56,721 nucleotides of DNA from an uncultured Bacilli bacterium. GTDB taxonomy: Bacteria; Bacillota_I; Bacilli_A; RF39; UBA660. The stretch lies in the NCBI GenBank assembly GCA_944368815.1, contig CALVXD010000003.1, forward strand, positions 1 to 56,721. Direction: 5' to 3'. The notes below the pieces were generated by a model. That model worked only from the letters and a program-made list of their open reading frames with translations, ran no database searches and had not been told where the DNA came from. The position numbers and the translations under genes were made by a program. Of this stretch, positions 1 through 56,721 are shown one piece after another. Numbering within the stretch: position 1 is the stretch's first letter; every line of letters begins with the position of its first letter.

Positions 1-79
1 AATTTATAACTGGAATTTGGTGTAAGACTAAATTCAGTTTTTTGATATTGAAACTGGAATTTACTTTTTCATTTCACGA
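1..79. mobile_element. Terminal fragment of an insertion sequence (inverted repeat at 49-79)
   Basis: 49-79 TGAAACTGGAATTTACTTTTTCATTTCACGA is the exact reverse complement of 56646-56676; both lie at contig edges. Confidence 0.65.
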
Positions 80-168
80 TTAAGAGAAAATAGTCATTAA
101 ACTATTTTTTTATTTTACATACTTGTTTATTTAGTGTATAATTATATAGAAATAGGAAAGGTGATATA

Positions 169-1056
169 GTGGAAAAAGCAAAAGTATATTTTACAAAGAA
201 TATAGACAGTGAAAGTTTAGTTAAAATGTATGAAGTTTTAAATAAAGAATTAAATGGAAAAGTTGCTGTTAAATTGTCAACAGGGGAAGCCGGTAATAAT
301 AATTATTTACACCCAGAATTAATTAAAGATTTAGTACATAAAGTAAATGGTACTATTATTGAATGTAATACAGCATATTCTGGTAAAAGAAATAGTTATG
401 AAGATCATTTAGAAGTAGCTAAAGAACATGGATTTTTAACTGTAACTGATGTAGATATAATGGACAAGGAAGGAGATATTGAACTTCCTGTAGATGGTGG
501 TAAACATTTAAAAGTAAATTATGTAGGAAAGAATTTATTAAATTATGATTCAATTCTTATGTTATCACATTTTAAAGGACATCCAATGGGAGGATTTGGA
601 GGAGCTTTAAAGAATATGTCTATTGGTATTGCTTCAAGAAGAGGTAAAGCATGGATTCATAGTGCAGGTAAGGTAGAAGATGCTAATATATTATGGGAAA
701 ATTTGCCTTCACAAGACGATTTTATTGAATCAATGGCAGAAGCCGATAAAGCAGTAATGGACAAATATAAAGATAATATTGTATATATAAATGTAATTAA
801 TAATTTATCAGTAGATTGTGATTGTGTTGCTAATCCAGAAAAAGTATGTATGAAAGATATTGGTATAGTATCTTCGTTAGATCCAATTGCTATAGATAAA
901 GCATGTTTAGATTTAGTATATAATAGTGAAGATGAAGGTAAAAAAGATTTAATTGAAAGAATTGAATCAAGAAACGGAGCTCATATTATAGAGTATGGTA
1001 AAGAGTTAGGTCTTGGTACTGATGAATATGAACTAATAAATATAGAGGAGGAGTAA
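169..1056 (+). CDS. DUF362 family protein (putative Fe-S/LarA-like fold)
   Basis: GKVAVKL.TGE, SHFKGH..GFGGALKN and DCDC motifs; GTG start with AAGGTG RBS. Confidence 0.75.
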   Translation: MEKAKVYFTKNIDSESLVKMYEVLNKELNGKVAVKLSTGEAGNNNYLHPELIKDLVHKVNGTIIECNTAYSGKRNSYEDHLEVAKEHGFLTVTDVDIMDKEGDIELPVDGGKHLKVNYVGKNLLNYDSILMLSHFKGHPMGGFGGALKNMSIGIASRRGKAWIHSAGKVEDANILWENLPSQDDFIESMAEADKAVMDKYKDNIVYINVINNLSVDCDCVANPEKVCMKDIGIVSSLDPIAIDKACLDLVYNSEDEGKKDLIERIESRNGAHIIEYGKELGLGTDEYELINIEEE

Positions 1057-1058
1057 TT

Positions 1059-1892
1059 ATGAAAGATAAAGTAATATTAGGAATAAAAGGATTTTTTATG
1101 GGAATAGCAAATATTATTCCTGGAGTTAGTGGTGGTACTCTTGCTATTACTATGGGAATATATGAAGACTTAATTAATGCAATTAGTCATTTTGTAAGTA
1201 AAATAAAAGATAATATAAAGTTTTTACTTCCAATATTAATTGGAGCAGCAGTAGCAATAGTAATAGGAAGTAAAGTAATTGGATATTCACTTGAAAATTT
1301 CCCACTTCCAACAATTATGTTTTTTACAGGATTAATATTAGGTGGTATGCCTATGTTATATAAAAAAGTAAAGAATGATATTAAAGTATCTAATTTAATA
1401 ATATTTGCATTAACATTTATGTTTGTAATAGGAATAGCTTTCTTAAAAACAGGAGGAGAAGTATCTTTTGCTTCAATGAATGTAATTGATTATATAAAAT
1501 TATTTTTAGTAGGAATGGTAGCATCAGCTACTATGATAATACCAGGAATATCAGGATCATTTATGTTAATGGTAATGGGATATTATGAACCAATAATAAA
1601 TACGATTAATAGTTTAACATCATTTAATAATATAGTTAAAGATATGTCTATATTAGTTCCTTTTGGAATAGGTGTATTAGTAGGAATAATAATTATTGCT
1701 AAAATAATAGAATTCTTATTTAAGAAATTTGAAGTGCCAACTTATTTTGGTATAATAGGATTTGTACTTGCATCTATTATTGGAATATTTACAAGTGCCG
1801 AAGGATTAACTTTTAGTATAGTACCATTTATTTTAGGAGTTATCTTATTTGTAGCAGGATTATTAATTGCATATAAATTAGGAGATGAATAA
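1059..1892 (+). CDS. DUF368 family membrane protein (undecaprenyl-phosphate translocase family)
   Basis: Duplicated IIPGVSGGT / IIPGISGS re-entrant motifs, multiple TM helices. Confidence 0.85.
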   Translation: MKDKVILGIKGFFMGIANIIPGVSGGTLAITMGIYEDLINAISHFVSKIKDNIKFLLPILIGAAVAIVIGSKVIGYSLENFPLPTIMFFTGLILGGMPMLYKKVKNDIKVSNLIIFALTFMFVIGIAFLKTGGEVSFASMNVIDYIKLFLVGMVASATMIIPGISGSFMLMVMGYYEPIINTINSLTSFNNIVKDMSILVPFGIGVLVGIIIIAKIIEFLFKKFEVPTYFGIIGFVLASIIGIFTSAEGLTFSIVPFILGVILFVAGLLIAYKLGDE

Positions 1893-1950
1893 AAAGTTTT
1901 ATGTTTAATCATAAAATTTTTTTCTATTTGAATAGAAAATATACTGTTTC

Positions 1951-2025
1951 AAAGTGCAAATACGGTTTTCTAAAGTGCAAAAATTGCACTTTGGAATTGA
2001 TAAAATAGAAGAAATGTAGTATAAT
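1951..2025 (+). promoter_or_regulatory. Sigma-A promoter with upstream palindromic operator
   Basis: TTGATA(1997-2002)-17 bp-TATAAT(2020-2025); palindrome AAAGTGCAA-AAA-TTGCACTTT at 1972-1992 plus extra half-site at 1951-1960. Confidence 0.65.
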
Positions 2026-2050
2026 ATCTATAGTTGGGAGGATTATTTTT

Positions 2051-3121
2051 ATGGACAAAAAAGAAAACTGGAATTTAGAATTATCTCAATATATAAAACA
2101 AGGTGAACCGAGTCAAGTAGAAAAAACAAAAGTTTGGGAGACAGCTATAGGTCTTCAAGAAGTAGATGGATTAAAACCTTCAAAATATTTGGTTGAAACA
2201 GCAAAGGAACATATTGAAGGAAATATTAATTTAGAAGAAGTTAAGAAAAGAATTGATAATTATTATAAAGTTTTAGATAGTAGAAAACTTGAAGAAAAAG
2301 AAAATATTGAAGAAGCAGATAAAGTATCAGTAAGAATTGCCGAAATATTAAGTGATAAGTCATTTAATTTTAGTCCTACCGAATTAATAAATATTCATAA
2401 AAAATTATTTACTGGTATATATAAACTTGCAGGTGTTATAAGGAATTATAATTTTACAAAAGATGAGTGGATATTAAATGGAGATACTGTTACATATGCT
2501 TCTTACGAAAATGTTATGGCAGCTTTAGAATATGATTTTGAACAAGAAAGAAATTTTTCATATAAAAATTTATCACTTGATGAGTCTATTAAACATTTGT
2601 GCCGATTTACTTCAAATATATGGCAAGTTCATCCTTTTTGTGAAGGTAACACTAGAACAACAGCGGTTTTTATTATTAAATACTTAAGAACATTTGGATT
2701 TAATATTAATGATGATGTATTTGCAAATAGTTCTTGGTATTTTAGAAATTCATTAGTTAGAGCTAATTATAAAAATTTTGAAAAAAATATTTTTGAAGAT
2801 ATAAGTTATTTAGAAAAGTTCTTTTACAATCTTTTATCAGATACTAAATATGAATTAAAAAATAGATATACTCATATTGATTATACTGAAGACAAAATAT
2901 GTGAAAAATTAAAGTGTAAAAATTGTACTTTAGAAGAACAAGTTATATTAAATTTGATCAAAGAAAATTCTACTATTAAACAAGATGAAATTGCTATAAT
3001 TCTTGGTAAATCATTAAGGACTATAAAGACCAGAATGAATGAAATGCAAGGAAAAGGACTAATAACTAGAAAAAATGGAAAAAGAAATGGGGAATGGGAA
3101 ATTTTATTGGAATTAAAGTAA
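2051..3121 (+). CDS. Fic family protein with N-terminal VbhA-like inhibitory region and C-terminal winged HTH
   Basis: HPFCEGNTRT Fic motif; TAIGLQEVDG N-terminal motif; C-terminal QDEIAIILGKSLRTIK...GLITRKNGKRNGEW wHTH. Confidence 0.85.
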   Translation: MDKKENWNLELSQYIKQGEPSQVEKTKVWETAIGLQEVDGLKPSKYLVETAKEHIEGNINLEEVKKRIDNYYKVLDSRKLEEKENIEEADKVSVRIAEILSDKSFNFSPTELINIHKKLFTGIYKLAGVIRNYNFTKDEWILNGDTVTYASYENVMAALEYDFEQERNFSYKNLSLDESIKHLCRFTSNIWQVHPFCEGNTRTTAVFIIKYLRTFGFNINDDVFANSSWYFRNSLVRANYKNFEKNIFEDISYLEKFFYNLLSDTKYELKNRYTHIDYTEDKICEKLKCKNCTLEEQVILNLIKENSTIKQDEIAIILGKSLRTIKTRMNEMQGKGLITRKNGKRNGEWEILLELK

Positions 3122-3218
3122 ATTATATGTTGGTATTATGAGAATTTTTTTAATTCTCTTTTTTAATTCTGAATGTTTACTATATGTAAAGTAAAAAATA
3201 TGATATAATTTATTTGAG

Positions 3219-3320
3219 GTTACAGGACCCTGTGAATTTTTAGTAATGTATGACTCATCAAGTTCAATTAATTTTTCTATAACTGTTACAGGACCCTGTG
3301 AATTTTTAGTAAATTGATTT
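3219..3320 (+). CRISPR. Orphan CRISPR-like mini-array (36-bp repeat, 30-bp spacer, degenerate second repeat)
   Basis: GTTACAGGACCCTGTGAATTTTTAGTAA identical at 3219 and 3285 (66-bp period); first unit extends to a 36-mer ending GAC; no cas genes in window. Confidence 0.55.
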
Positions 3321-3321
3321 T

Positions 3322-3352
3322 AAACTTTATCTTATTGGTAAAGTTTTTTTTT
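3322..3352 (+). terminator. Intrinsic terminator after mini-array
   Basis: AAACTTTATC-TTATT-GGTAAAGTTT followed by T-run. Confidence 0.65.
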
Positions 3353-3465
3353 GATACAAATATAATCAAATTTCTTTTATTTTTTTAAATATAGTGACAT
3401 GTTTTTATTGTAATTATTAATATTTATGTTATATTTTAAATGATGAAAGAAGGGAGTTAAAAAAT

Positions 3466-4410
3466 ATGAAAAATGAAATTATATTATTTGAAAATCAAGA
3501 TGTAAAACTTGAAGTAAATATGAAAGATGAGACAGTTTGGCTTACCCAAGATCAAATGTCTAATTTATTTGGCAAAGCAAAATCTACAATAAATGAGCAT
3601 ATTAAAAATATTTATAAAGAAGGAGAACTTGAAGAAGTTGAAACTATGACTAAATTCGGAAATTCCGAATTTTCTGATAAACCTACTAATTATTATAATC
3701 TTGATGTAGTTATAAGTGTTGGTTATCGTGTAAAATCTAAAAATGGTATAATATTTAGAAAATGGGCAAATAAAGTATTAAAAGACTATTTAATTAAAGG
3801 TTATGCTGTAAATAATAAAAGATTAGAGTATTTGGAAAAAACAATTAAATTAATTGATATAGCTAGTAGAATAGATACTAAAATAAGTGGTGATGAAGTT
3901 AAAGAAATAATTAAAGTTATAAATGATTATTCAAATGCTTTAAATTTACTTGATGATTATGACCATAAAAGAATAATTAAGCCTAAAGGTACTATTAATA
4001 ATGATAAAATTACTTATGAAGACTGTATAAATATTATTAATACATTAAAATTTAATAATGGTAGTAATTTATTTGCTTTAGAGAGAAATAAAGGATTAGA
4101 TTCAATTATAAATGCAGTATATCAATCTTTTGATGATAAAGATTTATATATATCTATAGAGGAAAAAGCTGCTAATTTCTTATATTTAATTGTTAAGAAT
4201 CACGTATTTATTGATGGTAATAAAAGAATTGGAGCAACTTTATTTATATACTTTTTATGGTATTATAATTTATTATATAAAGATGGAAAACAGATTATAG
4301 ATAATAATACTTTAGTAGCAATTACTTTATTAATTGCACAGTCTAATCCTAAAGAAAAAAATGTATTAATAGATTTAGTTATGAACTTTTTAACTAATAA
4401 ATATTGCTAA
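3466..4410 (+). CDS. RhuM-family DNA-binding domain fused to Fic/Doc domain
   Basis: ETVWLTQ.QM..LF, YNLDVVISVGYRVKS (RhuM); HVFIDGNKRIG Doc-type motif. Confidence 0.85.
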   Translation: MKNEIILFENQDVKLEVNMKDETVWLTQDQMSNLFGKAKSTINEHIKNIYKEGELEEVETMTKFGNSEFSDKPTNYYNLDVVISVGYRVKSKNGIIFRKWANKVLKDYLIKGYAVNNKRLEYLEKTIKLIDIASRIDTKISGDEVKEIIKVINDYSNALNLLDDYDHKRIIKPKGTINNDKITYEDCINIINTLKFNNGSNLFALERNKGLDSIINAVYQSFDDKDLYISIEEKAANFLYLIVKNHVFIDGNKRIGATLFIYFLWYYNLLYKDGKQIIDNNTLVAITLLIAQSNPKEKNVLIDLVMNFLTNKYC

Positions 4411-4452
4411 TTTATATATACAATTGTATAATAATATGTAAGGAGAATATTT

Positions 4453-5208
4453 ATGATAATAGTTAAAAATATAAAGAAAAAATTTATAAAACAAAAATCT
4501 AAAAAAGAAAAAGAAGAGTTTTATGCTGTAAATGATATTTCGTTTAGTATAGATAAAGGAGAAATAGTAGGAATATTAGGTCCTAATGGAGCAGGAAAAA
4601 CAACTCTTTTAAGAATGATTGCAGGTATTATGACTCCGAGTGATGGAGAAGTATTATTTGATAAATTAAATTATAAAAAGAATGAAATAGAGATAAAGAA
4701 AAGTATTGCTTATTTATCTGGTAATACTAAAATATATAATAGTATATCTGCTTATGAACTATTAAAAATGTGTGGAGAATATTATGAAGTAAATAAAGAA
4801 GAGTTAGAAAGTAGAATAAAAGAGGTATCTTCTGTACTTAATATGGATAGTTTCTTATATAACCGTATTGAAAATCTATCTACAGGACAAACTCAAAGAG
4901 TAAATATTGCTAGATGCTTAGTTCATAATCCTAAATATTATATATTAGATGAAGCTACTAGTGGACTTGATATTATATCTAGTCAAATAATATTGGATTT
5001 TATAAAAGAAGAAAAAAAGAAAGGAAAGAGTATCTTATATTCAACGCATTATATGGAAGAAGCCGAAAATGTATGTGATAGAGTAATTATGGTAAATAAA
5101 GGTAAAGTTATAATTGAAGGGACTCCTAATGAAATTAAAAAGAAAACAAATACAAGTAATTTAAGGGATGCTTTCTTTAAACTAATAGGGGGTAATTATG
5201 AAAAATAA
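4453..5208 (+). CDS. ABC exporter ATP-binding subunit (NatA-like)
   Basis: GPNGAGKTT Walker A, LSTGQ signature, ILDE Walker B, STH switch. Confidence 0.85.
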   Translation: MIIVKNIKKKFIKQKSKKEKEEFYAVNDISFSIDKGEIVGILGPNGAGKTTLLRMIAGIMTPSDGEVLFDKLNYKKNEIEIKKSIAYLSGNTKIYNSISAYELLKMCGEYYEVNKEELESRIKEVSSVLNMDSFLYNRIENLSTGQTQRVNIARCLVHNPKYYILDEATSGLDIISSQIILDFIKEEKKKGKSILYSTHYMEEAENVCDRVIMVNKGKVIIEGTPNEIKKKTNTSNLRDAFFKLIGGNYEK

Positions 5209-6349
5209 AATATTTGAAGTATTAAAAAAAGAATTAAGAGAAGTATTTAGAGATAAGAAATCTTTATCTATGATGTTAATAATTCCAATTATGATACCTT
5301 TAATTATACTAGGAATGTCAGCAGTATTTGAAGGACAGTTATCTAAAGATACAAGTTCTTATAATAAAATAGGATTTGCTTATGAGTTATCTAATTCTGA
5401 ATTAGAATTAACTAAAAGTATGAATATTGATTATGTTATAGATACAGAAGATAATTTAAAAAAATTATTTAATAATGATGAAATATACTTATATGTAACT
5501 AAAACGGATAATAAATATACATTAAATTATAATTCAAATACAGAAAGTGGAAGTTATGCTTCAATACTTATGGACAGTTATTTTAATAATTATAAGAATA
5601 TATTACAACAAGATTTATTATTAAATAGTGGAATAAATCCTGAAAATATATTAAATGTAATAACAGTAGATTCTAATAATATTGGTACTACTAACTTTTA
5701 TTCATCTTATATAGTAAGTTATGCTTTCTTATTTATAATAATGGCAATTACTGTATCAGCAACTTATCCAGCAACAGATACAACTGCGGGTGAAAAGGAA
5801 AGAGGAACACTAGAAACTTTACTTACGTTCCCAATTAAAAGTAGAGATATAATAGTAGGTAAGCTTTTATCAGTTACATTATCATCAATTATAACAGGAG
5901 TTCTTAGTTTAATACTTGCATTAATTGCCTTTAATATTGCAAATGATACTTTTACAATATATGAAAGTTCTAAAATAACATTAAGTGCACCAAGTATTAT
6001 TATGAGTATCTTTGTAATAATAGTATTTTCATTATTTATAAGTGGTTTATGTATAGCAATAGCTAGTATGTGTAAAAGTTTTAAAGAAGCTCAAAGTGCA
6101 TTAACTCCTCTTACATTTATTGCATTATTTCCAGGAATGATTGCATTTATGGTAGGAGTTAAATCTAGTACTTTATTATCAATTATTCCATTTTTAAACT
6201 TTTCATTAGTATTTAATGACATAAGTGTAGGAATAATAAATTATTTAGAAATATTTCTTATGTTTATATCTACAATTATTTATATAGTTATAGTAATATG
6301 GTTTATAGTTAAATCTTATAAAAGTGAAAAAATATTATTTAACGATTAA
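5198..6349 (+). CDS. ABC-2 permease (NatB-like)
   Basis: KKELREVFRD N-terminus, AGEKERGTLETLL motif, SFKEAQS; about 6 TM. Confidence 0.85.
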   Translation: MKNKIFEVLKKELREVFRDKKSLSMMLIIPIMIPLIILGMSAVFEGQLSKDTSSYNKIGFAYELSNSELELTKSMNIDYVIDTEDNLKKLFNNDEIYLYVTKTDNKYTLNYNSNTESGSYASILMDSYFNNYKNILQQDLLLNSGINPENILNVITVDSNNIGTTNFYSSYIVSYAFLFIIMAITVSATYPATDTTAGEKERGTLETLLTFPIKSRDIIVGKLLSVTLSSIITGVLSLILALIAFNIANDTFTIYESSKITLSAPSIIMSIFVIIVFSLFISGLCIAIASMCKSFKEAQSALTPLTFIALFPGMIAFMVGVKSSTLLSIIPFLNFSLVFNDISVGIINYLEIFLMFISTIIYIVIVIWFIVKSYKSEKILFND

Positions 6350-6351
6350 AA

Positions 6352-6377
6352 AACACAGAATCATTATTTTCTGTGTT
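6352..6377. terminator. Bidirectional terminator between convergent genes
   Basis: AACACAGAA...TTCTGTGTT inverted repeat. Confidence 0.5.
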
Positions 6378-7572
6378 CCTTTTTCCTTTTATTTTTAGTT
6401 ATTAAAATTATAATAACATTAATAATTACAATGAATAATACAATAAATATAATATTATCAATTAATAAATCTGATATTGATAAAGTTAAACTTCCATCAT
6501 ACATAATAGGAATTGTTCTTATTATTTCTTCGTTAAGTTTTATTGTCATTGTTCCTATTTGACCTTTTTTAGTAAAAGGAGTGACAATATTATTCCCTTG
6601 ATAATCAAATGTAAAGTTTTCTTTTGTTATATCTTTATTTACAAATTTAGATATATTTTCATCAAGAAATACATTATATTTATCTTCTTTACTATAATTA
6701 GTATTTATAGATATTAGTGGTTCTTCTTTATTATAAATATCAAGATTATAATAATTATTTATATAATATTCATAAATATTAAAAGCATCAATAAAGTGAT
6801 AAGGATATCTTGTTTCTGATGGAGCACCAGTAGTTACCAATAAATATTCCATACCATCATATTTAGCAATACTAGCAAGACATAAACCTGCAATATCAGT
6901 AAATCCTGTTTTACTTCCATATATATATTTATTATCTAATTTATAAGTATTAGTATAATATAATAAAGTACTTTCTAATTTTAACCTACCATTACTAGTA
7001 GTATAAGTAGTAGTGGTAAATATTTCTTTAAATGTTTCATTTTTTAAAGCATATTTAAGTAAAGTAGCAATATCTTTAACAGATGAATAATTGTTTATAT
7101 CATCAAGTCCTGTTACATCAGAGAAATGTGTATGTTTAAGATTTAATTCACTTGCTTTTTTATTCATTAATTTAACATATTCATCTACTCCTCCAGCAAT
7201 ATAATAGGCAAGAGTTTGTGTAGCATCTGCTCCGGAAGGAAGTAGGGAACCATATAGTAAATCTTTATATGTAACTTTTTCATTAAGTTTAAAACCTGCG
7301 ACTGATGCATTTGCTTCCACTAATCCTTCTAATCCTTCTTTTGGAATAGTTACAGTTTTATTTATATCATCAATGTTTTCAATAGCAACAATAGAAGTCA
7401 TTATCTTCGTAAGACTTGCTATTGGTACTTCTTTTTCTGAATCTTTTTCAAAAAGTATTTCATCATCATTCATATTATATAAAATAGCATTCTTAGAATT
7501 AATTTCTAAAGCATTTACCTTAATAGGTATTAAAATAATAAATAGTATTAGTAAATATTTTATGTGTTTCAT
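6364..7572 (-). CDS. dacA: D-alanyl-D-alanine carboxypeptidase (peptidase S11)
   Basis: Signal peptide, IASLTK (SxxK), KTG motif, C-terminal TM anchor. Confidence 0.85.
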   Translation of the reverse strand: MKHIKYLLILFIILIPIKVNALEINSKNAILYNMNDDEILFEKDSEKEVPIASLTKIMTSIVAIENIDDINKTVTIPKEGLEGLVEANASVAGFKLNEKVTYKDLLYGSLLPSGADATQTLAYYIAGGVDEYVKLMNKKASELNLKHTHFSDVTGLDDINNYSSVKDIATLLKYALKNETFKEIFTTTTYTTSNGRLKLESTLLYYTNTYKLDNKYIYGSKTGFTDIAGLCLASIAKYDGMEYLLVTTGAPSETRYPYHFIDAFNIYEYYINNYYNLDIYNKEEPLISINTNYSKEDKYNVFLDENISKFVNKDITKENFTFDYQGNNIVTPFTKKGQIGTMTIKLNEEIIRTIPIMYDGSLTLSISDLLIDNIIFIVLFIVIINVIIILITKNKRKKEHRK

Positions 7573-7721
7573 TTTTCTCTCCTTTTATTCTCGTCTATTC
7601 AATTATAAAATTATAAGATATAAATGTCAATAAATAATAATAAATGAAATATAAGTTGTCATTTTTATGTTGTAGAATATAAATTTGTGTTGTGTTATAA
7701 TTAATAAAAGGAGAAGTTGAA

Positions 7722-9410
7722 ATGATAATAGAAAAAATAAATAAGGAAGAAATAACAGAAGACGTATTATCTAATATAGTAAATAGTTTAAATGATATTG
7801 TTAATAAATTAAAAATATCAGATGATATTCCATTTCCTAAGTATAAAGAATTAATAGATAAATTTAATGAAATTAGAGATCATTATCTTACTTTATATTG
7901 GATTAGTTATATTGGATATTTAAAAGATATAAAGAATCCTAAATATTTAAATACAGAGAAAGTAATATCTAGATATGAATCAATTATTGATAATTTAGTA
8001 AATAAATATTTTAAATGTTTGATTAATTATAAACGTAAAGAAGAATTAATTGATTGTATAGGTAAAAGAAATTATGAAATTGCGGGTAATCAAAGTATTA
8101 TAGTAAGTAATGATATAAGTAATTTAAGAATTAGAGAAAAAGAATTATGTATGCAATATAGAAAAACTTTAATGTCTTTAAAATTTATTTTTGATAATAA
8201 GGAAATGAATTTATCAGGATTATCTTCTTATTATAATGTAAGTGATAAAAAATTAAGACAAGAATCATATGATAAAAGATACGAAATATTAGAAAGTTTA
8301 GAAGAAAATTTAGATATCATATTTGATACTCTTGTAAAAGTAAGAACAGAAATTTCAAATAAACTAAAGTTTAATTCTTATGCTGATTTATGTTTTGTTA
8401 AAATGAATAGAATAGGTTATACATATGCTGATTTAGATTTATTAAAAGAAAATGTAAGAAAGTATATTGTACCGATTCTAAATGTTTTAAAAGAACATCA
8501 AAAAGAAAGATTAAATGTATCTAATATTAGTTACTATAATAAAAATTATTTGTTTAATGATGGGAATGCTGTAGTAAAGGTATCTTTAGAAGAACTAATT
8601 TCTAATATTAGTAAAATATTACATAAGTATAATAATAAAGTTGGTATAATGTTTGATACAATGTTAGAAGAAGGATTAATTGATTTAGAAGATAGAGAAG
8701 ATAAAAGTAGTGGTGGAGTTACAACATATTTACCTGATTATAGAATGCCTATATTTATAAAAAAATATATGAATTTAGAAGTTAATGTAACTAGTATATT
8801 TCATGAACTTGGCCATTCTATTCAATTATATTTAAGTAGAAATTTATTGTTTCATGAAAATAGATGGCCTACATTTGATATATGTGAAATATATTCTACA
8901 AGTTTAGAATTTTTAATGTATCCATTTTTAAATATGTTTTTTAAAGAAGATGAAAATAAGTATAAGATTAGGCATTTAACATCAGTAGTATCTTTAATAG
9001 TATCTATGTGTATATCTGATGATTTTCAAAAATATATATATGATAATCCTAATATAAGTAGTGATGATAGAAAAGAATATTGGTTGTATTTAATTAATAA
9101 GTATGGGATTAAAGATAATACTCATTCTTATTTTGATAAAGGAATAGAATGGCAAGCCGATATTAATAGAATAGATGATCCATTTTATGGTATTGATTAT
9201 GCTATTAGTAATATTTGTGCGTTATCATTTTATGATAGAGTAAATAATAATATTGAAGATGCTTTTTCAGATTATTTTGATTTATGTAGTAAAGGTAATA
9301 CTTTATCTTTGAAACGAATAATAAAGAAATATAGGCTTAATAATCCATTTGATAGTAATGATATAAAGAATTTAAGTGATAATATTATAAAAGAAATAGA
9401 TAAGTTATAG
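7722..9410 (+). CDS. M3 family oligoendopeptidase
   Basis: FHELGH zinc motif, CEIYST third-ligand region, PFYGIDY. Confidence 0.8.
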   Translation: MIIEKINKEEITEDVLSNIVNSLNDIVNKLKISDDIPFPKYKELIDKFNEIRDHYLTLYWISYIGYLKDIKNPKYLNTEKVISRYESIIDNLVNKYFKCLINYKRKEELIDCIGKRNYEIAGNQSIIVSNDISNLRIREKELCMQYRKTLMSLKFIFDNKEMNLSGLSSYYNVSDKKLRQESYDKRYEILESLEENLDIIFDTLVKVRTEISNKLKFNSYADLCFVKMNRIGYTYADLDLLKENVRKYIVPILNVLKEHQKERLNVSNISYYNKNYLFNDGNAVVKVSLEELISNISKILHKYNNKVGIMFDTMLEEGLIDLEDREDKSSGGVTTYLPDYRMPIFIKKYMNLEVNVTSIFHELGHSIQLYLSRNLLFHENRWPTFDICEIYSTSLEFLMYPFLNMFFKEDENKYKIRHLTSVVSLIVSMCISDDFQKYIYDNPNISSDDRKEYWLYLINKYGIKDNTHSYFDKGIEWQADINRIDDPFYGIDYAISNICALSFYDRVNNNIEDAFSDYFDLCSKGNTLSLKRIIKKYRLNNPFDSNDIKNLSDNIIKEIDKL

Positions 9411-9412
9411 TT

Positions 9413-10306
9413 CTATTTCTTGTTTTTTATTATTTCAATTAATTTTTTAGTGCTAAAGTTAGGTAAATTATTTTTACATAAGGCTATTCCAATATATCTA
9501 GGGGGAATAATTTCTTTTATTTTAAGTTCAAATAGTTCTTCGTTTTCTAATTCATTTTTGATGTATTCTTTTGTAGCATATCCAATACCAAAACCAATTT
9601 TAGCTAGTGTTACTACTAAAGTATAACTTGCTAGTTCCATATTAGGGTTTAATATAACATTATGTTCTTTAGCAAAATTGTCTATAAAATCTCTAGTATT
9701 AGATTCTTTTGTTTGTAATATTAAAGGATAATTATTTAAGTCTTTAATAGATAAATTTAAATTATTTAAGTTTAAATAATCTTTATTAATTACAAAACAA
9801 TCATTAATTTCTTTACACTTTATAATTTCAATATCATCATCATATTTTTTATTATTTAAATTTAATATTACAATATCAATAAGTCCATTTCTAAGTTTAG
9901 TTAAAAGTTCACTAGATATATTAGTATTAATCATAATATCGATATTGGGATATAACTTATGAAATTTTTCTAAATATGGAAGTAAGAATTCTTTTGTTAA
10001 AGTAGTACTTATTCCTATTCTAATACAACCTGTTTCTAAATTAATTAAATCAGTAAATTTATTTTCAGCACTTGTTATATATTCAATTGCTTTTTTTATG
10101 TAGTTATAAAATTCTTTCCCTTCACTTGTTAAAATAACTCCTCGTTTAGTTCTAATAAATAGGGTGCCCCCTAGTTGTTCTTCAAGATTTTTTATTGATT
10201 TACTAATCGCCGGTTGTGATATGTTTAATTCTTTGGCAGCAGCAGTAATATTACCGTTATTAGCAACAGTATAAAAAATTCTATATAATTCAAAATCAAT
10301 ATTCAT
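9413..10306 (-). CDS. LysR family transcriptional regulator
   Basis: ITAAAKELNISQPAISKSIKNLEEQLG..LF.RT HTH. Confidence 0.92.
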   Translation of the reverse strand: MNIDFELYRIFYTVANNGNITAAAKELNISQPAISKSIKNLEEQLGGTLFIRTKRGVILTSEGKEFYNYIKKAIEYITSAENKFTDLINLETGCIRIGISTTLTKEFLLPYLEKFHKLYPNIDIMINTNISSELLTKLRNGLIDIVILNLNNKKYDDDIEIIKCKEINDCFVINKDYLNLNNLNLSIKDLNNYPLILQTKESNTRDFIDNFAKEHNVILNPNMELASYTLVVTLAKIGFGIGYATKEYIKNELENEELFELKIKEIIPPRYIGIALCKNNLPNFSTKKLIEIIKNKK

Positions 10307-10307
10307 A

Positions 10308-10322
10308 ATAACCTCCTGTTAT
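10308..10322. promoter_or_regulatory. LysR recognition site (T-N11-A)
   Basis: ATAAC-CTCCT-GTTAT dyad in the short divergent intergenic region. Confidence 0.55.
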
Positions 10323-10384
10323 AATAGACATAATAAATATGTATTTTAATTATAACAAAAAAGATTATATAATACAATTAGGAA

Positions 10385-10951
10385 GTGAGAAAAATGATTA
10401 TAGGATTATGTGGAAAATCAGGAAGTGGTAAAACAACTTTAGCACAAGAACTTATTAAACAATGTAAGCATAAAGTAGTTCACTTAGATATTGATAAAGT
10501 TGGACATAATGTTTTAACTGTTAAAGAAGTACAACAAGAGTTAATAAATAATTTTGGTAGTTCCATTGTTAATGATGATACAGTGAATAGAAAAAAACTA
10601 AGTAGTATAGTTTTTGAGTCAAAAGATAAAATGAATATATTAGAGAATATTACTTGGAAATATATGGAAATATATATTGATAATTTTTTAAAAGAAAATA
10701 AAGATAATATTGTTATATTAGATTGGATACTACTTCCTAAAACTAAATATTTTAGTATGTGTAATATAAAAGTTCTTTTAGATATTTCTTATGAAATAAG
10801 AAAAGAAAGAGTAATAAATAGAGATAATATAACAGAATTTAATTTTCAATTAAGAGATAGTGCAAGTATTATATATAATCATAAAGACTTTGATTATATA
10901 TTTGATAATACTAATGAAGAAAATATTAAAAGGTTGGTGAAAAGAATATGA
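10385..10951 (+). CDS. coaE: Dephospho-CoA kinase (ATG at 10394 likely start)
   Basis: IIGLCGKSGSGKT, D.DKVGH, FG..I....VNRKKL..IVF, RKERVINRD. Confidence 0.8.
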   Translation: MRKMIIGLCGKSGSGKTTLAQELIKQCKHKVVHLDIDKVGHNVLTVKEVQQELINNFGSSIVNDDTVNRKKLSSIVFESKDKMNILENITWKYMEIYIDNFLKENKDNIVILDWILLPKTKYFSMCNIKVLLDISYEIRKERVINRDNITEFNFQLRDSASIIYNHKDFDYIFDNTNEENIKRLVKRI

Positions 10952-11436
10952 CAAGAGTATTATATCCGGGAAGTTTTGATCCAATAACAAAAGGACATAT
11001 GAATGTCATTAAACAAGCAAGCGATTTATTTGATGAAGTTATTGTGGCAGTTCTTCAAAATTCTAGTAAAAAAACAGGACTATTTACAATAGAAGAGAGA
11101 TTAGAAATCATAAAGGAACTATATAAAGAAGTAAATAATATAAAGGCAGTATCAGGAAGTGGTGCTGCAGTAGACATTGCTATGTTATATAAATGTAGAG
11201 CTATAGTAAGAGGTCTCAGGGGATTATCAGACTATGATTATGAAGTTAGTTTAAACTATATAAATAAAGATATTTCTAATGGAGAAGTAAATACAATATG
11301 TTTATTTGCAGATAAAGATTATCAGTTTATATCTTCAAGTGTGGTTAAAGAAGTATTTAATTTAGATAAAGATATATCTAAATATGTAGATCCACTTGTA
11401 AAAGAGAAAATGTTAATTAAGAAAAGAGGTATATAA
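10948..11436 (+). CDS. coaD: Pantetheine-phosphate adenylyltransferase
   Basis: YPGSFDPITKGH, VRGLRGLSDYDYE, ISSSVVKE. Confidence 0.92.
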   Translation: MTRVLYPGSFDPITKGHMNVIKQASDLFDEVIVAVLQNSSKKTGLFTIEERLEIIKELYKEVNNIKAVSGSGAAVDIAMLYKCRAIVRGLRGLSDYDYEVSLNYINKDISNGEVNTICLFADKDYQFISSSVVKEVFNLDKDISKYVDPLVKEKMLIKKRGI

Positions 11437-11437
11437 T

Positions 11438-12262
11438 ATGGATGAAATAAAAATAACACCACTTGGGACTGTTTCACCTTACTGTAAAGGTAATATGAAT
11501 TGTCCAGGATTTTTAGTAGAAACTAATCAAGAAAAAATATTACTTGACTGTGGCAATGGAATAACTAGATATTTAGATTTAGTAAAAGATTTAAATAATT
11601 TAACAATTATAATAAGTCATTTACATAAAGATCATTATGGAGACTTACTTAGTATTGCTCAAAGTTCTTATGTTTTAAAAAGACTAGGATACCTTCAAGA
11701 AAAAATTAAGGTATATATTCCTAAAGGTGATAAAATTAAGGTTGAAGAAGATTACAAAGATAGTGATGGTTGGGGTGCGTCTAGAACGGTTAAAAAGAAT
11801 CTATTAGACTTTGATTATATAATGGATTTAAGTAAAGTAGGATACTTAGAAATAATACCTTATGATGATAAGTCTAAATTAAGTTTTGATAATATGGAGT
11901 TAAGTTTTTCGAAAAATCCTCATCAAATAATTACTTATAGTACTAAATTGGAAACCGAAGGATTAAAATTAGTATATTCTAGTGATACAGGTTATTGTGG
12001 TAACTCTTTAGAAGAGTTTGCTAAAGATGCTAATTTATTAATATGTGAATCAACTTTTTTAAGAGGGCAAATAAAAAGTGAAGATAGTCATTTATTTGCA
12101 TATGAAGCAGGATTTATTGCTAAAAACGCTAATGCAGAAAGACTGTTATTAACACACTTTTGGCCAGAAATAGATAAGCAAAATTATGTAGATGAAGCAA
12201 AAGAGTATTTTGATAATGTGGAATCTGCAGTTGAAGGAAAGGTACTAAGGTTAAAAAGATAA
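11438..12262 (+). CDS. MBL-fold metallohydrolase (RNase Z/BN-like phosphodiesterase)
   Basis: LGT, LLDCG, SHLHKDHYGD, YSSDTG, CESTF, LTHF motifs. Confidence 0.8.
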   Translation: MDEIKITPLGTVSPYCKGNMNCPGFLVETNQEKILLDCGNGITRYLDLVKDLNNLTIIISHLHKDHYGDLLSIAQSSYVLKRLGYLQEKIKVYIPKGDKIKVEEDYKDSDGWGASRTVKKNLLDFDYIMDLSKVGYLEIIPYDDKSKLSFDNMELSFSKNPHQIITYSTKLETEGLKLVYSSDTGYCGNSLEEFAKDANLLICESTFLRGQIKSEDSHLFAYEAGFIAKNANAERLLLTHFWPEIDKQNYVDEAKEYFDNVESAVEGKVLRLKR

Positions 12263-12263
12263 G

Positions 12264-13703
12264 ATGGAAAAAATAGTAAATAATAAATATGGTTTAAAAG
12301 ATAATAATTTAGATAAGATTACTAATAAAGTAAGAGTTGTATTAATTGATGATAAACTTAATACAATAATTGTAAATTATGCTAATAATATTATGTTTCC
12401 CGGTGGTAAAGTAGATAATGGAGAAAACGATGAACAAGCTTTAATAAGAGAAATAAGAGAAGAGTTAGGTATTGATTTAAGTAGTAATGATATTATCCCG
12501 TTTATAGAATATTATAATTATCTAAAAGATTATCCTACTAGAGATGGTAATATTATAAATAAATTAAATAAAACTAAATATTATATTGTGAAGATTAATA
12601 AAAAAAGTAATTTAAGCAAAAGAGTACTTACTAAATCAGAAATGAATAATAAATTTGAAATTATAGATATTAATTTAACTAATATAAAAAATTATCTTTT
12701 GAATTATAATTCTAATAATCCAAGATTTTTAAGTTTTAAAGAAGAGTTAATAGATATTTTAAATAGTATATATAATTTCTTAAATAAAGAAGAAAGTGAT
12801 ATAAATGGTAAAGAAAAAATAATTGATTTACACACTCACACTAATTATTCTGATGGAGAACTATCTCCAATGGAATTAATTAAGTTGGCAATAGAAAAAA
12901 ATATAGGAACTATTGCTATAACTGATCATGATACACTAGAAGGAATTAAACAAATAGATAGAAGTAATCCATTAATAGTTAATTCTGGTATTAGAGTAAT
13001 AGATGGTATTGAACTATCTGCAAAAGTAACTAAAGGTAGAATGCATATTTTAGGATACGGAATAGATTTAGATAATAAGGAATTAAATGAAAAAATGAGT
13101 ATATTAAAAGATAATAGTATTAATTCTGTTTTATCAATTATGGAACAAATAAAGAGAGATTATGGAATAAGATTTAGTTATAATGATATAAAATCTTTAG
13201 TTAATGCTAATCATAATTTAGGAAGACCTGATTTAGCTAGATTATGTATTAAATATGGGTATGCTAAAACAGTACAAGAAGCATTTGATAAATATTTAAT
13301 TGATGCTTATAATAAGACTAGACAAGTAGGTAAGGGCATTCTTTATCAAGAATGTATTGATTTAATTTTAAATAGTGGTGGTATACCTGTACTTGCACAT
13401 CCTAAATCTTTAGAATTGTCTAAAAAAGAATTTTTAATATTATTAAGAGAAATGATTACGAGTGGCTTAAAAGGTATTGAAGTATATCATTCTAGTTATA
13501 CAAAAGAAGAGATGGAATATTATTTAAGCATAGCAAATAAGTATAATTTACTAATAAGTGGTGGTAGTGATTATCATGGTAAGTCAGTAAAATCTGAAAT
13601 AGAATTAGGAACTGGTAAAAATAATCTTAAAATAAAGGAATTAACAATATTAGATAGTTTAAATTTTTGGAGAAATATTATTATTGTATTCCTTTTTTTG
13701 TAA
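12264..13703 (+). CDS. NUDIX hydrolase - PHP phosphoesterase (YciV/TrpH-like) fusion
   Basis: PGGKVDNGENDEQALIREIREELG Nudix box; DLHTHTNYSDG, AITDHD, GIELS, HILGY, LAHP, GGSDYHG PHP motifs. Confidence 0.8.
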   Translation: MEKIVNNKYGLKDNNLDKITNKVRVVLIDDKLNTIIVNYANNIMFPGGKVDNGENDEQALIREIREELGIDLSSNDIIPFIEYYNYLKDYPTRDGNIINKLNKTKYYIVKINKKSNLSKRVLTKSEMNNKFEIIDINLTNIKNYLLNYNSNNPRFLSFKEELIDILNSIYNFLNKEESDINGKEKIIDLHTHTNYSDGELSPMELIKLAIEKNIGTIAITDHDTLEGIKQIDRSNPLIVNSGIRVIDGIELSAKVTKGRMHILGYGIDLDNKELNEKMSILKDNSINSVLSIMEQIKRDYGIRFSYNDIKSLVNANHNLGRPDLARLCIKYGYAKTVQEAFDKYLIDAYNKTRQVGKGILYQECIDLILNSGGIPVLAHPKSLELSKKEFLILLREMITSGLKGIEVYHSSYTKEEMEYYLSIANKYNLLISGGSDYHGKSVKSEIELGTGKNNLKIKELTILDSLNFWRNIIIVFLFL

Positions 13704-13742
13704 AATGTGTGTTACAATGTAGTTGGGTTTGGAGGCTTTGTT

Positions 13743-15299
13743 ATGAAAAATGAAACATTAAAACAAATTATAAGTCAAATTAAGAAATATCATTTAACTG
13801 AGACTTTCTCAGATATAGAACAGTTTAAAAATCGGATTTCAAGTCTAAGCGATAATCAAATAAATAATTTTCTTAGTTTGGATATAGACTATGAAGAAAT
13901 AGAAAACATCAATTATTTATTAATTAATGAAGATTTATTAAAATGTGCAGATTATAATCAAAAAGTAACTGCAATTGCAACTTTAAAAAATGGCGAAGGT
14001 TGTTGGCATTTATTTGATTATTTATGTAACCCTAATTTTTTAAAGAGTGAAAAATTTTATAAGGATATAGAAATGTTAAGTAAAGCAGATACTGCTAGAT
14101 ATGGTTTAACGATATTAGGAGAAGACGCCTTTATAAATAGTCCATACCATGATGAAGATTTAAAACTACTTGTTGAAACACATGATACTCAAAAAGATAA
14201 TCCTTTAGATTTTGTAGTATCAGATGCTATTGCAATGGTTGCTAGTAATAGTGATTCCATAAAAAGTCCATATCATAGGGAAGATATGAAATTAATAGCA
14301 AAAGTAGGAAGTGAATGTTTACAAACAAAAGGTTCATATCCTGAAAGTCGTTTAAATTATTTAGCAATAGACAAAGTATCTTTATCAGATAAATATCATA
14401 TAGAAAATATGAAAATATTAGCGACTAATCCTATTGCTAGTGAATTTTTATACATTATAATGACTGATTCTAAATTTATAAAAGGTAAAAATTATCGTAA
14501 AGAAGTAGAAGCACTAGTAAATGCTAAAAGTAAAGTGACTGCTAGGGCATTATATTATTATATAGTTAATCCTAATAGGAAATATTTATCTGATTTAGAT
14601 TATTTAGATGATTGTGATTATAATGTAAGTGATGTGCACATATCAGATAGAAATTGTGTTTCGGGTAATAGAGATCCAGAATATTTAAAATATTTAACAA
14701 AAATAAATGAATTTGATGATAAATATGTTATGTATTTTGTTTCCTTATTAATGAATCCATATTTTATAGAAAGTGAATATAAAAAATTTGATTTAGAATT
14801 ATTACAAAATATTTCTAATAGAGAAATATTTATGGATTTATATATATTTCTGACGGATGTAAATTCATTAAGTAGTAATCATCATAAGAAAGATGCTGTT
14901 ATTATAAGTCGAACAGAATCTAAAAATATTCGCAAACTATTATTAAGAAAAGCAATAGATAAATATAGTTTTAATGAAGTTGATCATGAATATGATATGA
15001 ATTATATTTCTAGACTTAATTTAAATTTAATTGATAAAGATATATTTAATGAAATAAGCTATTATTTATTTACAGGAAAAGGAATAAAAGATTTACAACG
15101 AAAAGAGAAGTTAGAAAAACTTATGGAAGGAATATTAGTGGAAAGAACTAGTAGTATATCTTCTTATTTAGATTCTTTAGAAAATGAATTAAATAAAGAT
15201 GGAAGTGGTGATTCACAAATGGTTGAATCTATGCTCAAAATTGAATCAAGCCCTAAATCTAAAATTTTAAGTTTATTAAAAAAATATATACAAAAATAG
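13743..15299 (+). CDS. Hypothetical tandem helical-repeat protein
   Basis: Long ORF, GGAGG RBS before ATG 13743; recurring SPYHxEDhxhh-like units. Confidence 0.7.
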   Translation: MKNETLKQIISQIKKYHLTETFSDIEQFKNRISSLSDNQINNFLSLDIDYEEIENINYLLINEDLLKCADYNQKVTAIATLKNGEGCWHLFDYLCNPNFLKSEKFYKDIEMLSKADTARYGLTILGEDAFINSPYHDEDLKLLVETHDTQKDNPLDFVVSDAIAMVASNSDSIKSPYHREDMKLIAKVGSECLQTKGSYPESRLNYLAIDKVSLSDKYHIENMKILATNPIASEFLYIIMTDSKFIKGKNYRKEVEALVNAKSKVTARALYYYIVNPNRKYLSDLDYLDDCDYNVSDVHISDRNCVSGNRDPEYLKYLTKINEFDDKYVMYFVSLLMNPYFIESEYKKFDLELLQNISNREIFMDLYIFLTDVNSLSSNHHKKDAVIISRTESKNIRKLLLRKAIDKYSFNEVDHEYDMNYISRLNLNLIDKDIFNEISYYLFTGKGIKDLQRKEKLEKLMEGILVERTSSISSYLDSLENELNKDGSGDSQMVESMLKIESSPKSKILSLLKKYIQK

Positions 15300-15347
15300 A
15301 AGAATTACATTTATATTTTTCTATAATAATATATGATTTAGTATAGA

Positions 15348-15377
15348 AAAAGTAGACTTTTATACAGGTCTACTTTT
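15348..15377. terminator. Bidirectional terminator
   Basis: AAAAGTAGACTT...AGGTCTACTTTT between convergent genes. Confidence 0.65.
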
Positions 15378-15402
15378 ATAATGTCAGTTAATATGTTATA
15401 TA

Positions 15403-16534
15403 TTATTTTTTATGTTGCGTTAATTTTTTTGTTAAACTACTATTTTCCCCTTGAGTATTTTTAGGATCATAAGCACCTAATGCTTTTTTTAATGCTATTT
15501 TTAATTGTAATAATTTAGCTATCATGCTTAAGTCTTTTTCTTTATTATGAAAATGATTATATTTATCACATAATTCTATTAAAGTAAAATTATCAAAATT
15601 CATAAATGTTTCTTTTGATATAGTGATTATGCTAGGACCTAAATCAGGTCTTCTTTTAATAAAATCAACTACTTTATTTAAACTTTCCTCTGTATGTGAA
15701 AATTTACTTATAGCGCGACTTATAAAATAATCTAATGTACATAATTCTTCATCTGTATATATTTTTCATCATTAAACTTAGGTCAGATAGGTGATTGGAA
15801 AATCCTTTTGTTTTCATTAAATTGTTTAATCTATCACGAACTTCTTCTGAAAAATTTTCTCTATAACTATTATTAATTAATCTTAATTGTTCTTCAGTTG
15901 CTTTTATATAAGTTTCATCTGTAAATGTATCTAAATTTGCTTTCTCAAATAAATGTTCTAATTCATCATAACATGTTTTTTTATTTGAAATATTTTTAAT
16001 TAAATCATATTTTAAATTAATTAATTTTACGAATCTTTGAATATATTGTTCTTTTTTTTCTTCAGTTAGACCTTCTATACTTTTAGCGAAGTTTCTAAAA
16101 ATATATCCACAAGTTTTAATCATTTCAATATATTTTTCCTTTTCAAATCTTGAAGAAATTGATTTATCTAAATATTGAAAATTAATATGATAATTTCTAT
16201 TAAACTCAATATCTTCTTTTATTAAATCGCGCAATAAATCTATATTATCATAATATAAAGCAGTATAGTATAATGCTAAAGATATCCTTATTTTTTTATT
16301 TTCATATTCATCAACAATTGGAAGAATTGTATAAATTAGATTTCCTTTTGGGTCTTTTTGAAGATTTTTAAAATTAGCATTAATTAAATCGTTTAATACA
16401 ATAGCCATTTTTTTATCTATTTCTGTCTCTTTTTCTTTTTCTAATTTAATATTATTTTTAACCATGCCTTTAATTTCATTTAATGTTTCTAAAACATAAA
16501 TATTAATAAAATCATTTTTGTTTGTTGTTTCCAT
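15403..16534 (-). pseudogene. Frameshifted hypothetical gene (joins ORFs 15749-16534 and 15403-15603)
   Basis: Deleting one base from the T5 run at 15762-15766 gives one continuous frame (...LMMKIYTDEELCTLDY...ETFMNFDNF...) of about 376 aa. Confidence 0.7.
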
Positions 16535-17101
16535 AAAAACTTCCCTAATATTTTAGTGCACATAAAGTAACCTTTATATGTGATTACTATTATATATCAA
16601 TATTAATTAAATGACAATACTTTTTAATGAAATAATAAGAGTAATTAATAAGGAAATATTTTTAGTAGGTTAATAAATTTGATTAGTATAGATTAGTATA
16701 GATATATAGACACAAAAAGGCTAGAAATGTAATACAATAATTATCAATGAAGGGAAGTGTCATCTATACTAACACCATTTTATGAATTGCTAAACATAAA
16801 AGAGAAAGTTAATTTAAAGAAAAAACAAAATTTAACTATAAAATATATAGAAAATTTAAAAATAATTTTATAAACATAAAAAAATCAAATGAAATTACTT
16901 AATTTATTATTAGATAAAAAAGATTTTGTAATATTTTGTTAAATTTATGTTAATTTGTATACAAATATGAATCTCTAAATTATATTATTCAAATATATAG
17001 AGTGAACTTTATATAAAATTTTATAAAAAACAGTATATTTTATTTAAATACCTTGATTTTAAAAATAAAAGAATGTAAAATTATAAACAGGAGGTATAAA
17101 T

Positions 17102-17605
17102 ATGAAAATGAAAAAAAGTGATCTTATTTTAATTGGTGGAGTCTTATTAGTTATATTGATAAGTTTTCTTGCATTTAATGTAAAATCAGAAAAAATAGAA
17201 GTTCCAGTAAAATTAGAGGGAAATCCAGGAATAAATGAAATTACTTATTCAGAATATGAAGAAAAAATAAATAATGAAGAAACTTTTCTTGTTATGATAG
17301 TAAATGATGGATGTTCTTATTGCGAAATGTTTATTCCTGTAATGACTGAAGTAGCAAATGAATATAGTATTCCAGTTTATAGTTTAAACTTAGCTAATTT
17401 AACTAGCGATGAATACAATTCTTTATCTAATTCTAATAGTTATTTGAAGAGAGAACGATGGGGAACTCCTACTACTTTATTAATGCAAGGAAAAACAGTA
17501 ATAGATTCAATTGGGGGATATGTTGAAAAAGAAAATTTAGTATCATTTGTTAAAGAAAATATAGTTTTAACTTCGGATGAAGAAAATTCTAATAATGTAG
17601 AATAA
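17102..17605 (+). CDS. Membrane-anchored thioredoxin-like protein
   Basis: N-terminal TM, GCSYC (CxxC), GTPT cis-Pro loop. Confidence 0.8.
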   Translation: MKMKKSDLILIGGVLLVILISFLAFNVKSEKIEVPVKLEGNPGINEITYSEYEEKINNEETFLVMIVNDGCSYCEMFIPVMTEVANEYSIPVYSLNLANLTSDEYNSLSNSNSYLKRERWGTPTTLLMQGKTVIDSIGGYVEKENLVSFVKENIVLTSDEENSNNVE

Positions 17606-17617
17606 TGAGGAGAAAAT

Positions 17618-18067
17618 ATGAGAAAAATAAGTAAAACATATGAATTAGCTAAACAGTTTAAAAGAAAATATCCTTTAACTATTGCGTGGAGAATTAAACA
17701 ACATTGTAAGGTTATTGATACCCATTTAAATCCTGGTGAAGAAGTATTGTATGTATTTATGGGACAAAAAAATTTAAGTTCATTTGATTTTGTTAATACT
17801 AATTTAGTAGTCCTTACTACAAAAAGATTAATGATTGCAACTAAAAGATTATTATTTGGATATTTCTTTATTGCAGTAACACCAGATATGTTTAATGACT
17901 TGACTGTAATAGATGGAATTATATGGGGAAAAATTAAAATTGATACTATTAAAGAGGAGGTTTTACTTAGTAATATAGATCCGAAGGCGCTTCCTGAAAT
18001 TGAAACTAAAGTAAGTGATTATATGATAAAAGAAAAGAGAAGATATGCTCAAAGAAGTGGTGTTTAA
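17618..18067 (+). CDS. Bacterial PH-domain protein
   Basis: LNPGEEVLYVF, LVVLTTKRL pattern typical of bPH domains. Confidence 0.55.
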   Translation: MRKISKTYELAKQFKRKYPLTIAWRIKQHCKVIDTHLNPGEEVLYVFMGQKNLSSFDFVNTNLVVLTTKRLMIATKRLLFGYFFIAVTPDMFNDLTVIDGIIWGKIKIDTIKEEVLLSNIDPKALPEIETKVSDYMIKEKRRYAQRSGV

Positions 18068-18112
18068 TCACTTTTTTTCTTTTTATACATAAATTATTTT
18101 AGGAGTGGTTTT

Positions 18113-18565
18113 ATGTATGATATATATACAATTAAAAGTAGTGATACTATAGAGTCTGTTAGTAATAAATTTAATATTAGCCCATCAAACTTATATAAAT
18201 TAAATGGCTTTACTCCAGATTACATATTGAGAGCAGGATCTAATATAATAGTTCCTAAAAGTCAAAATTCTTATTTTAATTATTATACTGTTCAAAAAGG
18301 AGATAATTTATATAAAATAGCTAAAATATATAATATAAACGAAAATTTATTAGCAGAATTAAACGGTCTCAATAAAGCAGATTACATATATCCAAATCAA
18401 GTAATAGTAGTTCCAAAACCTGGGGTAAATGTTTATATTACTAAAGATGGTGATACATTAATGGGAGTGGTAAAAGGAATAAAAGCAAATATAAATGTAT
18501 TATTATTGGAAAATCCTAATATTTTTTTGCAATCAGATCAAATTATTATATATAAAGAAAAGTAA
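18113..18565 (+). CDS. LysM repeat protein (possible spore coat/cortex protein)
   Basis: YTIKSSDT, YTVQKGDNLYKIAK, YITKDGDTL LysM units; no signal peptide; CATAAATT upstream. Confidence 0.8.
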   Translation: MYDIYTIKSSDTIESVSNKFNISPSNLYKLNGFTPDYILRAGSNIIVPKSQNSYFNYYTVQKGDNLYKIAKIYNINENLLAELNGLNKADYIYPNQVIVVPKPGVNVYITKDGDTLMGVVKGIKANINVLLLENPNIFLQSDQIIIYKEK

Positions 18566-18625
18566 CAAAAATATTTCTTTTTCTTTTTTTTTATTGTATA
18601 ATAAAAAAGAATAGAGGGGATATAA

Positions 18626-20188
18626 ATGATACTTAGAAAACCTTATGCTTTTTTAATAAAGAAATTTAAAATAATTCATTTAATACTAAGTTTGTTAATG
18701 ATATATGTAGCATATAAAATAAATAGTATTTTAAATTTTATATATGATTATATAAACAATATTGCTAATGTCAATATAGCGTCTAGTTATATAAATTTTA
18801 TACTTTTTCTTGCTGTTGTGTTTATAATTATTATTTCGTTAATATTATATATTTTAATGCGGTATAAAAAGAAACCTAAATTATTATATTTATTTACGAT
18901 AATTACATATATAATTATATTCATTACATTATTTTTTGTTATGTTGACTTTTCAATCTATGGAAAAAGATATAATAGATCCTAAAACTATAAGATTAGTT
19001 AGGGATGTTATTAAATTAATTTTATATCCAGAATATATATTTATAATAGTTATGATTGTTAGAACTTTAGGCTTTGATATTAAAAAGTTTGATTTTAAGT
19101 CAGATATTGAAGAAATGAATATTGATATTTCTGATAATGAAGAAGTTGAGTTAAGTGTTGGAATTAATTTTGATAAAGTAAAAACAAAGGGACGTAGGCA
19201 GATTAGAGAATTAAAATATTATGTTTTAGAAAATAAAATATTTGTCTTTACTATTTTAGGCTTGTTAGGTATAGGAATAATAATTTATTTAATATTAAAT
19301 ATAAATGTAGTTAATAAAATTTATAAAGAAAATGAATTTTTTAATACCTCATATTTTACGATGAATATAACTAATAGTTATGTTACTAATAAAAATGATA
19401 CTGGTGAAAATGTATCTATTGAAGATAAATCATATATAATAATTAAATTTGATGTAAAATGTTTATATAATGATGGAATAAATTATAAATTGGATCCTAA
19501 TAGATTTTTACTAGAAGTTGCAGGAAAAACGTATACACCAACATTAAAGTATTATGAATCATTTAAAGCAATTGGTAATGGATATAAAAATCAAAATTTA
19601 AGTTATGATGAATACAATACTTATATTTTTGTTTATAATATTGAAAATGATTATTTAAAAGAAAATAAATATATTAGATATGAAGAAGGATTTGAATATG
19701 TCAATAAGGAATACATTGCTAATACTAAAAAAATAAAAATAATTCCACAAAATATAGATAATAGTTCTTTAGAAGGTACTTATAATATTAATGATACAAT
19801 AGATTTAAGTAATTCAATATTGGATGGAAGTTTTAAAATATCATCTTATGAGATAAATAAAAAATTTGTTTATGAATATCAATATTGTATTGGTGACAAA
19901 TGTGAAGTTTTAGAAAATACAATAATTAGTAGTTATGATGGCCAATTATTAAAACTAACAGTAGAAAATACCAATGATAGATTTAATAATTATGATTTTT
20001 CTAATAATTTTATAAAGGTTAAATATAAGATAGGAGAAGATGAATATACTAGTAGTTTAAATAATAAAACTCCTTCTTCTTCAACAACTACAATGTATTT
20101 TAATGTAGATAATAAAATTGTCGAAGCAGATAGTATTTGGTTAGAAATAACGATTAGAAATAAACTTTATAAATATATATTAAAATAA
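18626..20188 (+). CDS. Hypothetical membrane protein (N-terminal TM bundle, large beta-rich external region)
   Basis: About 5 hydrophobic segments followed by a Tyr/Asn-rich domain; GAGGGG RBS. Confidence 0.65.
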   Translation: MILRKPYAFLIKKFKIIHLILSLLMIYVAYKINSILNFIYDYINNIANVNIASSYINFILFLAVVFIIIISLILYILMRYKKKPKLLYLFTIITYIIIFITLFFVMLTFQSMEKDIIDPKTIRLVRDVIKLILYPEYIFIIVMIVRTLGFDIKKFDFKSDIEEMNIDISDNEEVELSVGINFDKVKTKGRRQIRELKYYVLENKIFVFTILGLLGIGIIIYLILNINVVNKIYKENEFFNTSYFTMNITNSYVTNKNDTGENVSIEDKSYIIIKFDVKCLYNDGINYKLDPNRFLLEVAGKTYTPTLKYYESFKAIGNGYKNQNLSYDEYNTYIFVYNIENDYLKENKYIRYEEGFEYVNKEYIANTKKIKIIPQNIDNSSLEGTYNINDTIDLSNSILDGSFKISSYEINKKFVYEYQYCIGDKCEVLENTIISSYDGQLLKLTVENTNDRFNNYDFSNNFIKVKYKIGEDEYTSSLNNKTPSSSTTTMYFNVDNKIVEADSIWLEITIRNKLYKYILK

Positions 20189-20267
20189 AGAATCGGTTAA
20201 TGATTCTTTATTTTAATTTTAAAAAATAAAAAAAATACTAATTATTATATTAGTATTAAAAAACAAT

Positions 20268-20341
20268 TGGAGGGGCCTACCGGATTTGAACCGGTGCTCA
20301 GGGAGTTGCAGTCCCATGCCTTACCACTTGGCTAAAGCCCC
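20268..20341 (-). tRNA. tRNA-Cys(GCA)
   Basis: Reverse complement GGGGCTTTAGCCAAGTGGTAAGGCATGGGACTGCAACTCCCTGAGCACCGGTTCAAATCCGGTAGGCCCCTCCA: cloverleaf, GCA anticodon, U discriminator, encoded CCA. Confidence 0.97.
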
Positions 20342-20445
20342 ATAACTTGGAACATATTAATTGTATCAAAAAAAATTTGTTTTGACAATATATTATATTA
20401 AAAAAAGTCTAACTTTATGATATAATTTTTATAGTGAGGTAGAAA

Positions 20446-20550
20446 ATGAAAAAGAAGGAAAGTATATTTTATATAGCAATGAAAGTTTTTTTGTTTATTA
20501 GTGTTATATTTTCATTAACTTATATATTTATGAAAAAATTTGTTTTGTAA
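20446..20550 (+). CDS. Unannotated 34-aa single-TM small protein
   Basis: MKKKESIFYIAMKVFLFISVIFSLTYIFMKKFVL; GAGGT RBS; TGaTATAAT at 20418-20426. Confidence 0.5.
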   Translation: MKKKESIFYIAMKVFLFISVIFSLTYIFMKKFVL

Positions 20551-20598
20551 TATTAGTATAAAATATGATATAATATTACTTAGAAGGAGGAGTAAGGT

Positions 20599-21048
20599 AT
20601 GTACGGATATGGTTATAGCAATGGTTATGGCAGTTCTTTAAATGTTTCAGGATTAGAAGGATTAGGAATATGGATGATTATTTCTATTATAATAGCAATT
20701 GCAGGGGCAATCGTTATTTATATTTTATTTTTAAACAAAGAAAATGAAAATAAGTTTACAGGTTTTACTGCATGGCTTTATGATTTCTTATCATTTAAGA
20801 AAATGCTATTAGAAACTATTTTAAAAGTATGTTATTTAATAACTGCAATTTATTTAACATTAGTTGGATTAGGACTTCTTTCAGTAAATATTTTATCTGC
20901 CCTTATGACAATTATTGTAGGAAATGTAGTTGCTAGAATCTTATATGAATTTTCATTAGTTTTATTAACTATATGCAGAAATACAACAGAGATTAATAAA
21001 AAATTAAAGAATCCTGAAAAATTAAAGAAAAAAGAATCTGAAGAATAG
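20599..21048 (+). CDS. Hypothetical membrane protein (DUF4282-like)
   Basis: 3 TM, DFLSFKKM and ARILYEF patterns. Confidence 0.55.
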   Translation: MYGYGYSNGYGSSLNVSGLEGLGIWMIISIIIAIAGAIVIYILFLNKENENKFTGFTAWLYDFLSFKKMLLETILKVCYLITAIYLTLVGLGLLSVNILSALMTIIVGNVVARILYEFSLVLLTICRNTTEINKKLKNPEKLKKKESEE

Positions 21049-21090
21049 TACTTAGATAACTAAGTTCTTTTCTTTTATAGAAGGTGTAAT

Positions 21091-23298
21091 ATGAAAGTAG
21101 AATTATTAAGTCCAGTAGGAAATATGGAAAGTTTATATCAAGCAGTACATAATGGTGCAGATGCTGTATATTTAGGAGGTAAATCTTTTGGGGCAAGAAA
21201 ATATGCAAATAACTTTACTAATGAAGAATTAGTGAAAGCTATTAATTATGCTCATATATATGGTGTCAAAGTTTATGTAACTGCAAATACTATTATTTAT
21301 AATGATGAAGTAGAAGAATTTGTTAATTATTTAACATTTTTACATAAGAATAATGTTGATGCTGTAATTATGCAAGATATTGGAATGATTAGTTTAATTA
21401 GAAAAGTACTTCCTAATTTAGAAGTACATGCTTCTACTCAATGTCATAATCATAATACTTATGGAATTAAATGCTTTAAAGATTTAGGAGTTACTAGAGT
21501 AGTTCTTGATAGAGAAATGTCTTTAAGTGAAATAAACAATATAAATATTGATATTGAAAAAGAAGTATTTATTCATGGAGCGTTATGTATAAGTTATTCT
21601 GGATGCTGCTTATTTAGTAGTTTAAATGGTGGTAGAAGTGGTAATCGTGGTGAATGTGTAGGATCTTGTCGTCTTCCTTATAAACTTTTAGAAAATGATA
21701 AAGTAATTGATACTAAAGGGGAATATTTACTTAGTACAAAAGAATTAAATACTTTAGATAACTTAAAAGAAATATTAGATTCAGGTATTACTAGTTTAAA
21801 AATAGAAGGTAGAATGAAAAGTCCTGGATATGTTGGTTTTATAACTAAATTATATCGAACTTTAATAGATAAATATTATAATAATAAAGAAATGATTTTA
21901 ACTAAGGAAGATATAGATAATTTAAAAGTGTTGTTTAATCGCAAATTTACTAAAGGATTCTTATTTAATGATAATATTATTAATATTGAAAGTCCTAATC
22001 ATCAGGGAATTAATTTAGGTAAAGTAGTTAAAGTTACTAAAAATAGAATATATATAAAACTAAGTAGAGTATTAAACCAAGAAGATGGAATTAGGTTTAA
22101 AGAAAGTAATACAGGAATGATTGTTAATATGTTATATGATAAACATGATAAACTAGTAAATAAAGGAAACCCTAATGATATTATTTCTATTCCTAATAAA
22201 GTTAATTTAAAAACTGATGACACTGTACTCAAAACAATTGATAAAGAATTACTAAAAAAGTTAAATAATTATGAAGAGAAGAAAATAAAAGTTGATTATA
22301 AAGTTAGTGCTAAGATAAATAAAGATTTATATATTAGTCTTAGTGATGGAATAAATAAAGTAGAAGTAGATGGAACAGTTGTAGAACCCTCTATTAATAA
22401 TCCAGTAACTAAAGAAGTAATAATAGATAAGTTATCCAAATTAGGAAATACTCCTTTTATATTAAATAATATTGAAGTGGATATAGATGATAATATATTT
22501 ATTAGTTTAAAAGAATTAAATGAATTAAGAAGATACTTAGTAACTAAATTAATAAATAAAAAAATAGAAAATAAAAAAAAGATAATAATTAATGAGATAC
22601 CTAAGATAGAAAACACCTTAAAAACAAATAAGATTAATATAAATGTGTTAGTAAGAAATGAAGAACAATTACTTGTATGTTTAAACAAAGTAGATAATAT
22701 ATATACAGATGACTATAATTTATATTTAAAATATAAGAGTAATAATATTTATTATAGAACTAGTAGAGTAATGTCATCTTTTAATGAATTTAAAAATGAA
22801 AATATTTTAGCGTCTGAATTAGGTAGTGCTTATAAATATAGTAAAAATAATAATGTTGTTAGTGATTATTTTTTGAATGTAGTAAATGACTATAGTATTA
22901 AATTTTTAAAAGAATTAGGAGTTAAAAGAGTAGTAATATCTCCAGAATGTGATTATAATAAAATTAAATTATTGAAAGATAAAGATATTGAAGTAATTAT
23001 ATATGGTAAGATGGAACTTATGATTATGAAGTATTGTCCATTAAAAGAATTATTAAATAATTGTAGAGTATGTAAAACTAATAAAAATAAATATTATTTA
23101 CAAGATAGATTAGGATACAAATATAGAATTATTCATAATAATTGTTTAACACATATAATGCATTATAAAAATATTGATTATATTAGTAATATACATGAAT
23201 ACATAAATATGGGAATTAATAATTACCGAATAGAATTATTAGATGAATCAAAAGAAGAAGTATTAAATATAATTAATAGTATTAAAAGTATGATATAA
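21091..23298 (+). CDS. U32 family protein (RlhA-like Fe-S RNA hydroxylase, with DUF3656 region)
   Basis: ELLSPVG, GADAVYLG, HASTQ, HGALCISYSGCC..S...GRSGNRGEC...CR, SLKIEGRMK. Confidence 0.85.
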   Translation: MKVELLSPVGNMESLYQAVHNGADAVYLGGKSFGARKYANNFTNEELVKAINYAHIYGVKVYVTANTIIYNDEVEEFVNYLTFLHKNNVDAVIMQDIGMISLIRKVLPNLEVHASTQCHNHNTYGIKCFKDLGVTRVVLDREMSLSEINNINIDIEKEVFIHGALCISYSGCCLFSSLNGGRSGNRGECVGSCRLPYKLLENDKVIDTKGEYLLSTKELNTLDNLKEILDSGITSLKIEGRMKSPGYVGFITKLYRTLIDKYYNNKEMILTKEDIDNLKVLFNRKFTKGFLFNDNIINIESPNHQGINLGKVVKVTKNRIYIKLSRVLNQEDGIRFKESNTGMIVNMLYDKHDKLVNKGNPNDIISIPNKVNLKTDDTVLKTIDKELLKKLNNYEEKKIKVDYKVSAKINKDLYISLSDGINKVEVDGTVVEPSINNPVTKEVIIDKLSKLGNTPFILNNIEVDIDDNIFISLKELNELRRYLVTKLINKKIENKKKIIINEIPKIENTLKTNKININVLVRNEEQLLVCLNKVDNIYTDDYNLYLKYKSNNIYYRTSRVMSSFNEFKNENILASELGSAYKYSKNNNVVSDYFLNVVNDYSIKFLKELGVKRVVISPECDYNKIKLLKDKDIEVIIYGKMELMIMKYCPLKELLNNCRVCKTNKNKYYLQDRLGYKYRIIHNNCLTHIMHYKNIDYISNIHEYINMGINNYRIELLDESKEEVLNIINSIKSMI

Positions 23299-23321
23299 TA
23301 TTTGTAGAAAGAAGGTTAATT

Positions 23322-24923
23322 ATGAAAGATAAGAAAAAGTTAATTATTAGAATTATTTTAACGATAGTATTTGCGTTAATAGTATTCTATGTTACATTAC
23401 CACCATTAAATATACATGATGCTAGTTTTTGGTTCTATTTACTATTTATATTTGTATTTTATAAATTTTTAGGGCTTACAGAAATTACTAGTGTCCGTGA
23501 ATTTATAATTACTAATACTCGTGATTTTCAAAAACAAAGTATATCAGTACTTGTAGTTATGGGAATATTTGCAGTAATTGTTCTTACAAATATAATTGTA
23601 TCACCAGTATTTAATGCTAAGAGTTACTCTAAAAGAATTACAATAGATGAAACTAAAACATTTACTGATGATATAAGTGAAGTTAATTTTAATACTTTAC
23701 CTCTTTTAGATAAAGATTCTAGTCAAAAACTAGGAGATAGGGTAATGGGACAAATGCCAGAACTTGTAAGTCAGTTTACTGTATCAGACTTATATACTCA
23801 AATAAATTATAATAATGATATTATTAGAGTTACTCCTTTAGAGTATGCTTCTGTAATAAAATGGTTTACAAATAGAAGTGATGGTGTTAAAGGATATATA
23901 ACAGTAAATTCTGTAAGTGGAGAAGCTAATTTAACTAAATTGGATAAAGGTATGAAATATATGCCTAGTGCTTTATTTAATGAAAAATTAGAAAGAAAAT
24001 TAAGATTTAGTTATCCAACAGAAATATTTGATGAAGCTAATTTTGAAATTGATAATGAAGGTAATCCTTATTGGATAGTTCCTACAGTTACTTATAAAGG
24101 AGTAGGGGTTAAAAAAGAAATTACTGGAGTCGTAATATTAGATCCAATAACAGGAGAAAGCAAAAAATACAAAGTAGAAGATGTACCTAAATGGGTAGAC
24201 CATGTATATAAAGCTGATTTAATTATTGAACAAGTAGATGATTGGGGTCAATATCAAGATGGATATATCAACTCTATATTTGGTCAAAAGGGAGTTGTAA
24301 TGACTACTGAAGGATATAATTATACTGTAATGAATGATGATGTGTATTTATATACAGGAATTACTTCAGTTGTTTCTGATGAATCTAATATTGGATTTAT
24401 ACTATGTAATATGAGAACTAAAGAAACACATTTCTATTCAGTAGCGGGAGCTAAAGAATATTCGGCAATGGATTCTGCTGAAGGTCAAGTTCAACAAATG
24501 AAGTATAAATCATCGTTCCCACTTTTAATTAATTTAAATGGAAAACCAACATATTTAATGAGTTTAAAAGATAACGCTGGACTTGTAAAAATGTATGCTT
24601 TTGTTGATGTCGCTGATTATCAAAAAGTAGTAGTAACAGATTCTTCTTTAGGAATAGAAGTGGCTGCCAATAATTATTTAACAACCATTGGTAGTGAATA
24701 TTCTGAAGATACATTATTAACTAAAGATATTACGATTTCTAAAATTAATATGGCTTTAATAAATGGAAATAGTTATTATTATATAGTAGATACTAATGGA
24801 CAAAAATATAAAGCGTATATAAATGTGGCTAGTGATATATTACCTTTCTTAGGAGAAGGAAGTAGGGTAAATATTAGTTATACTAAAGAAAATGATGTAA
24901 TAGAAATTTTAAAAATAAATTAG
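23322..24923 (+). CDS. Conserved membrane-anchored hypothetical protein
   Basis: 3 N-terminal TM then large external domain (RVTPLEY, FEIDNEGNPYW, LKDNAGLVKMYA). Confidence 0.65.
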   Translation: MKDKKKLIIRIILTIVFALIVFYVTLPPLNIHDASFWFYLLFIFVFYKFLGLTEITSVREFIITNTRDFQKQSISVLVVMGIFAVIVLTNIIVSPVFNAKSYSKRITIDETKTFTDDISEVNFNTLPLLDKDSSQKLGDRVMGQMPELVSQFTVSDLYTQINYNNDIIRVTPLEYASVIKWFTNRSDGVKGYITVNSVSGEANLTKLDKGMKYMPSALFNEKLERKLRFSYPTEIFDEANFEIDNEGNPYWIVPTVTYKGVGVKKEITGVVILDPITGESKKYKVEDVPKWVDHVYKADLIIEQVDDWGQYQDGYINSIFGQKGVVMTTEGYNYTVMNDDVYLYTGITSVVSDESNIGFILCNMRTKETHFYSVAGAKEYSAMDSAEGQVQQMKYKSSFPLLINLNGKPTYLMSLKDNAGLVKMYAFVDVADYQKVVVTDSSLGIEVAANNYLTTIGSEYSEDTLLTKDITISKINMALINGNSYYYIVDTNGQKYKAYINVASDILPFLGEGSRVNISYTKENDVIEILKIN

Positions 24924-24986
24924 AACAAATATTAGTTCGTATAATTAATGATATATCTATATATTATAAGTAATTATATGAAAAAT

Positions 24987-25021
24987 AAACAAGATAAAGT
25001 GTTCGCTTTTATCTTGTTTTT
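24987..25021 (+). terminator. Intrinsic terminator
   Basis: AAACAAGATAAA...TTTATCTTGTTT followed by T-run. Confidence 0.6.
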
Positions 25022-25320
25022 GTTTTAAAAAAAAGTTTATTTTTTTGAAAAATGTAAAATTTGTAAAATAACTTTTTTTGAAAAAATAAAAAAAGAAACA
25101 TTAACAAAAAGATTAATATATTATAATAAAATAAGGAATATTAGTGATTATACAATACTTTGTAATACTAAATAATTTTTAAGAAACATAAGAAAATGTG
25201 AAAAGGTATATTTATAAAAAATGGAAAAAAACAAAAAAATAAAAATGCGAACAAAACTATTGACTTATACTTTGTATTATACTACAATGAGAATGTAGAA
25301 AAAATAGAAGGAGTGATAAC

Positions 25321-27621
25321 ATGGTTGATATTGAAGATAAAATATTAGCTATTACTGTTGTTAAAAGAAATGGTAAAAAAGTTGATTTTGATGGCAGTAA
25401 AATTGCAGTAGCTATAAAAAAGGGTTTTGACAGTGTTGCTACTGAAGAAGAAAAAAAATATAATGAGAAAGATATTCAAAAGATTTATCAAAAAGTAATT
25501 AAAAGAATTGATAAAGAATTTGTGTCTAAAGATATAGATAAAATTAAAATTGAAGAAATTCAAGATTTAATTGAAGAAGAACTTAAGAAAAATGATTATG
25601 AAGATGTTTATGAGTCATTTTCTGAATATAGAGAAAGAAGATCAGCATCAAGACAAGCTTTTTCTGATGAAAAGAAAATGCATAAGTTTTTAAAATCTAT
25701 TGAGAGTTTAGGACTTAAGAGTGCTAGTGAAGAAGATAGTAAAAGAGAGAATGCTAATATTGATGGTAATTCAGCGATGGGGACTATGTTACAATATGGT
25801 TCTACTGTATCTAAAGAATTTGCTAAAGCATATTTGATGAAAAAGAAATTTGCAGAAGCTCATGATGCGGGAGATATACATATTCATGATATGGATTTCT
25901 TAGCAATGGGAACAACTACTTGTATGCAAATTGATTTAAATAAATTATTTAAAAATGGATTTTCAACTGGACATGGTTATTTAAGACCTCCGAAAGATAT
26001 CATTTCTTATGGGGCACTTGCAGCAATTGCAATTCAATCTAATCAAAATGATCAGCATGGAGGGCAAAGTATACCAGCATTTGATTATTATATGGCACCG
26101 GGTGTACTTATGACATTTAAAAAGCAATTTAAACAATCAATATATGAACTTTTAGATTTTACCGATTTTATTAGTTTTGTAAATATGGATAAAGTTGCTA
26201 AAGAAATAGACAAATTAACTAGTATTGAATTTGATATGAACATATTTGAAAGTATTTATAAAGATTCAAGGGAAGTTAAAAGAATATTTGAAAAAGCTTA
26301 TGATACAGCTATTGCTAAAACAGATAGAACAACATATCAAGCAATGGAAGCTTTTGTTCATAACTTAAATACGATGCATTCAAGAGCGGGCGCTCAAGTA
26401 CCATTTTCATCAATTAATTTTGGAACAGATACTTCACCAGAAGGTAGAATGGTTATCAAAAATTATTTGTTATCAGTAGATGCAGGACTTGGTAAGGGAG
26501 AAACTCCAATATTCCCTATATCAATATTTAAAGTTAAAGAAGGAGTAAACTATAATAAAGAAGATCCTAACTATGATTTATTTAAATTATCATGTAAGGT
26601 GTCTGCTAAGAGATTATTTCCTAACTTCTCATTTATTGATTCACCATTTAATAAACAATATTATAAAGAAGGAGATTTTACTACTGAAGTAGGATATATG
26701 GGATGCCGTACAAGAGTACTTGGAAATGTAGTAGATCCTAATAAAGCAGTAACTCCAGGACGTGGTAATTTATCGTTTACGACAATTAATTTACCAAGGC
26801 TTGGAATCAAACATGGTATTATTACTAATGAAAAAACTGATTTAAATGGATTTTTTGAAGAACTTGGCAATTTAATGGATATGGTAAAAGATCAACTTTT
26901 AGAAAGATTTGAAATCCAATGTAGTAAAAAAATGTATAATTTCCCATTTTTACTTGGTCAAGGTGTATGGCTAGATAGTGAGAAATTAAAACCTAATGAT
27001 AGACTTAGAAAAATTCTTAAACATGGTACTTTAAGTATAGGATTTATTGGACTTGCTGAATGCTTAAAGGCTCTTATTGGTAAACATCATGGTGAAAGTG
27101 ATGAAGCTCAAAAATTGGGAATTAAAATAATTAAATTTATGAGAGAAAAATGTGATGAATATAGTAAACAATACAATTTGAACTTTACATGTTTAGCAAC
27201 TCCTGCAGAAGGACTATCTGGAAGATTTACTGGTATAGATAAAGCTATATATGGAAGAATTAAAGGTGTAACTGATAGAGAATATTATACTAACTCATTC
27301 CATGTTCCAGTATATTATAATATATCTGTAGTAGATAAAATAAAGAAAGAAGCTCCATATCATGAATTTACTAATGCTGGACATATTAGTTATATTGAAT
27401 TAGATGGAGATACTGCTAATAATGTTGAAGCATTTGAACAAATTATTAGAATAATGAAAGAAAATAATATGGGATATGCAGCAATTAATCATCCAGTAGA
27501 TAGAGATCCAGTATGTGGATATGTTGGGGTAATTGGAGATATTTGTCCTGGTTGTGGTAGACATTCAGGAGAAGGCGTAAGCATTGAAAAAATAAATAGT
27601 ATTAATGAATGTTGTAGATAA
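25321..27621 (+). CDS. nrdD: Anaerobic (class III) ribonucleoside-triphosphate reductase core lacking the glycyl-radical tail
   Basis: ATP cone VVKRNG...FD..KI; ENAN, HIHD, TTTC, HGGQS, SRAGAQVPF, YMGCRT, TPAEG, YTNSFH, DPVCG..CPGCG; stop before RITGY. Confidence 0.92.
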   Translation: MVDIEDKILAITVVKRNGKKVDFDGSKIAVAIKKGFDSVATEEEKKYNEKDIQKIYQKVIKRIDKEFVSKDIDKIKIEEIQDLIEEELKKNDYEDVYESFSEYRERRSASRQAFSDEKKMHKFLKSIESLGLKSASEEDSKRENANIDGNSAMGTMLQYGSTVSKEFAKAYLMKKKFAEAHDAGDIHIHDMDFLAMGTTTCMQIDLNKLFKNGFSTGHGYLRPPKDIISYGALAAIAIQSNQNDQHGGQSIPAFDYYMAPGVLMTFKKQFKQSIYELLDFTDFISFVNMDKVAKEIDKLTSIEFDMNIFESIYKDSREVKRIFEKAYDTAIAKTDRTTYQAMEAFVHNLNTMHSRAGAQVPFSSINFGTDTSPEGRMVIKNYLLSVDAGLGKGETPIFPISIFKVKEGVNYNKEDPNYDLFKLSCKVSAKRLFPNFSFIDSPFNKQYYKEGDFTTEVGYMGCRTRVLGNVVDPNKAVTPGRGNLSFTTINLPRLGIKHGIITNEKTDLNGFFEELGNLMDMVKDQLLERFEIQCSKKMYNFPFLLGQGVWLDSEKLKPNDRLRKILKHGTLSIGFIGLAECLKALIGKHHGESDEAQKLGIKIIKFMREKCDEYSKQYNLNFTCLATPAEGLSGRFTGIDKAIYGRIKGVTDREYYTNSFHVPVYYNISVVDKIKKEAPYHEFTNAGHISYIELDGDTANNVEAFEQIIRIMKENNMGYAAINHPVDRDPVCGYVGVIGDICPGCGRHSGEGVSIEKINSINECCR

Positions 27622-27640
27622 AAAGAAAGGGAGAATTAAA

Positions 27641-27820
27641 ATGAAAGAAGAAGTAAGAGAAGCTAAAAAAGTTGGGGAAGGCGTTGAATTTGAAAGAATT
27701 AGAAGAATTACAGGATATTTAGTAGGTACTACTGATAGATTCAATAATGGTAAAAGAGCAGAAGAAAGAGATAGAGTTAAACATAGTACTAAAGGTATTT
27801 TTGCAGAGAATGCAGCATAA
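27641..27820 (+). CDS. Stand-alone NrdD glycyl-radical domain (59 aa)
   Basis: FERIRRITGYLVG..DRFNNGKRAEERDRVKH; own GGGAG RBS; TAATG coupling to nrdG. Confidence 0.85.
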   Translation: MKEEVREAKKVGEGVEFERIRRITGYLVGTTDRFNNGKRAEERDRVKHSTKGIFAENAA

Positions 27821-28380
27821 TGCAAATTAGATTAGCGGCAGAACTCCAAAAGGATAGTATTGTTGATGGAGAAGGCGTTAGAGCAGTTTTATGGACACAA
27901 GGTTGTTCACATAATTGTAAGGGATGCCAAAATCCACAAACACATTCTTTTGATGGAGGAGCGTTGATTGACTTTGAAGAAGTTAAATCTTGGATAGATG
28001 AATTAGAGGGGCACCAAGGACTTACATTATCTGGAGGTGACCCTTTCTTTCAACCTTATGAATGCGCAGAAATAGCAAAATATGCAAGAAGTAAAAACTT
28101 AAATATATGGTGTTATACAGGATTTACTTTTGAAGCATTACTTGAAAAAAGTAAGAAAGATCCTAATATAATGGAACTACTTAAACAAATAGATGTTTTA
28201 GTAGATGGTAGATTTATATTAGAACAAAAAAGTTTAGATTTATTATTCAGAGGATCCGCAAATCAAAGAATAATTGATGTTCCTAAAAGTTTAAATGAAA
28301 ATAAAGTATCTTTAGTAGAAAAATATTATGAAGAAAAAAATGTGGTTAATCCTTTGAAAAGAGAACATATGTATATATAA
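27820..28380 (+). CDS. nrdG: Anaerobic RNR activating enzyme (radical SAM)
   Basis: SIVDGEGVR, GCSHNCKGC, LSGGDP, VLVDGRF, RGSANQR. Confidence 0.92.
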   Translation: MQIRLAAELQKDSIVDGEGVRAVLWTQGCSHNCKGCQNPQTHSFDGGALIDFEEVKSWIDELEGHQGLTLSGGDPFFQPYECAEIAKYARSKNLNIWCYTGFTFEALLEKSKKDPNIMELLKQIDVLVDGRFILEQKSLDLLFRGSANQRIIDVPKSLNENKVSLVEKYYEEKNVVNPLKREHMYI

Positions 28381-28447
28381 GTTCTTTTTCTTTATTAAAT
28401 TTATTGCTTATTTGGAAAAAATAATATATATTAGTGATGGTGATATA

Positions 28448-29062
28448 ATGAAAATTATAAAATATAAGAAAGGCTCTAATGGTAAATATAAATTGTTTTT
28501 AGAAGATGGTACTACTTTTGATACATATGAGGATGTTATTTTAAACAATAACCTATTATATAAAAAAGAGATAGATAATAATTTATATAATGTTATAATA
28601 AATGATAATATGTATGAAGAAGCTTATAATAAAAGTGTTAGTTATATTGAAGTAAGACTTAGAAGTATTAATGAAATAAAAGTATATTTAAAAAATAAAA
28701 AATATAGTGAAGAAGTAATTGAAAGTACTATTAATAGACTTTTAAAAAATAATATATTAAATGATGAAGTATTTACTAAGGCTTTTATTAATGATAAATT
28801 AAATTTTACAACAATGGGACCATATAAAATAGAATTAGAATTAAAAAAACATTATATAGATACTAATATTATAAATACATATATAAATAATATAGATGAT
28901 GAAATTCTTTATGAGAAAATTGATAAATTAATAACTAAGTTTATGAAAACTAATAAGAAACATAAAGGATTTGTATTAAAAAATAAAATATATAATAATT
29001 TGCTTAATTTAGGATATAAATCTAGTATGATATTAGAAATATTAAATAATTATGAATTTTAA
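28448..29062 (+). CDS. recX: Regulatory protein RecX
   Basis: RLRSINEIKVYL, LNDEVF, GPYKIELELKK, LLNLGY repeats. Confidence 0.8.
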   Translation: MKIIKYKKGSNGKYKLFLEDGTTFDTYEDVILNNNLLYKKEIDNNLYNVIINDNMYEEAYNKSVSYIEVRLRSINEIKVYLKNKKYSEEVIESTINRLLKNNILNDEVFTKAFINDKLNFTTMGPYKIELELKKHYIDTNIINTYINNIDDEILYEKIDKLITKFMKTNKKHKGFVLKNKIYNNLLNLGYKSSMILEILNNYEF

Positions 29063-29109
29063 TGTATAAAAAATAAAAAAATAATAATACTAATAGTGGA
29101 GATGATATA

Positions 29110-29607
29110 ATGAAAAAAGTGCTTTCCTTATTTGTATTATTATTTTTATTTGGATGTGCTCTTAATAATAGTCCTACTAGTAAAGTAGAAGAACTATTAA
29201 ATAAATATCAAATGCTAGATGAAGATATAAAAAATGAAATAGATACTATAACAGATAAAGAAAATTTAACAGATAATCAAAAAGATAGATATAAAAAAAT
29301 AATAGAAAATCAATATAAAAATTTAAGTTATGATATAAAAGATGAAGAAATAGATGGAGATAAAGCCACTGTAACTGTACAGATTAAAGTAAAAGATTAT
29401 AAGAAAGTTATTAAAGAATTAGATGAAGAATATAAAGATAAAGAATACACTTTAGAAGAATATAATGATGCTAAATTAGATAAATTAGAAGGTGCTAAAG
29501 ATACTGTGATTTATACTTTAGAACTAGATGTATATAAAAGTGGAGATGAATGGAAAGTAGATAGTTTAAGTAATATTGATAAAAAGAAATTACAGGGAAT
29601 GTATTGA
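29110..29607 (+). CDS. Lipoprotein, NTF2-like (DUF4878-like)
   Basis: Lipobox LFGC; EEIDGDKATVTV, EWKV. Confidence 0.7.
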   Translation: MKKVLSLFVLLFLFGCALNNSPTSKVEELLNKYQMLDEDIKNEIDTITDKENLTDNQKDRYKKIIENQYKNLSYDIKDEEIDGDKATVTVQIKVKDYKKVIKELDEEYKDKEYTLEEYNDAKLDKLEGAKDTVIYTLELDVYKSGDEWKVDSLSNIDKKKLQGMY

Positions 29608-29638
29608 TATACATTTTCTTTTTTTTATAAAAAATACA

Positions 29639-29667
29639 TTGACGTAGAACATATGTTTGTGTATAAT
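29639..29667 (+). promoter_or_regulatory. Sigma-A promoter containing a Firmicute LexA (Cheo) box
   Basis: TTGACG(29639-44)-17 bp-TATAAT(29662-67) with GAAC-ATAT-GTTT at 29647-29658. Confidence 0.7.
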
Positions 29668-29705
29668 AGTAAGCATAAAAATTATTTAAGATTGGAGGAA
29701 ATAAA

Positions 29706-30560
29706 ATGAAAGAAGATAAAATGCATTTAATTAATAAAATATTTAATAATGATACTATAAGAACTGTGTGGGATAAAGATAAAGAAAAATATTATATAAG
29801 TATAGTTGATATGGTTGGAGTTTTATCTGGTAGCGATAGACCAAGAAAATATTGGAGTGACTTAAAAAAGAAACTTATCGAAGAAGGAAATGAAGTGTCC
29901 GAGAAAATCGGACAGTTAAAGTTAAAAGCACAGGATGGTAAATATCGTTTAACTGATGTATGCGATATTGAAGAAATGTTTCGAATAATTGAGTCAATTC
30001 CATCAAAGAATGCGGAACCAGTGAAACTTTGGTTAGCTAAATTAGGAAGTGAAAGAATTGATGAAGTATTTGATCCGTCAATAACTGCTCAAAGAGCAAT
30101 TGATTTATATAGAGCAAAAGGTTATGATGAATATTGGATAGCAAAAAGAATAAAAGGAATTCAGGATAGAAAACAACTTACAGATGTATGGAAGGATGGT
30201 GGAATAACTGAATCAAAGGAATATGCAATTCTAACCAATGAAATATATAAAAGTTGGTCAGGAATGACAGCAAAAGAATATAAGGTATTTAAGGGACTTA
30301 GAAAAGAATCTTTAAGGGATAATATGTCAGATATTGAAGTTGCTCTTGCTGATATAGGAGAACTTGCAACTCGTGAAATTGCTAAACAACATAAACCAAG
30401 AGGCTTAGATGAAAATATAGAAGTTGCTAAAAGAGGTGGAAGAATAGCTAACAATACTAGAAAAGATTTAGAGGAAGAAATTGGTAAGTCAGTAATAACT
30501 AAAGATAATACTTTGCCATATGAATATAAAGAAGAAAAGTTAGTAGAAAATAATAAATAG
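29706..30560 (+). CDS. Bro-N domain protein (antirepressor-like)
   Basis: IRTVWD....YYISIVD, RKYWSDLK.KL, LKAQDGKYRLTD, IESIPS..AEP.K.WLA, LRDNM. Confidence 0.85.
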   Translation: MKEDKMHLINKIFNNDTIRTVWDKDKEKYYISIVDMVGVLSGSDRPRKYWSDLKKKLIEEGNEVSEKIGQLKLKAQDGKYRLTDVCDIEEMFRIIESIPSKNAEPVKLWLAKLGSERIDEVFDPSITAQRAIDLYRAKGYDEYWIAKRIKGIQDRKQLTDVWKDGGITESKEYAILTNEIYKSWSGMTAKEYKVFKGLRKESLRDNMSDIEVALADIGELATREIAKQHKPRGLDENIEVAKRGGRIANNTRKDLEEEIGKSVITKDNTLPYEYKEEKLVENNK

Positions 30561-30577
30561 TATCAAATTACTATTTT

Positions 30578-30768
30578 CAGACTGTTGACAAACTACCTTT
30601 TTTGAAAAAATCTAAAAATTGAATTTTCAAAAGTGGGAGTAAAACTTTAAAAATCAAATAATTTTAGATGATAATTTCCTAAAATTGTTCTTTTTTTATA
30701 TTAAAGTGGGGAATATAAAAAGCCGATTGACAAAGCCGATTTGAAAAATCGACTTTGTCAACGGCCTG
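30578..30768. mobile_element. 191-bp non-autonomous MITE (IS1182-like) with 24-bp target duplication
   Basis: TIRs CAGACTGTTGACAAA / TTTGTCAACGGCCTG (13/15); flanked by identical TAAATAGTATCAAATTACTATTTT at 30554-30577 and 30769-30792. Confidence 0.8.
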
Positions 30769-30843
30769 TAAATAGTATCAAATTACTATTTTGTTTTTCT
30801 TTACTAATAATAATTATTATGCTAAAATTATTTTAGAAAAGAG

Positions 30844-31950
30844 ATGAGATGTATGGCTAAAAATATAATTTTAACAGGGGATAGACCAACAGGTAAGTTA
30901 CATTTAGGACACTTTGTTGGATCACTTAGAGAAAGGGTTAGAATACAAGAAAGTGGTAGTTATGATGAAATGTATATAATGATAGCTGATGCTCAAGCAC
31001 TTACAGATAATGCTGATAATCCCGAAAAAATTAGGGAAAGCATTATAGAAGTAGCTCTTGATTATTTATCAGTGGGATTAGATCCAAATAAAATTTCAAT
31101 GTTTATTCAGTCTCAAGTGTCAGAATTAACAGAGCTTACTTTCTTTTATATGAATTTAGTTACATTAGCTAGATTAGAAAGAAATCCTACAGTTAAATCA
31201 GAAATAAAATTAAGAGAATTTAATAATTCTATTCCGGTTGGTTTTATGACTTATCCAATTAGTCAAGCAGCTGATATTACTGCATTTAAAGCGAATTTAG
31301 TTCCAGTAGGGGTTGATCAACTTCCAATGATTGAACAAACAAGAGAAATTGTTAGAAGTTTTAATAATACATATAAAAAGGAAGTCTTGGTTGAGCCTGA
31401 AGCAGTTTTACCTAATAATGAAGTATGTTTGAGATTGCCAGGAACAGATGGAAAAGCAAAGATGAGTAAAAGCTTGGGAAATTGTATTTATTTATCTGAT
31501 CCTTCAGAAGAAGTTAAGAAAAAAGTAATGAGCATGTATACTGATCCTAATCATATTAGGGTAGAAGATCCAGGAAAAGTAGAAGATAATACTGTATTTA
31601 CATATCTTGATGCTTTTTGTACTGATGAGCATTTTGCTAAGTATTTACCAGAATATAAAAATCTTGATGAATTAAAAGCACATTATCAAAAAGGCGGATT
31701 AGGGGATGTTAAAATAAAGAAATTTTTATTTAATGTTTTAGAAGAAGTTTTAACTCCAATTAGAGAAAAAAGAAAAATATATGAAAATAAAATAGAAGAA
31801 GTATATAATATATTAGAAAGAGGAAGTAACAAAGCAAGAGAAAAAGCTCAAGAAACTTTAAGAGAAGTTAAAGAGGCAATGAAAATTAATTATTTTGAAG
31901 ATAAAGAATTAATTAAATCACATATAGAAAAATATGATAAGGGGGAATAA
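30844..31950 (+). CDS. trpS: Tryptophan--tRNA ligase
   Basis: TGDRPTGKLHLGH, YPISQAADI, VPVGVDQ, KMSKS. Confidence 0.95.
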   Translation: MRCMAKNIILTGDRPTGKLHLGHFVGSLRERVRIQESGSYDEMYIMIADAQALTDNADNPEKIRESIIEVALDYLSVGLDPNKISMFIQSQVSELTELTFFYMNLVTLARLERNPTVKSEIKLREFNNSIPVGFMTYPISQAADITAFKANLVPVGVDQLPMIEQTREIVRSFNNTYKKEVLVEPEAVLPNNEVCLRLPGTDGKAKMSKSLGNCIYLSDPSEEVKKKVMSMYTDPNHIRVEDPGKVEDNTVFTYLDAFCTDEHFAKYLPEYKNLDELKAHYQKGGLGDVKIKKFLFNVLEEVLTPIREKRKIYENKIEEVYNILERGSNKAREKAQETLREVKEAMKINYFEDKELIKSHIEKYDKGE

Positions 31951-31952
31951 TT

Positions 31953-33239
31953 ATGTATCATTTTATAGGAATCAAGGGAGCAGGAATGAGTTCCCTTGCT
32001 AATATTATGAATGATTTAGGTTATGAAGTAAAAGGAAGTGATATTGAAAAACACTTCTTCACTGAAATAGGTTTAAATGAAAGAAATATAAAAATAACTG
32101 TATATGATAAAAATAATATATATGAAGGATTAACAATAATAAAAGGAGCTTCTATAACAGAAGATAACGTTGAATTAATGGAAGCTAAAAGACTTAATTT
32201 AGAAATTATTACTTATGAAGAAATGGTAGGAAGATTAACTACTAAGTTTAAAACAATTTGTGTATCAGGTTGCCATGGAAAAACAACGACAACAGCAATG
32301 TTATCTATTACTTTGCCTAGTACTAATTATCTAATCGGGGATGGTACTGGATTTGCTAAAAAAGATAATACTTATTTTGCTTTAGAGTCTTGTGAGTATA
32401 AAAGACATTTCTTAAATTACACACCATATTATTTAATAATCACTAATATTGATTTAGATCATGTTGATTATTTTAAAGATATTGATGATGTAATAGATGC
32501 TTATAATACATTAGCGAATAAGACTATAAAAAAGGTTATTATGTATGGAGATGATCCATATACTGGAAATTTGAAATTAGACAAAGAGCCAATTACTTAT
32601 GGACTATCTAGTAATAATGATGTAGTTGCTAAAAATATAGAATATAATGAAAATGGAATTAAGTTTGATGTTTATATTGACAATAATATGTTTGGTAAAT
32701 TTGATTTGCCATTATATGGAGAACATCAATTATTAGATTCTTTATCAGTAATAACAGTATGTTATTTAGAAGGTATGGATAGTAATACTATTCAAAGTAA
32801 TTTGAGTAAGTTTAAAGGGGCTAAAAGAAGATTTAGTGAAGTAGTTGTTAATGATTCAATTATAATAGATGATTATGCTCATCATCCAAATGAAATAAAA
32901 GCAACAATGGATGCTGTAAAACAAAAGTATCCAAATAAAAATATTGTAGCAATATTTCAACCACATACATTTACTAGAACTGAAGAGTTTGCAAGTGATA
33001 TTGTAAAATACTTAAATATGGGTGATTGTGCTTATGTACTTGATATTCATCCTGCTAGAGAAAAACAAGAAGATTACCCTGATGTTACATCTAATATAAT
33101 AATAGATAAATTAAATAATGGATATCATTTAAATATAACTGATGCAAAAATATTATCAAGACATAAAGGTAGTGTTTATGTATTTATGAGTCCAAATGAT
33201 TTATCTGTATTAGAAAAAGAATTAAAGGAGTTATTATAA
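31953..33239 (+). CDS. murC: UDP-N-acetylmuramate--L-alanine ligase
   Basis: HFIGIKGAGMS, GCHGKTTT, TNIDLDH.DYF, GAKRRF, DDYAHHP.E, FQPH. Confidence 0.95.
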   Translation: MYHFIGIKGAGMSSLANIMNDLGYEVKGSDIEKHFFTEIGLNERNIKITVYDKNNIYEGLTIIKGASITEDNVELMEAKRLNLEIITYEEMVGRLTTKFKTICVSGCHGKTTTTAMLSITLPSTNYLIGDGTGFAKKDNTYFALESCEYKRHFLNYTPYYLIITNIDLDHVDYFKDIDDVIDAYNTLANKTIKKVIMYGDDPYTGNLKLDKEPITYGLSSNNDVVAKNIEYNENGIKFDVYIDNNMFGKFDLPLYGEHQLLDSLSVITVCYLEGMDSNTIQSNLSKFKGAKRRFSEVVVNDSIIIDDYAHHPNEIKATMDAVKQKYPNKNIVAIFQPHTFTRTEEFASDIVKYLNMGDCAYVLDIHPAREKQEDYPDVTSNIIIDKLNNGYHLNITDAKILSRHKGSVYVFMSPNDLSVLEKELKELL

Positions 33240-33463
33240 TGGATATTAAAGTAGGGAATGTTTATAAACATTTTAAAGGAATGAAAGTTAAAGTAATAGC
33301 TTTAGCTAAAGACTCAGAAACTTTAGAAGATATGATAGTATATGAACACTTGGATACTAAAGAAGTATGGGTAAGACCATATAAAATGTTTATATCAAAA
33401 GTAGACAAAGAAAAGTATCCAAATATTTCACAAGAATATAGATTTGAATTACAAAGAGATTAA
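33239..33463 (+). CDS. DUF1653 domain protein
   Basis: YKHFKG, DSET.E..IVY, WVRPY.MF, QEYRF. Confidence 0.85.
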   Translation: MDIKVGNVYKHFKGMKVKVIALAKDSETLEDMIVYEHLDTKEVWVRPYKMFISKVDKEKYPNISQEYRFELQRD

Positions 33464-33525
33464 AGTGCTAATAAAAGTTAGCATTTTTTTTAATATTTAA
33501 TACTAAGATATATTGGAGGGATAAT

Positions 33526-34029
33526 ATGATATTTGAAAGTAAAATACCTTATCCAAAAATAGAAGTAGAGACTAAAAACTATTCATATGCTAATTTACTT
33601 AGAAAAGCATATGCTAGTGAAACTAGTGAAGATACAGCAATTCATTTATATTTATATCAAGCATTAATATTACAAAAAGATTATCCGGATATATCTAATA
33701 TATTAAAGAAAATATCAGTAGTAGAAATGAAACATTTAGAAACACTTGGAGAATTAATACTACTTCTTGGAGTAAAACCAATATATTCGTCCCCTTATCG
33801 AAATGGACTTAGTAAATATTTTAATACGTCTTATGTAAAATATAATACAAATTTACAAGAGATATTAAGAATTAATATTGAAGCAGAAACACAAGCAATA
33901 TATTATTATAATTATTTAACTAAAGTAATAAAAGATAAATATATTGTTAATATACTTAAAAGGATAATTGTTGATGAGCAAATACATTTAGGAATATTTA
34001 ATAATTTATATAAAGAATATTTTAAATAG
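33526..34029 (+). CDS. Ferritin-like / Mn-catalase-like (CotJC-related) protein
   Basis: SEDTAI..Y, EMKH, AETQAI..Y, DEQIH di-metal motifs. Confidence 0.75.
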   Translation: MIFESKIPYPKIEVETKNYSYANLLRKAYASETSEDTAIHLYLYQALILQKDYPDISNILKKISVVEMKHLETLGELILLLGVKPIYSSPYRNGLSKYFNTSYVKYNTNLQEILRINIEAETQAIYYYNYLTKVIKDKYIVNILKRIIVDEQIHLGIFNNLYKEYFK

Positions 34030-34065
34030 ATAATTATTAATTTAATTATTCTTTTTTTTATATTA

Positions 34066-34085
34066 TTTATTGTAATTACAATAAA
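34066..34085. promoter_or_regulatory. Perfect 20-bp palindromic operator over the -35 region
   Basis: TTTATTGTAA-TTACAATAAA upstream of TGaTATATT and the 34139 operon. Confidence 0.45.
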
Positions 34086-34138
34086 CTTATGATATATTGT
34101 GGTAAAGAATGTATTGTTTTTATAAGAAGGAGATTTAA

Positions 34139-35056
34139 ATGAATAATTGGCAATTGTTAAAAGACAAATTATTAACTAAAAAAACATTTTTATTTTTAAT
34201 AGTTAGTTTGGGAGTGCTTTTTATCATATTTTTTATAAATAAAAATGAAATATTATATGGTGTAAATAATTATACTAATAATCATTATTTAAAGTATTAC
34301 ATAGATTCTTATTTAAATGGCAATGCTAGTAATTTAATTATTGATAATGATGTTATTATGTATATGGAAAATGACATTATGAAACTATTATCAGCACCAT
34401 TTATATATTTAATTACAGAGTGTTCTAGTATATTTAAAATATATACAATAATATTTCCATTATTTTTATTTTATGTTATTGGAAATAATTTATTTGATGA
34501 AGTTCATAATGGATTTTTAAAATTAAAAATATTAAAATTAGGTCAAAAAAGATATACTAGTTCACTAATTGTGACAACTTTGATATATGGTGGATTATTA
34601 GCAGTTATTCCTAAGTTATTATATTATTTATTACTAAATGTATTTTACAGCCCTGGTTTTTCTCATACTCATTATTTAAAATTTAGTTTGTTAAATAGTG
34701 TAGCGGAAAGTATTTATACACATTATGATGCAATAATTCTTTGCTGTATGGACTTATTAATAAGCTTTTTATATGGAATGATTATTGCAATAATAGTAAT
34801 TTTAGCAACTTTCTTAATGAAGAAAAAAGTTAATACCTTCTTATTTTTAATAATAGTATTTTTATCTCAAATTGTTTTAGCAAATATTATAGGAATATCA
34901 ATGATATTTAATTATTTTTCTATATATGATTTTATTGGAAATCAAACTGTATTTCCTTCTTATCTAAATATAATTTTTAATCCAATAATCTTGTTTATAT
35001 TATTGTTAGTAATTTGTATTATTATAGTAAAAAGGAGAATTAATGATTATATATGA
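34139..35056 (+). CDS. Putative ABC exporter permease
   Basis: About 6 TM; co-transcribed with ATPase at 35778. Confidence 0.6.
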   Translation: MNNWQLLKDKLLTKKTFLFLIVSLGVLFIIFFINKNEILYGVNNYTNNHYLKYYIDSYLNGNASNLIIDNDVIMYMENDIMKLLSAPFIYLITECSSIFKIYTIIFPLFLFYVIGNNLFDEVHNGFLKLKILKLGQKRYTSSLIVTTLIYGGLLAVIPKLLYYLLLNVFYSPGFSHTHYLKFSLLNSVAESIYTHYDAIILCCMDLLISFLYGMIIAIIVILATFLMKKKVNTFLFLIIVFLSQIVLANIIGISMIFNYFSIYDFIGNQTVFPSYLNIIFNPIILFILLLVICIIIVKRRINDYI

Positions 35057-35781
35057 GTAGTTTATTAAAGACAATATTTAAAAGTAAAAAATTTTATTTA
35101 ATAATAACTATAATACTTATTCTTAACATATTTATTTCTAAACCATATATTCAATCTATTTATGAAGTATTTATATCAAAAAATATAGATGTTAAACAAG
35201 AGTATTTAATTGGATGTTTAATATATCCAATAAATTTTGAAAATATAAATATAATACTATTTTCTATTTTTACGATTTGTTATTTATGTATAATATTTTA
35301 TCCAATATTACAAATTATATCTTTTTTCTTAAATGATTTTCCAATGGCTACAGTAAATATAGGAAGAGATAAAGTAATTAAAAATATATATATATTTTCT
35401 TTAATATATAGTTTTATAATAACTGTTATTTATGTTTTAGTATTACTTTTATATTATTATTTTGTAACGGGTGTATTTATATTTCCATTATTCTTTATAA
35501 ATTTATTTGTTCTTAAATATTTATTTTGTTTAATTAGCATTAATATTTTTATAACTATTTATTTAATATTTAATGAATATTTTTATAGTTATTTATTTGC
35601 AATAGGTAGTAATATATTTATTAATTATTTATGTACAACATTTACAATAACTATAATAAACGAAAAGATAATATTTAATAATACTGTAATGTTTATCATG
35701 TTTTCTATTTTATTAATAACTTTGACATATATATTTATGAAAAAAATAATAGCAACCAAAGACTTAGGAGGTGCACAATGA
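35053..35781 (+). CDS. Putative ABC exporter permease
   Basis: About 6 TM; ATGA overlaps at both ends. Confidence 0.55.
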   Translation: MSSLLKTIFKSKKFYLIITIILILNIFISKPYIQSIYEVFISKNIDVKQEYLIGCLIYPINFENINIILFSIFTICYLCIIFYPILQIISFFLNDFPMATVNIGRDKVIKNIYIFSLIYSFIITVIYVLVLLLYYYFVTGVFIFPLFFINLFVLKYLFCLISINIFITIYLIFNEYFYSYLFAIGSNIFINYLCTTFTITIINEKIIFNNTVMFIMFSILLITLTYIFMKKIIATKDLGGAQ

Positions 35782-36413
35782 ACATAATAGAAGTAAAAAA
35801 TGTAACAAAGAAGTTTGATGATAAAATAATTGTAAATTCTCTTACATTAAATGTAAAACAAGGAGAAACAATAGGAATTGTGGGTAGAAATGGAAGTGGT
35901 AAAACTGTTTTATTAAAGATGATATGTGGTTTATATATACCTACAAGTGGTGATATTGCTATTAATTCCAATAAAAGTAATGCTGAAAAATTAGGAGTAT
36001 TAATTGATAGTAATTTTCTAAGTGATGAAACAGGATTTTATAATTTAAAATTATTATCACAACTAGGAGTTAAAATAAAAGAAGATAAAATATATGAAAT
36101 GTTAAATTTAGTAGGATTAGATCCATACAATAAAACAAAATATAAAAATTATTCAACAGGGATGAAACAAAAATTAAAATTAGCAAATGCCCTTATGTAT
36201 GATAGTGAAATATTAATATTAGATGAACCATTTAATGGATTAGATAAAGATAGTGTTAATCATTTTAGAAATATTATTTTACAGTATAAAAAACAAAAAA
36301 AGACTATACTTTTAACTAGTCATAATTATGAAGATATAAAACTTTTATGTGATAAAATATATGAAATGGATAAAGGAATTTTAAAAGAAGTAGATGATTA
36401 TGAAGAAAAATAA
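35778..36413 (+). CDS. ABC transporter ATP-binding protein
   Basis: GRNGSGKT, YSTGMKQKL, ILDEP, TSH. Confidence 0.88.
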   Translation: MNIIEVKNVTKKFDDKIIVNSLTLNVKQGETIGIVGRNGSGKTVLLKMICGLYIPTSGDIAINSNKSNAEKLGVLIDSNFLSDETGFYNLKLLSQLGVKIKEDKIYEMLNLVGLDPYNKTKYKNYSTGMKQKLKLANALMYDSEILILDEPFNGLDKDSVNHFRNIILQYKKQKKTILLTSHNYEDIKLLCDKIYEMDKGILKEVDDYEEK

Positions 36414-37293
36414 AAAAAATTTACTTTTAATAATTAGTATATTATTAGTTATAGGTTCTATTCTAGGAATAATATCAAATGATTATATTCAAAAAGAAAA
36501 ACAAGAGTATGATAATTATAAAGATTATACAATGGGTTCTATTATATTAACTTTTAATGCAATGGATAATATAAATGATAAATATAAAGAAATTAGGTAT
36601 CAAGAAAGATATATAAAAGGAAAATTTACCCCAATTGAAGATTATATTTTTGATTATATAAGTTATAATTATATTCCTATATTTAAATATATTATAACTA
36701 AAACTAATAATGAAGAACTTATTTTAAGTATTTCAAAAATGTTTGAATTTGGTACTATATATAAATTTAATAAATTATCAAATGGAGATGATATCTTTAT
36801 TTCTCATAATAACAAATATTATTATAAAAAAGATGGATACTATTATTATGAAACAAAAAGAAGAGTAATGAATAAAGAAGATTATAATAAATTATATTTA
36901 AAATATAATGATAAGAATATTGATGAATACTTTATTTCATTATTATTTGAAGATTATGAAATATCCAATTTATATTCCAAAAAAGAATTATTAGAAATAC
37001 TAAATGCTGAAGAGAGATATATAAAATTTTATAATGAATATCAAGATGTTATTATTAATTGTGTTGTAAATGATTTAAATAAGTTTAATGAATATTTGTT
37101 TTCTTTTGTAGATAAAGATAGAAAAATTACAATAGATATTGAAGGTGTGGAAATAGAACTTGTATATAGATTTGAAAAATTACATAAGATATACAACGAA
37201 GTAACAAAGTATAGTAATTATCTATATAGAATGGATTTAGAATATACTTTAAATCAATTAGAAGAACAAGGATTTCCTTTATTATATATTTAA
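36394..37293 (+). CDS. Hypothetical membrane-anchored Tyr-rich protein
   Basis: N-terminal TM; overlaps ATPase stop. Confidence 0.6.
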   Translation: MIMKKNKKNLLLIISILLVIGSILGIISNDYIQKEKQEYDNYKDYTMGSIILTFNAMDNINDKYKEIRYQERYIKGKFTPIEDYIFDYISYNYIPIFKYIITKTNNEELILSISKMFEFGTIYKFNKLSNGDDIFISHNNKYYYKKDGYYYYETKRRVMNKEDYNKLYLKYNDKNIDEYFISLLFEDYEISNLYSKKELLEILNAEERYIKFYNEYQDVIINCVVNDLNKFNEYLFSFVDKDRKITIDIEGVEIELVYRFEKLHKIYNEVTKYSNYLYRMDLEYTLNQLEEQGFPLLYI

Positions 37294-37433
37294 AAAGATT
37301 AATTGATAGATTTTATTATATGTGAAATTTGTCTAAATTATATCTTAATGTAAAAATTAAAATAAACACTGATAGGTGCAACAAACTTAAATGATTTCTT
37401 ATTATACGTGTTATAATTATATAAAAGAATGAG

Positions 37434-38099
37434 GTGCTTATGAAAAAAATATTAATAGTAGAAGATGATATAAGTATTCATAATTTAATTAAAGAAATTT
37501 TATTAAGTGAACATTATAAAATATTGGATGCATATTCAGGATCTGAAGCAATTATGATACTTGAAAAAGAAAATGTTGATTTGATTTTATTAGATTTAAT
37601 GCTACCTAGTGTTAATGGCGAAGAAATAATTAAAAAATTCAGTCAAATTCCAATTATTGTTATTAGTGCAAAAATTTCAGTAGATGATAAAATAAAAAAT
37701 TTGCTAAATGGGGCAGATGATTATATTACTAAACCATTTAATAATGAAGAATTATTAGCAAGAGTCAAAGCAAGATTAAGAAATAAAGATAATTATAATT
37801 ATGATTTAAAATTCAAAGAATTAAAATTATCAATTGATAGCAGAATATTATATGTTTGTGATAATAAAGTCAATTTAACTAAAACGGAATATGCTATTTT
37901 AAAACAATTATTGCTTTCGCCAAATAAAGTAATTTCAAAAAATAAAATGCTTGAATTAATAAGTTTTGATACACCTGATTGTGATGAAAATTCATTGAAA
38001 GTCCATATTAGTAATTTAAAGAAAAAAATTCAAAAATTTTCTAATAAAAAATACATTGAATCGGTTTGGGGAATAGGTTATAAAATTTTTGATGACTAA
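37434..38099 (+). CDS. OmpR family response regulator
   Basis: ILIVEDD, LLDLMLP, GADDYITKPF, LTKTE, IESVWGIGY. Confidence 0.92.
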   Translation: MLMKKILIVEDDISIHNLIKEILLSEHYKILDAYSGSEAIMILEKENVDLILLDLMLPSVNGEEIIKKFSQIPIIVISAKISVDDKIKNLLNGADDYITKPFNNEELLARVKARLRNKDNYNYDLKFKELKLSIDSRILYVCDNKVNLTKTEYAILKQLLLSPNKVISKNKMLELISFDTPDCDENSLKVHISNLKKKIQKFSNKKYIESVWGIGYKIFDD

Positions 38100-38142
38100 T
38101 CTTAACTAAATCTTAACTTTTTTTTAACTATTATCTTAACTA
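38100..38142 (+). promoter_or_regulatory. Tandem direct repeats, probable response-regulator binding site
   Basis: TCTTAAC/TTTTAAC at 38100, 38111, 38122, 38134 (11-12 bp period). Confidence 0.6.
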
Positions 38143-38179
38143 TTTTTTAGTAAAATAATTTTTAGAGAGGAGTATATAT

Positions 38180-39091
38180 ATGATTAATGTATTAGAAGTA
38201 CATAATATTGAAAAAAGATATAAAAATATCAGTGTTTTGAAAAATCTTAATATGACTATTAAAAAAGGTGCAATATATGGACTAATTGGTAAAAATGGAA
38301 GTGGAAAGACTACTTTAATCCGTATTATAACAGGATTACAAAATCCTACAAGTGGTTTTTATTCACTATATAACGTTCCTTATAATGATAGTAATATTTT
38401 AGATAAGAGAAATAGAATAGGGGCAATAGTTGAAACTCCATCTATGTATGGAAATATGTCTGCAAAAGATAATTTAATAGTCCAATTTAAGAATATTGGT
38501 ATTCCATCTTTAAATAAAATTGATTATTTGCTAAAAATTGTTGGTCTACAAAATGTCGGATCAAAGAAAGTTAAATATTTTTCTTTAGGAATGAAACAAA
38601 GATTAGGTATTGCTATAGCTTTATCATCTAATCCTGATTTTCTTATTTTAGATGAACCTATTAATGGGTTAGATCCTGAAGGAATAATTGAAATAAGAGA
38701 ATTAATACTTAATTTAAATAAAAAAGGTATAACTATTTTGATATCTAGTCATTACCTTGATGAATTATCTAAAATAGCAACTTATTATGGCTTTTTAGAT
38801 AATGGAAGAATTATAAGTGAGATTAGTGCAGATGAATTAAATCAAAAAATGAGAAAAAAAATAATTGTAAAGGTAAATAATTTAAAAGAAGCTGTTAAAT
38901 ATTTTGAAATTAAAAGTATATCATATGAAGTTAATGACAATTCCCAAATAAGTATTTATGGAAGTGTAAATATATCAGAAATAGTGCTAGATTTATCAAA
39001 GAGAAAATGTATAATTGAAGAAATTCATGAAAATAATGAGACTCTTGAAAATTATTATATTAATTTAATTGGAAGTGATAGACGTGATTAA
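38180..39091 (+). CDS. ABC ATP-binding protein (BcrA/LanF-like)
   Basis: GKNGSGKTT, FSLGMKQRLGIA, LDEPINGLDPEG, ISSH. Confidence 0.88.
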   Translation: MINVLEVHNIEKRYKNISVLKNLNMTIKKGAIYGLIGKNGSGKTTLIRIITGLQNPTSGFYSLYNVPYNDSNILDKRNRIGAIVETPSMYGNMSAKDNLIVQFKNIGIPSLNKIDYLLKIVGLQNVGSKKVKYFSLGMKQRLGIAIALSSNPDFLILDEPINGLDPEGIIEIRELILNLNKKGITILISSHYLDELSKIATYYGFLDNGRIISEISADELNQKMRKKIIVKVNNLKEAVKYFEIKSISYEVNDNSQISIYGSVNISEIVLDLSKRKCIIEEIHENNETLENYYINLIGSDRRD

Positions 39092-39839
39092 ATTACTAAA
39101 TGCAAATTTTTATCGTTTAAAAAAAAGTATAACTTTTTGGGTGTTATTATTAATAATGGGTTTAATGGCAATGTTTCTTTATATTAATTATAATGGAGTT
39201 AATCCATCTTCATGTGCAGGTTGTACCAATGAACTTGGAAATGTATTCTTTGGTTATAATTCTTTTAATTGGTTAATATTACCTATTTTTATATCAATAT
39301 TTATTGGTTTTGAATATTCTGATGGAACAATTAAGAACAAAATAATAAATGGTCATAAAAGAAGCGATATATATTTATCAAATCTTTTAACTTCTATATT
39401 AGTTAGTATTGCTTATAGTGTAATTTATATTATATTTGCAATTATAATAGGATTAATCTTAGAAAATGATATAACTATTTCAATTAATAAATTTATTTTT
39501 TTGTTATTTGATTCATTTTTATTAAATATAGTAATATCATCATTATTTACATTTATATGTATGTCTATATCTAGTAAATCTAATTCTGGAATTTTATCAC
39601 TAATTGTAGTTATATGGACTATTATTATAACTTCTAATGTTATGGCAAAAATATCTAATGCTACTGGAATAATTAAAAATATTTATACTTTTATTGTAAA
39701 TATTTTACCTTACGGTCAAGCAACACAAATTCTTAATTTAAATGATAATTATAATATATTATGGTTATATTCTATATTTTTGATTTTTATAATTAATTTA
39801 TGTGGTATAATTCTTATTAAGAAGAAAGAATTAAATTAG
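39069..39839 (+). CDS. ABC-2 permease (BcrB-like)
   Basis: EYSDGTIKNKII.GHKR..IY motif, about 6 TM. Confidence 0.8.
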   Translation: MEVIDVIKLLNANFYRLKKSITFWVLLLIMGLMAMFLYINYNGVNPSSCAGCTNELGNVFFGYNSFNWLILPIFISIFIGFEYSDGTIKNKIINGHKRSDIYLSNLLTSILVSIAYSVIYIIFAIIIGLILENDITISINKFIFLLFDSFLLNIVISSLFTFICMSISSKSNSGILSLIVVIWTIIITSNVMAKISNATGIIKNIYTFIVNILPYGQATQILNLNDNYNILWLYSIFLIFIINLCGIILIKKKELN

Positions 39840-39846
39840 AAAGGAA

Positions 39847-40740
39847 TTGATTATAATGAGTATATATTGGATATTAATAATAATTTTTTTAATACTCGTT
39901 ATAATCTTTTTAATTAGTAAAATTGTAATAATTAACTTGTCTATTAAAGAAATAGAAATAAATATTGAAAAAATATTAAAAGAAGATTCCAATCGTTTAA
40001 TAACTATTTCTACAAATAACATAAATTTAAAAAAATTAGCAAATAATTTAAATTTATATATATATGAATTTCGTAAACAAGAAAAAAAATATAAAAATGG
40101 TAATCAAGAATTACAAAAGTCTATAACAAATATATCTCATGATTTGAGAACACCTTTAACAGCAATTAAAGGATATATTGATTTAATTGAAAAAGATAAT
40201 TTAAATAAGAAACAGAGTAATTATTTAAAAATAATTAGCGATAAAGTTGATATTCTTACAACGTTAACTGAACAATTATATAATTATTCCAAATGTTTAG
40301 ATTTAAAAGATAAAATAAAAAAAGAAAAAGTTTGTATAAATGATATACTAGAAGATGTTTTGGTTTCTTATTATGGGTTATTTAAGCAAAAAAATATTAC
40401 TCCTAAAATATTAATCGTTGAAAAGAAAATTTTTAAATATTTAGATAAAAATATGTTTGTTAGAGTTTTAGAAAATATTATTTCTAATGCTTTGAAGTAT
40501 TCAGAAGATAATTTTGAAGTTAATCTATTGGATAACGGAAAAATTATAATATCTAATAAAACTAAATCTTTAAATATAACTAATGTAAAGAAAATATTTA
40601 ATAGATATTATACATTACAAACAGGTAGTAAATCTTCAGGTTTGGGATTATCTATTGCAAAACAATTAATTGAATTAAATGGTGGTAATATTTATGCTAA
40701 ATATAAAAATAATAATTTGATTATAGAAATAGAAATATAA
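39847..40740 (+). CDS. Intramembrane-sensing histidine kinase
   Basis: SHDLRTPLT H-box, NIISNALKY N-box, GLGLSIAK G-box; single N-terminal TM. Confidence 0.9.
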   Translation: MIIMSIYWILIIIFLILVIIFLISKIVIINLSIKEIEINIEKILKEDSNRLITISTNNINLKKLANNLNLYIYEFRKQEKKYKNGNQELQKSITNISHDLRTPLTAIKGYIDLIEKDNLNKKQSNYLKIISDKVDILTTLTEQLYNYSKCLDLKDKIKKEKVCINDILEDVLVSYYGLFKQKNITPKILIVEKKIFKYLDKNMFVRVLENIISNALKYSEDNFEVNLLDNGKIIISNKTKSLNITNVKKIFNRYYTLQTGSKSSGLGLSIAKQLIELNGGNIYAKYKNNNLIIEIEI

Positions 40741-40794
40741 AAGTTAATGTATTAATGGTACTATTTTAAAATTATTAAAAAGGAGATGTTAAAA

Positions 40795-40946
40795 TTGAAT
40801 TATATTAAAGTATTAACTGATGAAGATTTTGGAATAACATCTATTAAAATGGAGAATCCAAGACATTGTTTTGGAGCTAGGGGAGTGTCTTTAATAATGG
40901 AAAAATTGCTATATTGAATAAAAAATTAGAAAATATTAATAAATAA
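40795..40946 (+). pseudogene. Truncated, frameshifted 5' remnant resembling a NUDIX hydrolase
   Basis: AGGAG RBS, TTG start: MNYIKVLTDEDFG...NPRHCFGARG then, in a shifted frame, VFNNGKIAILNK; no Nudix box follows. Confidence 0.5.
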
Positions 40947-41081
40947 GTATTGCAATTTATTATTTATAAAGAAAAAAAATAAATGATAATAAAAAGTGTT
41001 AATTAATGATAATATATAAGTTATAAAAAAGTAAGAATGAAGTGTTAAATTTATAAAATATTTTTATAGAGGAGAAGTAAA

Positions 41082-41633
41082 GTGATTAAAGTTATAGCAT
41101 TTGATTTAGTCGGAGTTTTAGTGACCGAAAGAGAAATTAATTTAACGGAAGAAGAAGATAGATTAGAAAGAATGTTTGGAAATAATATCAATAATTCTGA
41201 TTATTTAATAGAAGCAAGAAAAATAATTGAAAAGGATTCAATTTTAATGAGAACAATTGAAGAGTTAATCGATAAATTATATAAAGTAAAAGATGAGTTA
41301 TTATTTAAGAAAATAAAAGAAAAATATAATAATGTAAAAATTATTATAGCAACTAATCATGTTTCATTTGTTAGAAATTTTATAGTTGAAGCATTTGGTG
41401 TTGATTATTTAGATGATGTTTTAATTTCTGCAGAAATTCATAAAGTTAAACCTAATCAAGATTTTTATACCTATATTCTTAATAAATTTAATTTAATTCC
41501 TAAAGAATTGTTATTTTTAGATGATAATATTGATAATGTTAATGGTGCTAAAAACTTGGGTATAAATGTTATTAAAGTAAATAAAGAGACGAATTTATTT
41601 AGTGAAATATCTAAAGTTCTAAATAATAATTAG
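41082..41633 (+). CDS. HAD-IA family hydrolase
   Basis: AFDLVGVL, ATN, KP, FLDD...NV.GA..LG. Confidence 0.85.
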   Translation: MIKVIAFDLVGVLVTEREINLTEEEDRLERMFGNNINNSDYLIEARKIIEKDSILMRTIEELIDKLYKVKDELLFKKIKEKYNNVKIIIATNHVSFVRNFIVEAFGVDYLDDVLISAEIHKVKPNQDFYTYILNKFNLIPKELLFLDDNIDNVNGAKNLGINVIKVNKETNLFSEISKVLNNN

Positions 41634-41774
41634 AAATGGAAAAATCCAGTGATTAATTTATGAATATTTAATAATTTATATAAAAAATATTTTAAATAAT
41701 TGTCAAAATATGAAAGATAATTAATAGTCTAATTATTCTTTTTTTTTATATTATTTACTGTAAGGAGGAATATT

Positions 41775-44402
41775 ATGACTAATGGTTTATCTAACGATGA
41801 AGTAATAGAAAAAAGAAAAAAATATGGTAGAAATGAAATAATAAGAACAAGAAAGAATACATTTTTTCATTTATTTATTGAAACTTTAGGGGATCCTATA
41901 ATTAAAATATTATTAATTGTACTAGCAGTTAAAGTAATATTTTTATTTAGACACTTTGACATATTTGAAACAATAGGAATAGCAGTAGCTATATTAGTAG
42001 CATCCTTAATCTCAACAATATCGGAGTATGGTTCAGAAAAAGCCTTTGTTAGACTTCAAGAAGAATCCTCTAAGATTAAATGTCGTGTTAAAAGAAACGG
42101 AAAAGTAGAAGAAATTAATATAGATGAAGTAGTAATGGATGATATTGTTGTCTTATCTTCTGGTGATAAGATACCTAGTGATGGAATAATTATATCAGGT
42201 AGTATTACTGTAGACGAGTCAATGATGAATGGAGAAACTAAAGAACAATATAAAGAAAAAGCAATTAACTTAAACAATGTCAAAGATAATAATTTAGTTT
42301 ATAGGGGTACTGTTGTATATGATGGCTACGCTTTAATGAAAGTAAATAAAATAGGATCAGATACTCTTTATGGAAAACTTGCTAGTGAATTAGAAGAGAA
42401 AGCACTTCCATCACCACTTAAATTAAGACTAAATAAACTAGCTAAAACAATAAGTAAATTGGGTTATATCGCAGCTATATTAGTATCTATTTCTTATTTA
42501 TTTTCTAACATAGTAATTGAAAATAACTTTAATATAACTAAAATTATAGATACTGTAACTAATATTCCTCTTTTATTTGGTTACCTCCTTGAAGCACTAA
42601 CTTTAAGTGTTACAGTAATTGTAGTAGCAGTTCCTGAAGGTCTTCCAATGATGATTACTTTAGTATTATCTTCTAATATGAAAAGAATGCTTAAAAATAA
42701 TGTTTTAGTAAGAAAACTAGTAGGAATAGAAACCGCGGGTAGTTTAAATATCTTATTTACAGATAAAACAGGGACTCTTACTAAAGGAAAACTTGAAGTA
42801 ATTAATATGATCAGTGGGGACAACCTTGAAATTAATAATAGTATAGAATTAAATAATTATCCTAAATATAAAGAATTAGTAGTAGACAATCTTGTCTATA
42901 ATAATGATAGTATTTATGACTCAGTAGAAAATAAAGTAATCGGGGGAAATATAACTGACAAGTCTCTCTTAGAATTTATAAAAATTAAAAGAAATAATGA
43001 TATTAAAGAACTATATAAATTACCATTTAATAGTAAAAATAAATATTCTATAACAATAATTTCAAAAGATAATAAGAATATTAAATTAGTAAAAGGAGCT
43101 CCTGAAAAGATACTTAAATATACTGATTTATGTTATGACAAATATGGTAATAAAATATTATTAAAAGAAAAAGATAAAATACTATCTAAAATAGATAATA
43201 TGACTAAAAACGGAATAAGAGCAATTGCAATTGCTAACTCTGATAGTACAGTAAATAGAGATAGTTTAAATAATATCGTTTTAATAGGTATATTATTTAT
43301 AAAAGATGAAATAAGATGCGAAAGTAAAGATGCTATTAAGTTAGTAAAAGATGCTGGTATTCAAACAGTAATGATAACAGGAGATAGTAAAAATACTGCT
43401 CTTTCTATTGGAAGTGAAATTGGATTAATTAATAGTGATAATGATTTAGTAATAACTTCTGATGAACTTAACTTAATGAGTGATGATAAAGTAAAGCAAA
43501 TACTTCCTAGACTTAAAATAGTATCAAGAGCTCTTCCTAGTGATAAAAGTAGGTTAGTGCGTCTAGCCCAAGAATTAAATCTTGTTGTAGGTATGACCGG
43601 AGATGGAGTAAATGATGCCCCTGCTTTAAAGAAAGCTGACGTTGGTTTTGCTATGGGAAGTGGAACTGAAGTTACTAAGGAAGCGTCAGATATTGTAATT
43701 ATAGATAATAACTTTTTATCAATTACTAAAGCAATACTATATGGAAGAACAATCTTTAAAAGTATTAGAAAGTTTATTATATTCCAGTTAACTGTAAACT
43801 TATGTGCTGTTAGTGTTTCTATTATTGGACCATTTATTGGAATACCTTATCCTGTTACCGTAATTCAAATGTTATGGATTAATATGGTAATGGATACATT
43901 AGCAGGCCTTGCTTTCTCATATGAAAGTCCTAAACTAGAATACATGAAAGAACCTCCTAAAAAGAAAGATGAAAATATTATCAATAATTATATGTTAAAT
44001 GAAATATTAGTAACAGGTATTTATTCATCTATATTATGTTTTATTTTCTTAAAATCTCATTTTATTAGAAGTTTCTTTAGATATAGTCCTAGCTATGAAT
44101 ACTTACTTACTGCATTTTTTGGTTTATTTATATTTATAAGTATCTTTAATAGTTTTAATGCAAGAACTCACAGGTTGAATCTTTTTACATTGTTACATAA
44201 AAATAAAGTCTTTTTATCAGTAATACTTTTTGTAGCCATTGTTCAAATATATCTTATATATTATGGGGGAGATATATTTAGAACAAGAGGACTTACACTA
44301 AATGAATTTATTATAATGCTTCTAATTGCATTTACTGTAATACCATTTGATTTTGTAAGGAAACTATATTTAAAAAGCATCAATAAAAATACTGGAGTAT
44401 AA
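41775..44402 (+). CDS. Calcium-translocating P-type ATPase (YloB-like)
   Basis: VPEGLP, DKTGTLT, KGAPE, MITGD, GDGVNDAPAL. Confidence 0.92.
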   Translation: MTNGLSNDEVIEKRKKYGRNEIIRTRKNTFFHLFIETLGDPIIKILLIVLAVKVIFLFRHFDIFETIGIAVAILVASLISTISEYGSEKAFVRLQEESSKIKCRVKRNGKVEEINIDEVVMDDIVVLSSGDKIPSDGIIISGSITVDESMMNGETKEQYKEKAINLNNVKDNNLVYRGTVVYDGYALMKVNKIGSDTLYGKLASELEEKALPSPLKLRLNKLAKTISKLGYIAAILVSISYLFSNIVIENNFNITKIIDTVTNIPLLFGYLLEALTLSVTVIVVAVPEGLPMMITLVLSSNMKRMLKNNVLVRKLVGIETAGSLNILFTDKTGTLTKGKLEVINMISGDNLEINNSIELNNYPKYKELVVDNLVYNNDSIYDSVENKVIGGNITDKSLLEFIKIKRNNDIKELYKLPFNSKNKYSITIISKDNKNIKLVKGAPEKILKYTDLCYDKYGNKILLKEKDKILSKIDNMTKNGIRAIAIANSDSTVNRDSLNNIVLIGILFIKDEIRCESKDAIKLVKDAGIQTVMITGDSKNTALSIGSEIGLINSDNDLVITSDELNLMSDDKVKQILPRLKIVSRALPSDKSRLVRLAQELNLVVGMTGDGVNDAPALKKADVGFAMGSGTEVTKEASDIVIIDNNFLSITKAILYGRTIFKSIRKFIIFQLTVNLCAVSVSIIGPFIGIPYPVTVIQMLWINMVMDTLAGLAFSYESPKLEYMKEPPKKKDENIINNYMLNEILVTGIYSSILCFIFLKSHFIRSFFRYSPSYEYLLTAFFGLFIFISIFNSFNARTHRLNLFTLLHKNKVFLSVILFVAIVQIYLIYYGGDIFRTRGLTLNEFIIMLLIAFTVIPFDFVRKLYLKSINKNTGV

Positions 44403-44430
44403 AAAATACCATCATAAAGGTGGTATTTTT
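44402..44430. terminator. Bidirectional terminator
   Basis: AAAAATACCATC-ATAAA-GGTGGTATTTTT. Confidence 0.7.
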
Positions 44431-44786
44431 TACATCATATACATAGAACTATCAGGTTCATTATAAATATTTGTAGTATTGTTATTATAAGTTGCTTCTA
44501 ATCTAGTAACTCTTTCATTTAATCTTTTAATTTGTCTTTCCATTGTATTTAATTTAGTATCAATATCATTATTACTAGAATTATTATTTTGATTACAAGG
44601 CATCATATTTTGATTACTATAAGGCATACCATAATTCATATTAGGGTTTTGCATCATTGGTCCAACTTGATTAGGCATCATCCCATTAGGCATCATCCCA
44701 CCTTGCATCATTGGCATCATTCCATTTTGAAAAGGATTACTTACATATCCATAATTACCATAATACATATCTCTATCATCGTTCAT
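44430..44786 (-). CDS. Met/Pro/Gly/Asn-rich protein with C-terminal coiled coil (putative spore coat protein)
   Basis: GMMP repeats; LNTMERQIKRLNERVTRLE; GGGAG RBS; sigma-K-like promoter. Confidence 0.65.
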   Translation of the reverse strand: MNDDRDMYYGNYGYVSNPFQNGMMPMMQGGMMPNGMMPNQVGPMMQNPNMNYGMPYSNQNMMPCNQNNNSSNNDIDTKLNTMERQIKRLNERVTRLEATYNNNTTNIYNEPDSSMYMM

Positions 44787-44816
44787 ACTTTCACACTCCC
44801 GTTATTCTTTTCATTT

Positions 44817-44844
44817 TAATATATGCAAAATACCCAGATTGTGT
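44817..44844 (-). promoter_or_regulatory. Sigma-K-like sporulation promoter
   Basis: Minus strand AC-17 bp-CATATATTA matches AC-N17-CATANNNTA. Confidence 0.45.
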
Positions 44845-44869
44845 TAAAATAAATTTAAGGGAGTGTTTT

Positions 44870-45496
44870 ATGAGACTTAGAAATGTAAAAGGTGCTAAAG
44901 AAAAAATATTATCAAGTAGATATAATATAGATAATCCATTTGATAATATTAATAAATGGAATAAAGTATTTAATAATAATAATCCTATATACATAGAAAT
45001 AGGAATGGGTAAAGGTAAATTCATAATAGAAAATGCTATAAATAACCCTGATATAAATTATATAGGTATAGAAAAGTTTGATAGTGTTATAGTTAGAGCC
45101 ATAGAAAAAGTAGAAGAGTTGGATATACCTAATCTAAAATTTATTAGAATGGATGCTACTAGAATAGATGAAGTGTTTAATAAAGAAATAGATAAAATAT
45201 ATTTAAACTTTTCTGATCCATGGCCAAAAGATAGACATTCTAAAAGAAGATTAACTAGTTCTATATTTTTAGAAAAATATGATAAAGTATTTAGAAATGA
45301 TAATATAATAGAAATGAAAACTGATAATATAGATTTATTTAATTACTCAGTAGATAGTTTAAAAGAATACGGTTATAATATAGAATATATTACTAATGAT
45401 TTACATAAAGAAAATGTAGATAATATAATGACAGAATATGAAGAAAGATTTTCTAAATTAAATATTAAAATAAATAAATTAATAGCAAGGAAGTAA
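44870..45496 (+). CDS. trmB: tRNA (guanine-N7)-methyltransferase
   Basis: MRLRN start, EIGMGKGKF, GIEK, LNFSDPWPK.RH.KRRLT, KTD, TEYE. Confidence 0.95.
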   Translation: MRLRNVKGAKEKILSSRYNIDNPFDNINKWNKVFNNNNPIYIEIGMGKGKFIIENAINNPDINYIGIEKFDSVIVRAIEKVEELDIPNLKFIRMDATRIDEVFNKEIDKIYLNFSDPWPKDRHSKRRLTSSIFLEKYDKVFRNDNIIEMKTDNIDLFNYSVDSLKEYGYNIEYITNDLHKENVDNIMTEYEERFSKLNIKINKLIARK

Positions 45497-45500
45497 TAGT

Positions 45501-46001
45501 ATGGCAGAATATATATTATATGGAGTAGAAGAAGATAATTCAAAATTTATTTTTAAAAGTGGTAAGTCACTAGAAGATATTGATAAATTTACTAGTATTT
45601 TTTATAGTGCCGAAGATGCTAAGGAAGTTTTGAATGAATTATATGGAACAAATGTAAAATTAAAATCTATGTTATTAATGAAAAAAGATAAATTAAAAGA
45701 AGGAACTATTCCAATTAGATTTCGTGATGATATGTATGATGAATTAAGTGTTATAGAGACTTACAAAAATTATCTTTTGGCTAATCCTAATTTAATTAAG
45801 GATTCTAATGTTAAGCATGTTAATTTAGATTTTATGAGAGACTTTAAAAAAACAGGAAAAATTAATTTTAGTGAAAGAGAATTTAATATAGCTATTAAAG
45901 CCTATTTTTATCGAAATGGTGAACTTGTATATACGAAAGTGCGAGAAGCTTACTTTGAATTATTAGAAATGGGTCAAAAAGTAAAATGCAAAAAGATGTA
46001 A
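45501..46001 (+). CDS. Hypothetical protein
   Basis: ORF in operon with AAGGAAG RBS; no motif recognised. Confidence 0.6.
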   Translation: MAEYILYGVEEDNSKFIFKSGKSLEDIDKFTSIFYSAEDAKEVLNELYGTNVKLKSMLLMKKDKLKEGTIPIRFRDDMYDELSVIETYKNYLLANPNLIKDSNVKHVNLDFMRDFKKTGKINFSEREFNIAIKAYFYRNGELVYTKVREAYFELLEMGQKVKCKKM

Positions 46002-46879
46002 GTATATATATAGATAAATTTTATTTATATTTAAAAACTAATAAAAAGTATTCTGATAATACAATTAATGCTTATTTAAGTGATATAGAAGAGTTTACTT
46101 GTTATACTAATAAAGGTATTAATATTACTTTTGAAGATATAAGTTCTTATTTATCATATTTGTATAATGATATAAAAATATCTAAAAGTAGTATTGGTAG
46201 GAAATTAAGTTCTCTTAGAAGTTTTTATAATTATTTAGTAAAAGAAGATATTATTAATTATAATTATTTTAATGATGTTAGTAATCCTAAAAAAGGATTA
46301 GTTTTACCTAAATTTATAAATGAAAAAGATATGAGTAATATTATGGAAGTATGTATGGGAGATAATCCTATATTAGAAAGAGATAGATTAATAGTAGAAC
46401 TATTATATTCAACAGGGATTCGTGTTAGTGAACTTATTAATATAAAATTAAATGATATAAATTTTTATAATAATGAAATAAAAATATTAGGTAAGGGTAG
46501 TAAAGAAAGAATAGTTATATTTAATAATACTTGTAGAGAAGCATTATATAATTTTATTAATAATGGAAGAAAAGAATTATATAAAAATGATACAGGATAC
46601 TTATTTATTGGTAGAAATAATGGACATATATCTAGTAAGTATGTAAGAGATATTATTAATAAAATAAAAGTAAAAGCAGGAGTAGAAGGTAAAATATCTC
46701 CCCATGTATTTAGACATACATTTGCAACTGATATGTTAAATAATGGAGCAGACTTAGTAAGTGTAAAAGATTTACTGGGACATGAATCGTTAAATACAAC
46801 TAGTATATATACACATGTTACTAATGAACAAATAAAAAAAGTATATGAAATGGCTCATCCAAGAGCAAAAAAGGAGTAG
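45986..46879 (+). CDS. XerC/D-type tyrosine recombinase
   Basis: SLRSFY, LYSTGIRVSEL, GKGSKER, HVFRHTFAT, LLGH, TSIYTH, HPRA. Confidence 0.9.
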   Translation: MQKDVSIYIDKFYLYLKTNKKYSDNTINAYLSDIEEFTCYTNKGINITFEDISSYLSYLYNDIKISKSSIGRKLSSLRSFYNYLVKEDIINYNYFNDVSNPKKGLVLPKFINEKDMSNIMEVCMGDNPILERDRLIVELLYSTGIRVSELINIKLNDINFYNNEIKILGKGSKERIVIFNNTCREALYNFINNGRKELYKNDTGYLFIGRNNGHISSKYVRDIINKIKVKAGVEGKISPHVFRHTFATDMLNNGADLVSVKDLLGHESLNTTSIYTHVTNEQIKKVYEMAHPRAKKE

Positions 46880-46881
46880 TT

Positions 46882-47475
46882 ATGGCAAAGTTATATTTTA
46901 AATATGGTGCAATGAGTTGTGGTAAAACAAGAGATTTAATTAAGACAATGTATAATTATAAAGAAAAAGGAATGAATGTTCTAATAATTAAACCTAGAAA
47001 AGATACAAAAGGGGAAGATACAATTGTTCCAAGAGGAGCAGAACCAGTAAAAGTAGATTATTTAATAAGAGATAATGACGATATATATAAAATGATAGAA
47101 TATTATATATCTTATCATCCACTTCATTGTATATTAGTAGATGAAGTTCAATTTTTTAAGGAAAAACATATAAAAGAATTTGCGGACATAGTAGATTTAC
47201 TTGATATTCCTGTTATATGTTATGGACTTAGAGTAGATTTTAGAGGCCATTTGTTTCCGGGAAGTAAAGCTTTGTTTGAAACAGCAGATTCTTTGGAAGA
47301 ATTAAAAGCAGTTTGTTCTTGTGGTAATAAGGCTACTAGAAATATAAGATATGTAAATGGGAAACCAACTTTTTATGGTAGTCAAGTAGCAATAGATGGA
47401 GAAAATAATATTACTTATGAATCAGTATGTCGTAAATGTGAAAGAAATTTAAGAAAACAAATAAATGAGCAATAA
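46882..47475 (+). CDS. tdk: Thymidine kinase
   Basis: YGAMSCGKT, VDEVQF, YGLRVDFRG.LF.GS, CSCG, YESVCRKC. Confidence 0.92.
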   Translation: MAKLYFKYGAMSCGKTRDLIKTMYNYKEKGMNVLIIKPRKDTKGEDTIVPRGAEPVKVDYLIRDNDDIYKMIEYYISYHPLHCILVDEVQFFKEKHIKEFADIVDLLDIPVICYGLRVDFRGHLFPGSKALFETADSLEELKAVCSCGNKATRNIRYVNGKPTFYGSQVAIDGENNITYESVCRKCERNLRKQINEQ

Positions 47476-47493
47476 TAATAGGGAGTTTAGGTT

Positions 47494-47856
47494 ATGGAAA
47501 AATTATATTTTACTGTATTATTAAGGGATATATCAAACAATTTTGTAAAAAAAGGATTAATTCAAGATGTAGTGATAAATAATTCTAATAAATTAAAAAA
47601 TATAAGTTCTATTCAAATATCAAAATTAAGGAAAGATAACAACTTGATTTGTGAAATTCCATATATATTGATATATAATAAAAGAAATAGTCAGTTTGTT
47701 AGAAAAAGTATGTATAATGTTGAAAAAAATATGATATATATGTTTGAATGTGATGATGAAAATGATATGTATAACTTATTTGTTAAATTAAGTGAAATAA
47801 TAAAAGAAGGAAATTATGAAGCGGAATTTTCGCCAAATTTGAAAGTAAAAAAATAG
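47494..47856 (+). CDS. Hypothetical protein
   Basis: GGGAG RBS; no motif recognised. Confidence 0.55.
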   Translation: MEKLYFTVLLRDISNNFVKKGLIQDVVINNSNKLKNISSIQISKLRKDNNLICEIPYILIYNKRNSQFVRKSMYNVEKNMIYMFECDDENDMYNLFVKLSEIIKEGNYEAEFSPNLKVKK

Positions 47857-47920
47857 TAAAATTATGTTGTATTTGTTGCAATGTAATTTTATTTTTGTTA
47901 TTATAAAATTGGGTGATAGA

Positions 47921-50545
47921 ATGGAAAAATATGTTTATTCCTTTAATGAAGGAAACAGAGATATGCGTAATTTGCTAGGAGGCAAAGGGGCTAATCTTGC
48001 AGAGATGAAATCTATTGGATTACCTGTTCCAAATGGATTTACGGTTACAACTGAGGCTTGTAATAAATACTATGATGATGGTAAAGTTATAAGTGAAGAA
48101 GTAAAAAAACAAATATTTGAAAAATTAGAAGAATTAGAAAAAGTATCAGGTAAAAAAATGGGTGATTTAAATAATCCTTTACTTGTATCAGTAAGAAGCG
48201 GTGCAAGAGCATCTATGCCTGGTATGATGGATACTGTTTTGAATTTAGGACTTAATGATGAAGTTGCTAAAAATTTTGCAGAAGCTACACAAAATAGAAG
48301 ATTTGCATATGACTCTTATCGAAGATTTATCATGATGTTTGCAGATGTTGTAAAAGGATATTCTAAGAGTTCTTTTGAAAGAGTATTAGATGAATTTAAA
48401 GAAAAGAAAAATGCTAAATTTGATACAGATTTAAATGAAGATGATATGTATGAAATAGCAATGAAATTTAAAGATATTTATAAAGAATTATCAGGAGAAG
48501 ATTTCCCACAAGATCCGAAAGTTCAATTAATTGAAGCTGTAACTGCAGTATTTAGATCTTGGAACAATGAAAGAGCAATTATTTATAGAAGAATGAATGA
48601 TATTCCATCTTCTTGGGGAACTGCTGTTAATGTTCAAGAAATGGTATATGGAAATCGTGGAGATAACTGTGGAACTGGTGTAGCATTTACAAGAAACCCT
48701 GCAACCGGAGAAAATAAACTATATGGAGAATACTTAATAAATGCTCAAGGAGAAGATGTAGTAGCAGGTGTTAGAACTCCACAAAGCATTGAAACATTAA
48801 AAGAAGAAATGCCAGAAGTATATGAACAATTTTCTAAAATATGTAAAATTCTAGAAGAACATTATAAAGATATGCAAGATATGGAATTTACTATTGAAAA
48901 TGGAAAATTATTTATGTTACAAACAAGAAATGGTAAAAGAACTGCTCAAGCGGCTTTAAAAATTGCTGTTGATATGGTAAAAGAAAAAATGATTACTGAA
49001 GAAGAAGCGATTATGAAAGTAGAACCTAAAGCACTTGATCAATTATTACATAAAACATTTGATAATGTAAGTTTAAAAGAAGCTAAAAAAATAGCTAAAG
49101 GATTAGCAGCATCTCCGGGTGCCGCAGCGGGTAAAATATATTTTAATGCCGAAGATGTTACTAAAGCAGCAAATAATGGAGAAGATACAATCTTAGTTAG
49201 ACTAGAAACATCGCCTGAAGACATTCAAGGTATGAGTGACGCAAGAGGAATATTAACTATCCGTGGTGGTATGACTTCACATGCAGCAGTAGTAGCAAGA
49301 GGTATGGGAAGATGCTGTGTAAGTGGATGTGGAGAATTAAAGATAGATGAAGAAGCAAAGACACTTACAACTAGTGATGGAAAAGTATATAAAGAAGGAG
49401 ATACTATCTCACTTGATGGCTCTACTGGATATGTATATGATGGACTAGTTAAAACAGTAGATCCTGAAATTAGTGGTGACTTTGAAAAATTCATGGGTTG
49501 GGTAGATAAAACAAGAACTATAGGTGTTAGAACTAATGCTGATAATCCAAGAGATACTATCCAAGCAATTAAGTTTGGAGCAGAAGGTATTGGACTTTGT
49601 CGTACTGAGCATATGTTCTTTGAAACAGATAGAATTTTTGCGGTAAGACAAATGATTACTGCAGAAACAAAAGAACAAAGAGAAGCAGCGCTAAACAAAA
49701 TATTACCAATGCAAAGAAAAGACTTTGAAGAAATGTATACAGCCTTAGAAGGAAGACCTATGACAGTAAGATACTTAGATCCACCTTTACATGAATTCTT
49801 ACCACATACTGATGAAGAGATAAAGCCACTTGCTAAAGAATTAGGAATGACTTTTGAAGCGTTAAAAACAAGAATAGACTCTCTTAAAGAGTTTAACCCA
49901 ATGATGGGACATAGAGGTTGTAGATTATCTATAACTTATCCAGAAATTGCCGTAATGCAAACAAGAGCTGTAATAGAAGCAGCATTAAATGTTAAAGAAA
50001 AAGGAATAAACGTAGAACCAGAAATAATGATACCTTTAGTAGGAGACATAAATGAACTTAAATATGTAAGAAATATTGTTGTAGAAACTGCTGAAGAAAT
50101 ACTTAAAGAAAGAAAAGCAAAATTAAAATATAAAATTGGTACAATGATTGAAATACCAAGAGCAGCCCTTTTAGCAGATGAAATAGCAGAATATGCAGAA
50201 TTTTTCTCATTTGGTACAAATGATTTAACACAAATGACTTATGGATTCTCAAGAGATGATGCTGGTAAATTCTTAAATGATTATTATGATAAAGGTATAT
50301 TTGAAAATGATCCATTCGCAAAACTAGATCAACATGGAGTAGGAAAACTAGTAGAAATGGCCGCTGAATTAGGAAGAAAAACTAGAAAAGATATTAAACT
50401 AGGAATATGTGGAGAACATGGAGGAGATCCAAGCTCAATTGAATTTTGTCGAAAAGTAGGACTTAATTATGTATCATGTTCACCATTTAGAGTGCCAATT
50501 GCAAGACTTGCAGCAGCACAAGCTGAAATAAAAATGAAAAAATAA
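47921..50545 (+). CDS. ppdK: Pyruvate, phosphate dikinase
   Basis: LLGGKGANLAEM, SVRSGAR.SMPGMMDT, GGMTSHAAVVAR, GLCRTEHMF, FGTNDLTQ, GICGEHGG. Confidence 0.97.
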   Translation: MEKYVYSFNEGNRDMRNLLGGKGANLAEMKSIGLPVPNGFTVTTEACNKYYDDGKVISEEVKKQIFEKLEELEKVSGKKMGDLNNPLLVSVRSGARASMPGMMDTVLNLGLNDEVAKNFAEATQNRRFAYDSYRRFIMMFADVVKGYSKSSFERVLDEFKEKKNAKFDTDLNEDDMYEIAMKFKDIYKELSGEDFPQDPKVQLIEAVTAVFRSWNNERAIIYRRMNDIPSSWGTAVNVQEMVYGNRGDNCGTGVAFTRNPATGENKLYGEYLINAQGEDVVAGVRTPQSIETLKEEMPEVYEQFSKICKILEEHYKDMQDMEFTIENGKLFMLQTRNGKRTAQAALKIAVDMVKEKMITEEEAIMKVEPKALDQLLHKTFDNVSLKEAKKIAKGLAASPGAAAGKIYFNAEDVTKAANNGEDTILVRLETSPEDIQGMSDARGILTIRGGMTSHAAVVARGMGRCCVSGCGELKIDEEAKTLTTSDGKVYKEGDTISLDGSTGYVYDGLVKTVDPEISGDFEKFMGWVDKTRTIGVRTNADNPRDTIQAIKFGAEGIGLCRTEHMFFETDRIFAVRQMITAETKEQREAALNKILPMQRKDFEEMYTALEGRPMTVRYLDPPLHEFLPHTDEEIKPLAKELGMTFEALKTRIDSLKEFNPMMGHRGCRLSITYPEIAVMQTRAVIEAALNVKEKGINVEPEIMIPLVGDINELKYVRNIVVETAEEILKERKAKLKYKIGTMIEIPRAALLADEIAEYAEFFSFGTNDLTQMTYGFSRDDAGKFLNDYYDKGIFENDPFAKLDQHGVGKLVEMAAELGRKTRKDIKLGICGEHGGDPSSIEFCRKVGLNYVSCSPFRVPIARLAAAQAEIKMKK

Positions 50546-50649
50546 CCTTGTTGATATATATTTAATTAGACTAAGATATAAAATCTTGGTCTTTTTTTCT
50601 TCCTTATATTTCATATTTACAAAAATAATAACATATGTTAATATATATA

Positions 50650-50671
50650 TATGTGCATATATACGCACATA
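50650..50671. promoter_or_regulatory. ArsR/SmtB-type operator
   Basis: TATGTGCATAT-ATACGCACATA near-perfect palindrome directly before the RBS. Confidence 0.6.
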
Positions 50672-50683
50672 AGGAGGAACAAT

Positions 50684-51019
50684 ATGATATGTGGTAAAAA
50701 TTGTCCTAATTATCATAAAATAAATAATATAAGACAAGAAGTAGAATTAAATAGAATAGAAGAATTATCTAATATATTTAAAATATTATCAGATGCAACT
50801 AGATTAAAAATTGTATGTTCGTTACTTAATAAAGAAATAAGAGTATCTGATATATCAAATAATTTAAATATAAATAGAACTACGGTATCACATCATTTAA
50901 AAACATTAAGAGATAATAAATTAGTTAAATTTAAACAAATTGGTTTAGAAAAATATTATAGTTTAAAGGATCATCATATTGAACAAATAATACTTCAAGG
51001 GATAGATCATATAAAATAG
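50684..51019 (+). CDS. ArsR/SmtB family regulator
   Basis: FKILSDATRLKI, VSHHLKTLR..KLV, YSLKDHH; N-terminal CGKNC; AAGGAGG RBS before 50684. Confidence 0.88.
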   Translation: MICGKNCPNYHKINNIRQEVELNRIEELSNIFKILSDATRLKIVCSLLNKEIRVSDISNNLNINRTTVSHHLKTLRDNKLVKFKQIGLEKYYSLKDHHIEQIILQGIDHIK

Positions 51020-51031
51020 AAAGGTGATAAT

Positions 51032-51736
51032 ATGCTAGAATTAATTAATGTAAATTATGAAATAGATGGTAAAAAAATATTATCAAATATAAATCTAAAA
51101 ATAGATAATAATAAAATAATGATTATAACAGGTCCAAATGGAAGTGGTAAATCTACTTTATCTAAAATTATTATGGGAATATTAAAACCAACAAGTGGAC
51201 AAATATTATGGAATGGCGATGATATAACTAATTTGTCTATAAATAAAAAGAGTAATTTAGGTATATCTTATGCATTCCAACAACCAGTTAGATTTAAAGG
51301 AATTACAGTTAAAGATATTATTGATATATCTTCTCATAAAGAAAATGATATTAATACAATTTCTAATATATTAAATGAGGTAGGTTTAAATTATTCTGAA
51401 TATATGAATAGAGAACTTGATGATAAATTATCAGGAGGAGAATTAAAAAGAATAGAAATAGCTTCTGTAATTGCTAGAAAATCAAAATTAATAATTTTAG
51501 ATGAACCGGAAGCAGGAATAGACTTATGGAGTTTTAATGATCTAATAAATTTATTTGTTAATAAAAAGAAAGAATCAGGTTTATTAATTATATCCCATCA
51601 ACAAAAATTATTTAAAATAGCAGATGAAATAGTATTACTTGAAAATGGAATGATAAAATCTTGTGAAAATTACATTAGTATGAAGAATATGTTATGTTGT
51701 AATAGGTGCGTAAAAAAGGAGAATATCTATGAATAG
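51032..51736 (+). CDS. SufC/SmsC-like ABC ATPase
   Basis: GPNGSGKSTL, AFQQP, LSGGELKRIEIA, DEPEAGID, C-terminal CCNRC. Confidence 0.82.
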   Translation: MLELINVNYEIDGKKILSNINLKIDNNKIMIITGPNGSGKSTLSKIIMGILKPTSGQILWNGDDITNLSINKKSNLGISYAFQQPVRFKGITVKDIIDISSHKENDINTISNILNEVGLNYSEYMNRELDDKLSGGELKRIEIASVIARKSKLIILDEPEAGIDLWSFNDLINLFVNKKKESGLLIISHQQKLFKIADEIVLLENGMIKSCENYISMKNMLCCNRCVKKENIYE

Positions 51737-52643
51737 TGTAGAAAAAGATTTACTTAAAAATGTTATACAAGATGTTAATTATGATTATGCTTACAACATA
51801 AGAAGTAATTCTAAAAGTATTGAAAGAAAGATAACTGATAATGTAAATATTGTAGCCAAAGAAGAAAATAAAGGAATAGACATAATTGTAAAAGATAATG
51901 CTAAATTTGAATATATATATATTCCTGTATTGATAACAGAAAGTGGTCTTACAGATATAGTATATAATGATTTTTATATAGGTAAAAATAGTAATGTTTA
52001 TATTATTGCAGGATGTGCTATCAAAAATGAAGGAGTACAAAAAAGTGAACATAATGGTATTCATAGATTTTTTGTTGAAGAAGGGGCTAATGTTCATTAT
52101 ATGGAAACGCATTATGCTGAGGGACATAAACATAATAGTAAAATTTTAAATCCTGTTACAGAAATATATTTAAAAAATGGTAGTAGTATGGATATGAAAA
52201 GTATTCAAATAAAAGGAGTAGATAAAACAAAAAGAATAACTAAAGCTATTCTTGAAGACAATACTAAATTAGAAATAGTAGAGAAAATAATGACAGATAA
52301 TAATGCTAAAGCAGATACTATTTTTGATGTTAAATTAAACGGTAATAATTCTAGTTGTCATGTTACATCAAGAAGTTTTGCAACAGGAAATTCTAAACAA
52401 AAGTTTAAATCTATAATATATGGAAATAATAAATGTTATTCACATGTAGAATGTGATGCTATTTTAAAGGATAAAGGCAAAGTAGTATCAATACCAGAAA
52501 TAGTTGCTAATAATGTTGATGCTAATTTAGTACATGAAGCAACAATTGGTAAAATAGCAGGTGAGCAATTAATTAAGTTAATGACTCTTGGTCTTACAGA
52601 AAAAGAAGCAGAAGCGGAAATTATAAAAGGATTCTTAAAATAA
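51729..52643 (+). CDS. SufB/SufD-like (SmsB-like) Fe-S scaffold
   Basis: IAGC, HVECDAI, HEATIGKIAGEQL.KLMTLGL.E.EA. Confidence 0.85.
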   Translation: MNSVEKDLLKNVIQDVNYDYAYNIRSNSKSIERKITDNVNIVAKEENKGIDIIVKDNAKFEYIYIPVLITESGLTDIVYNDFYIGKNSNVYIIAGCAIKNEGVQKSEHNGIHRFFVEEGANVHYMETHYAEGHKHNSKILNPVTEIYLKNGSSMDMKSIQIKGVDKTKRITKAILEDNTKLEIVEKIMTDNNAKADTIFDVKLNGNNSSCHVTSRSFATGNSKQKFKSIIYGNNKCYSHVECDAILKDKGKVVSIPEIVANNVDANLVHEATIGKIAGEQLIKLMTLGLTEKEAEAEIIKGFLK

Positions 52644-52892
52644 TAAGAATTTTTTTTATTTATAATTATTTTTTAGATAAAAAATAATAGAATATTATCT
52701 ATGTAGATAAAAATGTAGTGTATATAGTTTTAAAATAAAGAAGTTAGAACTGAATATTGGAAGTTTTTATAGTGTAAAATCTGTTCTACATAAATGAAAC
52801 ATATTTGTTAATTAATTTGTAAAATTATGGAAAGTAAAATTATACTATACAAAATTTGACAAAATTATGCTATAATGTTATAAGACTATGGG

Positions 52893-55196
52893 GTGGTAGT
52901 AATGAAGAATAAAATTCCATATATAATCATAACTATAGCATTGTTTTTTGCTTTAATAAATTTAACAGAAGCTGATGTTATTAAGGCAAAAGTTTATTGC
53001 CCTGATGATAATGAACCTCTTAATATAAGAGAAAGTATTGGGGGAAATATAAAAACGGCATTAGCATGTAATACCGAAGTAAAAGTAATAGACCAAAATG
53101 CTGGTGTTGATGGTAGTGGTAGGACTTGGTATAAAATTGAATATGGAAGTGGTAGTGTAGGCTATGCTGTTTCAACATATATAAAAATACTTGAAACAGT
53201 AAAATTATCTGGTAGTGATAATATATATATAAAAGAAAATTATGATAGTGCTCTAGATTCTGACGGTTTTATGGCTTGTTATGAAGATACTACTGATGTT
53301 AATTTAAGGAGTTCTCCAGGGGGAGACTTAACAGGTAAAAAGGTTAGTTGTGGTGAAAAGGTAAAGATAAATTCAACTAAAGAAGGAAGTGGAACATGTG
53401 GATATTACTATAACATAACTGATTCTAAAGGAAATAGTGGTTATGTATGTGGTTATTATGTAAATACTACTAAATTAAGTTCTACTGCGATAAATTATTA
53501 TAATACAAAAGAAAGTTTGGATGATTATTATCAAACTTTGAGAAATAAGGGATTCCCAGAAAGTTATTTACCATATTTAGCAGAAATTCATGCAAGGCAT
53601 CCTAACTGGATATTTGATGCAGAAAAGATTAATATTGATTTTTCTACGGCGGTTGAAAATGAAAATGCATACGGAAGGAATTTACTTGAAGGTGCTTATT
53701 TTTCTCAGAATTATCTTTCAATGGGAATTAACACATATGATATTTTAAATGATATATTTTATGAGTATTCAACTGAAGCAGGATGGTATGATGCATCATC
53801 TGAAGCAGTTGCATATTATATGGATCCTAGAACATATTTAAATGAAAAATATATATTTGCATTTGAATCATTGAAGTTTAATAGTTCACATAATTCAGAT
53901 ATAATAAAAAAGGTATTAGCGTCTCAAACGTTTTGGCCTAAAGTATATCAAGGATATGATGGAAACATTTATGATGATATTGTCAAAGCCACTAAGGAGG
54001 CTGACATTAGTGCTGTTCATATAGCTAGTCGTATTAAACAAGAGATAACAGGAATTTCTGAAAGTGATCCTAGACTAGGTGGAACTTTTAACTATAATGG
54101 TAAAAGTTATAGTGGATATTATAATTTCTTTAATATTGGAGTTTATGGTGATAATAAGATAGTAAACGGAATGGTATATGCAATGAATAATGGATGGAAT
54201 ACACCATTTAATGCTGTGTATGGCGGTGCTAAATTCATTGGAGAAGGTTATATTTCTATAAATCAAGATACAATGTACTATCAAAAATTTGATGTATCTA
54301 CTACCAATGGACATTACACACATCAATATATGCAAAATTTAGCAGCTCCTATTCAAGAAACAAACACAACATATAATACGTATGTTAATAATCTAAGTGA
54401 TTATCTAAATACAGCAATAAAATTTACTATTCCAGTATATGAGAATATGAGCAATTACGCAGTTGTAGCTCCTAGTGTAGGAAATCCTAACAATTACTTA
54501 AAAGATATAAAAATAGATAATAAAACTGTTACTAATTTTAGTTATGATGAATTTAGTTATGATATAACTGTTCCAGGTAATGTTAATTCTATTAATATAA
54601 GTGCTACCCCAATTAATAGTAAGGCATCTGTAAAAGGAACAGGTAATATCCCTATTACAAATAAAGAAACTACAATTACATTAACAGTTACTTCTGAAAG
54701 TGGTAGAAGTAGAAATTATGTTATTAATGTTACGAAAGATGAAGTAGAAGATATTGAAACTGTTGAGTTAAGTTATATCCTTAACAATATTGGAATAAAG
54801 TATAATGAAAATTATATATATGGTATTAGTGAAGATACTGATATAAAAAGTTTAATTAACAATGTAAGTAAAGTTAGCGCTTATGCTAGTGCAACAATTA
54901 AAGATAAAGACGGAAATAGTAAGACTAGTGGAGTATTTAAAACTGGAGATAAAGTTACTATATCTAATTCCAAAGATGAAATAACATTAACAATATTAAT
55001 GTATGGTGATATTAATGGAGATGGAAAAATAGATAAAGATGATTGCTTAGCGATTTTAAGACATTTAAATGGTTATACAACTTTAAATGATGTTTATAAA
55101 GTTGCAGCTGATCCAAATAAAGATGGAAAAATAGATAAAGATGATTGTTTAGCAATTTTAAGACACTTAAATGGATATACAGATTTGAATAAATAG
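52893..55196 (+). CDS. Secreted cell-wall hydrolase: SH3b x2, glucosaminidase-like domain, cadherin-like domain, dockerin
   Basis: LNIRE/VNLRS + WY...GY SH3b; YYMDPR, QE, YNFFNIG, GW.TP, HQYM; NNYLKDI..YVINV cadherin-like; duplicated DINGDGKID dockerin. Confidence 0.8.
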   Translation: MVVMKNKIPYIIITIALFFALINLTEADVIKAKVYCPDDNEPLNIRESIGGNIKTALACNTEVKVIDQNAGVDGSGRTWYKIEYGSGSVGYAVSTYIKILETVKLSGSDNIYIKENYDSALDSDGFMACYEDTTDVNLRSSPGGDLTGKKVSCGEKVKINSTKEGSGTCGYYYNITDSKGNSGYVCGYYVNTTKLSSTAINYYNTKESLDDYYQTLRNKGFPESYLPYLAEIHARHPNWIFDAEKINIDFSTAVENENAYGRNLLEGAYFSQNYLSMGINTYDILNDIFYEYSTEAGWYDASSEAVAYYMDPRTYLNEKYIFAFESLKFNSSHNSDIIKKVLASQTFWPKVYQGYDGNIYDDIVKATKEADISAVHIASRIKQEITGISESDPRLGGTFNYNGKSYSGYYNFFNIGVYGDNKIVNGMVYAMNNGWNTPFNAVYGGAKFIGEGYISINQDTMYYQKFDVSTTNGHYTHQYMQNLAAPIQETNTTYNTYVNNLSDYLNTAIKFTIPVYENMSNYAVVAPSVGNPNNYLKDIKIDNKTVTNFSYDEFSYDITVPGNVNSINISATPINSKASVKGTGNIPITNKETTITLTVTSESGRSRNYVINVTKDEVEDIETVELSYILNNIGIKYNENYIYGISEDTDIKSLINNVSKVSAYASATIKDKDGNSKTSGVFKTGDKVTISNSKDEITLTILMYGDINGDGKIDKDDCLAILRHLNGYTTLNDVYKVAADPNKDGKIDKDDCLAILRHLNGYTDLNK

Positions 55197-55206
55197 GAGG
55201 AATAAA

Positions 55207-56562
55207 ATGAAGTCAGTAAAAAGAATATTAATATTTATAGTCGCATTTATTATATGTACAAACAGTGTAAGTGCAACAAGTTTAACTATAAAAAGTAGTG
55301 CTTCTTCAATAACAAAGGGAAGCACAGTAACGATTACTTCGTTAATATCAGCAGATAGTGGAATTTATACTACATCAGGTACAGTTAAGTGTACAGGAGC
55401 AGGTGTTAATTCAAGTGTAGATTTAGGTTTTGAAGATTTGAATACTGCAAATAGATCAAAATCTTTCTCACTTACAATAAAACCTACTACATCAGGTACT
55501 GTAACTTGTTCTTCATCTAATGTTAGAATAAGGGAGTTAGCACAAGCTAGTGAGTATGCTTTATCTAATAAATCAATTACAATTACTGTAAAAGAACCTG
55601 CTGTTATACCTCCTAAAGAATATTCTAGTAATAATTATTTAAAATCACTTAGTATTGAAGGATATGAAATAGATTTTGATAAAAATACATTAGAATATTC
55701 TATTGAAGTAGAAAATGATGTAGAAAAAGTTAATATTAAAGCAACAACTGAAGATGGAAATGCTACTGTAAGTGGAACTGGAGAAAAAGAAGTAACTGAA
55801 GGTAATAACAAATTGGAAGTTAAAGTTACTGCTGAAAATGGAAACGAAAGAACTTATGTTATAAATGTTAAAGTAAAAGAGTTAGATCCAATTAATGTTA
55901 AAGTTGATGATGAAGAATATACAGTAATTAGAAAAGAAGATGTATTGGAAGCACCTAAAAATTATGAAAAAACAACTGTCAATATAAATGGAGAAGAAGT
56001 TCTTGCTTATTATAATAGTAAAACTAAATATACTTTAGTAGGACTTAAAGATAAAGATGGGAATGCTAATTATTACATATATGATAATGGTAAATATACA
56101 TTATATAAAGAATACACATTTAATGGTATAACATTATATTTAACAGAAAAAAATGTAGATATTCCAAGTTTCAAAAAAACATCATTTAACTATGCTGAAG
56201 ATTCATTGGAAGGATATAAATTTGCTGATGATAATTTAATAAAGAAAACATATGCACTTGATGATACTGATTTACAAAATTTTTACTTATTTTATGCAGT
56301 TAATATAGAAACAGGAGAAGAAAGTTTATATCAATATGATCCGTCTGAAGGAACAGTTCAAAAATATAGTGCATCAATGATGAATTTACTTGAAATGTAT
56401 AAAAATGAAGCAAATAGAAACTTTATATTGTTTGTAGTTGTTAGTGTTGTATTAGTACTTTTAATTGTAATTAAAATAGTTACATCTATTATTAAAAAGA
56501 AAAAAGATAATAATGGAATTAGTAAAAAAAGAAAATTAAATGTCAAAGAAATAGATTTATAA
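55207..56562 (+). CDS. Membrane-anchored surface protein with cohesin-like and cadherin-like domains
   Basis: Signal peptide; Ser/Thr-rich beta domain (GSTVTIT); SSNNYLKSLSI...VTAENG..RTY; C-terminal TM plus basic tail. Confidence 0.7.
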   Translation: MKSVKRILIFIVAFIICTNSVSATSLTIKSSASSITKGSTVTITSLISADSGIYTTSGTVKCTGAGVNSSVDLGFEDLNTANRSKSFSLTIKPTTSGTVTCSSSNVRIRELAQASEYALSNKSITITVKEPAVIPPKEYSSNNYLKSLSIEGYEIDFDKNTLEYSIEVENDVEKVNIKATTEDGNATVSGTGEKEVTEGNNKLEVKVTAENGNERTYVINVKVKELDPINVKVDDEEYTVIRKEDVLEAPKNYEKTTVNINGEEVLAYYNSKTKYTLVGLKDKDGNANYYIYDNGKYTLYKEYTFNGITLYLTEKNVDIPSFKKTSFNYAEDSLEGYKFADDNLIKKTYALDDTDLQNFYLFYAVNIETGEESLYQYDPSEGTVQKYSASMMNLLEMYKNEANRNFILFVVVSVVLVLLIVIKIVTSIIKKKKDNNGISKKRKLNVKEIDL

Positions 56563-56595
56563 CATATAATATATTAGCATTACGAGTAATGTTTT

Positions 56596-56628
56596 GGCTA
56601 GATACAAGGTTTTGTATTTAGCCTTTTT
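56596..56628 (+). terminator. Intrinsic terminator
   Basis: GGCTAGATACAA...TTGTATTTAGCC followed by T-run. Confidence 0.65.
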
Positions 56629-56645
56629 ATTAAATCTTGTTTGTT

Positions 56646-56721
56646 TCGTGAAATGAAAAAGTAAATTCCAGTTTCATAAAGTGAAATTAAAATGTAAGAG
56701 AAACGTCCATAATATGGGCGT
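56646..56721. mobile_element. Terminal fragment of an insertion sequence (inverted repeat at 56646-56676)
   Basis: Reverse complement of 49-79; the internal sequence then diverges, as expected for the opposite end of the same IS type. Confidence 0.65.

Follow-up and report, generated by a model that had tools for sequence, protein, structure and literature searches.

A repeat-spacer-repeat stub between two Fic genes is probably the relic of a deleted type II-A CRISPR-Cas locus

The analyzed stretch of DNA, here referred to as the window, is 56,721 nt long and carries a short repeat-spacer-repeat unit between two genes for Fic-domain proteins. This unit, here named the stub, lies on the forward strand and starts with an extended -10 element of the TGnTATAAT type, TGATATAAT (3201-3209; TG at 3201-3202 and TATAAT at 3204-3209), which is separated from the first repeat by the nine nucleotides TTATTTGAG (3210-3218). 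The first repeat is a full 36-mer, GTTACAGG...TGTATGAC (3219-3254), and is followed by a single spacer of 30 nt (3255-3284) and a degenerate second repeat (3285-3320). In the latter 28 nt (3285-3312) were identical to the first copy and the last 8 nt (3313-3320) had diverged. Comparison of the repeat family across the region gave a spacing of 66 for the two copies. The positions given in a preliminary description of this DNA for the -10 box, the 36-mer, the spacer and the 28-nt second copy were all borne out by the sequence.

Downstream of the second repeat an AT-rich hairpin with a U-run is located (3322-3352, +), a probable weak intrinsic terminator. In the minimum free energy (MFE) fold of 3216-3352 (-27.6 kcal/mol, z = -2.1) it formed a 10-bp stem from 3322 to 3346 with the U-run extending to 3352. 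A consensus terminator scan called no site; the rule applied there needs at least three G-C pairs, and the hairpin is too AT-rich for it. As judged from the fold, a role as terminator appears plausible but weak. No good -35 element was found for the stub promoter, and the consensus scan listed only a 9-of-12 site in another register. The promoter and the terminator-like end reported earlier for the stub are nevertheless both present, as TGATATAAT and as the hairpin of the MFE fold. A scan of 2900-3600 against Rfam at E <= 10 resulted in three matches, all with E >= 0.99 and far under the gathering scores.

The upstream neighbour (2051-3121, +) encodes a Fic-domain protein (Pfam Fic PF02661, E 2e-11) with a C-terminal winged HTH (HTH_24, E 3.8e-7), which matched the PADLOC candidate defence family PDC-S72 over nearly its full length (E 5.2e-123). 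A segment similar to the VbhA antitoxin was found in the same protein as a weak Pfam match below the cut-off (E 7e-4). The downstream neighbour (3466-4410, +) encodes a RhuM-Fic/Doc protein (Pfam Virulence_RhuM, E 3.4e-20; Fic, E 2e-11) and matched the PADLOC candidate PDC-S23, again nearly full-length (E 6.8e-117). Since both Fic neighbours match candidate defence families, the site represents a defence island. Between the stub and the downstream gene lie the terminator-like hairpin and 113 nt (3353-3465).

The genome of the window, here named G000, is an assembly of 1.27 Mb in 71 contigs with a completeness of 91.5% and a G+C content of 25%. It contained the 36-mer twice, both copies being those of the stub, and a reversed control gave no matches. 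Together with 100 relatives, 101 genomes were searched for the repeat with up to 3 mismatches. It was present in six of them, all belonging to the genus of the window, namely G000 and five of the six other members (G001 to G006). The 94 genomes from other genera had no copy. The number of copies was 33 in G002, 27 in G003 and 51 in G004; G001 and G005 had two copies each and G006 had none. In G002, G003 and G004 the copies formed regular arrays with a period of 65-66 and spacers of 29-31 nt, a length which the spacer of the window fits as well. The full 36-mer of the window was the unit in 31 of the 33 copies of G002 and in 50 of the 51 copies of G004, and G003 carried a variant with one change (A28G) in 25 of 27 copies. 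Additionally, a GTDB scan with one genome per species identified the repeat on seven contigs, all from 'uncultured Bacilli bacterium'; two of these, with 9 and 5 repeat copies, were absent from the sample of relatives. The arrays of 27-51 repeats in three congeners rule out a chance local duplication as the origin of the 36-mer pair.

The terminal repeats of the long arrays of G002 and G004 diverged at the same point as that of the window. They ended in ...GTAAATTTATTT in G002 and G004 and in ...GTAAATTGATTT in the window, and the same trailer followed in both cases. Because the second repeat of the stub degenerates like these terminal repeats and precedes the same native trailer, the remnant can be read as the first repeat and the terminal repeat of the ancestral array with one spacer in between. 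In total, 165 distinct spacers were found across the arrays, of which three were common to G002 and G004 and one to G002 and contig L030. The spacer of the window was identical to that of G001 and resembled none of the others.

The window was syntenic with G002, G004, G005 and G001. In G002 a CRISPR-Cas locus is located between the same two Fic genes as the stub, and its two sides are matched by positions 79-3212 (98.2% identity) and 3219-7664 (93.9%) of the window. The locus is arranged in the order cas9 promoter, cas9, cas1, cas2, tracrRNA and csn2 (both on the opposite strand), leader with promoter, array and trailer. The counterpart of the upstream Fic gene (L022 7034-8104) lies directly 5' of cas9, and the RhuM-Fic gene is syntenic 3' of the arrays in G002, G004 and G005. 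The Cas9 of G002 has 1215 aa (TIGR01865, 572 bits) with RuvC_III and HNH_4 domains. Cas1 is of type II (TIGR03639, 280 bits), and Cas2 is encoded as well. Csn2 with 346 aa was full-length according to PADLOC (PDLC01597, E 1.6e-87) and had no match in Pfam or NCBIfam. By its gene content the system is assigned to type II-A. Cas9 was present in three of the seven genomes of the genus, which were exactly those with long arrays (G002, G003 and G004).

Several further observations concern the locus in these strains. In G002 csn2 is inverted relative to cas9-cas1-cas2 (L022 901-1941, +), and homologous regions were found in G003 and G004. Among solved structures, those closest to the G002 Cas9 were Cas9 chains of approximately 1055-1154 residues (E ~1e-100 to 1e-104). 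The CRISPR-Cas locus of G003 is situated in a different genomic context. G003 and G006 provided no further stages of decay, as they were too divergent or non-syntenic at the site. With regard to the island as a whole, a CRISPR-Cas system was inserted into, or lost from, a small Fic-flanked defence island.

The interval between cas2 and csn2 of G002 contains a tracrRNA-like element that runs opposite to the cas genes. It is composed of a -10 box, an anti-repeat and three hairpins, the last of them with a U-run, and it was conserved in all five cas-bearing loci examined with a mean column identity of 90%. The duplex of repeat and anti-repeat reached -44.1 kcal/mol compared to -9.7 +/- 2.8 kcal/mol for 200 shuffled repeats, and nearly the whole repeat was paired. 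Furthermore, the A28G change in the repeat of G003 was matched by a T-to-C change at the pairing position of the G003 anti-repeat. The stub thus shares with type II-A arrays the identity of its repeat to arrays linked to cas9-cas1-cas2-csn2, the pairing with the anti-repeat, a spacer of about 30 nt, a leader promoter at the first repeat and a degenerate last repeat. The preliminary description had taken the unit for part of a class 2 CRISPR system, which proved to be real and is specified as type II-A by the relatives; the repeat, cas9 and tracrRNA, which it had proposed to look for there, were all found in congeners.

How the stub relates to the complete locus became apparent from the sequences bordering the cas block. 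The region 5' of cas9 in G002 ends with ...AAAAAATATGATATAAT, followed by 21 nt and the ATG of cas9, and the leader ends with ...AAAAAGTGTGATATAAT, followed by TTATTTGAG and the first repeat. In a three-way alignment the window was equal to the cas9 promoter of G002 to the left of TGATATAAT and to the leader of G002 to the right of it. This switch at TGATATAAT places the crossover inside the shared 9-bp -10 box. The deletion junction is therefore a 9-bp microhomology (3201-3209, +) common to the cas9 promoter and the array leader, and the two -10 boxes that bracket the cas block are alike at 15 of 17 nt. According to the coordinates of G002 the deletion has a size of about 6.1 kb.

The region from 3163 to 3209 (+) corresponds to the sequence 5' of cas9 in G002 up to and including TGATATAAT and hence derives from the cas9 promoter. 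Of the leader, the last 18 nt are retained, with the -10 box included. Its last 9 nt (3210-3218, +) were identical in G002, G004, G005 and in three of three metagenome contigs obtained by a scan for the leader-repeat junction. All three of these contigs carried the native leader, with 7, 22 or 31 repeats, and the deletion allele was not among them. The opposite course of events, insertion of the cas block into a pre-existing stub with a 9-bp target duplication, was rejected: the block is without a transposase, a repeat-spacer-repeat unit cannot predate Cas1-Cas2, and the similarity of the boxes runs to 15 of 17 nt, as expected of two promoters.

None of the deleted components was found elsewhere in G000. 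Models of Cas1 (PF01867) and Cas9 (TIGR01865) had no match in the assembly (91.5% complete, 71 contigs), and tblastn with Cas9, Cas1, Cas2 and Csn2 of G002 gave a best E value of 0.21 (Cas9), with those of Cas1, Cas2 and Csn2 all above 1. Neither a tracrRNA nor an anti-repeat was detected in G000; the tracrRNA region of G002 matched by blastn only the repeat itself (C3:3220-3252, 33 nt, same strand) and short AT-rich words. With cas9, tracrRNA and both cas1 and cas2 missing, the assembly of G000 lacks a complete type II system; a second cas9-tracrRNA locus would have to lie in the part of the genome that the assembly does not cover. That no cas gene or anti-repeat is visible, as previously remarked for the window, accordingly holds for the whole assembly by protein models, tblastn and blastn. 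No other CRISPR-like array was present in G000. Three tandem repeats (C28:2750-3177, C32:11377-11746 and C44:7815-8086) had periods of 81, 48/96 and 54-87 nt, all of them divisible by three, and probably represent coding sequence of a repetitive kind rather than CRISPR.

Comparison of strains revealed further copies of the deletion allele. In G001, which represents a different species, the hybrid promoter, the spacer and the terminal repeat were identical to those of the window. The two genomes differed at 3 sites in 1600-3400, at about 3% of the positions in 200-1600 and at about 19% in 3400-3800 (76 positions). As this near-identity is limited to one block, the block was recently shared and its identity says nothing on constraint. 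The deletion allele is therefore young or recently exchanged. Just 3' of the stub the similarity of G000 and G001 breaks off at a sharp recombination boundary, and the PDC-S23-like gene varies strongly in its N-terminal part.

At least 75% of the sampled words of 2600-4000 were present in 18 DNA runs from chicken gut, other animal gut or unspecified metagenomes, two of which may be the source sample of the window. The junction was judged from contigs of two unrelated public DNA runs, X3 and X8, and not from the word shares in the 18 runs (0.75-1.00). A contig of X8 with 699 nt covered 2748-3447 with one substitution and one gap and contained the deletion allele with the same spacer. The contig of X3 (3113 nt, depth 39) covered 2600-3675 and was identical in flanks, promoter and repeats, with a different spacer. 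All 11 substitutions and two of the three indels fell within 3256-3284; the third indel was a single T in a homopolymer at 3344. Variation of the spacer between strains at fixed repeats, which the preliminary description had proposed to look for, was thus found in X3. Repeats and promoter were without mutation in the window, G001, X3 and X8. The simplest reading of these alleles would be a cas-less ancestor with several spacers that collapsed differently in each lineage. X8 additionally contained a contig end which follows the window as far as 3209, apart from a G>T change at 3191 that was present in two contigs, and then runs into a third sequence, different from both the 5' region of cas9 and the leader. 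This continuation represents a third arrangement at the same TGATATAAT box.

A second, independent loss of the cas genes was observed in G005, whose homology to the G002 locus begins within csn2, 50 nt from the 5' end of this gene. G005 keeps the native leader and one other spacer, and its terminal repeat has three mutations, which are a sign of decay. Beside the retained leader, the place of the upstream Fic gene and of the cas block is taken by an ORF of 216 aa (L027 2874-3524, -). Its interpretation as a truncated csn2 was rejected, given a BLASTP E value of 0.55 and only the first 50 nt of csn2 remaining; no family was assigned to it, the one NCBIfam match (E 0.0078) being far below the cut-off.

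In total, three independent alleles were found (window/G001/X8, X3 and G005). In each of them exactly one spacer is left and the promoter-proximal end of the leader is intact, a state which could hint at selective retention. It is also compatible with neutral decay. By reasoning rather than computation, n repeats offer n(n-1)/2 recombining pairs, so that the two-repeat state would be the longest-lived one in the course of a collapse.

The searches for a target of the spacer found none. In G000 only the spacer itself was found at up to 5 mismatches, and the exact 30-mer did not occur in the viral contigs of IMG/VR. The 3' 20-mer of the spacer had 15 matches in viral contigs. These came from 4 unrelated contexts, in which the 5' 10 nt of the spacer had 6 to 10 mismatches, and they were judged to be chance matches. 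Phage and plasmid collections searched in distant mode gave nothing below E = 1, and 300 genomes of the family, a sample that did not include G001, contained no match at up to 3 mismatches. The whole array of G004 had no match to phages in near mode either, so that neither a PAM nor a target was obtained for the family. A target as in functional orphan arrays of the Enterococcus faecalis CRISPR2 type was thus not found for the spacer.

In the RNA-library runs X19 and X20 no contig covered 3211-3445. X20, a library from chicken gut, contained a contig over 3097-3209 which runs on into the 5' end of cas9 and hence belongs to a strain with cas9. Contigs assembled from an RNA library are in any case no proof of transcription.

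Taken together, we consider the stub very probably to be an orphan relic of a deleted type II-A CRISPR-Cas locus, which is non-functional and probably still transcribed. The homology to the intact locus and the junction were directly observed, as was the lack of cas genes and tracrRNA; the course of events is deduced from sequence comparison. According to this scenario, the cas9 promoter and the leader each contained the same 9-bp -10 box, and a deletion of about 6 kb between the two boxes would have taken out cas9, cas1, cas2, the tracrRNA, csn2 and all of the leader but 18 nt. The part of the cas9 promoter that remained, its upstream half, would thereby have been fused to the final 9 nt of the leader, giving rise to a hybrid promoter. 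Of the array, repeat-to-repeat recombination presumably left the first repeat and the degenerate terminal one with a single spacer between them. A pre-crRNA-like RNA of about 130 nt, ending at the trailer hairpin, is probably still made from the hybrid promoter. RNase III would be unable to process such a transcript without a tracrRNA, and nothing would be guided without Cas9. The stub is therefore probably a neutral, decaying relic, which could become relevant once more only upon the return of a cognate cas9-tracrRNA module.

A type II crRNA requires both Cas9 and tracrRNA. A stub that is still in use as an orphan mini-array, with its transcript loaded into a Cas9 provided in trans by an unassembled part of the genome or by a mobile element and serving as a defence or regulatory guide in the manner of E. 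faecalis CRISPR2 or the scaRNA of Francisella, would fit the intact promoter, full repeat, spacer and terminator-like end, and also the different spacers of otherwise identical alleles. Cognate Cas9 and tracrRNA circulate in the genus, the RNA library X20 holding a contig of the cas9-bearing allele, and CRISPR2 of E. faecalis defends only if the cas9 of CRISPR1 is supplied (PMC4894674). However, the native cas copy was demonstrably deleted on a contiguous contig of 56.7 kb, the 91.5% complete G000 is without Cas9, Cas1, Cas2, Csn2 and anti-repeat, G001 (95%) is without Cas9, and no spacer target was found in the own genome, the 300 family genomes, phages, plasmids or viral contigs. We therefore regard this explanation as unlikely, and the Cas effector borrowed in trans that had been suggested for the unit found no support. 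That the assembler of the metagenome collapsed or skipped a long array together with the cas genes is extremely improbable. The source is indeed a metagenome-assembled genome of 71 contigs, and CRISPR arrays are often misassembled, but the sequence at the cas deletion junction is unique, and the 9 bp of homology there are shorter than any assembly k-mer. The same junction was present in a second metagenome-assembled genome (G001) and in contigs of two other runs made with another assembler, and the X3 contig with a depth of 39 crosses the repeat-spacer-repeat unit unbroken.

An RNA antitoxin for a neighbouring Fic/Doc toxin had also been proposed. A Cas-independent small RNA which regulates, or acts as antitoxin to, one of the Fic genes would be in line with the location between two Fic-domain genes, with 12 nt of perfect complementarity to the upstream gene (2575-2586), with 17 nt of 82% complementarity to the downstream gene (3940-3956) and with rliB, a cas-less CRISPR of Listeria cited as regulatory in PMC4894674. 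Yet comparable inverted matches were common (16 pairs in 1.7 kb), and the two involving Fic genes were no better than the other 14. Congeners hold a complete CRISPR-Cas locus at the same position between the same Fic genes, so the adjacency is inherited and not functional. The changes in X3 (11 substitutions and 2 indels, all of them within the spacer) destroy any spacer-based complementarity while the flanks are identical. Besides, a weak VbhA-like segment (E 7e-4, below the cut-off) is already part of the upstream Fic protein itself, and no Rfam family was matched. A regulatory role towards the Fic genes is thus very unlikely, and the antitoxin proposal could not be upheld. In type III toxin-antitoxin systems tandem RNA repeats are located directly 5' of an endoribonuclease toxin, with which they are co-transcribed and which processes them. 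A ToxI-like RNA of this kind was rejected, because the neighbours are Fic/Doc proteins and not RNases of the ToxN/AbiE type and because the hairpin and 113 nt intervene.

The relic of a deleted locus is hence the interpretation we favour. It explains an apparent orphan guide RNA by ordinary loss of CRISPR-Cas and takes it off the list of candidate new RNA systems. Beyond that, it would provide a base-resolved natural example of the loss of a Cas9 locus, in which a deletion joins the -10 boxes of two promoters and the array then collapses. Presence or absence of CRISPR-Cas is polymorphic in this uncultured, small-genome lineage of chicken-gut Bacilli, within a defence island flanked by Fic genes. 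As a by-product, a type II-A system with inverted csn2 was found, the Cas9 of which has compact nearest solved relatives. It is tempting to extend the interpretation further: the -10 boxes around the cas block might act as a built-in deletion hotspot which switches immunity off, the stub and its conserved flanks might serve as a homology pad for regaining the block from cas-bearing kin or as a stand-by guide, and one-spacer alleles might be under selection. This we consider speculative and quite unlikely.

Comparable units have been described in other bacteria. The survey 'CRISPR arrays away from cas genes' reportedly contains real arrays without adjacent cas genes, which are explained by loss of the cas operon. 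To such orphan arrays the stub adds a mechanism, a promoter-to-promoter microhomology deletion resulting in a hybrid promoter. The scaRNA of Francisella and the mini-arrays of phages or plasmids likewise have one or two repeats and a single guide-like segment. Such units work together with a resident Cas effector, and in the case of scaRNA a tracrRNA is needed as well. In the genome of the stub, by contrast, neither Cas9 nor tracrRNA was found.

In Listeria monocytogenes, rliB is a cas-less CRISPR RNA which is reportedly processed by PNPase and regulatory, as cited in PMC4894674. Both rliB and the stub are small cas-less repeat-spacer units; rliB is transcribed without cas genes, and for the stub a transcript is likely. 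The two differ in that the spacer of the stub is not conserved, as seen in X3, and that neither processing nor a target was seen for it. The closest known case is CRISPR2 of E. faecalis, an orphan of type II-A. CRISPR2 is also cas-less, with repeats identical to those of a Cas9-bearing locus of other strains, and its spacer content varies between strains (PMC4580645). However, CRISPR2 is reportedly a separate locus that exists in all strains beside CRISPR1-cas, whereas the stub is located at the former cas locus itself. It further differs from CRISPR2 in its single spacer, in the additional loss of the tracrRNA and in a deletion that is mapped to a 9-bp box.
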